64,000 nucleotides of DNA from an uncultured Acidobacteriota bacterium. Its GTDB lineage: Bacteria; Acidobacteriota; Terriglobia; UBA7540. A program made the translations under genes and the position numbers. Shown here piece by piece: positions 1 through 64,000 of this stretch (the stretch's first letter is position 1; each line of letters begins with the position of its first letter). The notes under the pieces are model-generated. The model had not been told where the DNA came from. It saw only the letters and a list, made by a program, of their open reading frames with translations, and ran no database searches. Location: NCBI GenBank assembly GCA_963804995.1, contig CAWDSK010000003.1, positions 1,216,001 to 1,280,000 of the forward strand, written 5' to 3'.

Positions 1-1
1 T

Positions 2-418
2 GGGCCCCGGCAGGATCCGCATTCCGCTTACTCCGGCGTGCTTTCCAAATTCATCGCCGCCTACCTTCAGAAGCAGAAGCCCACGATCTTTGGTGACGGT
101 GAGCAGTCGCGCGATTTCACTTATGTCGCGAACGTGGTGGACGCCACACTGCGCGCCTGCCAGGCGCCCGAAGCTCCCGGCAAGGCCATCAACGTGGGTA
201 CGGGCAGGGGCACGACCCTGAATCAGACCATCGCGATTCTCAATCAGATTCTGGGCGCCCAGGTCACACCCCACTACGCCCCCCCACGGGTGGGAGATGT
301 TTTGCACTCGACCGCCGATATCACCCTGGCGCGCAAGATTCTTGGCTATGAGCCGCTCGTCACCTTTGAAGAGGGCCTCAGCCGGACCGTCGAGTGGATG
401 CGCACGACGATGAGTTGA
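2..418 (+). CDS. NAD-dependent epimerase/dehydratase (UDP-sugar epimerase-like), C-terminal part; 5' end lies outside the window
   Basis: Frame reads GPRQDPHSAYSGV...IFGDGEQSRDFTYV...NVGTG...RVGDVLHSTADI, the typical extended-SDR epimerase C-terminus. Confidence 0.9.
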   Translation, partial: GPRQDPHSAYSGVLSKFIAAYLQKQKPTIFGDGEQSRDFTYVANVVDATLRACQAPEAPGKAINVGTGRGTTLNQTIAILNQILGAQVTPHYAPPRVGDVLHSTADITLARKILGYEPLVTFEEGLSRTVEWMRTTMS

Positions 419-460
419 TACCGCTAGGGTTCTGAGTCAGAAGTTCGCTGATCACTAGAG

Positions 461-626
461 AACCCCTCACCCCCGGCCCCCCCAAGGGGGGGGAGGGGGG
501 AGTCAATTTGAATTTAATCGGACGAGAGAAGGAGGTTGATTTGAATTCATAGCCCTCGCCCCTTTGGGGGAGAGGGTGGACCGCAACCGGCGTTCTCATC
601 AGCCGGGGCGGGACGGGTGAGGGGGT
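461..626. repeat. Palindromic intergenic repeat, family A (CCCCTCACCC...GGGTGAGGGG)
   Basis: Inverted ends ccccTCACCC / GGGTGAgggg and internal ggggagagggtggaccgc; related copies at ~25301, inside 28601, ~38305 and inside 39957. Confidence 0.8.
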
Positions 627-849
627 CTATCGGGAATCAATTTAGCAGGCAGCAGCGCGGCGAAACCCCAACCAAACGATCGAATCATTCTTATCGTCCT
701 AATACCACAAATGGCACAGAATCCTTGCTAAAAAACAAGAATTTACGGTATTAGATCGCAGAGCACATTCAAGTGGTCCCATCCCACAACCCCAAAACCC
801 CCGAAATCCATTACAATGAAGACGACTTTGAAGGAGGGGGAGGACGCCG

Positions 850-1446
850 GTGATTCAGCAACAGTTCCGTGATTACAGTCAGGGACTCAAGGAGGCGCTT
901 GACGCTGTCTCTGCCGATGTTGTGGCAGAGTTAGTTGCGCTCCTCGGACGCGCCTGCCGGGAAGGCCGCCAGGTATTCCTGATGGGTAACGGCGGAAGTG
1001 GCGGTACCGCGTCGCATGCGGCCTGCGATTTGAACAAAGGCGTGTCCTTTGGCCGGGAGAAGCGCTTCCGGGCCATCTGCCTCAATGATAACCTTCCCAC
1101 CTTGATGGCTTATGCGAATGATGTTTCTTACGAAGACGTTTTCGTGGAGCCCCTGAAGAATTTCCTTCGTCCCGGCGATGTCGTGATAGGAATCTCCGGC
1201 AGCGGGAATTCCCCGAACGTTTTGAAGGCTCTGGATTACGCGAACCGTGAGGGTGCATTTACGGTGGGGCTTTCGGGGTTCAAGGGTGGAAAGCTCGCAC
1301 GCTTGGCGCGTTTGTCGCTGGTGGTGCCGGTCGACGACATGCAAAAAATTGAGGACGTTCACCTGATCATCTTCCATGTGGCGATGCAAGCACTCTGCGC
1401 GCGAATCGAAGCTCCGGTTGAGGCGCCCTCCAACCCTGCACGCTGA
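850..1446 (+). CDS. gmhA: SIS-domain phosphoheptose isomerase-like protein
   Basis: GNGGSG, AYAND, ISGSGNSPNV, GFKGGKL and QKIEDVH motifs. Confidence 0.85.
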   Translation: MIQQQFRDYSQGLKEALDAVSADVVAELVALLGRACREGRQVFLMGNGGSGGTASHAACDLNKGVSFGREKRFRAICLNDNLPTLMAYANDVSYEDVFVEPLKNFLRPGDVVIGISGSGNSPNVLKALDYANREGAFTVGLSGFKGGKLARLARLSLVVPVDDMQKIEDVHLIIFHVAMQALCARIEAPVEAPSNPAR

Positions 1447-1533
1447 CCCGGCAGACCGCGCTCGAACGCGAATGACCCAAGGTCGACTCAACATGCGGGA
1501 TAAAGTACAACCGAGGTGTTCGCGGAGCGCCGC

Positions 1534-2724
1534 ATGAAGATAGCCATCCTCGGGTTCACCGCCACGTCTTACGGAAGCCACACCTACCTGAAGAATTTTC
1601 TACCCCACCTGGCGCAACTGGATCGCTCCAATCTGTATGAGGTCTTTCTTCCGGCCCAGCACGCCGGCGACCTGAAGGTTCGGCAGCCGAATTTTCGGAC
1701 CCGCCTCGGCCGCATCGTGCCCCGCTCCGGCTGGTTGCGGGGGCTTTGGGAACAGTTGATTCTTCCCTGGATTCTCTGGGCAAATCGGATAGACGCTGTT
1801 TACACCACGCATAACATGGCCATCCTGCTATCGCCCGTTCCCAGCTTCATCCTGATTCAGAATGTCGAACCCTTTTTCGCGGGAAAATTCCCGAACGCTT
1901 TGTGGCTCCGGCCCCGCCTCTGGCTCCTCAAAGTTGTTACCAGCCTCTCCCTCCGGAAGAGCCGGAAAATCCTTGCCATTTCGGAATGGGAGAGAGATTT
2001 TCTGGTCGAGCGCTTTCACCTTCCGCAAAGCAAAATCGTGGTCTCCTACCCCGGCGTGGCAGAGATGTTTCATCCTCCCGGACCGGAATCCGCTGCCGAG
2101 TTGCGCGAGCGCCTGGGACTTGAACCACCTTACATCCTCTGCGTAACGCGCCTGGCGGGCTATGGCAATTTGCTTAATCTTGCCAAGGCCTATGCTTCCC
2201 TGGTTAAACAGGGGAAGGTCTCGATGCCCCTGGTCATCCCCGGAGAAGTGTGGGACCGCCAGTACATTGGGAATGTAAAAAAGCTCCTCGCCCGCGAAGG
2301 CTGTGCAGATCAGGTGAAGTTCCTCGGCTACGTTCCGCATCAGCACATGCCCTTGCTCTTCGGAAACGCCCAGTGCTTCGTCTTTCCGTCGCGGCTGGAA
2401 GCGTGTGGCACCGTGCTGATGGAAGCCCTCGCGTGCGGAACCCCAATCGTTTGTAGCCGGCTTCGCCCCCTGACGGATATTTGTGGTGAGGCCGCAGTTT
2501 TCTTCGACGGTGAAGATCCTGGGGATATTGCCGATAAACTACTCGAAGTCCTTGGAGACCAGGCTTTGAGGGAGAGGCTTAGGGGTCGCGGACCAGCACG
2601 CGCCGCACAGTTCTGCTGGCGCCAGGGTGCGGAAAAAATGTATCGAGCCTTCGAGGAACTGCGGCCTCTGCCCGCCGCCGAAAGTCGCGGCGCCGCCGCC
2701 CCAGATCATGAAAGGAGGACCTGA
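1534..2724 (+). CDS. Glycosyltransferase family 4
   Basis: FVFPSRLEACGTVLMEALACGTP (EX7E motif); start could also be GTG 1516. Confidence 0.9.
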   Translation: MKIAILGFTATSYGSHTYLKNFLPHLAQLDRSNLYEVFLPAQHAGDLKVRQPNFRTRLGRIVPRSGWLRGLWEQLILPWILWANRIDAVYTTHNMAILLSPVPSFILIQNVEPFFAGKFPNALWLRPRLWLLKVVTSLSLRKSRKILAISEWERDFLVERFHLPQSKIVVSYPGVAEMFHPPGPESAAELRERLGLEPPYILCVTRLAGYGNLLNLAKAYASLVKQGKVSMPLVIPGEVWDRQYIGNVKKLLAREGCADQVKFLGYVPHQHMPLLFGNAQCFVFPSRLEACGTVLMEALACGTPIVCSRLRPLTDICGEAAVFFDGEDPGDIADKLLEVLGDQALRERLRGRGPARAAQFCWRQGAEKMYRAFEELRPLPAAESRGAAAPDHERRT

Positions 2725-2765
2725 CCGCAGCCAGCCGCTCCCAGCTCGGGCCAGGAGAATTCCCC

Positions 2766-3995
2766 TTGCGCCTCTTAATTCTCAGCCTCCGGTTCGCTCC
2801 TGAGATTACCAGCAACGCCGTGGTGATCACGGGACTGGCGCGGGCGCTGGCGGCGCGTGGCCACCAAGTAACCGTGCTGGCCGGCACACCCCACTACCAG
2901 CTTCCCGGCGTCCCTCCCGGATATCTCTTCCGGCCTTTCCGGAGCGAACTCGCGGACGGCGTAAGGGTCATACGCTGCTGGGCTTTCCCGAAATCCGATG
3001 GCAAAGTTTCAAAGCTTCTTAACTATTTGACCTTCACCAAGACTAGTTTTATCGCCAGTCTGTTCGTCGCACGCCCCGACGCCGTTTTGGTGATTTCGCC
3101 GCCCTTCTGGCTGGGGTTTATCGCTTTGTTTCTAAAAACCCTCCGGCGCTGCCCGGTGATTTACAACGCCCAGGACCTGTTTCCCCAGGCTTATCTCGCG
3201 AGTGGCGAAGTCAGAACGGGCTGGATGACGCGCCGCATGAGCTCCCTCGCAACCCGCCTCTACCGGCGCTGTGACTGGATCACCGTGATTACGAATTCGT
3301 TTGCGGATGCCATCGCCGCCCAGGGCATCGATCCGGGAAAAATTCTGACCATCCCCAATTTCGTTGACACCGCGGCCCTCACCCCTCGGCCGCGGCTCAA
3401 TTCCTTCAGCCACCGCTGGGGGCTCGATGATAAGTTCGTTGTCATGTACGCGGGTAATATTGGATACACGCATGGGACGGAGCACCTGGTGGAGGCGGCG
3501 GAGAAGCTGGGCTCTCTCAGAAACCTATGGTTTCTGGTCATTGGTGGGGGGTCGAAGCAGGCGGACCTGGCGCGCCTGGCGCGGGAACGGGGGCTCAAAA
3601 ACTTCCAGTTTCTTCCCACCCAACCAGGCGAGGTTCTGGCTGAAATGCTGGCCGCCGCCGATGTGCTGGTCCTGACCACCAAACCCGGCGTCGGCAAGTC
3701 CTCCTTTCCCGGCCGCATTTACAACTTTTTGCTCGCCGCGCGACCTGTTATTGTTAGCATCGACGCTGACTCTGACACAGCCCGGCTGGTACGCGAGGCG
3801 GGCGCAGGTCTGGTTACCGCACCAGGTAACGTGGAAGATTTCTGCCAAGCTCTCACCACCTTGTACCATGACGCCTCTTGGCGCGAACGCCTGGGACGTA
3901 GCGGAGCCGAATTCATCGCGCGGCAATACTCCCCGGAGGCCGTGGTTGAACAATACGACCGGCTTCTGAAAGGATCGCGCGCCTGCGGAGGGTGA
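2766..3995 (+). CDS. Glycosyltransferase family 4 (WcaI/WbuB-like)
   Basis: FAPE N-terminus, GHQVTVLAGTPHY, QDLFP, VMYAGNIG motifs. Confidence 0.88.
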   Translation: MRLLILSLRFAPEITSNAVVITGLARALAARGHQVTVLAGTPHYQLPGVPPGYLFRPFRSELADGVRVIRCWAFPKSDGKVSKLLNYLTFTKTSFIASLFVARPDAVLVISPPFWLGFIALFLKTLRRCPVIYNAQDLFPQAYLASGEVRTGWMTRRMSSLATRLYRRCDWITVITNSFADAIAAQGIDPGKILTIPNFVDTAALTPRPRLNSFSHRWGLDDKFVVMYAGNIGYTHGTEHLVEAAEKLGSLRNLWFLVIGGGSKQADLARLARERGLKNFQFLPTQPGEVLAEMLAAADVLVLTTKPGVGKSSFPGRIYNFLLAARPVIVSIDADSDTARLVREAGAGLVTAPGNVEDFCQALTTLYHDASWRERLGRSGAEFIARQYSPEAVVEQYDRLLKGSRACGG

Positions 3996-4008
3996 CGGTC
4001 ACAGAACT

Positions 4009-5355
4009 ATGACGCCTTCGGTCCAGATCAAAACCAAGCTGGCCCTCCTCGGTGGAGACTTCCTTCTCCTGGCCGCCTCGTTGGCCCTCAGCACTTACAT
4101 CTACCGGGGCGAGTTAGCGCCTGTTTACGGACAGTACGACGTCGCTTCCGCCCTCTGCCTGGCGGTTTACCCGCTCTTCCTTTATCTGACGCGCGCTTAT
4201 GAAGTGCAGCCCGAGGCAAGTTCCGCGGAAAACTTGCGCAGGCCTCTCCTCGGCCAATTGTTAGCGGCGACCGCAGCTTCTTTCTTCTTCTTCTTCGCGC
4301 AAGAGTATCGTTTCGGCCGTGGCATCTTCGCCATCGCCAACGTGCTCTACGCCTGTCTGTTGACCCTTTGGCGCCTCTGGTTTTTCCAGCGCCTGCGCCG
4401 CCGGAGCCTGGCCATTCTCGTCATGGGCAATAACTCAGAGGTCGAAACGGCCCGCCAGTTGATCCGTGAGTTCTCCCCTTCCTCGAGGATCCACACCTGG
4501 TTTCCCGGCGCCGATTCCGCAGCCCCTTCCGAGAAATTCGACAGCAACGGTGTCGACGCCCCCACCCAGGAACTCGATCTCCTGGTCCTGGCCGGTCATT
4601 CGCTTGATTCCAACACCCTGCATAAAGCCGCCACGATTCGCCTGCAAGGCATCATGGTATGGAACCTGCCGCGCCTTTATGCCGAATTCGCCGAGCGACT
4701 CCCCGCGCAGTTCCTCGACGAGCACTGGCTGGCCACTGCCGAGGGTTTCGGCTCCCTTAATGAGCAGAGCTTTCAGGTCGTCAAGCGGCTCTTGGATATC
4801 GCCGTCGCTCTGGGGGGGCTGTTGAGTGCGTCGCCTTTCCTGATTGTGGCTGCGCTGCTGATCAAACTCCAGGATGGCGGCCCCATAATGTATTCCCAGG
4901 AAAGAGTCGGCCAGCGCGGGAAGACCTTCCACGTTCACAAGCTGCGCACCATGGTGGGCGGTGCGGAGGAGAGTACCGGCCCGGTTTGGGCTACACCCCG
5001 TGACCCGCGCGTGACCCGCGTCGGACGCTGGTTGCGCAAGCTCCGTATCGATGAGATCCCCCAGATGTGGAACGTCCTCAGAGGTGAGATGAGCCTGGTC
5101 GGGCCCCGCCCCGAGCGGCCCGTGTTCGTCGAGGCACTCCAGAACAAATACCCTGTCTATGCGCTGCGCCACTTGATACGGCCCGGTATCACCGGCTGGG
5201 CGCAAATTCGTTGCCCTTACGCCGCCAGCGATGAAGACAATCTCCGCAAACTCGAGTATGACCTTTACTACCTCCAAAATGCTTCCCTGCTTTTCGACCT
5301 GAGGGTCTTGCTGAAAACTATTTCCATCGTCCTCTCAGGCTCCGGCTCGCGCTAA
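4009..5355 (+). CDS. Priming polyprenyl glycosylphosphotransferase (bacterial sugar transferase)
   Basis: N-terminal TM helices; [47 protein letters not shown] motifs. Confidence 0.95.
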
Positions 5356-5488
5356 TCCGGATCTCCTACTGCCCATCCCATACCGCCGCCTTCGATTTAC
5401 ACGTAGGTACGGCGAGCATATCTAGGTTGGGGAGTATCAGGCAGGAGCTTTAGCCCGCAATTCTCACCACGGGCAAGCGAACCGAAGT

Positions 5489-5599
5489 TTGGAGTGCGGC
5501 GACTCGTCGCCGCTTTCCAACGCCGCGACTCGTCGCGGCGAATCACTGAGCGCTGACGAGTCAGCGGTAGAAAAAGCGGGAGCGAGCTCCCGCACTCCG
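5489..5599. repeat. Palindromic intergenic repeat, family C (TTGGAGTGCGG...CCGCACTCC)
   Basis: Inverted ends ggagtgcgg / ccgcactcc; related copy at ~35110-35191. Confidence 0.7.
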
Positions 5600-5858
5600 A
5601 AATTTGCCTCCGCGCGCCCGGACAAGCGGTTCGATCGTGGCGGACGCGGAAACCATCAGAAAGGGCCGGGGTTAATCCCCGCCCTTTAGGCCTGCGACTT
5701 TTTGTCATGTGGGACGTGTCCCAGTAGTTGCTCTCCGCGCACCATAGCGCGCGAGGTCCCACCAACTTTCCCGTCTACAGACACTTTTTGCCCTCTGACT
5801 TTTCATTTTCCCATCGGCGCAGTTGCTGCTTGCCAGAAAGCATCTTCCGGTCGCGAAT

Positions 5859-7883
5859 TCAGTCGCGCAGGGGCGAGTGACCCCGAGCAATCCTTTCGCT
5901 ACTCAACTCGTGCACCATGTCAACGAGGGCGACTACGTTCTCGTAAGGCGTATCGGGAAGCAGGCCATGGCCGAGGTTGAAAATGTGGCCCGTGCGGTAA
6001 TCGGCTTGCTGCAGGACGCGCTGGGCACGTCTCCGAATGAATTCCGGATCCCCATAAAGCACCATGGGGTCAAGGTTCCCTTGCACGCCCACACCGTCGC
6101 CAACCCTTCGCCAGGCCTGGTCAAGTTCGATGTGCGAGTCGACGCCGATGACGTTGCCACCCGCGTTGCGCATTGATTCCAGAAGCATCGCAGTGCCCGT
6201 TCCAAAGTGGATAATGGGCGTCCCGGGCTTGACCGCCTGCAGCATCAGGCGCGTGTAGGGTTGAACGTACTCCTGGTAATCCGCGGGGCCGAGGCAGCCC
6301 ACCCAGGTATCGAACACCTGCAGGGCCTGCACACCAGCGTCGATCTGGCCGTTGAGGTACTTGCCGAGGCTGCGCGCCAGATGCTCCATCAGCGCACGCC
6401 ACGCGCCCGGGTCGCGGTACATCAGGGCTTTTGTGTGCCGATAATTTCTGGACCCGCCACCCTCGATCAAGTAAGAAGCCAGCGTGAAGGGACAGGCGCC
6501 AAAGCCGATGAGCGGCAGCTTGGCATCCAGGTCGGCGCGGGTTTGACGGATGGCCTGGTAGAGATAGCTCAGTGATTGTTCCGGGTCCACCTCGCGCAGC
6601 CGGTCAACGTCCGCAGCTTCACGCAGTCCGGGGCTGATGATGGGTCCTTCCCCACTGCCGTATTCCAGGTGCAGGCCCAGAGGCTCCACAATCAACAGCA
6701 GGTCGGCAAATATAATCGCTGCGTCCACACCCAGCTTCTTCGCCGCCGTAACCGTGACTTCCGAAACCAAATCAGGGTTTTTGCAAAGCTCCAAAAAGGG
6801 CACACGGGCGCGCAAATCCCGATACTCTTTCATGTAGCGGCCTGCCTGGCGCATCAGCCAGATAGGCGTGGCATCGACTGGCTCAAACCGGCAGGCCCGC
6901 AGGAAGCGCGACTCATTCCACGCCGCGGGCTCATTTCCGCGGGCGGCTGCCGGCGCTTGGGTCACTCCCTCGACCACAACGATGGGCCTCGCACTCGGTG
7001 CTTCTGACTCCTGGCTTCTGACTCCTGACTTCTTTCCGAGGATCTCCCTGGCGCGCTGGGCGGCTATCTGCACCAGGGGCCCCATCTTGGGATGCTCCGG
7101 CTCAAGGTCGAACGCAATGCCATGAGCCACCAGAGTCTCGCTGCACGTCGGCCCCACCGAAGCGACCACCGCATTCTTTAGCGCCGCGAGCAGGCGATCC
7201 CGCTCACCGCACTCGGCGGCCGCAAGCAACAGATGCTCCACCTGGGCCGCGTTGGTGAACAGAGCGACCCGGGCGCGCCCCTCAATCAGGGCTTGAATTG
7301 TTTCCTTCAGAGGTTTCAGGTCTTCGGGAAGCGCCCATTGATAGATCGGGACACGCAAGACCTCGACGCCACGCTCGCTGAGCCCCGCGAGCAAGGCCTC
7401 GTTCGACTTCCCATATTCCTGCACGGCAACGCGGCTACCCTGAAGCGTAAATCCTCGCGGGTTTTCGTCCAGTTCTTCGAGGAGTTCCCGCCAAGTATTG
7501 GGCGCCGGGACGCTAATCGTAATCGGCACGTGTAACTCGCGCAGGACCTTTACGGGTTTGGGCCCACGGGCGACGACCGTGACTCTGCTCAAAGCTGCGA
7601 TGATCATCTCGCGCGAATAGCGTGTCTCCAGCACCTCAACCAGCCGACGCGTTCCAACCCCCGTCAGGAAGATAACCGCATCGAGGCGGCGCGCGAAAAG
7701 CGCCTCGCCGAAGCGGAAGGCCGCGACGTTCTCTGCCAGCGGAACCTCACGCAGGGCCGGAGCCACGCGCGGGACGCCTCCAAACTTCGAGATCAGAGTG
7801 GCCATCTCCGCGGCGTGACGGCTTTCAAACGCCACCACCTCCAGGCCGTCAAAACTCGGAAGGACTGCTTTCGGTTCAGTCAT
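5859..7883 (-). CDS. hemE: Fused uroporphyrinogen-III synthase (HemD) / uroporphyrinogen decarboxylase (HemE)
   Basis: N-half ESR, LTGVG, ARGPKP, FTNAAQ, SVGP (HemD); C-half PIWLMRQAGRYMKEY, QGNLDP, HIFNLGHG (HemE); one continuous 674-aa ORF. Confidence 0.93.
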   Translation of the reverse strand: MTEPKAVLPSFDGLEVVAFESRHAAEMATLISKFGGVPRVAPALREVPLAENVAAFRFGEALFARRLDAVIFLTGVGTRRLVEVLETRYSREMIIAALSRVTVVARGPKPVKVLRELHVPITISVPAPNTWRELLEELDENPRGFTLQGSRVAVQEYGKSNEALLAGLSERGVEVLRVPIYQWALPEDLKPLKETIQALIEGRARVALFTNAAQVEHLLLAAAECGERDRLLAALKNAVVASVGPTCSETLVAHGIAFDLEPEHPKMGPLVQIAAQRAREILGKKSGVRSQESEAPSARPIVVVEGVTQAPAAARGNEPAAWNESRFLRACRFEPVDATPIWLMRQAGRYMKEYRDLRARVPFLELCKNPDLVSEVTVTAAKKLGVDAAIIFADLLLIVEPLGLHLEYGSGEGPIISPGLREAADVDRLREVDPEQSLSYLYQAIRQTRADLDAKLPLIGFGACPFTLASYLIEGGGSRNYRHTKALMYRDPGAWRALMEHLARSLGKYLNGQIDAGVQALQVFDTWVGCLGPADYQEYVQPYTRLMLQAVKPGTPIIHFGTGTAMLLESMRNAGGNVIGVDSHIELDQAWRRVGDGVGVQGNLDPMVLYGDPEFIRRRAQRVLQQADYRTGHIFNLGHGLLPDTPYENVVALVDMVHELSSERIARGHSPLRD

Positions 7884-8355
7884 GTTAATCGCTTTCCCCA
7901 GAAACCCAGGTGCGCCTGTGGTGCGCCACTACTCCCTGCTGACGCGGTTGCCCGCCCCGATGCCGGGCCGGCGGGCTCACGGAATCTGCTCCGCGCGCGG
8001 GGGAAGGTTCCTCCCTCCAGTCCGGTCATCCATAGGCCCCACACCGAACCCCGTATTCAGACTATGCATGAAGGGGTGGCGGGCGTCAACGGCCCCTCCG
8101 CGGGCAGCGCAGATCCGGACCCCGCCATTTTCGAGCAACGTGGCGCAGAGTTACGCGTGGTATGCGTGACTCTGCGCCAGCCCGCCCTGCATAATGGTCG
8201 GGCCCGGAATGTGCAGCAGTGGCCCCTTTCTGAGCCGCCAGGGTCGCTCCGGATAAATGAGCATGAAAGAAGCAGTTCCGGCGGGGGCGGTTGGATGTAT
8301 ACTGCTTGGCAGTCACAAAGACAATGTGGAAATCCCCAGTTCACCGAGAATATCG

Positions 8356-8970
8356 ATGACTTCAACATCTTCTGCGGTACAGGCTTTTGTCGACTCTCTT
8401 TTGAGGCTCAATTTCGAAGGCATGGAAGCCACCTTGCAACCCACAGTTGAGTTCCGCGCGCTGGTGCCAGGCGAACTTGTCAATGTCGCGACGGCATCAG
8501 AAGTCGCTGAGTGTTTTCGGCGTTGGCTTGGCGATAAGACGGATCTGGAGTTACTCCACCTCAAAAGCGAGCAGCTCATCGATCGGTGGTTGCTGGAATA
8601 TGGCTTGCGCCTCTACAAGAAGGGCCAACCCTATTTGGTCGAGCAGCGCATCTGCTCCACGATTGAAGACGGGAAATTCGCGGTCATTGACCTGGTCTGC
8701 TCGGGATTCCGCCCCGAGGGGGTCGTGGAAACCGAACCGTCGGTTCACCGGTTCGACGCGGGCGATCTGGGATGCGGATCCGGCCTGCCGCGAGAGTTCC
8801 GAGCGCGCCTCGGGCAGATTCCGATTGGACATATTTTGGAAGTCGTCACCAAGGACCCCTCGGCCAAGGAGGATCTTCCTGCCATGGCCCGCCTTCTAGG
8901 GCACAAGGTTCGGTCCATCGATTCAGGAGCAGAGGGAGTGCAAATCATTCGAGTGGAGCGTGCCAAATGA
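8356..8970 (+). CDS. SnoaL/NTF2-like domain fused to a TusA/SirA-like sulfur-carrier domain
   Basis: N-domain ends DLVCSGFRP; C-domain FDAGDLGCG...LEVVTKDPSAKEDLPAMARLLGH is TusA-like; start uncertain (8257-8356). Confidence 0.7.
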   Translation: MTSTSSAVQAFVDSLLRLNFEGMEATLQPTVEFRALVPGELVNVATASEVAECFRRWLGDKTDLELLHLKSEQLIDRWLLEYGLRLYKKGQPYLVEQRICSTIEDGKFAVIDLVCSGFRPEGVVETEPSVHRFDAGDLGCGSGLPREFRARLGQIPIGHILEVVTKDPSAKEDLPAMARLLGHKVRSIDSGAEGVQIIRVERAK

Positions 8971-9332
8971 GTCACCGCATGATTTTCCAATGTACCTATG
9001 GGAAAGAGAATCCGGAGCGTGCAACTCTGCCCTTCGTGGCGGCCAACGTGGCAGCCACGGCCGGTATCGAAGCCACCGTGGTCTGCACCGTCGACGCAGT
9101 GTGGCTGGGCACCAAGGGCGGCGCCGAAGGGGTGGTTTCGAAGAGCCTGACTCCCCTGGCGGATTTAATGCGAGAGTTTCTCGCCAACGGCGGCAAGGTT
9201 TGGCTGTGTGGCGCTTGCACCAAGCCGCGCGGAATTACCGAAGCTGAAATTGCCCCGGGAGTAACAATCGTCGGGGCAGCCGCGATCATCGAGGCCATCG
9301 CCAACGGGACCACTCCGATCGCTTTTGCTTAG
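8967..9332 (+). CDS. DsrE family protein
   Basis: ENPERATLPF...DAVWL...GGKVWLCGAC; ATGA overlap with the upstream stop. Confidence 0.85.
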   Translation: MSHRMIFQCTYGKENPERATLPFVAANVAATAGIEATVVCTVDAVWLGTKGGAEGVVSKSLTPLADLMREFLANGGKVWLCGACTKPRGITEAEIAPGVTIVGAAAIIEAIANGTTPIAFA

Positions 9333-9900
9333 AAGCGTCACCGCGCGTGCTGTCCAGGATCCACGCTTGCGGCGGGCGTCTGCGCCAAGCGGCGTCGCTT
9401 GTGCCGTGGCCATCCTGGCCATGCCCCTTCACGCGCGGGACGCCCGTGGCACTTCAGGGCGGCCAGTGAACAGCGCATCAGAGGAATCCGTCTGCCGACG
9501 AATTCCTCCGGGGCATTTCGCTCTTCCTTATTCAACCCTACACCGACGTTCTCCATATCCAATGCTGCGGGCCTGGGAAAGAAGGTGCATGCTACAACCT
9601 GCAACCGGGCCATGCCTTCCGCGGTCCGCGCTACCGTATTGGACCTTGAATTAAGAGGCGCTTGGGTATACACTATTTGCTGGGCTAAAACTTAAAACGA
9701 AATTCCGGGGCAAACTTTCAGGTTGACACCCTTGGCTCCGTTCACTCTGTACGCACTGGGATGATAGAAGCCCAAAAGCAATTCTCACCTTACCCGCGCC
9801 GCGTCAAGGAAGAGCGAGCGCGTGAAAAGCAAACTCCTATCAGTATTGATCGGCAGCGGCGCCGTGAGATCTTGGGGCCGCGCCGGAGAGAGGAATCGCC

Positions 9901-11542
9901 ATGACTCAGTCAGCAACCTCGCCCCAACTCCTTTTTGAGCCGCCCGGGCCAGGACCGTGGGAGCAAGACCCCGTGCACTTCCCACGCCCAATGACGCGCT
10001 ACTTCCAGGAGACCCATCCGCCCGCCATCAAGCGCGGCTCCAACGACTTCGCCCGCTTCTACGGGATGATCATCGACGGCCTCCAGACCGGCTACGTGAA
10101 CGGCTTCGCCTACAACCAGGTGCTGCCGGCTCCGGACGCCGAAATCCCCGAGCGCTTCAAGCGCGCTGAACAAGTCTTCGTGCAGAAGCTCTGGCGGGAG
10201 CAGCTTCGCGACTGGGACGAGAACCAGAAACCATCTTCCATTGCCACGCACCGGAAGTTGCAGGCCATCAATCCGGACGTGCTCTCCGACGCGGAGCTGG
10301 TGGCCTATTTGACGCGCTGCCGCGACCACCATTCGGCCATGGCCGCCCAGCACATGCGCTTCACCGCTGGCGCCGTGATCCCCACCGGGGACTTCCTCGC
10401 CCACGTTGGGGACTGGACGGGCCTGCCGCCATCCGAGCTGCTGGGCCTGATGCGCGGTTCGGCAGTGGTATCCTCGGGTGGCTCCGACGAGATGGAGCGC
10501 CTGAAGAGGGCGTTTGCCCAGGACCCCGCGGCTCGCGAGTTGCTCGCCTCCGACGGCGACCCCGCCCAGGTGCTGGCGCGTCTGCGTTCCCTCGGGGGCG
10601 AAGCCGGCGCGGCGGTCTCCGGCTACCTCGACTTGGTCGGCAACCGCCTTATCGACGGCTTCGACATCGCGGAGCCCTCGGCGCTCGAATTGCCGGACGC
10701 ACTCCTCCGGGCCATTCGTATCGCCGTTTCCGGAGAAGCCCAAGCCGCCTCGGACGTTGATGCCCGCATTGCCGCAGTCCGCGCCCAGGTCCCCGCAGCG
10801 CACCAGGCCGAGTTCGACGAACTGCTCGGTGAGGCCCGCCTCACCTACCGCCTGCGCGACGAGCGTGGCGTCTTCAGCGACATCTGGGCCTCGGGCCTCA
10901 TGCGGCGCGCCGCTCTGGCGGCGGGCCGGCGGGTCGCCGGTCGCGGCCGCATCGCGACCCCTCAGCATATGCTGGACGCCAGCCTCGACGAGATGTGCGC
11001 GCTGGTCGCCGGCAGCGGTGGCCCGTCCGCGGACGATCTCGCCCGGCGCGCCCAATACCGCGCCACCCACACCGCCAAAGACGTTCCCGCCCACTCTTGG
11101 CCCGCCCAAACCGCCCCCGCCGGACCTCGCGGAGCTGCCCCCCGCGGTCGGCCGCCTGATGCGCGCGACTTTCATCGCCTTGGGCCACCTCTTCGGGAGC
11201 TCCCAGGCGCAGAACGAAGAAAAGGTCCTCTTCGGGCTGGCAGCAAGCAAGGGCGTCTACCAAGGGCCCGCGCGCCGCGTCTCCGGCCCCACCGAGTTCG
11301 GCCGGATCGCCAAGGGCGACGTGCTAGTCACCGAGTCGACGACCGAGGCCTTCAACATCCTCCTCCCGCTCCTGGGCGGGATCGTCACCGACAACGGCGG
11401 CCTGCTTTCGCATGCCGCGATCGTCGCGCGCGAGTACGGCATTCCCGGCGTGGTCGGGACGCGCGAGGCGACCGAACGCATCGCCGACGGCGTCCTGATC
11501 CGCGTGGATGGGGATGCGGGCGAAGTCACGGTGCTCGGATGA
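9901..11542 (+). CDS. PEP-utilising enzyme: helical N-domain plus phospho-His swivel domain; frameshifted near 11088
   Basis: Frame from 9901 reads to ...AKDVP; homology continues in the +1 frame PTLGPPKPPPPDL...GDVLV...TDNGGLLSHAAIVAREYGIPGVVG...VDGDAGEV, stop at 11542. Confidence 0.85.
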
Positions 11543-12792
11543 AAAAGGTTGTCCCCTTCGCGAAGGCGCTCGAGACGGCGCTTTACGGGTCGAAGGCCGT
11601 CGGCCTCGGCGAGGCCGCGCGCCACGGCCTCCCGGTCCCGCCCGGCGTAGCGCTCTCGGGCGACTTGGTCGAGGCCGTCGCCTCGGGGGAGTACCAAGCC
11701 ATTGCAAAGGTGGCGAAGGCCATCGCCGCCTTGCCGACCCCGTTCGCCGTCCGGTCCTCCGCCGTCGACGAAGACGGGGCGTCGGCGAGCTTCGCCGGCC
11801 AGCACATCACCCTGCTCAACATCCATTCGCCGGCCGATGTCCCCGGAGCGGTCCGCGAAGTCTGGTGGTCTGCGAACTCGGACTCAGCCATCACCTACCG
11901 CCAGCGTGTCGGCATGTTCACCCGGCCGAGCGTCGGCGTCGTCGTCCAGACGCTCCTCAACCCCACCGCCGCCGGGGTCATGTTCACCGAGAACCCGGTC
12001 AGCGGCGCCGATGAGCGCCTGATCGAAGCGAGTTGGGGCCTCGGGGAAGCCGTGGTCGCCGGTCTCGTCGTGCCGGACCACTTCCGCCTTGACCGCTCCG
12101 GTCAAGTGCTGGAGCGCAAGGTCGGGCGCAAGCGCATCGCGATCCGCCCGCTCCCGAATGGGGGCACCTTCGAGCAGCCCGTGCCACCCGCGCAGGTGAA
12201 TCAGCTCTGCCTTGACGACGCCCAGCTCGCGGCCTTGGGCGAGCTCGCCCTCGAGTGCGAGAAGGCCTACGGCCCGCGGCGCGACATCGAATGGGCGTAC
12301 CAGGATGGGAAGCTCTACCTCCTCCAGTGCCGCGCCATCACCACCGGCAAGGCGCCCAGCGACGCACCACCGCCCGGCCCGCCCCCGCGCGACCCCGTGG
12401 CCGCCCTCCAGCGCGTCGGGCTCTTTGCCGATATGAACCGGAGGCAGACCGAGCAAATCGTCCGCCTGCTCAAGGAGCGCCACTTCGCGAAGGGCGAGAC
12501 CGTCATCATGGAGGGCTCCGGAGGCGCCGCCTTCTTCCTCATCGACTCCGGGGAGGCCACGGTCTCGAGCAAAGGCGTCCACCTCGCCACCCTCGGCCCG
12601 GGCGACTATTTCGGTGAGATCGCCCTCATCGACGGCGGCCCCCGCTCGGCCACGGTGACCGCTGCGACCGACCTCGCTTGCTACGGGCTCACGTTCTGGG
12701 AGTTTCGCCCCCTGGTCGAAGGGAACGGCGGCATCGCATGGAAGCTCTTGCAAGCGCTGGCGAAACGGTTGCGCGCCGCCGACCCGAAGTGA
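11539..12792 (+). CDS. PEP/pyruvate-binding (PPDK_N, ATP-grasp) domain fused to a C-terminal cyclic-nucleotide-binding domain
   Basis: GSKA, AVRSSAVDEDGASASFAGQH, AGVMFT, EASWGLGEAVVAG, DIEWA, LQCRAIT; C-terminal GDYFGEIALIDGGPRSATV; ATGA overlap at 11539-11542. Confidence 0.9.
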   Translation: MKKVVPFAKALETALYGSKAVGLGEAARHGLPVPPGVALSGDLVEAVASGEYQAIAKVAKAIAALPTPFAVRSSAVDEDGASASFAGQHITLLNIHSPADVPGAVREVWWSANSDSAITYRQRVGMFTRPSVGVVVQTLLNPTAAGVMFTENPVSGADERLIEASWGLGEAVVAGLVVPDHFRLDRSGQVLERKVGRKRIAIRPLPNGGTFEQPVPPAQVNQLCLDDAQLAALGELALECEKAYGPRRDIEWAYQDGKLYLLQCRAITTGKAPSDAPPPGPPPRDPVAALQRVGLFADMNRRQTEQIVRLLKERHFAKGETVIMEGSGGAAFFLIDSGEATVSSKGVHLATLGPGDYFGEIALIDGGPRSATVTAATDLACYGLTFWEFRPLVEGNGGIAWKLLQALAKRLRAADPK

Positions 12793-13370
12793 ATATCCCC
12801 ATACTCCCAAGGCTTTAGTAATCGTCGAGGGCCGACTGGCACAGAGCGCAGCTCTGTGACTCATCCGTGTCGTTCCCAATATCGTAGAGTCTTACTCTGC
12901 GCGAGCCAGGCGTAAGGGGCGGGTGAAGCGGGACACTACGGATTTTTCTGCTCTGAGCAGTTCCTTGACAAAAAGCATGTTAGAATACCTCCGCCGTTTC
13001 GGCAATTACGCGGTGCGTCACCTTTCTGAAAAAGGAAAGGCCCCGCTCCGCCGTTGTGATCCGCGGCATCTAGCGGGGCAGGAAGGTACCCGCCGTCGCC
13101 GCTTGACCGGTTGCTGTTATAGAAAGGGATGCCGTAAGGAAAGTCGAAGTGTTGGTTGTTGCCAAGGGCAACGGATTCAATTCGCATCCAGGCGGAGATA
13201 TCCTTCACTTCTCAGCCACTCAGGGCAACAGGCTTCATCCCCTTTAGGGCCAGTAACAAGGTAGAGTCAAGGACCCCCAAGGGTTTCTAGTGTTGACGGG
13301 CCAATGAAGTTGTGTGATTTCAAAAGTCGAAGGCGGCTAGTTAAACCCGCCTCTCCACCTGGAGATTCTA

Positions 13371-13733
13371 ATGCCAAAAAAGTTGTTCGTGGGTAATCTC
13401 CCACACGAAGTGACGGATGCCCAACTCCAAGAGTTCGTTAGTACGGCTGGCTTTCAGGCCACCTCAGCCGTAGTCATTCGCGATAAGATGACGGGCCAAT
13501 CGCGAGGCTTCGGATTTATTGAGCTGGCAGAGGGCGAGGATATGGACCGAGCCATTGCTGGCCTCAACGGGCAATCGCTCGAAGGCCGGCGGCTGACCGT
13601 GAACGAAGCACGTCCACCGCGCAGCGACTTCGGCGGACGTCCCCACTCCGGCGGCGGAGGTGGCGGCGGGGGCCGTCACCGCGGCGGGGGAGGACGGCCC
13701 GGCGGGGGTTGTCGCCGAGACGAATCCTACTAA
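13371..13733 (+). CDS. RRM RNA-binding protein with Gly-rich tail
   Basis: RNP2 LFVGNL, RNP1 RGFGFIEL, LTVNEARP. Confidence 0.95.
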   Translation: MPKKLFVGNLPHEVTDAQLQEFVSTAGFQATSAVVIRDKMTGQSRGFGFIELAEGEDMDRAIAGLNGQSLEGRRLTVNEARPPRSDFGGRPHSGGGGGGGGRHRGGGGRPGGGCRRDESY

Positions 13734-13881
13734 AGCGATCCGGATCTACAGCGAGGGAGCCGCCCATGGCGCGGACGCGTCGTGCCATGGGCCGAGGAAT
13801 TAGCTCCCGGTCAGGGTGGAGATTGCCGCCGCACGTTGCGCACGCTTCTTCCTTGCGCCGTTGTTTGCTCGTTAGCCAGAC

Positions 13882-16858
13882 CTATTCCGACCCCACCAAC
13901 CGCCGGTAAACGTACCGCACCTGTTGTTGTGTGTCGCTGAGCAGGCGGGCCAGTGTCTGCCCCTCGGGAACCAGATTCCACCGGCGCGCTACGCTTTCCA
14001 CGGCTTCAGCGTGCCCAAGATGTTCGGGCAACCCCTGGGGGGCTTTCCCGGTCACAAGGCGAATAATGTGGTCCACTGACCGCAGGAATCCGGCGCCGGC
14101 CGTAAGGGTGCGTGCATCCTCCGGTGCGATGTTACCCGCCGCACGCAAGGCCTCGATTTGTTCCGCCATATTGGCTCCAGGCAAGGCCTCTACCCGGTTT
14201 CGCAGGCGCAAGTAGGAGACGGCATAATCCACGTCGTAATATCCGCCAGGCGCCGTCTTAGTATTGCTGCTGGGAACCACCACTTCCCTTTCCAGCCGCC
14301 GCCGCATCTGGTGGAGCTCACCCTCAAAGTCATGGTAAGTGGCCAAGCGTTCGTGTATAGCCACTTGGAGACGATCCGTTGCCTCCCGCCCGAGGTCAAG
14401 ATTCCCCGCCAGTGGAAAGGCCTTCAGATAGGTGAGCAATTCCCAGGCCTTGGCGTTTTCCTTGAGGTAGTTCGAAAGCGTCTCAACACTGACCACCAAT
14501 TCGCCTTCCTGCCCGCGCGGCCTTAGGCGTGTATCCACGGCGAAGAGTGCGCCATCGCGCGTGTAACTGGAAAGAACCTCGATCGTTTTCTCAGCCACGC
14601 GCGTCCAGTGCTCCAACCTTTCTCTTCCGGCCTGGGACTCCGCCACGAAAACCAAGTCAGCGTCTGAGGCCAGGTCAAACTCATTCAGTCCCAAGCGGCC
14701 CATGGCCAAGACCACGAAGGGGCAATCGGCAAGGCCACACGGATTCGCTTCCTGGCTCAAGGCGTTTTGCGCGATGACCAAAGCGCTGGAGATGGAGCGC
14801 GCGGCATTGGCCGACCAACGCTGCAACATCGCAAACGCCGAGCCGTTGCCCACCAGATCCGCCGTGCCCAACCCCAGAACTCGCGCGCGGTAATGGCGGC
14901 GCAGCAGGGCCATCTTTTCGCGCAGCTCCATCCTCCGGTCCGCGGCCCAGGAATGAGATTCTGAGGCCGTCCCGCGCTCAAGCCCAATCTCTAATTGCGC
15001 CCCGGTCGCACCCTCGGGCGGCGCTGGCCGGGCGGCATCCAGAAATTCCAGGTCCTCAGGATGATGGACCAGGAGTTCCGTCAGGTAGTCGCTCAAGCCT
15101 GCCACTTCGATGGCGAGCCGCAAACACTCCGGCTTGGCGCGCGCCAGTGCGAAGCGCTCTGATGAGCTGACAATCGCCGCCAGCAAGCGTGTCGCATTCT
15201 TCCGGGCGCGGCCCGGCAATCCCACTTCCCTCACCAGTCGCGCCACTTCCGGAGCCTGGACTTCCAGAAAGTTCAGGAGCGAATCAAAGGAAACGTGCCC
15301 GGGGTCCGGCAGGAGAGCCGGAACCGGCTTCAGTTCGAAAGACCTTCCGGCCGCGGTGGGGCTACGGGGGTGAATAACATGCTGGTAAATCTCATCGACA
15401 CACGCGAGGGCTTGGCGAACTTCGCGCTCAAGGGCTTCACCCGGACGCTCTTCTGGTCCCGGCTCCGCACCCACCCGGCGCGCCAGCCGGTTCGAGCGCC
15501 TGGGGGTCGGTGGGCAACCGGTGCGACTGCTGCCCCACCTCCATCTGCACTCGGTGCTCAACCTTGCGCAGAAACTCGTAGGCAGTAGTCAGCGCGGCGT
15601 AATCCCGATCAGAGAGCAACCCCTTGTCGTTAAGTTTCCGCAGGGCGAAGAGCGTTCCTCCGGACCGCACCCAGTGGTCCTGTAAGCCATGCAGGCGTTG
15701 CAGGCATTGCACCAGAAACTCGATGTCGCGGATGCCGCCGCGGTGGCGCTTCACATCAATCGCGTGTCCGCGGCTCTCCCGCAGTTTCTTGGAGATCCTC
15801 TCGCGCGCCCAAAGAACGCTCTCCACGGCCACAAAATCCCCGGGCGAACGGTAAACGTATTCCTCGACACCGCGCAGGAAATCGCGCGTCAGCTTCACTT
15901 CGCCGGCGGAGTAGCGCGCCTTGATCAGCATCTGCAATTCCCAGTCACGCGCTCGGTGCTCGTAGTACTCCAGCGCCGAGTTCAAGGAAATGGCCAGATC
16001 GCCCTGGTCGCCTTCCGGCCGCAGACGCAAGTCCACACGAAAAACCTGCCCTTGCGGCGTGGCCTGAGTTATGGTGCGCGTGATGGCATGCGCCAGGTGA
16101 ACGAAGTATTCTTTGTTACTGATCGCGGACTCTCTCTCGCTGCCCCCGGCCGTCTCTCCGTCATGGGAATAGAGAAAGAGCAGGTCGATATCGGAATTGT
16201 AGTTCAGTTCGTTTCCGCCCAGTTTTCCGAGCGAGATGATGCTGAAGCCGGCGCGCACAATGCGGCCCTGCGCATCCCGGTATTGCGGCTGGCCATAGCG
16301 CTTTTCCAGTTCGCGGTCACAATAAAGGTAGGCATTGGTAAGGATGACATCGGCAAGCGTCGAAAGCTCCAGAGTGGTCTCGCCCAGCGTCGAAAGGCCG
16401 AGCACATCTTTCAGCACAATACGCAAGTAATTCCGCCGCTTGAAACGCGCCAGCATGGCCGCCTGCCAGGGGTCCGGATTGGTGGTTGAAAAGCGCGCGA
16501 AGTCCTGCATCAAGTCTTCTTTGGATTTCAACTTGGCAAAATTCCGGTCACGCGCGAACTGCACCACCAGATCAGACTCTGACAGCAGGGTCTCCGCCAG
16601 ATATCCGCTGTACCCAAAGATGGCGATGAGATAGGAAAGTGCGGCAGGGTGGCGCGCCAACTCACCCAAAACGCGCGGCGGTGCGCCCTGCGCATAGCGC
16701 TCCAAAAGGTTCAAAGCGCCGTCGGGGTCGGGAGACTGGGAAAGCAATGAAGCCAGTGGCGCGAAGAGCGTGGGCGCCAGTTGCTGCTCCAAGCGCTCCA
16801 AATTGCCGGCGGCCTTGGCGGATTCCTCAAATGGTATTACCGCGAACTCCGTTCGCAT
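13882..16858 (-). CDS. glnE: Bifunctional glutamine synthetase adenylyltransferase/deadenylase; frameshifted near 15490
   Basis: Two NTase repeats: LGKLGGNELNYNSDIDL...RVDLRLRPEG...GGIRDIEF and MGRLGLNEFDLASDADL...VDTRLRPRG; ORFs 15437-16858 and 13882-15561 join at LPTDPQALE/RLARRVG. Confidence 0.9.
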
Positions 16859-17206
16859 TCGGAGGATTATAGCTCGTATTGGGGAAAGCCTGCGGTCAGT
16901 TGTCGATTGCCCGTTCAGCGCGACAGGACGACCAGCAGTGTCTGGTAGCCATCCACCAGCAGACCTTCATAACCGTGCGGCGTTCCATCCCAGGCTTTTC
17001 AATCGTACGTCATGCCGCTCGCGCCGAAGCCCTGGAATCCACCTTTTTCAAACCCCTCGAGCGATGGGAAACAGCATCGCGTCGGCCTCCTTGCGCCGCC
17101 CCAATTGATACAGCGCTTGCAAAATGCTGTGGCGGCCAGGAAAAGGGCGGGAATTAAAGTTCGGAAAAACTTGGGCATGGATCGTCCTCCAAGGCAGGGG
17201 TTACGC

Positions 17207-19198
17207 TTATTGGTCAGCCAATTCCTCTTCGGCGGCAGCCACTCCAGCCTCATGGCGAGCCACGGATTTCTTACGAAGCTCCTGCGAGGCGGCAAGGGCT
17301 TGCGCGGCCAGCTCCGGCTTTCCCAATTGGCGATAGGCCATGGACAGCAGGTAATGCAGGTCGCCCTTATCGTCCGTGGAAGCTGCTTTCTCAAGCTCAG
17401 GCACGGCGCTGGCCGGCTTTCCGACCCGCATATAGGCGCGTCCCAGGGCGGCGCGAGCTGGTAGGAATCCAGGATCAAACCGCAACGCCTCCTGGAAATA
17501 CTCGATGCTCTTGGGCACCTCGCGGCTTTGGAAACTCACACGCCCCAGCAGGTAAAGACTGAGCGTGCGCGTGGGATCAATTTCGAGCGCTCGCTCGATT
17601 TCCGCTTTCCCGGCGGCCACATTTTTATCGAGCAGGTAAGCGTTGCCGAGCTGTTCATGCAGTTCGGCGGAGTCAGGATGCGCCTTGAGTGCTGTCTGGA
17701 ATTCTGCAATCGTTTTTTTGTAATCGAACCGGGATTGGTAGTATTCCCCTTGAATCTGGTGAACGCGCCAGGAATCCGGAGCCACTTCCACCATATGGTT
17801 CAAGCACGCGAGGGCAAGACGCTGGTAGGACCGTATGAGCCAGTAGCTGGATTGCGCATTCGCGGGGTCACGATTCAGGGCTTCTGCAAAAGCTGCGGCC
17901 GCTGCCGGCTCGTCGCCCAGGGCCAATCGTGCTTTGCCTAAAACGATGTCCTGTTCGGGAGTTCGCGATTTCTGCGCCTGAATAAGCTGGGCACATTCCG
18001 CGTAGCGATGCGCCGCGCAGGCGGCTCCGATGGTTTCAGCGCGACTCCCCATTTTATTTTGTGTCGCGCTCCAGGCCTGCAGGCTGGGCAACAACTTCGA
18101 CCATTGCTGCGTGGCCGGCTCGCTTTGGCCAGCCGCCCGATAGATACTGGCGAGCAAGAATTCCCGGGCGGGGGAATCGGGGGCAGAAGCAAGATCCCAC
18201 GCCAGGGTGGTGAGTTTCGGGGTGTCAATCTTTACCGCAGGGAAGTTGGTTTGGCTTTCCAGAAAGGGCGGGAAAACTTCCCAGATCTTCGTCACATTCT
18301 CGAGGGCAAGAGTGGTGGCGCCATTTCCCAGAGCCGTCGCTGCCAGCCCCAAGTGGGCCTCTTCACTTTTGGGGTCACGTCGCAATTCGGCGCGATACTC
18401 CGCCTCGGCGTCTTCCAGCTTGCCCTGTCGCAGGAGCATGTCACCCAAAGCGGCATGCAATCCAGGGATCTTATCATCCAGGCCCAGGGCACGACGGTAT
18501 TGCGCGGCGGCGTCCACCCACTTTTGATCCTCGACCATCACATCGCCGGTCAGCCTCGCCTCCCAGGGCGTGCCCGCGAACTTTTTTGAATTTTCATCGC
18601 CCAACTGCTTGGCCATCGCCAGGTAACTCTGGCCGAGGCCATACCAGCCTTCGACGGGGTCAGCACTTGAGGCAAAAAGTTTCAGATAAACTTCCGTTGC
18701 GTCGTGGTAATTGTCCCGGTCCAAGTAGCTCGCGGCCAGCGTCCGAAGCGCTTCCTGATTCGCGGGATCCTGACGCAAGACTTCTTCGAGGGGCGGGATA
18801 GCTTTCGCCGGAAGTCCCAGCTTCCGGTAGGCCATGCCCAGAAACAGGTTGGCAGCCACCAGGTGCGGCTGTTGTTGCCGCGCTTTCTCCAGCTCCAGGG
18901 ACGCTTGCTGGTACTGCCCTGCCAGGTAATAGTCCAGACCCAGGTTGACGCGCGCCTCGGTAAGATTCGGCCTGAGCCGCAAAACTTCCCGGTACTCCCG
19001 GATGGCGCGGCCGGTCTGGCCGGCACGCGTGGCTTCCTGGCCGGCGCTAAAATGCGCGGCAACTTCGCTGTCGAGGGATTCACTGCTGGGGTTAGATTGT
19101 GCTGAGGCTCGCTCCGGGTTCAAGGCACAAACCGCGATACTTGAAAGAGCCAATACCATTGAGAATATTATGCAAGTTCTCATCAGACTCCAAAGCAC
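17207..19198 (-). CDS. Exported tetratricopeptide-repeat protein
   Basis: Signal-peptide-like N-terminus and many TPR-pattern helices (EARVNLG, ANLFLG, HAALG, AHLGLA, ARAALG). Confidence 0.88.
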   Translation of the reverse strand: MLWSLMRTCIIFSMVLALSSIAVCALNPERASAQSNPSSESLDSEVAAHFSAGQEATRAGQTGRAIREYREVLRLRPNLTEARVNLGLDYYLAGQYQQASLELEKARQQQPHLVAANLFLGMAYRKLGLPAKAIPPLEEVLRQDPANQEALRTLAASYLDRDNYHDATEVYLKLFASSADPVEGWYGLGQSYLAMAKQLGDENSKKFAGTPWEARLTGDVMVEDQKWVDAAAQYRRALGLDDKIPGLHAALGDMLLRQGKLEDAEAEYRAELRRDPKSEEAHLGLAATALGNGATTLALENVTKIWEVFPPFLESQTNFPAVKIDTPKLTTLAWDLASAPDSPAREFLLASIYRAAGQSEPATQQWSKLLPSLQAWSATQNKMGSRAETIGAACAAHRYAECAQLIQAQKSRTPEQDIVLGKARLALGDEPAAAAAFAEALNRDPANAQSSYWLIRSYQRLALACLNHMVEVAPDSWRVHQIQGEYYQSRFDYKKTIAEFQTALKAHPDSAELHEQLGNAYLLDKNVAAGKAEIERALEIDPTRTLSLYLLGRVSFQSREVPKSIEYFQEALRFDPGFLPARAALGRAYMRVGKPASAVPELEKAASTDDKGDLHYLLSMAYRQLGKPELAAQALAASQELRKKSVARHEAGVAAAEEELADQ

Positions 19199-19329
19199 AT
19201 TTCGATTCTAGGGTTCCCTGAACACGAGTGTCAAGGCAGCGAAGATACCTCCACTCAAGGAGCGGGGGGCACCCCAAAGCTTGGCCACATTATGCTCTAT
19301 GCGGCAAAGCATGACCTGCGGCTCCGCCG

Positions 19330-19404
19330 CTTGCTGTCCGCCAGATCGTCGGCAAACGGCTGACCTATGCCGAACTTACTGGCAAGAAAGATCCGCAAGC
19401 GTGA
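19330..19404 (+). mobile_element. Remnant C-terminus of an IS1595-family transposase
   Basis: Translates LAVRQIVGKRLTYAELTGKKDPQA*, matching the GKRLTY C-terminal motif I recall for IS1595-family transposases; not in the ORF track. Confidence 0.6.
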
Positions 19405-19683
19405 AAGCCCCCGTACCGCAAACCATCCCGAGGAAAGCGGCAAACTGGGCAATGTCCAGAAATTCCCAAAAATAATCTCCTCCACCTGGAGAATTTATCC
19501 GATAGAGCTTGTGAGATGAGCGAATGACCCTAACACGCTGCTCTCGAAACGATTGTCCACAAGCTATTGTGTGCCGACTTATGCACAGCAACAATAGGTT
19601 GCGATCTTGTCTTGACAAACCTAACGTACTTAGAATATTCTCCGACCAGGTTAGAACCACACATTTAACAAGGGACGCGAATA

Positions 19684-20757
19684 ATGAAGAATAATCCCTT
19701 ACCGCGATTGGATGAACGGCCCGATATCCGGCAAGTGCTGCTACCACATTGTCGGCTCGGTCCTGGCGATCTTTGGACTGACCCGATTTCCGGTCACAGG
19801 GTAGGTTGTCTGGACGCGGCTAATCCTGATGATGTTGCGAAGCTCATGGACGGCAATAGAGCAGTACTAGCTATTCATGACCCCCCCTATAACCTTGTCG
19901 CATTCAAAGAAAGAAGCGTCCAAGAATTTATTGCGTGGTGCAAGCAGTGGGTATGCAACACATTGGAATGGACGGTTCCAGATGCTTCACTCTACATCTG
20001 GCTTGGTGCAGATCAAAAGGATGGTTTCCAGCCGTTGCCTGACTTCATGATTATGATGCGGTCGCTTCCGGTGAGTACGCGCAGCTTCATTACCATGAGA
20101 AATCAACGCGGTTATGGAACGCAGAAGAATTGGATGGCCGTCCGGCAGGAGTTACTCTACTACACGAAAGGGAATCCGTTTTTCAATGTAGAAGCCGAAT
20201 ACACAGACATCCCCAAGATTCTTCGTGGGTACTACAAGAAAGTCAATGGCACAATCACCGAAAACATGGAGCGGAGCAAATCTGAGAATATTCGGGCGGG
20301 CAACGTCTGGGTAGATATTCAGCAAGTGTTCTACCGCATGGAAGAAAATGTTAGTGGTTGCTATGCACAAAAGCCGTTGAAGTGTATTGACCGAATCGTA
20401 AGAGCGTCATCGAACGCCGGGCAGTTAGTTGTTGATTTCTTTGCTCACACAGGGACTACTCTCTTGTCTTGTGAGATTGCCAAGCGGCGTTCTTTTACTT
20501 TAGACACAGACCCCATATTCTGCGAGATGGCAATCCGGCGGCTTGAACATTACCGAACAACTGGTCACTTAGGTTGGCAGAATGGCCATGCTTTCGAGAA
20601 TGATATTCAGGTACAGTTTGAATCGTTTCCCCAAGAGGCAGCAAACGTAGAGGTCTTAACGACAAACCCTAGCGAACCAATAACTAACCCTGTTGGCAGA
20701 CGACGCGGAAGGCCACCGAAAACGATATCCACTTTCAATCAAGCAGGTCTTTTCTAG
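19684..20757 (+). CDS. Site-specific DNA methyltransferase (N6-adenine/N4-cytosine, beta class)
   Basis: Catalytic HDPPY precedes QKP and SAM-binding VDFFAHTGTT; lower GC than flanks. Confidence 0.92.
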   Translation: MKNNPLPRLDERPDIRQVLLPHCRLGPGDLWTDPISGHRVGCLDAANPDDVAKLMDGNRAVLAIHDPPYNLVAFKERSVQEFIAWCKQWVCNTLEWTVPDASLYIWLGADQKDGFQPLPDFMIMMRSLPVSTRSFITMRNQRGYGTQKNWMAVRQELLYYTKGNPFFNVEAEYTDIPKILRGYYKKVNGTITENMERSKSENIRAGNVWVDIQQVFYRMEENVSGCYAQKPLKCIDRIVRASSNAGQLVVDFFAHTGTTLLSCEIAKRRSFTLDTDPIFCEMAIRRLEHYRTTGHLGWQNGHAFENDIQVQFESFPQEAANVEVLTTNPSEPITNPVGRRRGRPPKTISTFNQAGLF

Positions 20758-20759
20758 TT

Positions 20760-21475
20760 ATGGAAAAACTGAAGCAAGAACTGGACAGGTTGATTGCGAC
20801 GCTACCAAACGCAGTCGATTTCCGCCAAAGACTGCAAGACTTATTCTCCGTTTATCCGTTCAATGAGTATGAATACATCATTTCAGCATTACTTAGCGCT
20901 GACAAACTGACATTTGATGATTATATCGAGCTACGCGACAGCTATATGGAGAGGAACACGTTTCTCTACATTTTCGAAATTGCGGGACCCGGACATTCGG
21001 GGAAGCGTGGGCACAATCGCACTTAAAGGAGTTGGTTCCAGAACTTCACAAACCATCAAAACAACTCGATCCGAATTACTCAGGGGAATATGATTTCTAT
21101 CTCGATGGTAAAATCAGGATTGAAGTCAAGGCATCGCGGGCGGTAGATGCTCATAGCGATGAGCCACTATTCGTCAAGGCTCTTGCTTCTGATTCGAAAA
21201 AGGACTTTTGGATGAATTTCCAGCAAGTGAAGTGCGCATGTTGTGACGTGTTTGTGTGGATTGCAGTTTGGCGCGACAAAATTAGGTACTGGGTTCTTTC
21301 GTCCCGTGAACTCCAAAAACACCCACATTATTCGATAGGGCAACACCGGGGCAATACGGGCGAAGGACAACTGCATGTACGGCAGGATAACATCAAGGAT
21401 TTCGAAAACTTCGAAGCGCCTTCAAACGGTCTCGCACAGGCAATTCGAGATGCATACAAACGACAATATTCTTAG
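20760..21475 (+). CDS. Putative restriction endonuclease (PD-(D/E)xK), frameshifted near 20990
   Basis: ORFs 20760-21026 and 21032-21475 join as EIAGP[R]TFGEAWAQSHLKELVPEL if one C is added to ggaccc|gg; EYDF...RIEVKASRA...NFQQVK motif; starts 2 bp after the methylase. Confidence 0.75.
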
Positions 21476-21501
21476 GTCAAGCCATACACTTAGGTCACGC
21501 C
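21476..21501. mobile_element. Candidate right terminal inverted repeat of the decayed IS1595-like element
   Basis: Reverse strand reads GGCGTGACCTAAGTGTATGGCTTGAC (GGC start) at the end of the low-GC block; no left partner found. Confidence 0.3.
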
Positions 21502-21528
21502 TGCCTTATTAAATCGCATCAATAAACC

Positions 21529-21557
21529 TTGACAAATAGACCGTCGAGGCGTAAAAG
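21529..21557 (+). promoter_or_regulatory. Candidate sigma70 promoter
   Basis: TTGACA-17 bp-TAAAAG upstream of the receptor gene. Confidence 0.45.
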
Positions 21558-21611
21558 CTCATGACTGCATCACTTGCGTCGGGACTGGGTAAATCTAAAG
21601 GAGGGCAGACC

Positions 21612-24600
21612 ATGGCAAGGTCAACCCGGAGTCGCTTCATGGGTTTGGTGCTTAAGCTGTCATTACTTGCGGTTCTGGTAATAGGAGCAACGGCTCCTTT
21701 AACCGCGCAGACTTTTTACGGTTCCATTCTGGGAACCGTCACTGACTCGGCTGGCGCAGTCATCCCGGGCGCCAACACAACGTTAACCAACCAGGGCACC
21801 CAAGAACGCCGGACAGTCCCGACTGATACCACGGGCAATTACCGGTACGTCAACTTGATTCCAGGAAGCTATCGTCTCGATGTCGAAAAGGATGGCTTCA
21901 AACACATGGCTCGACCGGACATTGTGGTGCAAGTGCAGAGCGATGTCCGTATCGACGTGGCGTTAGAAGTCGGCCAGTTGATGCAGACGATCGAGGTGAA
22001 AGCGCAAACTCCCTTGCTGCAAACGGACACCGCAGCGCTCGGCCAGGTAATTAGCCACCCCCAAGAGATGCCACTGAATGGGCGCAATGTGCTCAGTTTG
22101 GCGGCATTGGTGCCGGGCGTGATCGCCCAGGGCCAAGCCTTTTCCAACCCTACACTGACCAATAACACGGCGTGGGGGAATTACCAGATTAACGGAGGTC
22201 TGGCCAACGAGAACGCGGGGTTTATGGATGGCGCCCCCCTCAATGTGAACTATATCGACATGTTCGCGCTGGTTCCGACCCAGGACGCCATTCAGGAATT
22301 TCGCGTGCAGACCAGCGACCTGAGTGCGGAATGGGGCCGCTTCTCGGGTGGCGTGATTAATCTCACCACCAAGTCCGGAAGCAACGCCTTTCACGGCGCT
22401 GCCTACGAGTACATGCGAAATACGTTTCTAAACGCGAACACCTTCTTTGCCAATGCCAATGGACTCAACGTGCCTCCTTATCAGCAGAATCAGTTTGGGG
22501 GGACCATCGGCGGCCCGATCAAAAAGGATAAGACTTTCTTCTTTGCCAGTTACGAGGGTTACCGGCAACGGGAGGGGCAAACGACCGTGCAGACTGTGCC
22601 GACCGCGGCGAACATCCAAGGGGATTTCTCCGCGCCAGGCACACCCCAGATTTTTGATCCCACCACCACGTGTGGCGCTCCTGCCAATCCGGGGGGAGCA
22701 ACGCCGCCGGCGTGCGGGGCTGGCGCCAATCTTTACGACCGGCAACCGTTCGCGGGTAACATCATTCCCAATGGGACCAATCCTGTAGGGGTTCCCTCGC
22801 GCCTCGATAACACGTCAACCATCCTGGCCAAGGCCATCTACCCCTTGCCGAACCAACCGGGATTGGTCAACAACTTCGTGAACAATTATTCCATAGGTGG
22901 AGACAACGATCAGGTCAACGCCCGGATCGATCAGAACGTCAGCGACAAGCAACACATCTTTGGCCGTTACACGTATTGGACGATCCTGGACCTGCCGTTC
23001 TATCCCCTGGGGAATGTGCCGGACCCGACCCAATACAAGGCCTCCGACCTTACGCAGCAAATCGTGGTTGCCGACACCTATTCGTTCAGTCCCACAACCG
23101 TGGGTGATCTGCATGTGTCTTGGATGCGGTATGACTACAACATCCAACAGCTCACCATGGGCGCCGATCTTACCACCTACGGGTGGCCGGCCGCCCTCAA
23201 CTCCATCCCCTACCGCATGGCTCCGCAGCCCTGTATTTCCGGGTTTGGCGGTGATCCCTGTTATAGCGGGATTATCATCGACCGCAACATGGACTATGAC
23301 GTGGCGGCGAGTCTGACCAAGATCAAGGGTAGGCACACCCTGAAATTCGGGTTTGAGTTCCGTAAGCTCGATGATTCGTACCTGCAAACAAATGACACAA
23401 CCGGAAATTTCTACTTCGATAACGGTTTCACTGCGCAAAACCCCACCAACCCCGCGGGGTCGGGCTACAGTTTTGCATCCTACATGCTCGGCAATGGTTC
23501 GAGCGGAGGCGCCTGGGAAGATGCGTTCACCGGTTCGCACGAGTGGTACGACGCGTTTTACATCGACGACACCTTCCAGGCGACGCACCGATTGACTGTG
23601 AATCTGGGGTTGCGTTATGACGTGCCCTTTGGATGGACCGAAAAGTACGATCGTGTCAATATTCTCCAGCCCAATAACGTAAACTTTCTGGCGCAGGCGA
23701 CGGGCCTGCCGCTCAAGGGTGACGCGGCGTTAGTGGGTTCGAAGCTCTACCCCGACCACCATGAATTCACTAACCGTTGGAACCTCTTTGCCCCACGGAT
23801 AGGCTTCGCCTATCGCGCTGGCCACGACATGGTGATTCGGGGTGGTTATGGGGTCTTCCATTTGCCGGAGGATGCGGTTTTTCAAAACGCGCCGTTTGCC
23901 TCTCCGGTGAACAGTTTCACAACTCCGTGGCTTTCGACGGTCAACGGAGGGCTGACACCGTACCTGCCGTTCAGCAACCCGTTCCCCACCGGCATTATTT
24001 ACCCCCTTCAGCATAATCCTGATGCGCTCCAGCAATATTTGGCTGGAACGTATGTCAGCGCCGTGCTCCCGACGAATTCCTACGGGTACATGCAGCAGTG
24101 GAATTTCAGCGTCGAAAAAGAGCTGGCGCCGGGAACCATGCTGGAAGTGGCCTACTCTGCGTCGAAGGGCACCCACCTTCCCGAGGGTGCCGAGAACTAT
24201 CCGCTCGCCGATTCGTATCTATCGATGGGGAATGCGCTCCTCGATCAAGTACCCAATCCGTTCCTCGGGCTGATCACCAGCGGACCGCTGGCGCAGCCGA
24301 CGGTTCTCCGTGAACAGCTTCTGCAACCCTACCCGCAGTATACCGGCGTTGGTAACACCGGATCTCCGATCGGCGCATCCAACTATCAAGCGATGCTCGT
24401 GAAGTTTCAGAAGCGCTTCCAGTCAGCCGGCAGCATCCTCGCCTCCTACACGTGGTCCAAGTGGATGACCAATACAGAAACCAACACCAGTTGGGAGGAG
24501 AGCAACTTAGGCCTTACCACGGGGGGTGTACAGAACTATCACAATCTGCGCGCTGATTGGGCGCCCTCCAGCAATGATGTACCGCACAATCTGGTGGTGA

Positions 24601-25139
24601 GTTACTCCCTGCCCCTTCCCATTGGGCAAGGGAAACGCCTCCTGGGCAGCGCCACCGGGGCCGTCAACAAGCTGGTGTCGGGGTGGGGCGTCAACGGAAT
24701 CTATACGTTGCAGAGCGGCCTCGCCTTGGTCATCACCGACGCGACGAACAACAGCTACTCCCTCAACAATGGCACGCAGCGGCCGAACCTCGTTTCGGGC
24801 TGCACGCTTAACACCACCGGATCGGCCACCTCCCGGCTCAACCAATGGTTCAACACTGGCTGCTTCACTCAGCCCGCGGCATTCACCTTTGGGAGCGCCC
24901 CTCGCGAACTAACCAACACGCGCGGCGCCGGAATGAACAACTCTGATTTCGCGTTGTTTAAAGACACCCATTTAACTGAACGCATGAAACTCCAGTTCCG
25001 GGCGGAGTTCTTTAACCTCTTTAACCGTGTGCAATTCGGCGAGCCCGGGCAGATTTTTGGCGCTCCGGGTTTTGGAGTCGTCAACTATCAGCTCAATTCA
25101 CCCAGGTTGGTACAATTAGCGCTCCGGCTGGAATTCTAG
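21612..25139 (+). CDS. TonB-dependent receptor-like protein with carboxypeptidase regulatory-like N-domain
   Basis: GSILGTVTDSAGAVIPGA, PLNGRN, DAIQEFRV, TKSGSNAFHG, QNQFGG, C-terminal QFRAEFFNLFN...PRLVQLALRLEF; RBS AAGGAGG. Confidence 0.92.
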   Translation: MARSTRSRFMGLVLKLSLLAVLVIGATAPLTAQTFYGSILGTVTDSAGAVIPGANTTLTNQGTQERRTVPTDTTGNYRYVNLIPGSYRLDVEKDGFKHMARPDIVVQVQSDVRIDVALEVGQLMQTIEVKAQTPLLQTDTAALGQVISHPQEMPLNGRNVLSLAALVPGVIAQGQAFSNPTLTNNTAWGNYQINGGLANENAGFMDGAPLNVNYIDMFALVPTQDAIQEFRVQTSDLSAEWGRFSGGVINLTTKSGSNAFHGAAYEYMRNTFLNANTFFANANGLNVPPYQQNQFGGTIGGPIKKDKTFFFASYEGYRQREGQTTVQTVPTAANIQGDFSAPGTPQIFDPTTTCGAPANPGGATPPACGAGANLYDRQPFAGNIIPNGTNPVGVPSRLDNTSTILAKAIYPLPNQPGLVNNFVNNYSIGGDNDQVNARIDQNVSDKQHIFGRYTYWTILDLPFYPLGNVPDPTQYKASDLTQQIVVADTYSFSPTTVGDLHVSWMRYDYNIQQLTMGADLTTYGWPAALNSIPYRMAPQPCISGFGGDPCYSGIIIDRNMDYDVAASLTKIKGRHTLKFGFEFRKLDDSYLQTNDTTGNFYFDNGFTAQNPTNPAGSGYSFASYMLGNGSSGGAWEDAFTGSHEWYDAFYIDDTFQATHRLTVNLGLRYDVPFGWTEKYDRVNILQPNNVNFLAQATGLPLKGDAALVGSKLYPDHHEFTNRWNLFAPRIGFAYRAGHDMVIRGGYGVFHLPEDAVFQNAPFASPVNSFTTPWLSTVNGGLTPYLPFSNPFPTGIIYPLQHNPDALQQYLAGTYVSAVLPTNSYGYMQQWNFSVEKELAPGTMLEVAYSASKGTHLPEGAENYPLADSYLSMGNALLDQVPNPFLGLITSGPLAQPTVLREQLLQPYPQYTGVGNTGSPIGASNYQAMLVKFQKRFQSAGSILASYTWSKWMTNTETNTSWEESNLGLTTGGVQNYHNLRADWAPSSNDVPHNLVVSYSLPLPIGQGKRLLGSATGAVNKLVSGWGVNGIYTLQSGLALVITDATNNSYSLNNGTQRPNLVSGCTLNTTGSATSRLNQWFNTGCFTQPAAFTFGSAPRELTNTRGAGMNNSDFALFKDTHLTERMKLQFRAEFFNLFNRVQFGEPGQIFGAPGFGVVNYQLNSPRLVQLALRLEF

Positions 25140-25157
25140 CTGGGGAAGCACCCGTAA

Positions 25158-25194
25158 CCCTCACGGCCGGCGGCTTGACCGCCGGCTGGGAGGG
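25158..25194 (+). terminator. GC-rich hairpin after the receptor gene
   Basis: ccctc-acggccggcgg cttga ccgccggctgg-gaggg; no strong U tract. Confidence 0.4.
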
Positions 25195-25300
25195 TGGGGT
25201 TTGGGACGAGGATACACTGCATCACTGTCACCCTGGTACTTGTAGCGCCGGCCTTATGCTTTTTGAATTCCTAACATGTAGAATTCTCAAACGCCCACGA

Positions 25301-25441
25301 GACCCCTCACCCGTCCCGCCCCGGCTGATGAAGACGCCGGCGGCGGTCCACCCTCTCCCCTCGGAGAGGGCTAGACACCGTAAATCCCAGCCTTCTCCCA
25401 GGGGAGAAGGTGGCCGACGTAGGAGGTCGGATGAGGGGTTA
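25301..25441. repeat. Palindromic intergenic repeat, family A
   Basis: acccctcacccgtcccgccccggctgatgaagacgccgg...ccaccctctcccc...tgaggggt; reverse complement of the 565-626 segment. Confidence 0.8.
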
Positions 25442-25784
25442 CTTCCACGCAAGGGGCGTCGGAACAATTTACAACTTACCAATTCAAAAGCCATTAAGTC
25501 GGCAGGTGTCCCGACAGGTCGGGACGCTACAACATTGACCCTGACCATCATACGTACCGCCATATGAGACGCACTGCACTAGCGGCTGTGCAGGACCACA
25601 GCCCGCCCACATTGGCTGCTACGTACGCAGGAAAAACCGAAAGCCCCTCGCCGCAGTCTGTTGCCTATCCAGCCAAGGAGGAAGAGGCCGGGGTAATGGA
25701 TTTGTGCCAAGCCCAGGGGAATCTTTGCCCGGCACACGACGAATTGCAGACGAACTTTGACCCTATCATCCAGGAGGAAAGAAA

Positions 25785-27191
25785 ATGCGTCTTCTAAAAG
25801 CGGGGCTGCTGTTGGGTTTAATATTTCTGCTCCTGGCGCCGTTGGCAGGGGCTGCGGTGCTCAAAGCCGGTGTAGCCAAGGCCGATATCACTCCGCCTCC
25901 GGGATTGCCCCTTTGGGGATACGATTTGAGAGACGCCACGGGCACCCTCAATCCGCTCTATGCCCGGGTAGTCGTCCTGGAGGTCGGTGAGAAACGCGTC
26001 GCGCTTGTGGCCCTGGACCTGGGCCGGACTTTCGGCCGCGGCTCCATCGAACAAATCCGCGAGGCGGCCCGGAAATCGAGCGGAATCTCCTACGTTCTGG
26101 TCTGTGCCACACACGATCACTCGGCGCCGGCGATTCGGGATACGTATCCCGATGGTCTGCCCGCTTGGGAAAAAGCCGCGCTGGAAAAGATCGAGAAAGC
26201 TATCGAGGAAGCGCATGAACACGCCGTCGAAGTTCGCCTGGGAACCGGATACGGGGATGCCTACATCGGACACAACCGGCTGCGCTTGAACTCCGATGGG
26301 ACAGTGACCTGGTTCGACCACAATGAAACGCAAATCCCCACGGCGCCGGTTGACCCCACGGTCTCCGTCCTGCGGCTCGATACGTTGGAGGGGAAGCCGC
26401 TCGCCATCCTGGTGAATTACGCCTGCCACCCGGTGGTCTTTGGGCCCGATAACCCCCAGTACTCCGCGGATTTCCCCGCCGCCATGGTCAAAACCGTGGA
26501 GGGCGCCTTCGCAGGCGAACCCCTTTGCATGTTTCTGCAAGGAGCGCCGGGTGACATCAATCCCTATTACACTGCCATACCGCTGAAGCAGGATGCAGTG
26601 AAACGCCGCGATTGGGAAGGGACTCAACTCGGCGAGGCGGCGGCCCGAATTGCCCGGGAGATTCACACCCAAAGCCCGCCCCAACCTTCGCTCGATTTCG
26701 CGGAAGACCTGCTCACTTTTCATTTCCGCTGGAACCCGGAAAAATACAAGAAAGCCTTCTTTCAAAGCTCCGAGGTGAGTGCGGATAGCCGATCCACCTT
26801 TTACTACTATCCTCCCACGGATCCGGAGCAGCAACTGCCCGTGGGCACGCTGCTGCTGGACAAGCAAATTGCCTTCATGTCGATGCCGGGAGAGCCTTTC
26901 GTAGAATTCCAAATCAACTGGCGGCAACGTTGCCCGGTCAGCGACTGCTTTTTCCTAGGCTATGCGAATGGGTACTTTGGCTACCTCCCCACCATCAAGG
27001 CCGCTACCCAGGGCGGCTACGGTGCGGCGAGCCTTTCCACCGTCATCGAGCCGGGAGCCGGCGAGCGCATGGTCGACCACGCGGTTTTGAAGATTTATCA
27101 GATGCTGGGATTGCTGAGCGACAGCCCGGAAAATCCCGACGAGGATTACACTCGCACCCGCCCGCGCCCGGTGGGATCGGGTTCCCGCTGA
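25785..27191 (+). CDS. Neutral/alkaline ceramidase N-terminal-domain protein (exported metallo-amidohydrolase)
   Basis: AGVAKADITP, CATHDHSAP, NYACHP, FLQGAPGDINP, PGEPF, GYANGYFGYLP. Confidence 0.85.
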   Translation: MRLLKAGLLLGLIFLLLAPLAGAAVLKAGVAKADITPPPGLPLWGYDLRDATGTLNPLYARVVVLEVGEKRVALVALDLGRTFGRGSIEQIREAARKSSGISYVLVCATHDHSAPAIRDTYPDGLPAWEKAALEKIEKAIEEAHEHAVEVRLGTGYGDAYIGHNRLRLNSDGTVTWFDHNETQIPTAPVDPTVSVLRLDTLEGKPLAILVNYACHPVVFGPDNPQYSADFPAAMVKTVEGAFAGEPLCMFLQGAPGDINPYYTAIPLKQDAVKRRDWEGTQLGEAAARIAREIHTQSPPQPSLDFAEDLLTFHFRWNPEKYKKAFFQSSEVSADSRSTFYYYPPTDPEQQLPVGTLLLDKQIAFMSMPGEPFVEFQINWRQRCPVSDCFFLGYANGYFGYLPTIKAATQGGYGAASLSTVIEPGAGERMVDHAVLKIYQMLGLLSDSPENPDEDYTRTRPRPVGSGSR

Positions 27192-27266
27192 GCGGGGGTG
27201 CAGAGTCGGTGTGAAAATCCTGGTCTGGAGCGGCGGTAAATCTGAAGGCCAACAGGAGAATGCATT

Positions 27267-28604
27267 ATGTTACAAGCTTTGCAGATTGCCAGGCATTCGC
27301 ACCGGCTGACGAGTCTCATTTTAGGGCTCTCGCTTGCCGCGGCTTGGTCTTTGACGAGCGCCGCCGCCGCGGGTTTCAGAGCTGCTGCCGTCAAGGTGGA
27401 TATTACCCCGGAGACAAGTCAGTGGCTTTGCGGTTATGGCCCCCGGCAATCCACCGGCGTGCACGACCGTCTTTATCTTCGTATTGCCGCTCTGGACGAC
27501 GGCAAGACACAGTTCTTCCTCATATCGAGTGACATCACCGAGATTTCTCCCGGGTTCTATGACCAGGTTATGCGGGAACTCGATAAGCAGACAGGAATCA
27601 AGCCGCTCCAAGTCTGGTGGATCGTCACGCATACGCATTCGGCTCCGGAAGTCGGGACCCCGGGCCTGGATGGCGCCTTGATGCCGGATCGCTACCTCCA
27701 CGAATCCAACAAAGAGTATTCGGCCAGCGTGGAGAAGGCGCTGATAGAAGGGATCAAGCAAGCCCGCAGCAAACTTGAACCCGCTCGCCTGGGAGTGGGG
27801 TGGGGCTTCGCGATGGCCAACATTAATCGCCGCGCGCAGGATGTGGAGGGACCGGCCTTCCTGGGGCTCAACCCGGATGGCCCGGCGGACCGCCGGATCG
27901 GGCTGCTGCGTCTGGAGAAGGCGGACGGCACGCTTCTCGCCTTGATCGCAAACTATGCGATGCACGGAACGGTGCTGGGGCCGGCTAACACGCTCATCAG
28001 CGGCGATGCGCCGGGAATCGTCGCACAATATGTGGAGGAGAAACTCGGCGCGCCCATGCTCTATATTCAAGGGGCGGCGGGAAACATGGCCCCCATCTAT
28101 AGCGTCTATCCGGACTTCCAAAGCGGGCACCTCAGCCAGTTTCGAGTTTTGCTGGGAGACAAAATTCTGGAGGCGAATCGGCAGATGGGGCCCACCACCT
28201 CGGACGTAAGGCTTTCCCTCGGCATGCAGATCGTTGAAACGCCGGAAAGAAAAGACAACCTGGGATGGCCTGCGGAGCTGGCTGATTATCTTCGGAAAAC
28301 GAGCACGGGAGCAGCGGTGGTTCGCATCCCCGTCCGGTTCCTGCAGATCAATGAAGACATCGCCATCTGGGCAGCTCCCTTGGAACTCTTCTGCGAGATC
28401 GCGATGGCGGTCAGGGACCAGTCACCGTTTCCATACACCTTCCACTTCGGCTACTGCAACGGATTCCTGGGTTATTTTCCGACCAAAATCGCATTTGCTC
28501 AGGGGGGGTACGAGCCGAATCCGTATTCCTCACCCTATACCCCCCAAGGTGAGGCGGACTTGACTTCCGCCGTCGTGGCTTATCTGCAAGGAAGGTCACC
28601 CTAG
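27267..28604 (+). CDS. Neutral/alkaline ceramidase N-terminal-domain protein (second paralogue)
   Basis: VDITP, THTHSAP, NINRR, NYAMHGT, QGAAGN, GYCNG...GGYE. Confidence 0.85.
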   Translation: MLQALQIARHSHRLTSLILGLSLAAAWSLTSAAAAGFRAAAVKVDITPETSQWLCGYGPRQSTGVHDRLYLRIAALDDGKTQFFLISSDITEISPGFYDQVMRELDKQTGIKPLQVWWIVTHTHSAPEVGTPGLDGALMPDRYLHESNKEYSASVEKALIEGIKQARSKLEPARLGVGWGFAMANINRRAQDVEGPAFLGLNPDGPADRRIGLLRLEKADGTLLALIANYAMHGTVLGPANTLISGDAPGIVAQYVEEKLGAPMLYIQGAAGNMAPIYSVYPDFQSGHLSQFRVLLGDKILEANRQMGPTTSDVRLSLGMQIVETPERKDNLGWPAELADYLRKTSTGAAVVRIPVRFLQINEDIAIWAAPLELFCEIAMAVRDQSPFPYTFHFGYCNGFLGYFPTKIAFAQGGYEPNPYSSPYTPQGEADLTSAVVAYLQGRSP

Positions 28605-28811
28605 TGTGGTGTCCCGTGTTAGAGTTGACAATGGGTAGAACCCCCTCACCCGTCTGGCCTCGGCTGATGAGAACGCCTCGGCCAGCCACCCTCTCCCCCA
28701 AAGGGGCGAGGGCAAGAAAATTAACTCTCCCCTCGCCCCTTTGGGGGAGAGGGGCTGGGGGGTGAGGGGGTCGGACAGCCTTGTCAAATATTAACCGGGA
28801 CACCACGCTAG
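28601..28811. mobile_element. 211-bp MITE-like element, copy 1
   Basis: CTAG at both ends; ~30-bp imperfect TIRs (CTAGTGTGGTGTCCCG...TTGACAA); near-identical copy at 39957-40167. Confidence 0.85.
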
Positions 28812-28830
28812 AGGGGTGGTTTGCCAACCC

Positions 28831-29592
28831 TCAGGTCGCCTTTTGCTTGTCGTTGTCGATCGGCAGCATCTGGCCTGAGATCGACTTGGCGGCATCGGAG
28901 GCGAGGAATACCGCCAAGGCCGCAACATCTTTCGGATCGACAAATCTTTTCAGGGATTGGATCCCGAGCGCCGACTTTCTTTCTTCCTCAACCGTTCCAC
29001 CACTCATTTTTGCTCAACCTTCCAAGACCTTGTCAAGTCGCGGCCCCGCCACGGCGCCGGGCAGGATGGCATTGGCGCGAATGTTAAAGGCGCCCAGTTC
29101 GATGGAAAGGGTCTTGGTGAACCCGATCAGTCCCCACTTGGTCGCCGCGTACGGACTGCGGTTGGGATAGCCGAATCGGCCCGCCATCGAAGACATGATG
29201 ATGATGACGCCCGACGGAGATTTTTTCAGATGCGGGATGGCGAGGCGTGTGACGTTGAACGTGCCCGTCAGATTGAGTTGAACGACTTCGTCCCACGCGT
29301 CAGGATCCATTTCCTCGACCGGCGCCGTCGGACCCGAGATGCCCGCATTGTTCACGAGGACATCCAGGCCGCCCATGGCGTTGACGCCGAAGGGGACCAT
29401 CGCTTCAATGTCGGCGCGTTTCGACAGGTCGCAGACCATGGTCGCGAGCCCCGGGATTTCCTGCGCCAGGTTGTCAAGGCCCTTGGCATCAATGTCGCAA
29501 ACGAACACCTTCGCCCCTTGTGCCGCGAAGGCGCGCACAATTTCCCGGCCAATGCCGGACGCGCCTGCCGTCACCAGAACGCGCTGGGTCAT
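28831..29592 (-). pseudogene. SDR-family oxidoreductase with an in-frame TGA at 29014-29016
   Basis: TAGASGIG, NNAG, YAATK; the same frame continues past VLEG* as AKMSGGT...FVDPKDVAALAVFLASDAAKSISGQMLPID to a stop at 28831. Confidence 0.85.
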
Positions 29593-29659
29593 AGATAGAA
29601 CGTACCTCACTGCCCATGGCTGCGGTGGCCTCACACAGTCTTTCGGCCCGGCTCATCCC

Positions 29660-32600
29660 TCAGAACATCAATTTCAAAGCCACCTGGCAGATGCGCGGAT
29701 TGTAGGCATTGGTCACATAGCCGAACAATCCGCTGCTGATGTTTCCCACCGGATTGGTAAACTGCGCGTGGTTGGCGAGATTGAAGGCCTCAAACCGGAA
29801 CTGCACCACCTTCGATTCCGTGATTTTGGTATCTTTCAACAGGGCGAAGTCCCAATTGTTGAGCCCAGGCCCATGGAAGAAGCGCCGGGCCGCCGTCCCC
29901 TCTTGTCCGATGGCTTCCGGGCTGAAGAGAGAGGTATTAAAGTATGCTTGTCCTGAGCGTGGATTATTGTACTGGAGATTACCAGGTGTGTAATTGGGAA
30001 CGTCGAGCGGGTTGCCGCCAAACGAGCCGATCAGCGAATTGTCATCGCTCTCCGACATCGGAACGGCGAGACCGGTGGTAAACCGGGTAATACCCGTTAC
30101 TGTCCAGCCGCTCGTGGCGCGGTGCGCTCCAAAGAAACGGCTGAACGGAAGCTCATAGCGGTAGCTCGCCACGAAGTTCTGGGTCATGTCAAAGGCGGAG
30201 AGCACCCGCTGCAAATGATTGTTGTAAGGATTGAGGTCGTCTTCGTAACTCGAACCCTCGTCGATCGATTTACTGTACGTGTACCCAGCCAGAACTTCCA
30301 AGGGTCCGCTGGTATGGCGGAGCGTAACCTCGAGGGCGTTGTAGGCTGAGGTTCCTATGGTTATAAAATACTGATTACTACTAAAGTTAGGACCAAAAGG
30401 AGCGCGGGTGCTGTTAATCACGGTTCCGCCCGCCGTCGTATACACGCCGTTTTCAGCAAAAGGCCCGCAGGTTGCGCCCCCTGGTATGACTTGACTGGCC
30501 TGGCTGACGCTCAAACACAATCCCGGATTGCCCGGGTTGGACTCCTCCGCGGTAAGCAGCGCGTGGCCCTGCGTGCCCACGTAGGAAATGCTGAGAATGC
30601 TGTCCCTACCCATCTGCCGTTGCAGGGAGAAACTATAGTCTTCAGCGTATGGCACGCGGTTCCCATGGAACCAGGTGGGCGAACCCCCGATAGGCAGGAA
30701 GTGTGACCAGTCAACGTTGTTATCGGGATTGCTGACAGAAACGTTGACGGGCGGAAGCGCGATGGGAAAACGTTGACCCTCATTAAAGCCTGTCGACCGG
30801 TCAATGAAGGGGGTGGTAAACAGCGGAGGGGTGGGGCTGGCCCAGAAGTAACCGAAAGGAGCATCACCTGAAATATTGCCTTGCGAGGCGCCTTCGAAGG
30901 CCGTGAAGAAAACCCCAAAACCCGCGCGAATACTTGTCTTGCCGGGCCCCCCCAGCACGTGGCCGAGGAATCCGCCCGAGGCGCTAGGAGAGTAGGCAAG
31001 GCCCACACGCGGGGAAAAGTCGTGATAGTGGGTCGGCGCGATGGTTTTGGGAACCCCCGGATCTTCCGGGAAGACCCACCCCATGGGTGCGCCGGGGAAC
31101 TTCTTCGATTGCTGCCCTACCTCGAGGGCCTCAAGCTCATCCCTCTTTTCATACCAGGGCATCGTGACATCCCAGCGCAGCCCGTAATTGAGCGTCAGGT
31201 TGGATTTCACGCGCCAACTGTCCTGGGCGAACACGGCGCCATAGCGCGTTTCGGTATACAACGGCTCCTGAGCTCCCTGGTCGTAATAAGCGGGAGCGCC
31301 GAGCAGAAAATCGGCAAAGTCGCTTCCCGTCTCCACCCCCGAGAATCCGAACGTGCCGTTCCGGACGCCTTGTCCCCGGATGGTGGACTGATCGAAGTGG
31401 AAAGTGCCGCCCAGCTTGAGGGTGTGCGTTCCTTTCACTTTCGAGAAGTTGTCCAGGGCTTGATAAATGTTGGCGTAATTGTGCCCCGGGTAGGCAGGCA
31501 CTCCGATAGAAAAATTATTGAAGCCGATGGGAGGAACGCCCTGAAGCTCCGGGTTTTGCACCACAATCCCCGATGTACTCGCGCCCGTGACGAATCCCAA
31601 CGAACTCAAAGTCACTCCCAGCCCGCCGCTGGGCTTATCATTGGCCAGGCTCTCCCGCATGAAATTTATGCGGGCCTCATTGACCATGGAGCCACCCAAG
31701 GTCTTGGTATCGCTGAGGTTGAACATTTGGGACCGTCCCAGGTTGATGTCGTTGAACCCTGGCACGCTCGCCGTGGCATAGGGACTGATTTGCGAGTAGT
31801 CGTCCATGAAATAGTAGCCCCCGATCGAGCCAAAGCGGCTGTTCAAGTCAATCCGGACGCCACCCTTGTCGTCCCGTATCCTTCCGTTATCCGAGGAGGT
31901 TGAGAAGTAGGCTCCATTATTTGGCACCGGGATATAGGGCAGAAGGTTCGTGGAGGGAGTGGTGAAAGCCCCGCTGGGAATGATGCCATTGGGGAATACG
32001 CATTGCGCCGTGCTGGTGCAAAGGTTGGCCTGCGCGTTGGGATCATAAAGTGAATAGGGTTCCCCGGGCTGGACGGGGTACCCGAGCTTCTGTGACAGTT
32101 GATTGGCCCAGAAGCCGCCATTGACCATGTTGGGGGTAAAGACGAGGCCTCCCGAGGCTCCGCTAATTGATCCGAAGGCGGCTGGCCCGAAGTTCCCGGC
32201 ACGGTTGTCCAGCGACGGGACCGCGACGTTGCCGGTGCTCTGGCCAAGCACCTGCCGGGTGCCCTGGTAGTCGGCAAAGATGAATAACTTATCGTGGATG
32301 ATCGGCCCGCCGATGGTGCCGCCGAACTGGTTCTGGATAAACATGCCACGGTCAGGGCTGTAGAAGTTTCGGGCGTCGAGGCTCGTGTTGCGCAGGAACT
32401 CGAAAACGTCGCCATGAAACTTGTTGGTGCCGGACTTGGTGACGGCATTGATCAGCCCGCCGCTGTAATTGCCGTATTCGGCGTCGAAGTTATTGGTCAG
32501 AATCCGGAACTCGGCAATGGAATCCAGATTGGGAATGACCGTGGTGCCCATGCTGAGGGGCTCTTCCACACTGCCGCCGTTCACCATGAAGCCGTTGGCG

Positions 32601-33199
32601 GATTCGCGTTGTCCACTCACCGAGAGGTTGCCCGCATTGAGGCTGCCTGAAACCGCGGCGCTCGAATACGTTCCGGCGTTTATCGGCACGACTCCCGGTT
32701 GCAGCGCCAGGAGGTCGGTATAACTGCGCCCGTTCAACGGAATCACCGTCATCTTGGTCTCGCCAATAACCTCGCCCATTTGCGTGCTGGTGGTTTCCAC
32801 CTGAGCTGAAACCGCCCTCACCGTCACTTGCTGCGTCTCTACTCCCAGTTCAAGTGACACGTCAACCAGGAGTGAGGTATTCACATCGATGGTCAGGCCC
32901 GTTTGTTTGTAGTCTCTGAATCCCTGCTTGCGCATCTCTAAATCATACAGGCCAACCGGCAGAGCGGGGAAAGCGTAAAAGCCTTGAGCGTCGGTGCGCA
33001 TGGTCTGCCGGAAATCAGTATTTGTGTTCACAACGGTGACGGCGACCTCAGGCACTACGGCGCCTGTGGGGTCCTTTACCGTACCCGATATGCGCCCTGT
33101 GACGCTGCCAAACGCTGCGGTGGAGACCAAGCAAATTAGAAACCCCAAAGCCGCCACCAAGCTCGACAATTTTTTCTGCCCAATGAGTACGCTTCTCAT
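29660..33199 (-). CDS. TonB-dependent receptor-like protein with carboxypeptidase regulatory-like N-domain
   Basis: GRISGTVKDPTGAVVP, PLNGRSY, DSIAEFRI, TKSGTNKFHG, C-terminal QFRFEAFNLAN...QVALKLMF. Confidence 0.92.
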   Translation of the reverse strand: MRSVLIGQKKLSSLVAALGFLICLVSTAAFGSVTGRISGTVKDPTGAVVPEVAVTVVNTNTDFRQTMRTDAQGFYAFPALPVGLYDLEMRKQGFRDYKQTGLTIDVNTSLLVDVSLELGVETQQVTVRAVSAQVETTSTQMGEVIGETKMTVIPLNGRSYTDLLALQPGVVPINAGTYSSAAVSGSLNAGNLSVSGQRESANGFMVNGGSVEEPLSMGTTVIPNLDSIAEFRILTNNFDAEYGNYSGGLINAVTKSGTNKFHGDVFEFLRNTSLDARNFYSPDRGMFIQNQFGGTIGGPIIHDKLFIFADYQGTRQVLGQSTGNVAVPSLDNRAGNFGPAAFGSISGASGGLVFTPNMVNGGFWANQLSQKLGYPVQPGEPYSLYDPNAQANLCTSTAQCVFPNGIIPSGAFTTPSTNLLPYIPVPNNGAYFSTSSDNGRIRDDKGGVRIDLNSRFGSIGGYYFMDDYSQISPYATASVPGFNDINLGRSQMFNLSDTKTLGGSMVNEARINFMRESLANDKPSGGLGVTLSSLGFVTGASTSGIVVQNPELQGVPPIGFNNFSIGVPAYPGHNYANIYQALDNFSKVKGTHTLKLGGTFHFDQSTIRGQGVRNGTFGFSGVETGSDFADFLLGAPAYYDQGAQEPLYTETRYGAVFAQDSWRVKSNLTLNYGLRWDVTMPWYEKRDELEALEVGQQSKKFPGAPMGWVFPEDPGVPKTIAPTHYHDFSPRVGLAYSPSASGGFLGHVLGGPGKTSIRAGFGVFFTAFEGASQGNISGDAPFGYFWASPTPPLFTTPFIDRSTGFNEGQRFPIALPPVNVSVSNPDNNVDWSHFLPIGGSPTWFHGNRVPYAEDYSFSLQRQMGRDSILSISYVGTQGHALLTAEESNPGNPGLCLSVSQASQVIPGGATCGPFAENGVYTTAGGTVINSTRAPFGPNFSSNQYFITIGTSAYNALEVTLRHTSGPLEVLAGYTYSKSIDEGSSYEDDLNPYNNHLQRVLSAFDMTQNFVASYRYELPFSRFFGAHRATSGWTVTGITRFTTGLAVPMSESDDNSLIGSFGGNPLDVPNYTPGNLQYNNPRSGQAYFNTSLFSPEAIGQEGTAARRFFHGPGLNNWDFALLKDTKITESKVVQFRFEAFNLANHAQFTNPVGNISSGLFGYVTNAYNPRICQVALKLMF

Positions 33200-33327
33200 A
33201 AAATGCCCCTCCACTCATCCGGAATTTTCGTTTTGCTCTTCCGCCCTGCCGGTAATCTACACCCGACCCCCTCGGGATTCAAGGCTGTCCAGCTTAGCGC
33301 GCGACCCTGCCGGCTCCGCCGCTCGCT

Positions 33328-33550
33328 GTCATGAAAATGCTCCCCTCCTCAGATGAGGAGGGGAGCGCTTTTAAGAACTCCCCTCCTGATTTAGGAGGGG
33401 TGGCGCCGTAGGCGACGGGGTGGTTACGCGAGCACCTCGGGCGACGGGGTGGTCATTCCCTCCGCCGGGCGGCCTGCCGCCAGGATCAGCACCACCCCGG
33501 CGCTCGGCGCGCCACCCCTCCTCATCTGAGGAGGGGAGCATTTTCATGAC
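33328..33550. repeat. Palindromic repeat, family B, with perfect 36-bp terminal inverted repeats
   Basis: gtcatgaaaatgctcccctcctcagatgaggagggg is exactly inverted at the far end; related copy at ~45583-45797. Confidence 0.85.
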
Positions 33551-33620
33551 AAGAGGCGGAGCCGCAGATCATTTCCCGCCCATTGGAACGTATTTTGGAC
33601 ACGCCGGGATTCAAGGACCC

Positions 33621-34937
33621 CTACCACTGCCGCTTTTCGACGCGCGGACGTTCCGCGCGGCTCATGGCTTTGACTTCGATGGCCGGGTGTTCGAGCCCGC
33701 GCAATTCCTCGATGTTTTCCAAAACTTTCAGGACGGCGTCCGCAATGTCGTCGGTATCCTTCTTCGAGCCCAGGAAGATGTGGTGCGGAAGCCATACAGA
33801 CTCTTCGTAAGCCGCGCGCTCCGCCACCGGACAGTGATAACGGGTCTTCAAATCCAGAGGCTCCTTGCGGCCCCAACTGAGCGCGGGCCATTCGGTTGTG
33901 TCCAGCGGGAACAACACGCTCTTGTAAACCGGCTCGTAGAAGAGGCCATCGCAGGGAATGCCTTCCATCTGGAGAGCGCCCAGAAACGAGGCGCGGGGAA
34001 TCCCGCCGAAGTGTTCGGGCGAATACTTAATGACGTATTGGTAGGCCGCAACGCGGGTCTGGCGCTTGTCACGCTCGAGGAAACCCAGGCCCGGGGTCCC
34101 GCGCAGGCGCTTGGCAAAGTGGTCCATGTTCGCCTGGCGGATTTTGGCTTGCTTGGGGAGGCGTTCGAGTTGCGCCGCCAGAATCACGGCCTGGAACTCG
34201 GTGACGCGGTAGTTGAAGCCCATCAGACGGTGCTCATACTTGTCCGTCGAGCTGGCCCGTCCGCAATTGACATAGGATTGCGCGCGTTCGAAGATTTCCA
34301 GGTTGCTGGTGATGACGGCGCCACCTTCGCCGGCCGTCATCAGCTTGCTGGATTGGAAGCTGAAGCAGCCCAGGTCGCCCGTCGCGCCCGCCCCCTTGTC
34401 GCGCCACTTGCCGCCGTGGGAGTGCGCACAGTCTTCGATGACCGCCAGGTGGTGGGCGGCGGCGATGCGCCCGATTTCATCGAGGTCCGCGAAGCGCATC
34501 GCCAGATGCACGGGAAGGATGGCGCGTGTCCGCTCCGTGATGGCAGCCTCAATCAGCTTCGTATCCAGGCAATAAGTGGCAGGGTCGACATCCACAAAAA
34601 CCGGAATGGCGTTGAGAAGCAGGATGGGGCTGACCGTGCCCTCCCAGGTGTAGGCCGGAACGATGACTTCGTCGCCGGGCTTGATGTTGGCGGCCTTCAG
34701 AGCGACCTCAATTGCCACGGTGCCGTTCGATACCACCAGCCCGTACTTGGCGCCATGGAAACGCGCGAACTTCTGGGCGAAAACGCCCGCCTCTTTGTTG
34801 GGGAAGGGATAGCCGCCCCAATTATGACTGGCCAGAACTTTCTGCAGACCGCGTGCTTCCTGCTGACCGTACAGAGGCCAGTCCGAGAACGGTTTCTTGC
34901 GCGCGGGCTTGCCACCGGTGATCGCGAGTTTTCCCAT
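33621..34937 (-). CDS. DegT/DnrJ/EryC1/StrS-family PLP aminotransferase
   Basis: SNGT, GDEVIVP, ILPVHL, IEDCAHSHG, FSFQSSKLMTAGEGG, GFNYR. Confidence 0.95.
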   Translation of the reverse strand: MGKLAITGGKPARKKPFSDWPLYGQQEARGLQKVLASHNWGGYPFPNKEAGVFAQKFARFHGAKYGLVVSNGTVAIEVALKAANIKPGDEVIVPAYTWEGTVSPILLLNAIPVFVDVDPATYCLDTKLIEAAITERTRAILPVHLAMRFADLDEIGRIAAAHHLAVIEDCAHSHGGKWRDKGAGATGDLGCFSFQSSKLMTAGEGGAVITSNLEIFERAQSYVNCGRASSTDKYEHRLMGFNYRVTEFQAVILAAQLERLPKQAKIRQANMDHFAKRLRGTPGLGFLERDKRQTRVAAYQYVIKYSPEHFGGIPRASFLGALQMEGIPCDGLFYEPVYKSVLFPLDTTEWPALSWGRKEPLDLKTRYHCPVAERAAYEESVWLPHHIFLGSKKDTDDIADAVLKVLENIEELRGLEHPAIEVKAMSRAERPRVEKRQW

Positions 34938-35012
34938 GAAATTTCCTCCTATTCTGTACTACTACCTCCGAGATTCTTCGTGACGCGCGAAGATTTTGTG
35001 CCACGGGCGTCC

Positions 35013-35274
35013 GAAGCTGTGAAAAAATAAACAATTTCACGCAAAGGCGCGAAGGCGCAGAGGTCTGAAAACAAAGAGGCATTTCTCTGCGTCTCAGCGT
35101 CAAAGGCACCTTGGAGTGCGGCGGCTCGAACGCCGCCTTCAATTTACGCCGAGGACGATGCCGAAGGCGGCGTCGAGCCGCCGCACTCCAAGGTGCTTCG
35201 CACATTTTCATGTACAGTGGCGAGCCGAAGGCTCATGGGTATCTGCGGTGAAAATTGCATTTTTTCACACCTTC
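35013..35274. repeat. Composite nested repeat (outer IR enclosing a family-C palindrome)
   Basis: gaagctgtgaaaaaat ... attttttcacaccttc outer IR; inner gcaccttggagtgcggcggctcga...tcgagccgccgcactccaaggtgc. Confidence 0.7.
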
Positions 35275-35319
35275 GGACGCCCGTGCCACTTCCAAATGAC
35301 ACCACTACCGGAAGGCTTG

Positions 35320-37113
35320 TTACCTGGCAACGCGCGCAATGTTGGAGTAGGCTGACTCGCCTGCGCCGTTGAGCGCGCGCACCCGATAACTGAGGGCCTG
35401 GCCGGAGGCGGCGCCGGAATCGCGATAGGATTTGGCGCTCGCCGCAAGCTTGGCAATCCGTTCCCACGCGCCGCCGTCACCCTGCCGGCGCTCGACGGCA
35501 ACATTCGTGATGCCCCCACCGTACAGTTCCCAGGAAATCTCCACAGCGCCACCGGCAGCCCGGGCCATCACCCCGCTGGGCGCCTCCGGAAGAACCGCCC
35601 AATCGAAATAATTCTCATCCGCGATGGCCAGCACGCTGTCGCGAATCGGGACGAGCTCCAAGACGTTGTTCGTACCCTTCTTCCATTCCAGGGGCTTGAT
35701 CTCTCCTGAAACGACGTCGATCAGGACGGGGTGTTCAATGCCGGTGTTCTCCAAGGTCAGACTCTCGTAGAAGGGAGTAAACACGTCCCCCGGCAGGCTG
35801 TGGGCCGCCAGCCAATAGGCGACTATCGCCTTACCGTTTTTCCCCCGGAAGCCATACGCCAGGAAGGGGAAGCCGGAATGCCGCCGCAGAGCGGGAATTC
35901 CTGTACCCTCGACCTTAATCGCCGGGTCCAGATGTGTATCCGAGAAAAGGGCATTGGTATTCTCGTAAGCACCGAACACGGGGCGCGGCGTGAAATCGTC
36001 AGGGAGATTGCGCAACCCGTGAATCAGTCCGAAATCGTCGTATTCATTTCCGTCCGTGCCCGCGGCCAGCAGCCAGACAAAGGTCTTTACCCCCGCCGCC
36101 CAGTTGTAAAGCATGCCGCGCGTGACGTACTTGGCCTGCACCGACTCATCCGAACCCGTCCAGGAGGGAATGGAATTGAATTCGTCGTCCCAGAAGGGAA
36201 TGTCCGGACGGATCCCCGGGTAGTGCCGCACCAGGTCGCGCAGTTTCGCCGGGGATTCAGTGCCGTAAGCGCCGTAGTCCATGGACTCCGGGTTCAGGTT
36301 CTGGCCGTAACCCGGATAGGTGTGGTAGGCAAACACATCGATGCCCGCCCCGCAGTCGCAAGCGTCCAGCGCGCGCTTGGCCCAGTCGCTGACGGGGTCA
36401 GCCAAGCCACCGGAAATGACCTTGGCCGCGGGATCAGTTTCGTGCACGGTCTTCACGAACGCTTTGAGCAGGCGGCCGAATTCTTCCGGATTCCCCCAGG
36501 GGTTCCAGTAGCCGATGTCCGGCTCGTTCCAGAGCGCCCAATAATGAATCCGTCCCCGGAAGTGATTCACCATGAAACGCACGTAGTTGTCGAAGGCCTC
36601 GATCTCGCCCGGGGTGCGCGGCGGCCAGAAAACCGAGTAGAGGCTGCGGTCGTCATTATGGAAGGTGCCCGGCTCAGGAGTGATGGCATCGGGCTTGTGG
36701 CCGGAGGGGGACGTATACATGGGGTTGCCGTACATCAACTGGACTTGTACGTCGACGCCATTGTTGAGCAGCGAATTCACGTAGTCGTCCAGGTTCGGAT
36801 CAACTGCATAGACGCCCCGCTTCTGCTCGATGTAGTCCCAGCTTGTGTAGTCGGAGCTGTTCTCATACTGGCCGATGCGGATCCACTTGACCCCGGCATC
36901 GAACATCCGGGTCCACCACCAGCGCTCCCAGGAGAGGTAGGGATCACGAGGCATGTCGGAGTTGATGCCAAATCCATCCGTAATCTGCGAAGAGCGCTTG
37001 GGCGGAACGCGGTCAGGAAATTGACGGTGGGTCGCTTGGGCAAGGAGGTTCGTTGCCCCCGCACACAGAAGAAGCATAAGGGTCCCAACTGCCAGGTAAC
37101 AGGGTTTGTTCAT
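35320..37113 (-). CDS. Exported clan GH-A glycoside hydrolase with C-terminal fibronectin type III domain
   Basis: Signal peptide; WALWNEPD (acid/base), AYHTYP, WDDEFNS (nucleophile-like); YRVRALNGAGESAYSN FN3 end. Confidence 0.8.
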   Translation of the reverse strand: MNKPCYLAVGTLMLLLCAGATNLLAQATHRQFPDRVPPKRSSQITDGFGINSDMPRDPYLSWERWWWTRMFDAGVKWIRIGQYENSSDYTSWDYIEQKRGVYAVDPNLDDYVNSLLNNGVDVQVQLMYGNPMYTSPSGHKPDAITPEPGTFHNDDRSLYSVFWPPRTPGEIEAFDNYVRFMVNHFRGRIHYWALWNEPDIGYWNPWGNPEEFGRLLKAFVKTVHETDPAAKVISGGLADPVSDWAKRALDACDCGAGIDVFAYHTYPGYGQNLNPESMDYGAYGTESPAKLRDLVRHYPGIRPDIPFWDDEFNSIPSWTGSDESVQAKYVTRGMLYNWAAGVKTFVWLLAAGTDGNEYDDFGLIHGLRNLPDDFTPRPVFGAYENTNALFSDTHLDPAIKVEGTGIPALRRHSGFPFLAYGFRGKNGKAIVAYWLAAHSLPGDVFTPFYESLTLENTGIEHPVLIDVVSGEIKPLEWKKGTNNVLELVPIRDSVLAIADENYFDWAVLPEAPSGVMARAAGGAVEISWELYGGGITNVAVERRQGDGGAWERIAKLAASAKSYRDSGAASGQALSYRVRALNGAGESAYSNIARVAR

Positions 37114-37178
37114 GGCGTAACCTTTTCCCGGTCGTCTGCCGCAGCGGGGTGAGCGCCACGGCCAACCGATGACCTATT

Positions 37179-38006
37179 TTATTCCTGGTTGAATCCTGTC
37201 GATTTGCGAAAGACTTCCACGTAGTGCCCATCCTTCTTCGGCTGCTTGCTGTACAATTCCTTCTCCAGCTTGGCCAAGTCGGAAGGATCCCAGTCCGGGC
37301 GGTACTTGATAATGGCGGGCTCGAACTGGCTCACGTGTTTGGACCCGGCTTCGAGCTTCAACTTCATCACCGAGTCGATGTTGACCCAGGTGTTCGCCTC
37401 CTGCGGAGTGGTGTAATAAAAGTACAACACCGGCACCAGGTAGGCATCCAGGTGCTGCTCGAGGCGCTGGTTGGGAAAATAGAGCCAGAACTCCGCGGCG
37501 CGGACGGCGTCCACGGTATTATTCGCGGCCATGCGGTGGTCGGTCTTATGCCAGCGTACGTACCATTCGCCGGGATCGGGACACAGCAGCACATCGGGGC
37601 GAATCCGCCGGATGATCGCCGTCGCCTCCTCCACGAGTTTGGGCTGGGGAGCGTATTCCAGCATGCCGTCGTCATAACCCATCCAGGAGAGGTTCGCTTG
37701 AGGGGTTCCCAGGACAGCTTCCGCAGCTTCTTCCTCTGCCTTGCGAATCCGCGCCAGCCGCTGCGAGCTCATCTCCGTGTCATAAGAGCCCTTGTCGTCG
37801 TTGGTATATAGGACGATGTACACCTTGTTGTGGTGCTGGTTGAGCAGTGCAATCGTGCCCCCCGCCCCCCACAGTTCATCGTCCGGATGGGGTGTGAAGA
37901 TCAGCACCGTCTTGCCGGTCATCGTATCCAACCCCGCCTCCTGGCCCCGCACCACGGAGGGTGCCACCCAGAATATCAGCGCCATTAGCCAAACCATGTA
38001 CTTCAT
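37179..38006 (-). CDS. PIG-L family deacetylase, exported
   Basis: PHPDDE, GGTIA, RKAEEEAA, IRPDV, HKTDH motifs; signal peptide. Confidence 0.92.
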   Translation of the reverse strand: MKYMVWLMALIFWVAPSVVRGQEAGLDTMTGKTVLIFTPHPDDELWGAGGTIALLNQHHNKVYIVLYTNDDKGSYDTEMSSQRLARIRKAEEEAAEAVLGTPQANLSWMGYDDGMLEYAPQPKLVEEATAIIRRIRPDVLLCPDPGEWYVRWHKTDHRMAANNTVDAVRAAEFWLYFPNQRLEQHLDAYLVPVLYFYYTTPQEANTWVNIDSVMKLKLEAGSKHVSQFEPAIIKYRPDWDPSDLAKLEKELYSKQPKKDGHYVEVFRKSTGFNQE

Positions 38007-38243
38007 GGGTCACCTCGTCTTCTTGAATAGCCGCCCGACGGCAAAAGATCACCTTCCGGGCGACCTGGATTTCACCTTGCGCAAAGGACCCTGCACCACC
38101 GTCACGACGGTGTGCGGACCTATTAAATCGAAACAATAAATCGAATAAAAAAAATACGCCTGCAGGGGGGTGCTGTCAAGGACAATATGTTGCTGTTGGA
38201 CGGACTCGTCAAAAATGTACACTTTCCATGTCTTATCGTCTTC

Positions 38244-38507
38244 TTACCGCAGAGACGCTGAGGCGCAGAGGGGCGGCGCCGCAACCAAACAAGAATCATA
38301 TCCCTCTCCGGGGGGAGAGGGTGGACCGCGGCCGGCGTTTTCACCAGCCGGCGCGGGACGGGTGAGGGGTCACTTTCGGGAAGTAGCACAATAATGCGTG
38401 CGAAAAAAACGAGAATTTACGGTTTTGCAATGCAGAGGAATGAAATAAACGTCCTTTTCTCTGCGCCTCAGCGCCTCGGCGGTAAGGATACTATTTCTTC
38501 ACACCTT
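38244..38507. repeat. Composite nested repeat containing a family-A half
   Basis: ttaccgcagagacgctgaggcgcagag ... ctctgcgcctcagcgcctcggcggtaa inverted pair around ggggagagggtggaccgc...gggtgagggg; ends ttcacaccttc as at 35274. Confidence 0.7.
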
Positions 38508-38700
38508 CTTGCGCCCTGGGCTACGATCTCACGCCCCTGACGGGGCTGCCGATCGGCCTCCCAGCGGACTCGCTTCATAGTATTATTGAAGGGGCGGCAG
38601 CCTTACTTTACGGATTTAATGAAACAGAGTAGATTAACTCCTGCGCCCCGGTGTTCGTGACGGCCGGACCGAACAGGCCAGCAAGGGGAGAGATAAAGCG

Positions 38701-39780
38701 ATGACGCAACCCTCAGCAGAAATCAGTGCTGCGGTTACGATTCGAGATGTCGCAAGGGAGTGCCAGTTCTCGCCCACTACGGTGTCCATGGTGCTCAATC
38801 ATGCTCCCTTGGCACGTTACATTCCGGCCACAACCAAGAAGAGCGTCATCCAAGCCGCCGAAAGGCTGGGCTATCAACCTAATCCCTTTGCGCGAGCTCT
38901 GCGCAGCGATCGCAGCCATACCATCGGCGTGATGGTGCCCGACATTGCGGATCCGTACTGCACCCAGATCCTGCGTGGGATTGAGTCCAGCCTTTCGCGC
39001 TCGAGCTACCTCCCGCTCCTGGTGGATATCCAAAACAACCGCTTGCGCTTCAAAAATTACCTGAATGCTCTGCTGGGACGGCGCGTCGATGGGCTGATCA
39101 TTCTCGCCAACTCGCTTTACTTTGAGACCGAGCTGTTGAGCGCTTTGGAAAGCCGCAAGATCCCTTCCGTTATTCTGGGCCGGCAGTCGGAGGCCAGCGC
39201 CTTGAGCTGGGTCGCCACGGACAACGATGCCGGCGCTCAGCAGGCGCTTGAGCACCTCTGTGGGCTGGGCCACCGCAAGATCGCATTTATTCGAGGGCCC
39301 AAAATGATTTCCGACAGCCGCCACCAATGGGCGGGAATCTGCTCCTTCGCTAAGGCCGCAGGCTGGGAGCTGGATCCCAGGCTCGTCGTAACCTTGCGTA
39401 ACACGTTCTCAACCTGTGAGGGCGGCTATGAATGCACCAAAGAGTTGCTCGCCCTCAAACTCCCATTCACCGCACTGGCGGCCTTCGATGATTTGACCGC
39501 TTTCGGCGCGATCCGGGCCCTCACCAGCGCGGGCCTGCGTGTGCCTGCGGATTGTTCGGTGATAGGGTTTGATGACATTCCCGCCGCCGCCTTTTACAAT
39601 CCCGCTCTGACCACCGTTCGGGAAGGTATGGAAAGCTTGGGTTCAACCGGAGCGGAAATTCTTATCGACGCCATCCGCGCCCATCGCAAGAACCAGACAT
39701 TTCGTCCTGTTCACCGCAAGGTCAAGCCGGAACTGATTGTCAGAGAGTCAACCGCTGCGCCCGCTGAGCAGCATCTATAA
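38701..39780 (+). CDS. LacI-family transcriptional regulator
   Basis: TIRDVA...SPTTVSMVLN HTH, LGYQPN, LGHRKIAFI, SVIGFDDI, PALTTV. Confidence 0.96.
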   Translation: MTQPSAEISAAVTIRDVARECQFSPTTVSMVLNHAPLARYIPATTKKSVIQAAERLGYQPNPFARALRSDRSHTIGVMVPDIADPYCTQILRGIESSLSRSSYLPLLVDIQNNRLRFKNYLNALLGRRVDGLIILANSLYFETELLSALESRKIPSVILGRQSEASALSWVATDNDAGAQQALEHLCGLGHRKIAFIRGPKMISDSRHQWAGICSFAKAAGWELDPRLVVTLRNTFSTCEGGYECTKELLALKLPFTALAAFDDLTAFGAIRALTSAGLRVPADCSVIGFDDIPAAAFYNPALTTVREGMESLGSTGAEILIDAIRAHRKNQTFRPVHRKVKPELIVRESTAAPAEQHL

Positions 39781-39956
39781 CCTTAATGGAATCAACCACC
39801 TGCTAGAGCAGATGCCGCCCCCGACGGCGCCAAACCCTCATACTAGGAGCCCGTCGGAGATAGATTTCGTTGTACGTAGAATTAATAACTTAGCGAGATT
39901 CGAGTGTCTGTAAGTTGTTGATTCTTCGTTGACGAATTATTATTTCCGACACACTC

Positions 39957-40167
39957 CTAGTGTGGTGTCCCGTGCTAGAGTTGACAATAGGTAGAACCCC
40001 CTCACCCGTCTGGCATCGGCTGATGAGAACGCCTCGGCCAGCCACCCTCTCCCCCAAAGGGGCGAGGGCAAGAGAATTAACTCTCCCCTCGCCCCTTTGG
40101 GGGAGAGGGGCTGGGGGGTGAGGGGGTCGGACAGCCTTGTCAAATATTAACCGGGACACCGCACTAG
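39957..40167. mobile_element. 211-bp MITE-like element, copy 2
   Basis: Same length and orientation as 28601-28811 with only a few substitutions; CTAG ends. Confidence 0.85.
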
Positions 40168-40286
40168 CAACGCCTGGAAACACCTCCCCCCGAGCAGCCA
40201 AGCTTAGCGCGCCTCATACAACCCTATTACAGCCTTGTAAAGCAATGAGATGCGGGCGGGGGGCTAGCGTCCATGTTTTCAACGAC

Positions 40287-41123
40287 TTAGTGTGCCTCCA
40301 CCGTACCAACTTGCTGGGCGGCATCGGGCGAAGGCGTAGCAGGTTTTGCGGTCGAAACCGTTGGCGCCGGGGCTCGTGTTGCAGGCCCGGAGGAAGCGGC
40401 ATTCGTTGGCATTAGGGTCGTAGTCGCATCCGCCGCCGAGGGCGCCTGCGGTACCACACCCGTGGGTCGCTGCGGAGCAGGTGCGGTGCTTGGGGCAACG
40501 GGGTTGGGGCTTGCGGGGCTGACTGCCCGCTCTTTGGGTCGTACGGCTCCGGCTCCAGGTCCTTGCGGTCGAGGGGCCTGGCGAACTACTGGGCGGAACA
40601 GGATTTCGAACTGTACCTTATCCAGATCTCCATCCTGAAATTCCAGGACTTGGTCAAAGCCTTCTTCCCGAATCACGGCTTTGGTCAGGTCGAAACCCTG
40701 GTGATGGCGCTCAATCACCATCCGCCCCACGGAGCGCTCGCGTTTCTCGTCCCGCTCAACACAGGTTTCAAGTGGCACATCGAATAGCACCGCCACAGCC
40801 GGAACCTGGAATTTCTTTGCCAAGTCGAGCAGATCCTTGCGCGCTGGGGCGGTCAACGCTGTTGAATCCACTACGCAGAGGCGGTTGAGGGTGAGACGCT
40901 GTGCAATCAGGAAATGTACCAAGGCGAAGGCCTGCGCATTAAAGCGCTGATCCCGGTCGTCGTCGCACACACACGCGCGTGCCCAATCCGAGGAGATGAT
41001 TTGCGTGGGGCGGAAATGGCGCGCCGCAAAGGTGGATTTTCCACACGCCGCGGGTCCACAGAGGACCACGATCGAAGGCCTAAGAATTCGGACAGACTTG
41101 GAGGAGTTGGATTCAGAGGTCAT
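40287..41123 (-). CDS. P-loop kinase (AAA_33 / polynucleotide-kinase-like) with Pro/Ala-rich tail
   Basis: GPAACGKST, IISSD, VVDSTAL, FDVPLETCVERD. Confidence 0.85.
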   Translation of the reverse strand: MTSESNSSKSVRILRPSIVVLCGPAACGKSTFAARHFRPTQIISSDWARACVCDDDRDQRFNAQAFALVHFLIAQRLTLNRLCVVDSTALTAPARKDLLDLAKKFQVPAVAVLFDVPLETCVERDEKRERSVGRMVIERHHQGFDLTKAVIREEGFDQVLEFQDGDLDKVQFEILFRPVVRQAPRPQGPGAGAVRPKERAVSPASPNPVAPSTAPAPQRPTGVVPQAPSAADATTTLMPTNAASSGPATRAPAPTVSTAKPATPSPDAAQQVGTVEAH

Positions 41124-41357
41124 AAAAGCTTGAGAACGTCCCGCACCCTTTTGAGGTTACGTCCCTGATTCCGCCGTATTGGGGCAATATCCCGGATTTC
41201 TCACCAGGGAGGGGAGGGGCTGTCGTGTCAAATCCTCATCACCCCGGCTGGACCTGCGGTATATTCGATTGGCGCCTGCGCCGGTTTTGTTGTCTACGTC
41301 GAGCGAAACGGTGCTGGCAGGTGTCCATTCTTACTGAGGACGCCATCTGGAGAGTAT

Positions 41358-41747
41358 GTGGCCGCTACCGTTGTGGCTTTAGTCGACAACCTCTTCTTTC
41401 TCTCGCGGATTCGCGAAACGGCGAAGGCGGCCGGCGTGACGGTCATCACCGCCGACCCGAAACGCGGCGCTGCATGCGTCTCCGAGGCCCGACCCCAAGC
41501 CGTTTACCTTGACCTCAACTCACGCGGCTTCCCTGCCCTGGAATGGATCCAAGGCCTCAAGGCTGACCCGGCGACCCGCCAGATTCCGATTGTGGGTTTC
41601 GTATCGCACGTTCAATCGGACCTCATTTCAGCAGCGCGCGCGGCGGGCTGCGACGTGGTGCTGGCGCGCTCGGCCTTCAGCCAACAACTTCCGGGCCTGC
41701 TCCGCCGGCTCGTTTCAGAAGCTTCGGCAGACCATCCGCAAGAATAA
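41358..41747 (+). CDS. Single-domain response-regulator-like protein
   Basis: VDNLFF, VYLDLN, DPATRQIPIVGF, ARAAGCD. Confidence 0.75.
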   Translation: MAATVVALVDNLFFLSRIRETAKAAGVTVITADPKRGAACVSEARPQAVYLDLNSRGFPALEWIQGLKADPATRQIPIVGFVSHVQSDLISAARAAGCDVVLARSAFSQQLPGLLRRLVSEASADHPQE

Positions 41748-41790
41748 GCGGCGCGGGGCGTACATCGTGGCACGCGGCCTCTCCGGTGAT

Positions 41791-41885
41791 GGGGCCGGTT
41801 GGCGCAGGGCGAGCGCAGCCCTGCGAGTCTAGTGTGGTCTGATGACGTGAATCGCAGAGCTGGGCTCGCTCTGCGCCAACCTGCC
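41791..41885. repeat. Palindromic repeat flanking the IS110 element
   Basis: ggttggcgcagggcgagcgcagccctgcga / tcgcagagctgggctcgctctgcgccaacc; similar arm at ~43722-43755. Confidence 0.7.
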
Positions 41886-42120
41886 TGGTGAAGCGGGTAG
41901 CCATCTCTGAAACCGCGATGCCGTGTCAAGCGGATTTTAGGTGCCGATTGACAGAAGTCTGCACCTAGTTTCAGAATGGCAGTCAGCCGGCGAAGCGGAA
42001 GCGGGCTCTGCTGGCGAGCAACCCGCCGAGGAATAGCCGGTGGGAGGCTCATCGTAACGACGAGCAGGGGGGCGATGGGATGATCGCTCCTCCTCCTGGT
42101 GGTTACGATAGCTTCCCCAT

Positions 42121-42497
42121 GCCTGAGAAAACGCCCGGCCGATTACGATCCTCGCCGAGTTCGCCACTCCGAAACTTGCACGGCTAAGTTAAAACACCTC
42201 CCTGGGGTAGGGCCAGGTTCTCACCCTGGCCTGCCGGTGGTGCGGTGGCCCAAGAGAAATCCCCAGGCCACGCACCCCCGACCGCGGCCGAGGAGAAGAA
42301 TTCTCGCTCGGCCCTTTCTGAAACTCGGAGCCCAGGACGTGGGCGCTTGTCGCTTGCCACGATGTCGCCGGCGGATGCGCCGATTCCAGTCATCTCTACA
42401 GGATCACTGCGGGGGTCTCCCGCAGGCCTCAGTCTGTTGTTCGAGGGGCAGTTCCTCATCACGGTTCGGGTTTGGTTTCCCCATGGCTACCTCAGGC
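42121..42497 (-). ncRNA. Predicted bridge/seek RNA of the IS110 element (3' limit uncertain, may extend to ~41930)
   Basis: Contains GGTAGCCAT and ACCGTGATG (target halves) and AGAGATG and GACATC (donor-junction halves); closed by GCCTGAG/CTCAGGC; several hairpins. Confidence 0.78.
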
Positions 42498-43538
42498 TTA
42501 CTGCCCCAGCTTGCCGGCTCTCCGGCCCCAACGTTCGGCCTGGAAAGGTGCTCCGTGTTTCAAAACTCCGTAAACGCAGCGGGCGACCGAACCCGCCACC
42601 GCCGTCTTGGCCACATTGGGGTGCTTGTGGCAGCGCCGCAGGTGCCAGTAACGCTGGCCGAGCGGGCTCTTGCTGCGCGTCAGGGCGTTGGCGGCGGTGA
42701 TCAAGGCCCAGCGCAACCAGACCGGACCTTGGCGGGTGATCGGACCATGAATCGAAACCTCGCCACTATCGTAGGAACTGGGCACCAAGCCGGTATAGTT
42801 CAACAGCGCGTCGGCGGAGTCGAAACGCGCCAGGTCTCCGATCTCGCTCCAGATGACCGCCGCCAGCATGTGCCCGAGGCCGGGGATGGTCTGCAGGAGC
42901 GCCACCTGGGGGAAAGCCGCGGCGGCCGCCAGCAGTTCCGCCTCGCTGGTTTCGCGCTCGGCGCTGAGAAAATCGTACAGGCGAAACATCCGCTCGAAAC
43001 ACAACTGCGCCGCCGACGAGAGCGCTTGCTGCTGGATCCAGGCTCGCCCCTTGGCGGTGAAGACGCACCGCTGCGGTCGCAGCCCGTGCATCTCCAGCAG
43101 GCTATTGACGCGGTTCTTCGTCTGGGCCCGCAGCCGCGCCAGGCCGCACCGCTGCCGCGCCAGCAGGCGTAATTCCCGGATGGAAGGGGGCGGAAACCAA
43201 GCCTCCGGTAGCGGCTCCACGTCGTGCACCGCCAGTTTCTTCACCAAGCGCCGAGTGTCCAGCCGGTCCGACTTCTGCTTGCGCAAGCTGTCGATCCCCG
43301 CCGTGTGCACCCAGTGCGCCCGATCCCGCCACCCCGCCTCTTCCAGCACACTCATCACAAAATAACCGCTGGTGGAAACTTCCAGAGCGATCTCCGCATC
43401 CGGCGGCAGCTCCGCCAAGCGCTGCCGCCACGCTTCCCGCGTGCACTCGATCGGCTCCAGCATTTTTACGTCTTCCCCGGGCGGAATCATCGCCATCCAA
43501 CAACGTCCCTTGTGAACGTCCGACGCAACCGGTATCAT
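42498..43538 (-). CDS. IS110-family DEDD transposase/recombinase
   Basis: SDVHK, ALEVS, KSDRLD (DEDD); TIPGLG, EIGDLARF, GLVPSSYDSG (catalytic Ser), ITRQG. Confidence 0.95.
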   Translation of the reverse strand: MIPVASDVHKGRCWMAMIPPGEDVKMLEPIECTREAWRQRLAELPPDAEIALEVSTSGYFVMSVLEEAGWRDRAHWVHTAGIDSLRKQKSDRLDTRRLVKKLAVHDVEPLPEAWFPPPSIRELRLLARQRCGLARLRAQTKNRVNSLLEMHGLRPQRCVFTAKGRAWIQQQALSSAAQLCFERMFRLYDFLSAERETSEAELLAAAAAFPQVALLQTIPGLGHMLAAVIWSEIGDLARFDSADALLNYTGLVPSSYDSGEVSIHGPITRQGPVWLRWALITAANALTRSKSPLGQRYWHLRRCHKHPNVAKTAVAGSVARCVYGVLKHGAPFQAERWGRRAGKLGQ

Positions 43539-43930
43539 CGTCTTGCCTCCTCGTTGAATTTCTTTCCCAGGTCCAGTCTACCTGGACCCGAGGAGGCATC
43601 GCCGTTTCATAACATCACGGTCAGCGATTTTCTGACCGTGGGCTTTTCCCACGCCAAGCATGCTACACCCAATCCCGAAGACCATACAGCGCTCGTGCGG
43701 CATTGATGAAAGACCCACGGGGGCTGGCGCATCAGGGCGAGCCCAGCCCTGGGATTTCTCGAACTCGAAAAGGCGCAGATAAATCCAGAATACGGGGGAT
43801 GAACAGAGACGTGAATCGCCCCGACGCTTCGGGGCGCCCGCCCTTAGAAAAGCCCAGAATTGTACCGTCCTGGACGACTACCCGCTGGCTGTTTGCGCCC
43901 CCGTCTTACTTGCAGTAAAGTAGACTCATC

Positions 43931-44221
43931 ATGGCGAAGAAGGATAATCCTATGACCATCACCCTCAGTCCAGACCAGGAGCAGGCGGTCCGCGACGCCA
44001 TTCGCGCCGGCAAGGTCACCTCGGTTGACGAACTAATCGCGCGGGCGATTGCCAGCTTGCCCAAGGATGACGAAACTCCGCCCGTAAGCTCATCCTCCAG
44101 TGTCTTTGCGCAGGGCCTGGGTTTGTTTGGCAGTCCGGAAGACGCTTCTCTGCTTGACGAGGTGGTATCCATCGCCTACCAGGAGAGACGCCGGCCGAGC
44201 AAAAGGGAAGCGACACTCTAA
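43931..44221 (+). CDS. Putative antitoxin
   Basis: Small ORF (MTITLSPDQEQ...; alternative start 43952) ending 1 bp before a PIN-domain gene. Confidence 0.7.
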   Translation: MAKKDNPMTITLSPDQEQAVRDAIRAGKVTSVDELIARAIASLPKDDETPPVSSSSSVFAQGLGLFGSPEDASLLDEVVSIAYQERRRPSKREATL

Positions 44222-44222
44222 G

Positions 44223-44642
44223 ATGACGGTCAAGGCGATCCTGGACACTGACATCCTTTCCGAATACTTCAAGGGACACAATGCTTCCGTGGCCAGTCGA
44301 GCCGAGAGCTACGCCAAGGACCATGGCTTTTTCACCTTTACGAGCGTTACTGTCTACGAGATCGTTTATGGCCTTGAGCTGAAGGGAGCTTCGAGCCAAT
44401 TGAAAAAGGTTCTGGCTTGGCTGAAGCAGAACGAAGAGATTACACCCTCCGACGCGGACTACCTTGCGGCGGCCACCATCAAGGCAACAGCAAGAAAGCA
44501 AGGCTATGTTGTCGAACTCCCGGATTGTTTGATTGCCGCAATTGCCGTGCGGCTGAACCGGCCACTCGTCACCGGCAATACCGACGATTTCGTGACGATT
44601 CAAAGAACCGGCATCAATCTCATTATCGAAAACTGGCGATAA
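44223..44642 (+). CDS. vapC: PIN-domain (VapC-family) toxin
   Basis: ILDTDIL, TVYEI, DCLIAAIA, LVTGNTDDF. Confidence 0.9.
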   Translation: MTVKAILDTDILSEYFKGHNASVASRAESYAKDHGFFTFTSVTVYEIVYGLELKGASSQLKKVLAWLKQNEEITPSDADYLAAATIKATARKQGYVVELPDCLIAAIAVRLNRPLVTGNTDDFVTIQRTGINLIIENWR

Positions 44643-44670
44643 CTCCGCACCCGGTGCAAGCAAGCGTAGC

Positions 44671-44710
44671 GGGTAGCCGCGGTGTCGCTGCGGCGACACC
44701 GTGGCTACCC
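44671..44710. repeat. GTAG-type REP-like hairpin
   Basis: gggtagccgcggtgtcgc tgcg gcgacaccgtggctaccc (17 of 18 positions inverted). Confidence 0.75.
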
Positions 44711-45005
44711 CATCTCTCAACACCTCGCCCTATCAGAAATAATCCACATTGACGATATACGGCCTAACCGCGGGAGTGGTCGGGCGGGATCGCTGGCTAT
44801 TCGGATTCCCCGTCGGACCGGTTCCACCAGGGTCGCTGCCCGCTCGGAAACTGCCAAAGCTTGCGCCCTTGCCCCTTCCACCTATAGCCTGCTTCCCTTC
44901 CCCTTCCCCCTCCCGCCCCCAGCCTGAAGGCCATGTTAGAATGAAGCTTCGGTAACACGCGCGGGCCATTTTCTCGTTTGGAAGTGCACCCGGCAGGAAC
45001 AGGTC

Positions 45006-45497
45006 ATGGCAACCCACAAAATCCTGCCTCTCGAGCAGGCTTACCAGGTCGTTGAAGACCTGAAGCGCCGCGGCCAGCGGGTGGTCTTTACCAATGGATG
45101 TTTCGACCTGCTGCATCCTGGCCACACGCGTTGCCTGGAAGGAGCGCGCAAGCTTGGCGACGTCCTCCTGGTGGCCATCAACAGTGACCGCAGCGTGCGC
45201 GCCCTCAAGGGACCGGACCGGCCGCTGCAACCCGAAGCGGAGCGTGCGGAGATTCTTGCCGCTATGGCTGCCGTGGACTACGTGACGATCTTTGACGATC
45301 CGTCGATCCTGGGAGTGGTGGCGCGGATGCGGCCTGATGTGCTCGTTAAGGGCGGCGACTGGGGGCCAGACCAAGTAGTTGGCCGCGCTGAAGTCGAAGT
45401 CGCCGGCGGGCGCGTAGTCCAAGTTCCCGTCGTCGGGGGCTTCTCCACCAGCGCCATCATTGAAGCAGCGCGAAGAGCAGTAGGCGGAAGGCAGTAG
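45006..45497 (+). CDS. rfaE2: D-glycero-beta-D-manno-heptose 1-phosphate adenylyltransferase
   Basis: [46 protein letters not shown]. Confidence 0.93.
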
Positions 45498-45582
45498 GCA
45501 GAAGGCGGCAAGCACGTTGTGCGCGTCCCGACAGAGTCGGGACAGGCAGCGAGGGGTGCGGGAAAACGCTCCCTTGCGGACA

Positions 45583-45797
45583 ACCACCCCGTCGCCTCTG
45601 GTAACCACCCCGTCGCCTCCGGCGCCACCCCTCCTGAATCAGGAGGGGAGTTAGTCAAAGAACTCCCCGCCTCAGATGAGGAGGGGTGGCGCGCTGAGCG
45701 ACGGGGTGGTGCTGATAAGTTAAAGGGGTGGCGCGCCGAGCCCCGATAGCGCGTTCTTTCCAAATTGATCATCGGGGCCGAACGCCGGGGTGGTGTT
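45583..45797. repeat. Palindromic repeat, family B
   Basis: accaccccgtcgcct tandem, ccacccctcctgaatcaggaggggag, tcagatgaggaggggtggcgc; reverse-complement similarity to 33340-33540. Confidence 0.8.
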
Positions 45798-45967
45798 GAC
45801 AAGCGGAGTAGCGCAGACCTGTCATGTAATTCTGCTATTTGTCCATTGCCGACTGTCGATTGCGGATTAGCTCAATCGACAATCAGCAATCGAAAATAAC
45901 CATTGCGAAAAGCCGCGGACCTAGCGAACAGGCGCTGCCCCTCGTTGTCACTGGTCACTGTAACTCC

Positions 45968-48900
45968 ATGCCGGATCTCCAATCCCTACTCCAGCCTCTT
46001 CTCAACCACGCCACCCTGCGTGCCGTGTGCGCGGCGATCCCTGCCAGCGGTCCACCCACCCCGGGGGTTCAACCGTTCGCTATCTCCGGCCTGACCCCTT
46101 CGGCGAAGGCATGGGTGGTGGCAGTTGTGGCGCACAAGATTCGGCGGCCCGTCGTGGTCGTGACCAAAGACAACGAGGCGGCGCAAGCCTATCGCCAGGC
46201 TACCTCCACTTTTCTCGATTGGCTGGAGCCTGCCGCCGGGGCCGCGGTTCGTATCTTGCCGGCCCTTGATTGTTCACCCTACGAGGGCCGCTCGCCCCAC
46301 GCCGAGATTCAGGAGCAGCGCGCCGTAGGGCTCTGGAACCTGGCGCGGGGTGGCGCGCGAGTGATTTACGCGCCCGTCAGCGCGGCCCTGGGGCGCTTCC
46401 GCGAGCGAGCCTTTTATTCTTCCCTGGCGCTGGAGCTAAAGATTGGCGACGAGCTGAATCTTGACAACCTGGTTGAGCAGTTGCGCAGCGTAGGTTATGA
46501 ACCCACGGAGCCGGTCGCGGCGGTTGGCCAATACTCCGTGCGGGGCGGAATCATGGACGTTTTCCCGCCCGAAGCTGAGTGGCCGTTTCGCCTGGAATTC
46601 TTCGGCGACCAGATCGAATCACTACGGGAGTTCGATCCCTCATCGCAACGCTCACGCAAGCCCGCACCCCAAGCGCTCCTGCTGCCGCTTTCGGAAGCGC
46701 AGCGCTCACCCAAGTTTTTTGACCGATTGGTGCGCCTGCTCACTCTTCGCGCCCATGAACACGCCCAGGCGCGAGGATCAAAGCTGCCCGAACGCGAACC
46801 CGACTGGGCAGCCGAGCATTCCAACCCTTTCCCCGGGTGGGAATTCTTCGTTCCCCTCGTCGAGCCGCACCCGCACACATTGTTCTCCTTGCTGGAACAG
46901 CCCGTGTTGGTCTGGGATGAACCTTTGGACCGCCATGAGCAGATCCGCGGCACGATCGAAGGCCTGGCCGCGAGCTTTGATGAAGTCCGGGATATCGTAC
47001 CGCCCCGCCCCACGCCGCAGGAAATCCTTCTGACGGAACGTGAATTCGAGCAGGCCCTCGGGAATATCCCGCAGATCGCGCTGAAAGAGTTGGCCCTCGA
47101 AGGCGTGGGGGACGGGGCTGGGGATTTGGGATTAGGAATTGGGAACTCGGAATTGGGAATGCGGAATTCGGATTTCACGGCTGGAGACGGGGGACCAGGG
47201 ATTCGGGATGCGGAGATCAGCGATGGAGTTCATGCAGGTTCGGCGGCGGTCGTTATTGGTGGCGACTTGTATTTCCCACCCCAGATCGGAAGCCCGAAGT
47301 CCGAGGCCCTAGGTCCGAAGCCTGAAGAGACAAGCCCTAGGTCCGAAGTCCGACGTTCCAACGTCCCTAGCGCCTGATCCAGAACCCCTACCCCCGAGTC
47401 CCGAGCCCGTTGGCCCATATCCCGAATCCCTGGTTCCCACCACCCTGTCCCCACCCGAAAGCCCCACGTCCCATGTCCCATATGTTGACCCTAAGCGGGG
47501 CTACGCGACCGTCGTCCCACACCTTTTGCCCCAGATTCTGAGTTCAAAGCACCTGCTCTTGAGCCAACCGCCCCCCAAATATCACGGAGGTGTTAAAGCC
47601 CTGGTAGAGGATTTGCGGGGTCGTTTGAAGCAGGGTGAAGCCGTCCTCTTCGTCATTCCCACCACTGGCAAGGTCGATCGCCTGCGCGAAATCCTGAAGG
47701 AGTACGAAATTCCTTATGATCGGGTGAAGAATGCCGAAACTCGAAATTCGAAACTCGAAACTCGCGAGCCACCCATCGAATCTCAAGCTTCGGCTTTCGA
47801 GCTTCGATCATCGGATCTCCCGATCACCCGATCGCCCGATCCTTCCGGCGTGCTGATCGTCCAAGGTGAAATTCGTGAGGGCGTGGCCTTTCCCGAACTG
47901 CGCCAGTTATGGCTGGCTGATTCCGACCTGTTCGGAGGCTTTGATTGGGCGGCGCGCGGGCGGCGCGAGCATTCGGGAATTTCCAGCTTTATCTCCGACC
48001 TCAGCGACCTCAAGGTCGGCGACTACGTGGTGCATATCGATCACGGCATCGGCATTTATCAGGGTTTGCGGCAACTGTCGGTGGCAAGCGCCACGCGCGA
48101 CTTCATGCTGCTGACTTACCAGGAAGAGGCCAAGCTTTACGTGCCGCTCGAGCGCCTTGACCTGGTGGAAAAGTACCGCTCCGGCGAAGGCGCCAAGCCC
48201 GTGCTGGATCGCCTGGGCGGAACAAGTTGGGAACGCACCAAAACTCGCGTCAAACGCGCCCTCCGCGATATGGCCCAGGAACTCCTGCAACTTTATGCGG
48301 AGCGCAAGATGCGCGGAGGTGTGGCTGCCTCCTCGGACACACCCTGGCAGCGCGAATTCGAGGCCGCATTTGAATTCGAGGAGACGCCGGACCAGCTTAC
48401 CGCCTTCGCCGACATTAAGCGGGACCTGGAAAGTCCCGAGCCTATGGACCGCCTGCTCTGTGGCGACGTTGGGTACGGCAAAACCGAGCTCGCCATGCGC
48501 GCCGCCTTCAAGGTAATTCAGGATGGCCGCCAAGTGGCCGTGCTCGCGCCCACCACGGTGCTGGCGTTCCAGCACTTCACGACCTTTCGCCAGCGCATGG
48601 CAGCGTTCCCGGTACGGGTTGAAATGCTCAGCCGCTTCCGCTCTGCCGCCGAGCAGAAGAAAGTTGTGGCCGATGCGGCAACAGGTAGCGTGGATATCCT
48701 CATCGGCACGCACCGGTTGCTCTCCAAAGACGTTCAGCTCCACGACCTGGGATTGCTGATCGTGGATGAGGAACAACGCTTCGGGGTGGCAGCGAAAGAA
48801 AAACTGAAGAAGATAAAGTCCGGTGTGGATGTCCTGACCATGTCCGCCACACCCATCCCGCGCACTTTGCACATGTCGTTGGGCGGACTGCGTGACCTCT

Positions 48901-50000
48901 CAGTGATTGAAACGCCCCCGCGCGGCCGCCTGGCCATTCAGACCACGGTAGCGCCCTTTAATCAGGCCCTCATCCAGTCGGCCATCCTGCAGGAGATGCA
49001 GCGGCAGGGTCAGGTCTTCTTCGTTCATAACCGCGTGGAGTCGATTTTCCAGATCGCTGCACTCCTCCAGCGCCTGGTGCCCACGGCGCGGATGGGCGTG
49101 GCGCACGGCCAGATGGGTGAAAAGGATCTCGAGCGGGCCATGCTGAAGTTCATGCAAGGCGAATATGAGGTTCTGGTGGCCACGGCTCTTATCGAGAACG
49201 GCCTCGACATCCCCCGCGCCAACACCATCATCGTGAATCACGCGGACCGCTTCGGGCTGGCGGACCTTTACCAGCTTCGCGGGCGCGTGGGGCGCTCGAA
49301 TCGCCGCGCCTATGCCTATTTCCTGATTGCCTCGGAAGACACGCTGACGCCCATTGCGCGCCGGCGGCTGGCGGCGCTCAAGGAATTCTCCGACCTTGGC
49401 GCAGGCTTCCGTCTGGCGGCGCTCGATCTGGAGCTGCGGGGGGCGGGCAATCTGCTGGGCGCCGAGCAACATGGCCACTTGAATGCCATCGGGATCGACC
49501 TTTACCTTAAGATGCTGGAGCAGTCGGTGGAAGAGCTGAAAGGCGCGCCTGCAAAAATTGAAGTGCGCACCGCCATCAACCTGGGGCTCGATATCAAGAT
49601 TCCTGACCAATACATTCCAGACGAAAACCAGCGGCTGCGCATGTACAAACGGATCTCAGGCGTGGCCACTCCCACCGAGCGCGCCGACCTCGAATCCGAA
49701 CTTGCTGACCGCTTCGGTCCCATTCCGCCCTCCGTCTCGAACCTGCTCGATTATGCGCTGCTCAAGACCGCCGCGGAACAGTTGCTGGTGCAGACCGTAG
49801 AACGTAAAGCCGAGGAGGTCTGGGTAAAGTTCCACGCGGAGGCTCCCGTAGATCCCCAAGCGCTGGCCCAGTTTGTGCGCCGCCGGCGTGAGGCCAGCTT
49901 CCGTCCTGACCGCGTTCTACGCTTCCGCGTGCGCGAAAGCGATGGCAACCTGATGGCGCAAGTCCAAAACGTCTTGCAGGAACTGCACCTGCGGCCTTAA
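45968..50000 (+). CDS. mfd: Transcription-repair coupling factor with a low-complexity insertion and one frameshift (between 47313 and 47374)
   Basis: N-part [28 protein letters not shown]-part [63 protein letters not shown]. Confidence 0.92.
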
Positions 50001-50099
50001 GATGGCAACAGCATAAGTGGGGGGCTGATACAACCCTGGCGCACGTTGCCAGCTCCAAGAAGAGAACCCGGACATAGACAGGAAGGTCGAGAGGTACCC

Positions 50100-51122
50100 A
50101 TGAAGCGAAATTTGGGAATAGCGGCAAGCACTATCATGGCCGTGGCTTTTGCAGCAGGGACACTCCCCGCCGCCCACGTGTTGGAGCGCATCATCGCGCG
50201 TGTCAACAGTGAAATCATCACCCAGCGCCAGTATGAACAAGAGAAGACCAAGCTGCACGATCAGCTTGCCCAGCAGTATTCCGGCGCAGAGCTCGACGCC
50301 AAATTCAAGGACGAGAGCAAGAACCTTTTGCGCGACCTGATTGACCAATCGCTGATGGTCCAGAAAGCCAAAGACCTGGACTTGAACGTCGATACGGATG
50401 TAATCAAGCGGCTGGACGAAATGCGCAAGCAGTACAACCTGGCCACCATCGAAGACTTGCAGAAGGACGTCGAACAACAGGGCATCATCTGGGAGGACTT
50501 CAAGGAACAGATCAAGCGGCAGCTCCTGATGCGCGAAGTGATCGGGCGCCAGGTGGGCTCCCGTATCATGGTCTCGCGGGAAGATTCCCGGAAGTATTAC
50601 GAAACCCACAAGAACGAATTCCAGTCGGAGGGCATGATTCACCTGTCGGAAATCCTGATTTCCACGGAAAAGTACAAGCCCGACGAGGCAAAAAAGCGCG
50701 CGGACGCGGCGTTGGCGGAGCTCAAGGGGGGCGCCCGCTATGCAGATGTGGTGAAGAAATATTCCGACGGTCCCAACCTCGACCAGGCCGGGGACATCGG
50801 CCTTATGAAAAGCGGATCCGTGGCCCCTTCCATTGCTGCGGCCATCAACAAGCTCGAAATCAACGACACCACCGACTTGATTCAGACCAAGAACGGTTAC
50901 CTGATTCTGAAGCTGCTGGAGCGCTTCAGCCCCGGCATCCCCAAGTTCGAGGAAGTTGAGTCACGGGTGAATGAGACCCTGTACAACCAGCAAATGCAGC
51001 CCAAGCTGCGCGAATTCCTGACCCAGCTCCGTGCCGACAGTTACCGGTGGGAGGCGCCGGGATACATCGATACTGGCGAGGTAACCCCGGGCTCAGCCTT
51101 GCTCACCGAAAAGGCGCAATGA
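50100..51122 (+). CDS. SurA/PpiC-type peptidyl-prolyl isomerase
   Basis: Signal peptide, IIARVNSEIIT, HLSEILI, KYSD, GDIG. Confidence 0.88.
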   Translation: MKRNLGIAASTIMAVAFAAGTLPAAHVLERIIARVNSEIITQRQYEQEKTKLHDQLAQQYSGAELDAKFKDESKNLLRDLIDQSLMVQKAKDLDLNVDTDVIKRLDEMRKQYNLATIEDLQKDVEQQGIIWEDFKEQIKRQLLMREVIGRQVGSRIMVSREDSRKYYETHKNEFQSEGMIHLSEILISTEKYKPDEAKKRADAALAELKGGARYADVVKKYSDGPNLDQAGDIGLMKSGSVAPSIAAAINKLEINDTTDLIQTKNGYLILKLLERFSPGIPKFEEVESRVNETLYNQQMQPKLREFLTQLRADSYRWEAPGYIDTGEVTPGSALLTEKAQ

Positions 51123-52090
51123 AGCAAACCTACGTCCGAGACCTGGTGCCGGACTCTGTGGTGCGCAGCACTTTCCTGGTGCAATCCAAGGAGCGCAAGG
51201 TCGCCAGCAACGGCGCGGCGTATCTCGATCTCACCCTGCAAGACACGACCGGCGCCATTCCCTCCAAACTCTGGGATTACTCTGAGCGAACCACCCCCGC
51301 TTTCGAGGTTGATGACATCGTCCAGGTCGAGGGCCACGTGGAAAGTTACCGTGGCGCAGCCCAGCTCAAAGTACGCAAAATCGCGCCCTGCCCTCCGGAC
51401 GTAGTCGACCTGTTGGATTATCTGCCCCGTACCCAACGTGACCCGGACGCGATGTACGCCGCGCTACTGGAAAGGGTGCAGGCTATGGGCGAGGGCCCCC
51501 TCCGCGCGCTCCTCTTGTTAGTGCTCGAGGATGCTGCGATTGCGGAGCGCTACAAGCTTGCTCCCGCCGCGATGAGTTACCACCATGCCTTTCTCGGAGG
51601 GTTACTGGAACACGTTTCGTCGCTCATCGCGCTCGCCGACCAAGTGGCGGATCATTACCCCTGGCTGCGGCGGGACTTGATCCTGGCCGGCTTGGTGCTC
51701 CACGACATCGGGAAAATCGAAGAGCTGAATTTCCGGAGAGGCTTTCGCTACTCAACGCGCGGGCAACTGGTCGGCCATATTTCGATTGCCCTGGAGATGG
51801 TGCAGGAAAAGATTCGCCAGATTCCCGACTTCCCCGCCGAGTTGAAGGACCAGATCGAACACATCATCCTCTCCCACCATGGCAAGCTTGAGTTCGGCTC
51901 GCCCAAGGAGCCGATGTTTGCTGAGGCCCTGGTGGTCCATTACCTGGACGACCTGGACTCCAAGCTCGAAGCCGTGCGCCAGCAATATGCGATCGATAAG
52001 GACCGCACCGGCGATTGGACAAGCCGCAGCCCGGCACTGAAGCGGGAGCTTTACAAGATCGGGAGATCAGGCGATCCCGTGAGCGAGTGA
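51119..52090 (+). CDS. OB-fold/HD-domain 3'-5' exoribonuclease (YhaM-like)
   Basis: YLDLTLQDTTG, PAAMSYHHAFLGGLLEH, LHDIGK, ILSHHGKLEFGSP, DDLDSK. Confidence 0.9.
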   Translation: MKQTYVRDLVPDSVVRSTFLVQSKERKVASNGAAYLDLTLQDTTGAIPSKLWDYSERTTPAFEVDDIVQVEGHVESYRGAAQLKVRKIAPCPPDVVDLLDYLPRTQRDPDAMYAALLERVQAMGEGPLRALLLLVLEDAAIAERYKLAPAAMSYHHAFLGGLLEHVSSLIALADQVADHYPWLRRDLILAGLVLHDIGKIEELNFRRGFRYSTRGQLVGHISIALEMVQEKIRQIPDFPAELKDQIEHIILSHHGKLEFGSPKEPMFAEALVVHYLDDLDSKLEAVRQQYAIDKDRTGDWTSRSPALKRELYKIGRSGDPVSE

Positions 52091-52186
52091 GCAGAACCGA
52101 AACTCGAAAATCGAAATCCGAAGCTCGCTGAACTCAGGCGGCGATTTTCGAATTTCGAGTTTCGATTTTCGTGTTTTAGTAACCCC

Positions 52187-52678
52187 ATGACTCCATATTC
52201 CGTCGAAGCCATTGCGCGCCTCCTCCCCCATCGATTCCCGTTCCTGTTTGTGGACCAGGTCACCGAATTCATTCCCGGCCAGCGCATCGTGGCTGTCAAG
52301 CATTTTTCTGTCAACGATGAGGCGGCGCAGGGGAATTTCCCCGGCCTGGCCATCATTCCCATGGGCGTGATCCTGGAACTGGTCACGCAGGTGGGTGCGG
52401 TGCTGGTGATGGCGCGGCCGGAAATGGAGGGCAAGATTGCGATGATCCTCCAAATCCCTTCCGCACAGATGATAAAGCCCGTAGAGGCTGGCGCCACGCT
52501 ACGAGTGGAGGCGGAAGTTGTGAAGATGAAACCGCTCTTTGGCGAACTGCGTGGTTCGGTTTACTGCGATGGCGAGCTGGTGGCAGCAGGGGACGTGCGC
52601 TTTGCCATCGCCAACGCCGCCGATGTGCTGCCGGCCCCCCAGGCAGTTGACAACCCTCCGCAAACAGCCCAGAATTAA
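52187..52678 (+). CDS. FabZ-like hotdog-fold protein (catalytic His replaced)
   Basis: LLPHRFPFLFVD, GNFPG (canonical GHFP), ILELVTQ. Confidence 0.8.
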   Translation: MTPYSVEAIARLLPHRFPFLFVDQVTEFIPGQRIVAVKHFSVNDEAAQGNFPGLAIIPMGVILELVTQVGAVLVMARPEMEGKIAMILQIPSAQMIKPVEAGATLRVEAEVVKMKPLFGELRGSVYCDGELVAAGDVRFAIANAADVLPAPQAVDNPPQTAQN

Positions 52679-52727
52679 AGGAATAGCTGAGGATTTGTTA
52701 CCAGTTTAAAGAAAGTCATTAGTCACC

Positions 52728-53738
52728 ATGGTATTTGAAGAACTTCGCATCCGCAACGTAGCCCTCCGGCCCGCACACATCCTGGCGCCCATGGCGGGAA
52801 TCACCGACACAGTTTTCCGCCGCTTCATCAAGCGTCTGGGCGGCTGCGGCCTGATCATGACTGAGTTTGTTTCGAGTGAAGGCATGCTGCGCAGGAATTT
52901 CCGCTCCCAGCGCTACCTCTACTACACCGAGGAAGAGCGGCCCATCAGCGCGCAGATCTTCGGCGCCGATCCCGGTCATATGGCGGACGCGGCCCGCCAA
53001 ATCGAAGATCTGGGATTCGACCTCGTGGACCTGAACCTGGGTTGCCCGGCCAAAAAAGTGGTGAAGTGTGGCGGCTCCGGACTGTTGCGCGACCTGCCGC
53101 TTTTAGAGAAGATCCTGTGCGCGATCCGCTCCGCCGTAACGATTCCTTTCACCATCAAATTCCGCTCTGGTTGGAGCGACGAGGAGATCGTTGCCGTGGC
53201 CCTGGCGCGTCTGGCCGAGGACTGCGGTGTGGAAGCCCTGGCGGTACATCCGCGCACGCGCCTGCAAGGGTACAGCGGGCGGGCGCGATGGGAAATCATC
53301 CAGCAGGTCAAGCAAGCCGTGCGTATTCCGGTAATCGGGAACGGCAACGTCGTTAAACCCCAGGACGCGCTGGCGCTGCGTGAGCAGACCGGATGCGACG
53401 CGGTGATGATCGGGCGCGCCGCGGCCTCGAACCCCTGGATATTTCGACAGCTCTCTGAGTTCTTCAAAACTGGCGCCTGCCGTGAACCGGCTGACGCAGA
53501 CCGCTACGAGCTGATACGCACCTACTATGCGATGCTCGTGACGGAAGAAATCCCCGGGGCGCTCGGCAAGATGAAGCAGTTCGCGAGCTGGTTCACGCAC
53601 GGGGTACGTAACGGAACGGAGTTGCGGCGGCAGGTGCAAAGCGCGCGCGAAACCCACGAGGTCCTGGATCGCGTCAACGTCTTCTTCGCCGCGCTTGGCG
53701 CGAACCCCGGCAGAACGGAAGCTCCGGTCGCCGTCTGA
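52728..53738 (+). CDS. dusB: tRNA dihydrouridine synthase
   Basis: LAPMAGITD, DLNLGCP, VHPRT, IGNG, VMIGRAA.NPWIF. Confidence 0.93.
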   Translation: MVFEELRIRNVALRPAHILAPMAGITDTVFRRFIKRLGGCGLIMTEFVSSEGMLRRNFRSQRYLYYTEEERPISAQIFGADPGHMADAARQIEDLGFDLVDLNLGCPAKKVVKCGGSGLLRDLPLLEKILCAIRSAVTIPFTIKFRSGWSDEEIVAVALARLAEDCGVEALAVHPRTRLQGYSGRARWEIIQQVKQAVRIPVIGNGNVVKPQDALALREQTGCDAVMIGRAAASNPWIFRQLSEFFKTGACREPADADRYELIRTYYAMLVTEEIPGALGKMKQFASWFTHGVRNGTELRRQVQSARETHEVLDRVNVFFAALGANPGRTEAPVAV

Positions 53739-53854
53739 AACAACGACCGAAACTCGAAAATCGATCTTCGAACCTCGTCTTTCATACACCTTGAGCCACT
53801 GTCGATTCTCAAGGTTCGAATTTCGAATTTCGCTCCGGGAGGAAGGTGGTGGTG

Positions 53855-54202
53855 ATGGAACCCTCCGAAACAAATAAGCGGAGTCAACACAGGGTGGAAA
53901 CGACCATCCCCATCCAGGTACGGGGTGTAGACACGGCTGGACTGGAATTTGATGACTCCACCAATGCGGTGGAAGTGAGCCGGCGAGGCCTTTCCTTCCT
54001 GACCAAGCGTGAGCTGGCGATTTTCGCCGTCCTTACCGTAACCATACCTGGCCGCGGCCCCATGCGGCCGGGAGAAGGCGCCAGCGATTTCTTTACGGAG
54101 GCCACCGTGGTCCGTTCCGTAAAGGAAAACGAAGAACACTTCCGCGTAGGAGTCCGCTTCATGGGAGCGACCCTCCCCATGTATAGCGCCGAGACGATCT
54201 GA
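53855..54202 (+). CDS. PilZ-domain protein
   Basis: KRSQHRV (RxxxR), EVSRRGL, VGVRF. Confidence 0.75.
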   Translation: MEPSETNKRSQHRVETTIPIQVRGVDTAGLEFDDSTNAVEVSRRGLSFLTKRELAIFAVLTVTIPGRGPMRPGEGASDFFTEATVVRSVKENEEHFRVGVRFMGATLPMYSAETI

Positions 54203-54289
54203 CGTGGGTGCAAGGCCCTCCGTGCGCGCCTGCCAGCGCAAAGTCCTCGCCCCAAGCGTTATCTACCTGTTTGATTGGCAATCCCGGGG

Positions 54290-55189
54290 CTAGGGCTTGC
54301 GGGGTTTATCCATTTGCAACTGGCGGTAGGCTTCGCTTCGAGGGATTCCCCGGGCTCGGGCTACGGCTTTCAAGGCGGCTCGCTCATCGAGCTTGCGCTC
54401 CGCCATCGCCTTTTCGATTTCAGCGCGGATGGAAGCCACGGGTGCAGGATTTTCTGAGTCGGCGGGTGAAGCCGGCGCGCCAATCAAGACGGTAATCTCG
54501 CCTTTTGCCGGCCGGCGCTTGAGGTACTCCAGGGTGCTGGAGATGGTCCCGCGCATAAACTCTTCGTGGACCTTCGTCACTTCCCGGGCAACCACCAATT
54601 CCCGGTCGCCGAGGATTTCCCGGACATCTTTCAACATCTCGGCCAGCCGGTGCGGCGCTTCGTAGAAGATCAGGGTTCTGCTGGCCGGTATCAAATCTTC
54701 CAGGGCTTTCCTCCGTTCGCCCTTCTTACTGGGCAAGAAGCCCAGGAAGCGGAATTTATCCACCGGCATCCCAGAAGCTGCCAGCGCGGCCACGAAAGCC
54801 GAGGCCCCGGGGACAGGAATCACCGGAATGCTGTGGCGGACCGCCAAGTGCACCAGCCGAAAGCCGGGGTCAGACACGACGGGCATGCCGGCGTCGGTAA
54901 CCAGGGCGATGCTGCTGCCCTCCTCCATCTCAATGACCAGTTCCGGGGCGCGGGTCATTTCATTGTGTTCGTGGTAACTGATAGTGCGCGTCTGAATCTT
55001 GTAGGCGTTCAGGAGCTTCTGCGTGCGGCGCGTGTCTTCGCAGGCAATAAGGTTAACTTCCTTGAGAATACGAATCGCACGCAATGTAATATCTTCCAGG
55101 TTTCCAATCGGCGTGCCCACGACGTAGAGCCTGCCGTGGTTGCCGTTGGAGGGCTCCAGCGGATCGAGAAAACTAGCTTTTCCTGCCAT
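54290..55189 (-). CDS. rsmI: 16S rRNA C1402 2'-O-methyltransferase
   Basis: LYVVGTPIGNLEDIT, ACEDTR, DAGMPVVSDPG, FYEAPHR, REVTKVHEE. Confidence 0.96.
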   Translation of the reverse strand: MAGKASFLDPLEPSNGNHGRLYVVGTPIGNLEDITLRAIRILKEVNLIACEDTRRTQKLLNAYKIQTRTISYHEHNEMTRAPELVIEMEEGSSIALVTDAGMPVVSDPGFRLVHLAVRHSIPVIPVPGASAFVAALAASGMPVDKFRFLGFLPSKKGERRKALEDLIPASRTLIFYEAPHRLAEMLKDVREILGDRELVVAREVTKVHEEFMRGTISSTLEYLKRRPAKGEITVLIGAPASPADSENPAPVASIRAEIEKAMAERKLDERAALKAVARARGIPRSEAYRQLQMDKPRKP

Positions 55190-55290
55190 AGAGGACACAA
55201 CCATCCGTGAATCGAATTTACAGCGAAGCAACAGTTTACCAAGTCGGCGCTTGCTTCTCAACAAAGTAAAGTCAGGGGTGGGATTAAAGA

Positions 55291-55448
55291 ACCGGAGCTT
55301 GATCCCTCTCTTAAGACCCTGCAGCACCTCTCTGGGTTCAGCCTGTCGGAGAATCAGTGGGCGCCGCGGCGACAAGTATGCCCGGCGTCAATCGGCGTGC
55401 CGCGTCCATTAGAAAGGGCCACTTTGGATATTACCTGCAACCTCCGGC
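55291..55448 (-). ncRNA. Candidate 6S RNA
   Basis: Minus strand folds as a rod: GCCGGAG/CTCCGGT closing stem, TTGCAG/CTGCAG, TGGCC/GGCTG, central bubble, TGGACGCGGC/GCCGCGGCGCCCA; TATTCT lies 6 nt upstream. Confidence 0.5.
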
Positions 55449-55596
55449 TGTGGTAGAATAAAAGAATCGGCAGCGGGCGCGCATTTGAGTCCAGGCCGGA
55501 TGCAACCCTGTTGCAACGTCCGCCATCAGTCTAGAGGGTACAGCGAAAACACAGGCTGGGGCCGCACGCAGGCCCGAGGAATGGGAAAAAATCCTA

Positions 55597-56883
55597 ATGT
55601 CGACCAGCGATCTCCAGGTTGAAGTTGGCCCGGCCAAGATTCCTGCCAAGCACGCGCCCGCTTCTACAGACACCTTCAAGGTTACTTTGGTTGAGACGCC
55701 GACGGTTTTTGTTTCGGCGTTCCGGCAAATTCGTGACTGGATGCGCGAACCCAAGGTGACGGTGCCGGCGCAATACTACCGCGGCAAGGCGACCCTGCCT
55801 GCCACCGACTTGCGCCCCTGGTTCATGGATATTTCCAGCCAGCTCAAGGTCGCTTTCGAAAAGCCTGGCGACCCGATTGGCCTCTACAATTACGCGCAGG
55901 ATAGGAAGCGCGCGCTTTGTGCCGTCTTCTCCGCCGTTGCCCTGGCGGCAGGTGGCTGGTTCTGGGGAGGCAACGTCGGATTGCTGCTCGGTGCGCTGGC
56001 GGGATTCGCGATAGGGGAACTGGTAGGCGGGCTGTCTTTTAAGAAGCGTGATTACCCGCCCGACATCTGGCGCGATTATCGCATGCAGGCAGCCTCCTGG
56101 GTCAATTCCGCCCTGGTCCACACCGTGGCTTTGACCTTGCTCGTGTTGCCTTACATCGCCAGCCGCATGTTGCAGCCCCCCAAGGCTTCCGCGAAATACG
56201 GGGTCGTGGATATTTCCCCCTACCTCGCGCAGTTGCCTCCTGACGTGGCAGGCAAGAAAGCCGGGGGCGGAGGCGGAGGCGGCGATCGCTCTCCCACGCC
56301 CGCTTCCAAAGGCGCGATCCCCAAGTTCGCCAGGCAACAATTGGCGCCGCCTATGGCGGTCATTCCCAACCTCAATCCGCAATTGCAGGTTAACCCCACG
56401 CTGCTCGGCCCCCCCGAGCTGAAGCTCCCCGCCATGGCGGCGAATATGCCCTGGGGTGACCCGCAAGGCGTAGTGGGCCCGCCCTCGAATGGGCCGGGCT
56501 TCGGTGGCGGCATTGGAAGCGGTGAGGGCACCGGCATCGGCTCCGGCAAAGGCCCTGGCCTCGGGCCCGGCGAAGGTGGTGGCGTGGGTGGCGGAGTCTA
56601 CAGCGTGGGCGGCAACGTCAGCGCACCCGTCGCTATCTACAAACCCGAACCGGCTTACTCGGAGGAAGCCCGTAAGGCCAAGTACCAGGGCACGGTGGTC
56701 CTCTGGATCATTGTCGATGCGGTCGGGAACGTAACGGATTGTCGCGTGGTAAAGCCGTTGGGTATGGGCCTGGATGAAAAGGCCGTGGAAACTGTCAAGA
56801 CCTGGAAGTTCAAACCTGCCACACGCAACGGCACGCCGGTGCCGGTGCATGTCAGCGTGGAAGTAAGCTTCCGATTGTTCTAA
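55597..56883 (+). CDS. tonB: Energy transducer TonB family protein
   Basis: TM segments, Gly/Pro-rich linker, C-terminal YSEEARKAKYQGTV...GLDEKAVE...WKFKPA...V.VEVSF. Confidence 0.9.
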   Translation: MSTSDLQVEVGPAKIPAKHAPASTDTFKVTLVETPTVFVSAFRQIRDWMREPKVTVPAQYYRGKATLPATDLRPWFMDISSQLKVAFEKPGDPIGLYNYAQDRKRALCAVFSAVALAAGGWFWGGNVGLLLGALAGFAIGELVGGLSFKKRDYPPDIWRDYRMQAASWVNSALVHTVALTLLVLPYIASRMLQPPKASAKYGVVDISPYLAQLPPDVAGKKAGGGGGGGDRSPTPASKGAIPKFARQQLAPPMAVIPNLNPQLQVNPTLLGPPELKLPAMAANMPWGDPQGVVGPPSNGPGFGGGIGSGEGTGIGSGKGPGLGPGEGGGVGGGVYSVGGNVSAPVAIYKPEPAYSEEARKAKYQGTVVLWIIVDAVGNVTDCRVVKPLGMGLDEKAVETVKTWKFKPATRNGTPVPVHVSVEVSFRLF

Positions 56884-56982
56884 GCACCCCACCTCTCGCC
56901 CGGGCAAGGAGCGTCACGGCGCTTCGAAAAGAAGCCTTGACAAGCGAGTGCCCGGCCAATTAATTCTATCAGTGCGCCCCAC

Positions 56983-57056
56983 TGGGAGGTCGTCTAACGG
57001 TAGGACTGCAGACTCTGGATCTGCGTATCGGGGTTCGAATCCCTGCCTCCCAGCCA
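56983..57056 (+). tRNA. tRNA-Gln (anticodon CTG)
   Basis: TGGGAGG/CCTCCCA acceptor stem, GCAGA-CTCTGGA-TCTGC anticodon arm, GGTTCGAATCC T-arm, encoded CCA; TTGACA at 56937. Confidence 0.97.
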
Positions 57057-57105
57057 ACCTTTTCAATAAGTTAGCCCTTGTTTCGTACAACTGCTTTTGA
57101 GTCTC

Positions 57106-57157
57106 CGTATGGGGATTCGGATCCACCACCTCCCAACTCGCGTTTTCAATCAGTTAG
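57106..57157 (+). repeat. Degenerate copy of the tRNA 3' half plus trailer (att-like scar)
   Basis: cgtatggggattcggatccaccacctcccaac...ttttcaatcagttag versus cgtatcggggttcgaatccctgcctcccagcc...ttttcaataagttag (57024-57074). Confidence 0.6.
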
Positions 57158-57307
57158 GACTTGCCTTCCGCAACTGCTTCTGAAACGCAGCACATTTGGC
57201 AACAATAAGCCGTCAACCTGCGCCATGGCTATGATGTTGGCCGAGTTGGGACACCTGAGTTGTCACTGACTTCCCCCTCAGTACTATCCCCTCAAATCCC
57301 CATTAGA

Positions 57308-58395
57308 CCTGAATTCCGAAGTTGGACTTCGATTCTACCCTCCTAAGTGAAGCCGGAAGACAGCGGTTTAGGTGCTGGCGAGCGGTTGAAATTCTAACTT
57401 CGGCGAAGTTGGAATTTCATAGTGCAAGAGTTTATCGAACAGCGCGTTACGCTCATCGAGTCCTCCCCACGCCGCCGACAGGTGGAGGACGGTTCGGCGG
57501 CCGGCACGCCCCAGAATGGCCCCGCACAGAAACACTTGCATGCGCAGGGTGGCAGGCTGTCAATAGCCGCTCATGCCGCTGGCGCGCTGGAATTCTCCGA
57601 GCAGGTTGAACAGCATCAGAATGCCCAGAAAGGCCGCCTCGGTGGCAAAGAACTCGCGCAGGCAAAAATCATCCGCGGCTAAGTCCGACTTCAACTCCTC
57701 AATGCGTTGCTCGATACACGCGCGCTGGTTGTAGTCGCGCCAGATCTCCTCCGGCGCCTCCGCTCGATTGGTCACGAACACCCGAAAGGTGTTACCGGGA
57801 ACTTCCAACAGCTTCCGCCCCAGCCAGCGCTTCGTCTCGCGCAATTGCTCCCGCACCACCACAAAGCGTCGCTCCCGATCCCACCCCAAGAGCTTCAACC
57901 GGAACTCGCCCACCGCGTAGGTCTCGTCCAGGGCCCGCCACATTTGCACCCGCGCCGCCTCCCGCTTCAGCCACTTCGTCAGCCGGGCCACCACGATGTA
58001 GTGCAGCTCCAAACCCTCCAGGTATTGCAACAACTCTTGCGCGAAGAACCCGGAGTCGGCACGGACCACCCGAATCCATTCCCGGCTTTCCAGTTTCGCC
58101 CATGCTTCCTTCAGAGACTTCACCACCCCGCTGTCGGAGCGCGTGTTCCCGCTCCGCAGCCAGCCGTGCAAAATGAAGCCCGCTTCTCCCAACACCGCCA
58201 GCAGCGGATGGTGCGAAGCCCGCCCGTGTTTGTGCGGGTTGTACCCTCGCTTCACTCCCTCCTGTTCCCCGTAGCGCTCGAACACCGTTCGAGTCCAGGT
58301 CCAGACTGTAACCGCCCGTACGTTTCGGCACCCTGGCCAATTGCCACGCCCACAGGGCAGGAGGCGTGCCAACTCCAAAGCATCGGATGATTTGT
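57308..58395 (-). pseudogene. Degraded IS1380-family transposase
   Basis: LDLDS then frameshift to TVFERYGEQEG..GYNP..SHHPL, LRSGN, VRADSGF, YNQRACIEQRIEELK; in-frame TGA at 57560; 5' part missing; CCTGAATT possible end at 57308. Confidence 0.85.
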
Positions 58396-58404
58396 GCCCT
58401 CTCC

Positions 58405-59100
58405 CTATTCCTTGGCTTCCGGACTCACCCCGTCGCATGGTTGGACATGCCAGATCTCGGAGGCGTATTCCTTGATGGTGCGGTCGGCGGAGAACTTTCC
58501 CGCCCGCGCCACATTCAGGATCGCCTTGCGGTCCCAGGCCTCCACATCGCGATAGGCGGCATCGACGCGTTCCTGGGTTTGAATGTAATCCCGCAGGTCG
58601 GCGAGCAGCATGTAATGGTCGCCACCATCCAGAAGGGAGTGCACCAGGGGTCTGAAGATGCCGGGTTCCAACATGCTGAAGAAATCCTGATCGATCAGGC
58701 TAAGCGCTTGCCGAACCTCCGGGTCGCTGTTGTAGATATCCCAGGGATTGTAGGAGGCGCGCCGTGGCTCGACCTCCGCCGCCTTCAAACCGAAGATGAA
58801 GATATTCTCTTCCCCCACCTCTTCCAGGATTTCTACATTCGCCCCATCGAGGGTTCCAATCGTGACCGCCCCATTGAGTTGCATCTTCATGTTGCCGGTC
58901 CCGGAGGCTTCGGTTCCGGCCAAAGAGATTTGTTCGCTCAGATCCGCCGCCGGGATGATCCTCTCCGCCAAGGACACCCGATAATTCGGCAGGAACACGA
59001 CCTTCATTCTTTCGCAAATCTGCGGGTCCCGGTTGATGATCTCCGCAACTTGGTGGATCAGCTTGATAATCAGCTTGGCCATCATGTATCCGGGTGCAGG
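58405..59100 (-). pseudogene. glgP: C-terminal fragment of glycogen/maltodextrin phosphorylase
   Basis: [62 protein letters not shown]; only ~230 aa and no room for the N-terminal part. Confidence 0.9.
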
Positions 59101-59191
59101 GAATACCCTTCGACCCCACCTTTACGGTAGGACAGGCTATTACCATTGCGGCGAGTCCTGACGGGAAGGCCCCTCTTTTCTGGACGGACTC

Positions 59192-60022
59192 TCAGGGTCT
59201 TTCGCCGCGCGCCAGGCGTTCATTGATTTCGGTGATAACGGCGGGCAACTGTCTGACTTCCGGAATGACAAAGTGCGCGCCCGCCTGGAGCAGTCGGTCC
59301 GAAGCGGCGTTAAGCCGGGATGTCAACTCGTGCGCCGGCAGTGCCTCCACCTCGGCCTCGGAGAGTCCGAGTTCGTTGCCGGTTTTAGTGATGCCCACGG
59401 TCCACATGCCGGCGTTCAGTCCCTCGGCAATGTCCACGAGCGTATCTCCCACCTTGACGCACGCCTGCATGGGGTAAACACCAAGCTGCATCGCCGACGT
59501 CATTGCCATCCAGGGCGCGGGGCGGCCGGCGGGGACTTCGTCGGCGCACACGTTGGATTCCGGCGAAAAACCTGCAGCGGCGGCTTGCACCAACAGGGAG
59601 GCCATCATGGCACGGGTATATCCGGTGGTGGCGCCGAAAACGATGCCCTGCTGGCGCAGATACTCGACAGCGTGAGCCACGCCGGGGATGACATCCGCGT
59701 GGTGACCGATGACCTCCGCCTGCAAAGGGATGAATTCGCGAAAGAGCGCCTCGATGTCTTCCGCCGAGGCAACGCGGCCGATTCGTTGCTCCCACTGCTG
59801 GGCCACCGGTTCCATGGCCAGGATCAGGCGGACGTGGTCCTTCTTGTACGAGCCCATAGGTTTCCGCGCCTGTTCCGCGGTAACTGTCACACCATGGCGG
59901 CGGAAGAGCTCAATAAAGGCATCCACCGGAGCCCTGCTGCCATAGTCGACCGTGGTCCCTGCCCAGTCAAAGATAACGGCGCGCACCGGGCCTTGATAAT
60001 GCGAGTGATTCTCAGATGGCAT
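59192..60022 (-). CDS. phnX: Phosphonoacetaldehyde hydrolase
   Basis: IFDWAGTTVDYGS, PMG..KKDH, TTGYT, GRPAPWM, KVGDT..DIAEGLNAGMWTVG. Confidence 0.95.
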   Translation of the reverse strand: MPSENHSHYQGPVRAVIFDWAGTTVDYGSRAPVDAFIELFRRHGVTVTAEQARKPMGSYKKDHVRLILAMEPVAQQWEQRIGRVASAEDIEALFREFIPLQAEVIGHHADVIPGVAHAVEYLRQQGIVFGATTGYTRAMMASLLVQAAAAGFSPESNVCADEVPAGRPAPWMAMTSAMQLGVYPMQACVKVGDTLVDIAEGLNAGMWTVGITKTGNELGLSEAEVEALPAHELTSRLNAASDRLLQAGAHFVIPEVRQLPAVITEINERLARGERP

Positions 60023-60024
60023 TC

Positions 60025-61167
60025 CTATGTTCCTCCCGTCGTTCGGTCCCCTGCCCGTGGGGAGCGTGGAGAGTCGATCTGCATGGCTTCCAGTGTCCGG
60101 CGGATGGCCTCCACCAGGGATTGCATGTCGTCCGGAAACAATTGTCCGATGGTCCCGATGCGGAAGCAATTTGCATTGCTGACCTTGCCGGGATAAATCA
60201 CCAACCCCTGTTCGCTCAGCCGTTGATAAAACTGCCGGAAGTCGAAATTCGGGTGGGCGGGATAGAGAAAGGAAGTAATGATGCTGCTCTGGTGCTCAGG
60301 CTCCAGGTAGGCGTCAAATCCCAGCGCGGTCATGCCTGCCAGGAGGGCCTGATGGTTGGCGGCGTAGCGGGCCGCCCGAGCCGTAACTCCACCTTCCGCC
60401 TCGAGGTCTTCCAAAGCTTGCCAGAAGGCAAGGATAACGTGCGTGGGTGGTGTAAAGCGGAATTGTCCGTCCGACTCCAGACCCCTCCACTGAGCCACGA
60501 GGTCGAGGCTGAGACTGCGGGCGCGGCCCTCGGCAGCGATTAAGAGATCGCGCCGGGCAAGCGCAAACCCAAAACCCGGAACCCCCTGGATGCATTTATT
60601 CGCCGAAGAAACCAGAAAGTCGACGCCGCACGCGGCAAGGTCCATGGGCATGCCCCCGAAGCTGCTCATAGCGTCCACAAAGAAGACGCGGCCGCATTCC
60701 TTGACGACCCCGCCAATCTCTGCCAAGGGGTTCAGGATTCCTGTGGTGGTCTCGCAGTGGATAAGCCCGACGTGGGTGATCGCTCCATCGCGCCTCAGCG
60801 CTTGGCGGACGGCGACGGGATCGACGGGGCGCGATTCGGGAAAGACGAGAGTTTCAGTGGCGATGCCCAAGGTCCGCGCGATTTTGGCCATGCGGTGTCC
60901 GTAAGCGCCATTGATCAGGACCAGCAGTTTCCCGTCCCGGGGCAGCACGGAAGAAATGACGGACTCAACCGCGAAGGTGCCGGAGCCCTGCATCAAAACG
61001 GCCGTATAATCGCCGCCCGCAACCTGGCCCAGTTCCAGCAAACGCTGGCGGATTTTCCGCACGACTTCAAGAAATTCCGAGTCCCGTGAACCCAGGTCCC
61101 GCAGCATGGCCCGCTTGACGGCTTCGCTGGTGTTCAAGGGGCCGGGCGTGAAGAGAATTTTTTGCAT
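60025..61167 (-). CDS. phnW: 2-aminoethylphosphonate--pyruvate transaminase
   Basis: [60 protein letters not shown]. Confidence 0.95.
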
Positions 61168-61254
61168 TTCTTATGTTGGATCAATCTCCCAGGTTGAGGG
61201 AAGCGGCGCCGGCGGCCTGAATGCCACCGGCGCCATAGATGCCTCCCCTACGCG

Positions 61255-64000
61255 CTAGAACTGGAAGCGCAGTGACATCTGGATGGTACGCGGCCCAGCC
61301 TGTGAAGTGGCCTGGGCGTTGGAGATGTGCCCGAAGCTGCCGGTGATGTTCATGTTCGGCTCCCCCCAGTTGACGATGTTGAACAGGTTGGAGAATTGCG
61401 CCTCGTACCTAAAAGCGAAGCGCTCGGTAATGTGGAATGTTTTACCGGTCGACATCGAGAAGGTCACCGCCCCCGGTCCCTCCAGAACGCCGACGCCGCA
61501 ATTGCCGAAGCGTCCGATGGGCTCCGCCGTCCCGGCCGCGTCCACAGGATGCGCGGGCACGTTGTAAGCCGCCACGTTGAAGAAGGCTGAGGTGGTGGGA
61601 TTCGAAAGATAACCGCTCCCTCCGCCGCAGTCCGGGCGCTGCACGGCCACCGAACGCTGGCTGGGGTTCGTGCCCGATGAGTCATATACGCTGCTGGGGT
61701 AGTAAGGAGTCTCCCAGAAGCCCGAACGCAGGTAGGTGATTCCGGTCACATTCCAGCCGCCGACTGCGAGGTCAGCGGCACGGCTGGAGTTACCCAAGTA
61801 GGTCTTGCCGCGTCCGAACGGTAGCTCGTAGACAAAGGTGCTGATAAAGGCGTTGCGGGGATCGAAGTAGGCATTTCCGTTGTCTGGAGTGATGTTGTAA
61901 ATGTTGTTGACGTTCGCCCCGTTGTCACCTTGTCCTTTGTAGGGAATGGCCGAATTCGGAGCCGGGCCCAAGACATTGGTCTTGTTTGAAGACAGGGTAT
62001 AGCTGTTGGTGAAGCTCAGCCCGTGCCCGAAGCGCCGATTCAATTCGATGATGAACGCGTCATACCTGGCGCTCGGCCCGTTGTTGCGGGTCAGAACCTC
62101 GGCGAAGTGGGGGAACTTCAGGTTCTGCTGGCGCAGCGCGAGGGTGGCGGTCAGAGCGGCATATCCGTACACGGTGTTGCCGGTCATGGGATCGGTGTAG
62201 GACGCCGTATTCGGCGCCACCTGGTTCAGGTCCGGACTATAGATCAGGTCCACGGTGTGCGAGCCCACATAGCTGAGCCGCAGCAACGTCTGGAAGCCGA
62301 TGTTTTGTTCAAACGCCGCATTCCACTGATAGACTCGCGGATCCTTCAGATCCCACTGGTTGGCGCGGCGATAGCCTGGGAACGAAGTAACGCCGGGCGC
62401 TCCGGAGAAAACGTTGTTGAAATTCAAGATGGGAGTGGCAGGGGTTGGGGTATAGGTCCCATAGTAGCTGGTATCGATGCCCAGCAAGGAATAGAGCACC
62501 GCCCCCAGGACCGGCACTGAGTAAACCCCTGCGGAAGCGCGCACCACGGTTTCACGACGGGGCATCCAAGCGAAGCCCAAGCGTGGTTGGATGTTAGTCC
62601 AATAGGTATTACGCATCCCAGCCCCCAAGCCGACCGCGCTGCCGAGCACAAAAGGAGTGCTGCCGACCGCCTCCTTCCAAAGAGGATTGATATTCTCATT
62701 CGGGTTCACCACCAACTGACCACCCGGAACCTTGTAATTGAAGTTGCCGAGTTGGTTGGTGGCATCCTGGAAGGGGGTGTTGAGCTCGTAGCGGAGGCCT
62801 GCGGTCAAGGTCAAATCGCGCCGGACCTTCCACTCCGTCTGGCCGAAGCCGGAGTAGTGGTATCCATAGGGCTTGCCGTCGGGTCCGTTCTGCGCTTGTA
62901 GTCCGAATGTCACATCCCCTTGGAGCAATTGCGCCACCGAGCAGGCGTCGGGGTAAGTGGAAATCTCCGCCCCGGAACAAGTGTATGCGCCGGTGATGAA
63001 GTAGTCCCCGTATTCGTCGCCGAGGTTAAAGGTGATGTTATCCCGGTAGTTCAGACGCCGGAAATCGAAGCCGAACTTGGAGGTAAAGCGGCCGCGTATC
63101 CAAGTCAGGTTATCCCCCAATTCAAAGACGCCGTTCCCTTCTACGCGCGGATGACCGAATGCGTTCGTTTGGCCGCCCAGCAGGTTCCCGACGTAGAAGA
63201 CGGGCACGCCTCCCAGCCCGTTCTTGGGCGAGCCGGGAAGGCCGGTGATGCCCAGTGACTGAATGATCGAGTCACCCTGCTTCGCCTGCGGATAGGTGTA
63301 ACTGAAGTTCGCGCGCGTCCACCCGCCCCGCAGCTCGTTCATCAGGTCCGGCCGGATGACCCAATTATAGGAGACAGCCAGGTTGGTGGCGTCCAGGGTG
63401 GTGCCGAACGTCCCCATGAGGGGGTTGTAGTTGTTGTCGCTACTGGTGCCCAGCGCGCCGATTGCTGCCGTGGGGTCCGTACCGGTGTCCGTGGGGCTCT
63501 TCTGCGTGATACGGAAATAGATGCGATGGTTAGCATTGAAAACGTGGTCGAGGCGCCCGTCGTAGCCATCCACTGAGTACTTGCCCGGCATGGTCGAGAT
63601 CAAATTGTTGCCGGTCGAGTCGATGTTCGTGCTGCCGTTGGTAGGCGTGGGGAAAAACTGCGGGAGAATCTTGGCAGCCGTCGGATCGATGCTGGTGATT
63701 TTGTTGCCGGCGAAGGGGTGCCCGGTGAGTGGGTTGGTCAGGGTCAGACCCGGAACCCCGGAGAAGTCCCCACTGGCCCATGCCGCGGGGATGGTTTGGG
63801 TGGCGATCAGGGTATTCTCGTTCAAACGCACACCTTCATAATCAAAGTAGAAGAAGGTGTGATCTTTGATGATCGGACCGCCAATGGAGCCACCGTAGGT
63901 GTTGGCGTCCAGCGACGGGTTGTAACTGGCGATCGGGTCCATGGAGTTCCAACTCTTGCGCTGCAGGAACCAGAAGGCGCTGCCGTGAAATTGATTGGTG
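61255..64000 (-). CDS. TonB-dependent receptor-like protein (5' end outside the window)
   Basis: TNQFHG..., NTYGGSIGGPI, LTLTAGLRYE, QPRLGFAW, C-terminal PRTIQMSLRFQF. Confidence 0.9.
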   Translation of the reverse strand, partial: TNQFHGSAFWFLQRKSWNSMDPIASYNPSLDANTYGGSIGGPIIKDHTFFYFDYEGVRLNENTLIATQTIPAAWASGDFSGVPGLTLTNPLTGHPFAGNKITSIDPTAAKILPQFFPTPTNGSTNIDSTGNNLISTMPGKYSVDGYDGRLDHVFNANHRIYFRITQKSPTDTGTDPTAAIGALGTSSDNNYNPLMGTFGTTLDATNLAVSYNWVIRPDLMNELRGGWTRANFSYTYPQAKQGDSIIQSLGITGLPGSPKNGLGGVPVFYVGNLLGGQTNAFGHPRVEGNGVFELGDNLTWIRGRFTSKFGFDFRRLNYRDNITFNLGDEYGDYFITGAYTCSGAEISTYPDACSVAQLLQGDVTFGLQAQNGPDGKPYGYHYSGFGQTEWKVRRDLTLTAGLRYELNTPFQDATNQLGNFNYKVPGGQLVVNPNENINPLWKEAVGSTPFVLGSAVGLGAGMRNTYWTNIQPRLGFAWMPRRETVVRASAGVYSVPVLGAVLYSLLGIDTSYYGTYTPTPATPILNFNNVFSGAPGVTSFPGYRRANQWDLKDPRVYQWNAAFEQNIGFQTLLRLSYVGSHTVDLIYSPDLNQVAPNTASYTDPMTGNTVYGYAALTATLALRQQNLKFPHFAEVLTRNNGPSARYDAFIIELNRRFGHGLSFTNSYTLSSNKTNVLGPAPNSAIPYKGQGDNGANVNNIYNITPDNGNAYFDPRNAFISTFVYELPFGRGKTYLGNSSRAADLAVGGWNVTGITYLRSGFWETPYYPSSVYDSSGTNPSQRSVAVQRPDCGGGSGYLSNPTTSAFFNVAAYNVPAHPVDAAGTAEPIGRFGNCGVGVLEGPGAVTFSMSTGKTFHITERFAFRYEAQFSNLFNIVNWGEPNMNITGSFGHISNAQATSQAGPRTIQMSLRFQF

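What the first reader, a model, noticed from the sequence alone, without database searches (positions are those of the whole stretch)
41902..43616. IS110/IS1111 element whose bridge-RNA guides can be read directly from the sequence
Seen: both ends share CATC. Joining the flanks gives the empty target ...gcgGGTAGCC-AT-CACGGTcag...; joining the element ends gives the circle junction (minus strand) ...GTTTCAGAG-AT-GTTATGAAAC.... Just after the transposase stop the minus strand reads GGTAGCCAT (42491-42483), a small GGG/CCC hairpin, then ACCGTGATG (42465-42457). These are exact 9-nt matches to the two target halves on opposite strands. Further on, AGAGATG (42397-42391), a GGCG/CGCC stem and GACATC (42366-42361) match the two donor-junction halves (7 nt; 5 nt plus a G-T wobble). 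Established: IS110-family recombinases (IS621; IS1111 group) use a non-coding RNA with target- and donor-binding loops. Inference: this is an intact RNA-guided recombinase with an AT (or CATC) core and its own specificity, a candidate programmable tool. The class is known; whether this element is described I cannot tell.
Basis: partly seen in the sequence, partly recalled or inferred. Interest (0 to 1): 0.9.

Follow-up and report, generated by a model that had tools for sequence, protein, structure and literature searches.

The report
REP-targeting IS1111-type element with guide RNA
This is an intact jumping gene of a known RNA-guided kind (IS110/IS1111 family) in a soil acidobacterium, whose guide RNA spells out the small repeated hairpin it lands in; it is a well-supported new member, not a new kind of system.

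Summary
In detail: every motif is at the stated coordinates. The element is an IS1111-group member of the IS110 family. It has a 346-aa DEDD recombinase, subterminal inverted repeats and a long non-coding stretch after the gene. Four near-identical copies lie in this genome, all in one REP hairpin family.

The target loop is real. In 11 related elements its two guides change together with the flanking DNA. Two elements carry the guides of the other lineage and sit in the matching target.

- The usual empty target is 3 bases shorter than reconstructed: 87 REP copies without ATG against 1 with it. This points to a TG core and a circle junction 3 bases longer.
- The rare +ATG repeat variants, seen in two unrelated REP families, look like excision scars.
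- AGAGATGA is invariant in 11 of 11 elements, but GACATC is kept in only 2 of 11, so the second donor guide is not established.

The class has been in print since 2024 (PMC11187229, PMC11208160), and the scan met it before on other DNA.

In passing: a conserved structured module near the right end also occurs in IS3 elements and a group II intron across the phylum.

The parts
41902..43617 (-). The insertion sequence, with a TG core at each end (43617-43616 and 41903-41902).
   Evidence: 4 copies, 3 identical and 1 with one change; ends conserved in relatives
42498..43538 (-). Recombinase (transposase) gene, 346 aa
   Evidence: ORF. Pfam Transposase_20 (E 3.1e-22) and DEDD_Tnp_IS110 (E 1.8e-8). 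Aligns to the IS621 and ISCro4 transposases in the PDB, with the D..D pair (D91, D94) and the S258-G259 motif in register.
43595..43609 (-). Left subterminal inverted repeat
   Evidence: Read; 14 of 15 bases complementary to 41908-41922
41908..41922 (-). Right subterminal inverted repeat
   Evidence: Read; conserved in relatives
42445..42507 (-). Target-binding module of the guide RNA: an 8-bp basal stem, a 3-bp stem, an internal loop carrying the two guides, and an apical hairpin
   Evidence: RNAalifold on 11 elements; the stems keep pairing through changes on both sides (GGGGCAGU/ACUGCCCC against GGAGCAGG/CCUGCUCC, CCU/AGG against CCC/GGG, GGG/CCC against GGU/ACC)
42483..42491 (-). 5' target guide GGTAGCCAT. 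[quoted passage not shown]
42457..42465 (-). 3' target guide ACCGTGATG. It equals the left target half plus the TG core, plus the first bases (ATG) of the element's left end.
42390..42397 (-). Donor guide AGAGATGA, which equals the right end plus the core
   Evidence: Invariant in 11 of 11 relatives; 8-letter match to the joined ends
42431..42443 (-). Candidate second donor guide (CGAACAAC and the following bases), 5' of the hairpin that precedes AGAGATGA. Uncertain.
   Evidence: Column conserved in 11 of 11 relatives. By my hand count it resembles the complement of the left end in 5 to 7 of 8-9 letters. It has the same order as the target loop.
42361..42366 (-). Doubtful.
   Evidence: Kept only in this element and G001 (2 of 11); the others read AAACTC, AAGCTC, GATCTC or AATCC
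42201..42217 (-). Terminator-like hairpin followed by a T run, about 280 nt after the stop codon
   Evidence: Consensus scan only; 2 found against 1.3 expected, so weak
41968..42131 (.). Conserved structured module (core 41987-42040): an outer stem, a 10x10 internal loop of near-invariant CU-rich letters, an inner stem and an apical stem. Its role and its strand are unknown.
41948..41977 (+). Promoter-like site on the strand opposite to the transposase, pointing into the module (TTGACA, 18 bases, CAGAAT)
   Evidence: 10 of 12 matches. Both hexamers and the 18-base spacing are kept in 7 of 7 module-bearing relatives while the spacer varies (read).
41924..41929 (-). TTGACA, a possible -35 box of a junction promoter, 22 bases from the right end
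   Evidence: TTGAC kept in 10 of 10 relatives. That it acts as a promoter is inferred from published IS110/IS1111 circles (PMC11187229, PMC11208160).
43618..43648 (-). Left part of the split REP1 hairpin (the target)
41892..41901 (-). Right part of the split REP1 (GCTACCCGCT)

Best explanation
Window 41902-43617 (minus strand) is an active-looking IS1111-group insertion sequence of the IS110 family in an uncultured Acidobacteriota (Terriglobia-type) genome.

Its DEDD/serine recombinase is guided by a non-coding RNA encoded directly after the gene. [quoted passage not shown] The element therefore lands at one fixed point of that repeat, in one orientation.

A second region of the RNA carries AGAGATGA, which reads the element's own right end. 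The partner segment that reads the left end is not settled.

Most likely (about 0.65) strand exchange happens at a TG dinucleotide. Under that model:
- the natural target is the abundant REP form, with TG directly followed by GCTACC;
- the circle junction joins the right end, TG, and a left end beginning ATG;
- the extra letters of the guides (AT(G) and U) pair with the incoming element ends after exchange, like the handshake guides of IS621.

Shown here: anatomy, copies, flanks, guide-target covariation and the fold. Inferred: transcription, RNA-protein complex, circle, core position and activity.
For: Family:
- PF02371 and PF01548 match. The sequence aligns to the solved IS621 and ISCro4 transposases, with the D..D pair and the SG motif in register.
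- GLVPSSYDSG fits the IS1111 motif GL-P----S(t)G, and the length of 346 aa lies in the 330-350 range given for IS1111 transposases (PMC11187229, section read).
- The subterminal inverted repeats match in 14 of 15 bases, and a 596-nt non-coding region lies downstream of the gene.

Activity: 4 copies, 3 identical and 1 with a single change, sit at 4 different REP1 sites.

Guide covariation across 11 elements, with flanks:
- Six elements carry GGTAGCCA-type and ACCGTG-type guides. All of their known flanks are GCTACC on the right. Their left flanks are ACCGT or a one-base variant.
- G023, whose guide reads ACTGT, has one site reading ACTGT.
- Three elements carrying GCTGGCGC-type and GCTCTG-type guides (IS-B, G019, G001) lie at CGCCAGC, with left flank GCGCTCT in three of the four IS-B copies.
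- G012 has a recombinase 82% identical to the IS-B lineage and 60% to this one, yet it carries this element's guides and this element's left flank. G001 is the converse case, 69% against 53%.

Fold: the three stems of the loop keep pairing through changes on both sides. The top-strand-pairing guide comes first, as published for IS1111 seekRNAs (PMC11187229).

TG core:
- ACCGTGGCTACC occurs 87 times against 1 for the form with ATG. For REP2 the counts are 18 against 4.
- The A after AGAGATG is invariant and matches the longer junction.
Against: - No RNA, circle junction or empty orthologous site could be observed. The only runs found hold relatives, as contigs, with small shares, and the flanks are not syntenic in relatives.
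- The occupied sites fit both core models equally.
- In the IS-B-type guides the 5' guide pairs with only one base of the TG core.
- Two single-copy relatives (G013, G010p) sit at sites that match their guides only in part.
- The whole guide region does not fold better than shuffled sequence (z = -1.0).
- No Rfam family matches.
Confidence: 0.85

Rival explanations
1. The target is the REP variant that already contains the extra ATG (15-letter site with CATC in the middle). The core lies inside it, the circle junction has a single GATG, and the donor loop is AGAGATG, a stem, and GACATC.
For: Both 9-letter guides match this site without a gap. One such empty site exists in this genome, and 18 exist in 12 of 29 genomes of the genus. 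The corresponding REP2 form has 26 sites in 13 of 29 genomes. The occupied junctions fit this model as well. GACATC is AACATC in G001.
Against: This form is 1 of 88 REP1 copies with that 12- or 15-letter core. The same 3-letter insertion, at the same point, in two unrelated repeat families needs the element itself to explain it. Seven of 11 elements do not pair with the last core base under this model. GACATC is not conserved although the left ends are alike. Its position would give the donor loop the opposite guide order to the target loop.
Confidence: 0.25
2. The copies are relics, and the guide matches merely record an old specificity. The element no longer moves.
For: No circle or transcript was seen. 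Only 4 of about 90 suitable REP1 copies are occupied.
Against: Three copies are identical over 1715 bases and the fourth differs at one base. The reading frame is intact, and the aligned D..D pair and SG motif are present.
Confidence: 0.07
3. Site choice is made by the protein recognising the REP hairpin, and the RNA matches are coincidental.
For: The target lies beside a hairpin. A structure requirement on top of pairing has been proposed for another IS110 element (preprint 10.64898/2026.03.19.712850, abstract seen in the listing).
Against: Guides and flanks switch together independently of the protein lineage (G012, G001). Seven-nucleotide-plus matches occur on both strands in each of two guide types.
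Confidence: 0.03

Closest known systems
IS1111-family elements with seekRNA: ISEc11, ISPa11, ISKpn4, ISPst6 (Siddiquee et al. 2024, PMC11187229; sections 6, 9, 10, 12, 13 and the Discussion read)
   Same: DEDD transposase of about 340 aa, subterminal inverted repeats, and a non-coding region after the gene. The guide RNA starts near the stop codon. The top-strand-pairing match lies 5' of the bottom-strand match. Natural redirection by exchange of the guide letters between relatives, as in ISEc11 and ISXne4.
   Different: A different host phylum and a different target (an acidobacterial REP). The non-coding region is longer (596 nt) and carries an extra conserved module. Nothing here is tested at the bench.
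IS621 bridge RNA (Durrant et al. 2024, PMC11208160, passages; Hiraizumi et al. 2024, PMC11208158, passages on handshake guides)
   Same: A two-part RNA that reads both target and donor. A dinucleotide core is included in the pairings. Extra guide letters pair with the other DNA after strand exchange.
   Different: IS621 belongs to the IS110 group: its RNA lies upstream of the gene, the guide order is reversed, and the core is CT. Here the core is probably TG, and the extension on the bottom-strand guide is 2-3 letters. The recombinase aligns to IS621 only over the C-terminal domain and weakly over the D..D region.
ISPpu9 and MITEPpu9 (ssr9) of Pseudomonas putida (PMC12288879; abstract, introduction and discussion part 1 read)
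   Same: An IS110-family element that inserts into REP repeats and carries a separable small-RNA module downstream of the transposase gene. Some copies lack the module, and solo copies exist.
   Different: ISPpu9 is of the IS110 group and recombines at AG. Its module is flanked by copies of the IS ends, which I did not find here. The module here also occurs in IS3 elements and in a group II intron.

Membership tests
IS110 family (DEDD recombinase) | N-terminal DEDD/RuvC-like domain and C-terminal Transposase_20 domain | tested here: met
   PF01548 (34.7 bits, cutoff 29) and PF02371 (79.2 bits, cutoff 21.3)
IS110 family (DEDD recombinase) | Catalytic residues: D, E, D, D and the serine of the SG motif | tested here: inconclusive
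   D91 and D94 align with the second D..D pair of IS621, and S258-G259 aligns with its SG (IS621 residue numbers from passages). The first D and the E were not aligned individually.
IS110 family (DEDD recombinase) | Site-specific insertion without terminal inverted repeats or target duplication beyond the shared core | tested here: met
   4 of 4 copies lie at the same point of REP1. Under the TG-core model only TG is shared.
IS1111 group | Subterminal inverted repeats of 7-17 bp | tested here: met
   43595-43609 against 41908-41922, 14 of 15 bases. The length range is taken from passages.
IS1111 group | Longer non-coding region downstream of the transposase gene | tested here: met
   78 nt before the gene and 596 nt after it
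IS1111 group | Transposase of 330-350 aa with the GL-P----S(t)G motif | tested here: met
   346 aa, with GLVPSSYDSG. The criterion comes from PMC11187229.
seekRNA / bridge RNA | [quoted passage not shown] | tested here: met
   11 elements with two guide types. Two elements carry the guide type of the other protein lineage. The fold is conserved.
seekRNA / bridge RNA | Donor-binding loop with guides for both element ends | tested here: inconclusive
   The right-end guide AGAGATGA is present in 11 of 11 elements. The left-end guide has two weak candidates and neither is convincing.
seekRNA / bridge RNA | The RNA is made and binds the recombinase | not testable with these tools
   Only contigs of related sequences were available
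Rfam RNA families | Match to a curated covariance model | tested here: not met
   5 matches at E up to 1. All are microRNA models far below their gathering scores, and none lies on the guide region or on the core of the module.

The most novel reading that the evidence does not exclude
Two readings go beyond 'one more IS1111 element'.

(a) The conserved module near the right end (core 41987-42040) may be an undescribed structured RNA, or an antisense RNA gene with its own conserved promoter. It travels in the 3' region of three unrelated kinds of mobile element (IS1111-type, IS3-family, group II intron) across Acidobacteriota, perhaps as a portable regulator or a hitchhiker.

(b) The element may recombine at a TG that occurs twice at its left junction, so that it leaves a 3-base ATG scar on excision. 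Such scars, spread over two REP families in about 4 in 10 genomes of the genus, would then be a readable record of past RNA-guided excisions.
Probability: 0.4. Interest if true: 0.6.

Novelty: new member of a known kind. Interest (0 to 1): 0.4.

Why it matters
The mechanism has been in print since 2024, so the element itself is of catalogue value: an intact IS1111-type recombinase from Acidobacteriota with a readable guide.

Three side results are more useful:
- A natural experiment in one genus shows guide cassettes exchanged between recombinase lineages that are only about 60% identical. This suggests that scaffold and guides are interchangeable over that distance.
- The comparison of abundant and rare repeat forms warns that an empty site cannot be derived by simply joining the flanks when the ends share more letters than the true core. 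It also suggests handshake-like guide extensions in the IS1111 group, for which no structure exists.
- A conserved structured module shared by three classes of mobile element is unexplained and may be a new RNA.

Tried and rejected
- **Rfam.** Nothing on the guide region or the module core at E up to 1.
- **Reads for a circle junction, an empty orthologous site or an RNA.** The 24 runs listed hold at most 0.19 of the sampled words and are kept as contigs. The 4 runs laid show relatives only, with no joint between the two ends. Parts without cover say nothing.
- **Orthologous empty site in the genus.** The two flanks lie on different contigs in relatives. Only a non-orthologous unoccupied REP1 was seen, in L086.
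- **Folding energy.** The 171-nt guide region gives z = -1.0, which is not informative.
- **The module as a small protein.** All 6 variable sites among close relatives fall in one codon phase. However, both strands give synonymous readings, the frames upstream differ between elements, and wider relatives show non-synonymous and paired changes. Rejected in favour of structure.
- **Strand of the module.** 84.2% of cells pair on the sense strand and 82.3% on the antisense strand. Undecided.
- **Copies of the element's ends flanking the module, as in MITEPpu9.** None found within 1.5 kb of four solo right-end fragments.
- **Scripted table of guide-flank match lengths.** The match lengths in this report are read by hand.
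- **Alignment A2.** It held one wrongly placed row and was replaced by A3.
- **Literature.** Searches for the module and for IS1111 with REP in Acidobacteria gave nothing relevant.
Full report
**What is there**

On the minus strand, window 43617-41902 holds a 1.7-kb element. It consists of:
- a 78-nt left end;
- a 346-codon reading frame at 43538-42498;
- a 596-nt non-coding stretch.

The protein matches Pfam Transposase_20 (E 3.1e-22) and DEDD_Tnp_IS110 (E 1.8e-8), both above their curated cut-offs. By sequence it also finds the solved IS621 and ISCro4 transposases (E 9e-13 and 9e-12). In that alignment D91/D94 and S258-G259 are in register with the D..D pair and the SG of IS621 (residue roles from passages).

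The ends carry subterminal inverted repeats, 43595-43609 against 41908-41922, matching in 14 of 15 bases. Four features match those Siddiquee et al. give for the IS1111 group (PMC11187229):
- subterminal inverted repeats;
- a long non-coding region downstream of the gene;
- a protein of 346 aa;
- the motif GLVPSSYDSG.

Record titles of the nearest relatives name uncultured Acidobacteriota and Terriglobia genomes.

**Copies and target**

The genome (9 contigs, 7.55 Mb) holds 4 copies, 3 identical and 1 with one changed base. All 4 split the same repeat. On the left is a hairpin ending in ...ACCGT; on the right, GCTACC, followed by CGCT in three copies and AGCT in one.

This repeat (REP1 here) has 134 copies that match its first 17 letters with at most 2 changes.

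A second, related element (IS-B) is also present 4 times:
- its recombinase is 58% identical to this one;
- it has the same termini;
- one copy is frameshifted, and one is interrupted by another 1.1-kb element;
- all 4 copies have CGCCAGC on the right, and the left flank is GCGCTCT in three of them and GCGGCTCT in the fourth;
- three of these sites lie in a long palindromic repeat, REP2.

**The target loop is real**

Directly after the stop codon the RNA strand reads GGTAGCCAT, a small hairpin, then ACCGTGATG.

I collected 11 related elements from 9 genomes of the family and aligned this region. RNAalifold gives an 8-bp basal stem, a 3-bp stem, an internal loop holding the two segments, and an apical hairpin. 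All three stems keep pairing through changes on both sides.

The two loop segments come in two types, and each type goes with its own flanks.

- **GGTAGCCA plus ACCGTG type.** Carried by this element, G023, G047, G100, G020 and G012.
  - Every known right flank is GCTACC: 12 sites.
  - The left flank is ACCGT at 10 of the 12 sites where it is known.
  - G023, whose guide reads ACTGT, has left flanks ACTGT, ACCGT and ACTAT.
- **GCTGGCGC plus GCTCTG type.** IS-B, G019 and G001 lie at CGCCAGC.
- **Partial matches.** G013, which has a third variant of the guides, and G010p, which has the GCTGGCGC-type 5' guide, sit at sites that fit only in part. Half-matching off-target insertion is described for IS621 (preprint 10.64898/2026.08.31.748434, abstract read).

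The telling cases are two elements that carry the guides of the other lineage:
- G012 has a recombinase 82% identical to IS-B and 60% to this element. It carries this element's guides and lies at ACCGT.
- G001 is 69% identical to this element and 53% to IS-B. It carries the IS-B guides and lies at CGCCAGCC.

The guide that pairs with the top strand comes first, as reported for all IS1111 seekRNAs tested.

**The empty site and the core**

That 15-letter site occurs once in the genome.

The ordinary REP1 reads ACCGTG directly followed by GCTACC:

| Repeat | Without extra ATG | With extra ATG |
|---|---|---|
| REP1 (exact copies) | 87 | 1 |
| REP2 (exact copies) | 18 | 4 (7 with one change) |

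The occupied junctions fit two models equally.

- **Model 1.** The target is the ordinary repeat, the core is TG, the left end begins ATG, and the circle is 1714 bp.
The target is the rare form, and the circle is 3 bases shorter.

I favour model 1, at about 0.65, for four reasons:
1. Abundance of the ATG-less form.
2. The same 3-letter insertion, at the very point of insertion, in two unrelated repeat families is hard to explain without the element. The left junction contains TG twice, three bases apart. Recombination at the inner TG would leave exactly this scar.
3. Under model 1 the 3' guide pairs with the whole core in 11 of 11 elements. Under model 2 it does so in 4 of 11.
4. The invariant A after AGAGATG matches the longer junction.

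Under model 1 the guides match the integrated junctions (9 and 9 letters) better than the empty site (6 and 8). This is what the handshake guides of IS621 do after strand exchange.

The +ATG forms recur across the genus:
- REP1 form: 18 sites in 12 of 29 genomes;
- REP2 form: 26 sites in 13 of 29 genomes;
- reversed control patterns: none.

This fits scars but does not exclude model 2. In the IS-B-type guides the 5' guide reaches only one base of the core under either model.

**The donor side**

AGAGATGA (42397-42390) is invariant in 11 of 11 elements and equals the right end plus the core.

| Reading | Element(s) |
|---|---|
| GACATC | this element |
| AACATC | G001 |
| AAACTC, AAGCTC, GATCTC or AATCC | the other 9 |

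Yet all 8 elements whose left end is known begin it alike. The segment also lies 3' of AGAGATGA, which is the reverse of the order used in the target loop.

A better-conserved candidate is the segment 5' of the intervening hairpin (42443-42431). By my count it resembles the complement of the left end in 5 to 7 of 8-9 letters, best in the IS-B lineage. This too is weak.

An 8-letter copy of part of the right repeat (GTTTCAGA, 42324-42317) is a further match. I leave the second donor guide open.

**Expression signals, by consensus only**

- TTGACA lies 22 bases from the right end, and TTGAC is kept in 10 of 10 relatives. It could form a junction promoter, as published for this family.
- A terminator-like hairpin lies at 42217-42201.
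- No read evidence for transcripts of this element was obtainable.

**The right-end module**

The last 240 nt are more alike between this element and IS-B (74-75%) than the recombinase genes are (65-67%).

The conserved part (about 42131-41968) is present in 7 of 10 aligned elements and missing from 3.

Distribution:
- An 89-nt query finds it in 54 of 133 genomes of the family. This count includes three genomes marked unpublished (G113, G115, G032). Close relatives of the recombinase occur in only 14 of 133.
- A covariance model (R1) finds it 9 times in this genome: in the 8 copies of the two elements and at one further place.
- R1 finds it in 10 of 150 other genomes drawn across the phylum.

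Structure, in a 26-row alignment:
- An outer stem, a 10-by-10 internal loop of almost invariant CU-rich letters, an inner stem and an apical stem are predicted. Six of 13 pairs show changes on both sides.
- With hairpin and stem extensions added, 9 pairs show such changes against 3.4 ± 1.4 in shuffles (0 of 500 reach it), and 84% of cells pair.
- The phylum-level hits add further paired changes in all three stems.

Neighbouring genes:

| Scan | Proteins scanned | Findings |
|---|---|---|
| | 10 upstream frames | 7 IS3-type transposases (rve, HTH_21); 1 group II intron reverse transcriptase-maturase; 1 outer-membrane protein fragment; 1 nothing |
| | 11 further frames | 1 IS3-type; 1 alpha-galactosidase; 2 weak; 7 nothing |

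Solo right-end fragments without a recombinase gene also exist.

Further observations:
- The strand is undecided.
- On the + strand, a TTGACA-18-CAGAAT site points into the module. Its hexamers and spacing are kept in 7 of 7 module-bearing relatives.
- Contigs of two peat metagenome runs and two metatranscriptome runs (one wetland, one peat) cover 41994-42057 far more deeply than the rest. These are summed depths of relatives and prove no transcription.
- No Rfam family matches, and two literature searches found nothing.
- A precedent for a separable small-RNA module in an IS110-family element is ssr9/MITEPpu9 (PMC12288879).

I regard the module as unexplained.

**Verdict**

This is a genuine, probably active IS1111-type RNA-guided element and a new member of a known kind. 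The scan has met the same kind on other DNA several times.

- The empty site, core and circle junction are probably each off by three bases.
- The second donor guide is not supported.

Noticed in passing
window 41968-42131 (core 41987-42040); loci L052-L080 and L092-L112: A conserved structured module with paired changes in three stems and a near-invariant CU-rich 10x10 internal loop. It lies in the 3' part of IS1111-type elements, IS3-family elements and a group II intron. Found in 54 of 133 family genomes (3 of them unpublished) and in 10 of 150 other genomes of the phylum. No Rfam match; strand and role unknown.
   Followed up: partly
window 41948-41977 (+): A promoter-like site antisense to the element (TTGACA, 18 bases, CAGAAT) that points into the module. 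Hexamers and spacing are kept in 7 of 7 module-bearing relatives although the spacer varies.
   Followed up: partly
genome-wide; in the window at about 43706-43723 (a REP2 half with the extra ATG) and at G000:C1:654657: Rare variants of two unrelated REP families carry an extra ATG exactly at the insertion point of the two elements. REP1 form: 18 sites in 12 of 29 genomes of the genus. REP2 form: 26 sites in 13 of 29. They may be excision scars.
   Followed up: partly
window 41794-41884: An unoccupied copy of the long palindromic repeat REP2, the target family of the sister element IS-B, lies just beside this element's right flank. It caused the chance microRNA-model hits in Rfam.
   Followed up: partly
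G000:C3:1380797-1381898 (outside the window): One IS-B copy is interrupted in the hairpin before AGAGATGA by a single-copy 1102-bp element with about 30-bp terminal inverted repeats flanked by TA. The IS630/Tc1-like label is from recall, not tested. Another IS-B copy (G000:C6:1008219-1009956) has a frameshifted recombinase gene.
   Followed up: partly
G000, many REP1 copies listed: About ten REP1 hairpins carry a different insert in their loop (starting GTCGCC...CCATTAAGAT). Earlier notes of this scan describe a roughly 40-copy group II intron that homes into a GTAG-type REP of this genome. If it is the same repeat, two different RNA-guided mobile elements use one REP family as landing site.
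   Followed up: no
runs X1 and X2 laid on window 41802-43716: A contig form joins the first 60 bases of the left end to the last 140 bases of the right end (42041 to 43556, depth 175-196 in two peat metagenome runs). This suggests a miniature derivative that lacks the recombinase gene and the guide RNA.
   Followed up: no
window 43540-43600: In the left end, GCCUCCUCG can pair with the ribosome-binding stretch CGAGGAGGC just before the start codon. This hairpin would mask translation initiation of the recombinase.
   Followed up: no
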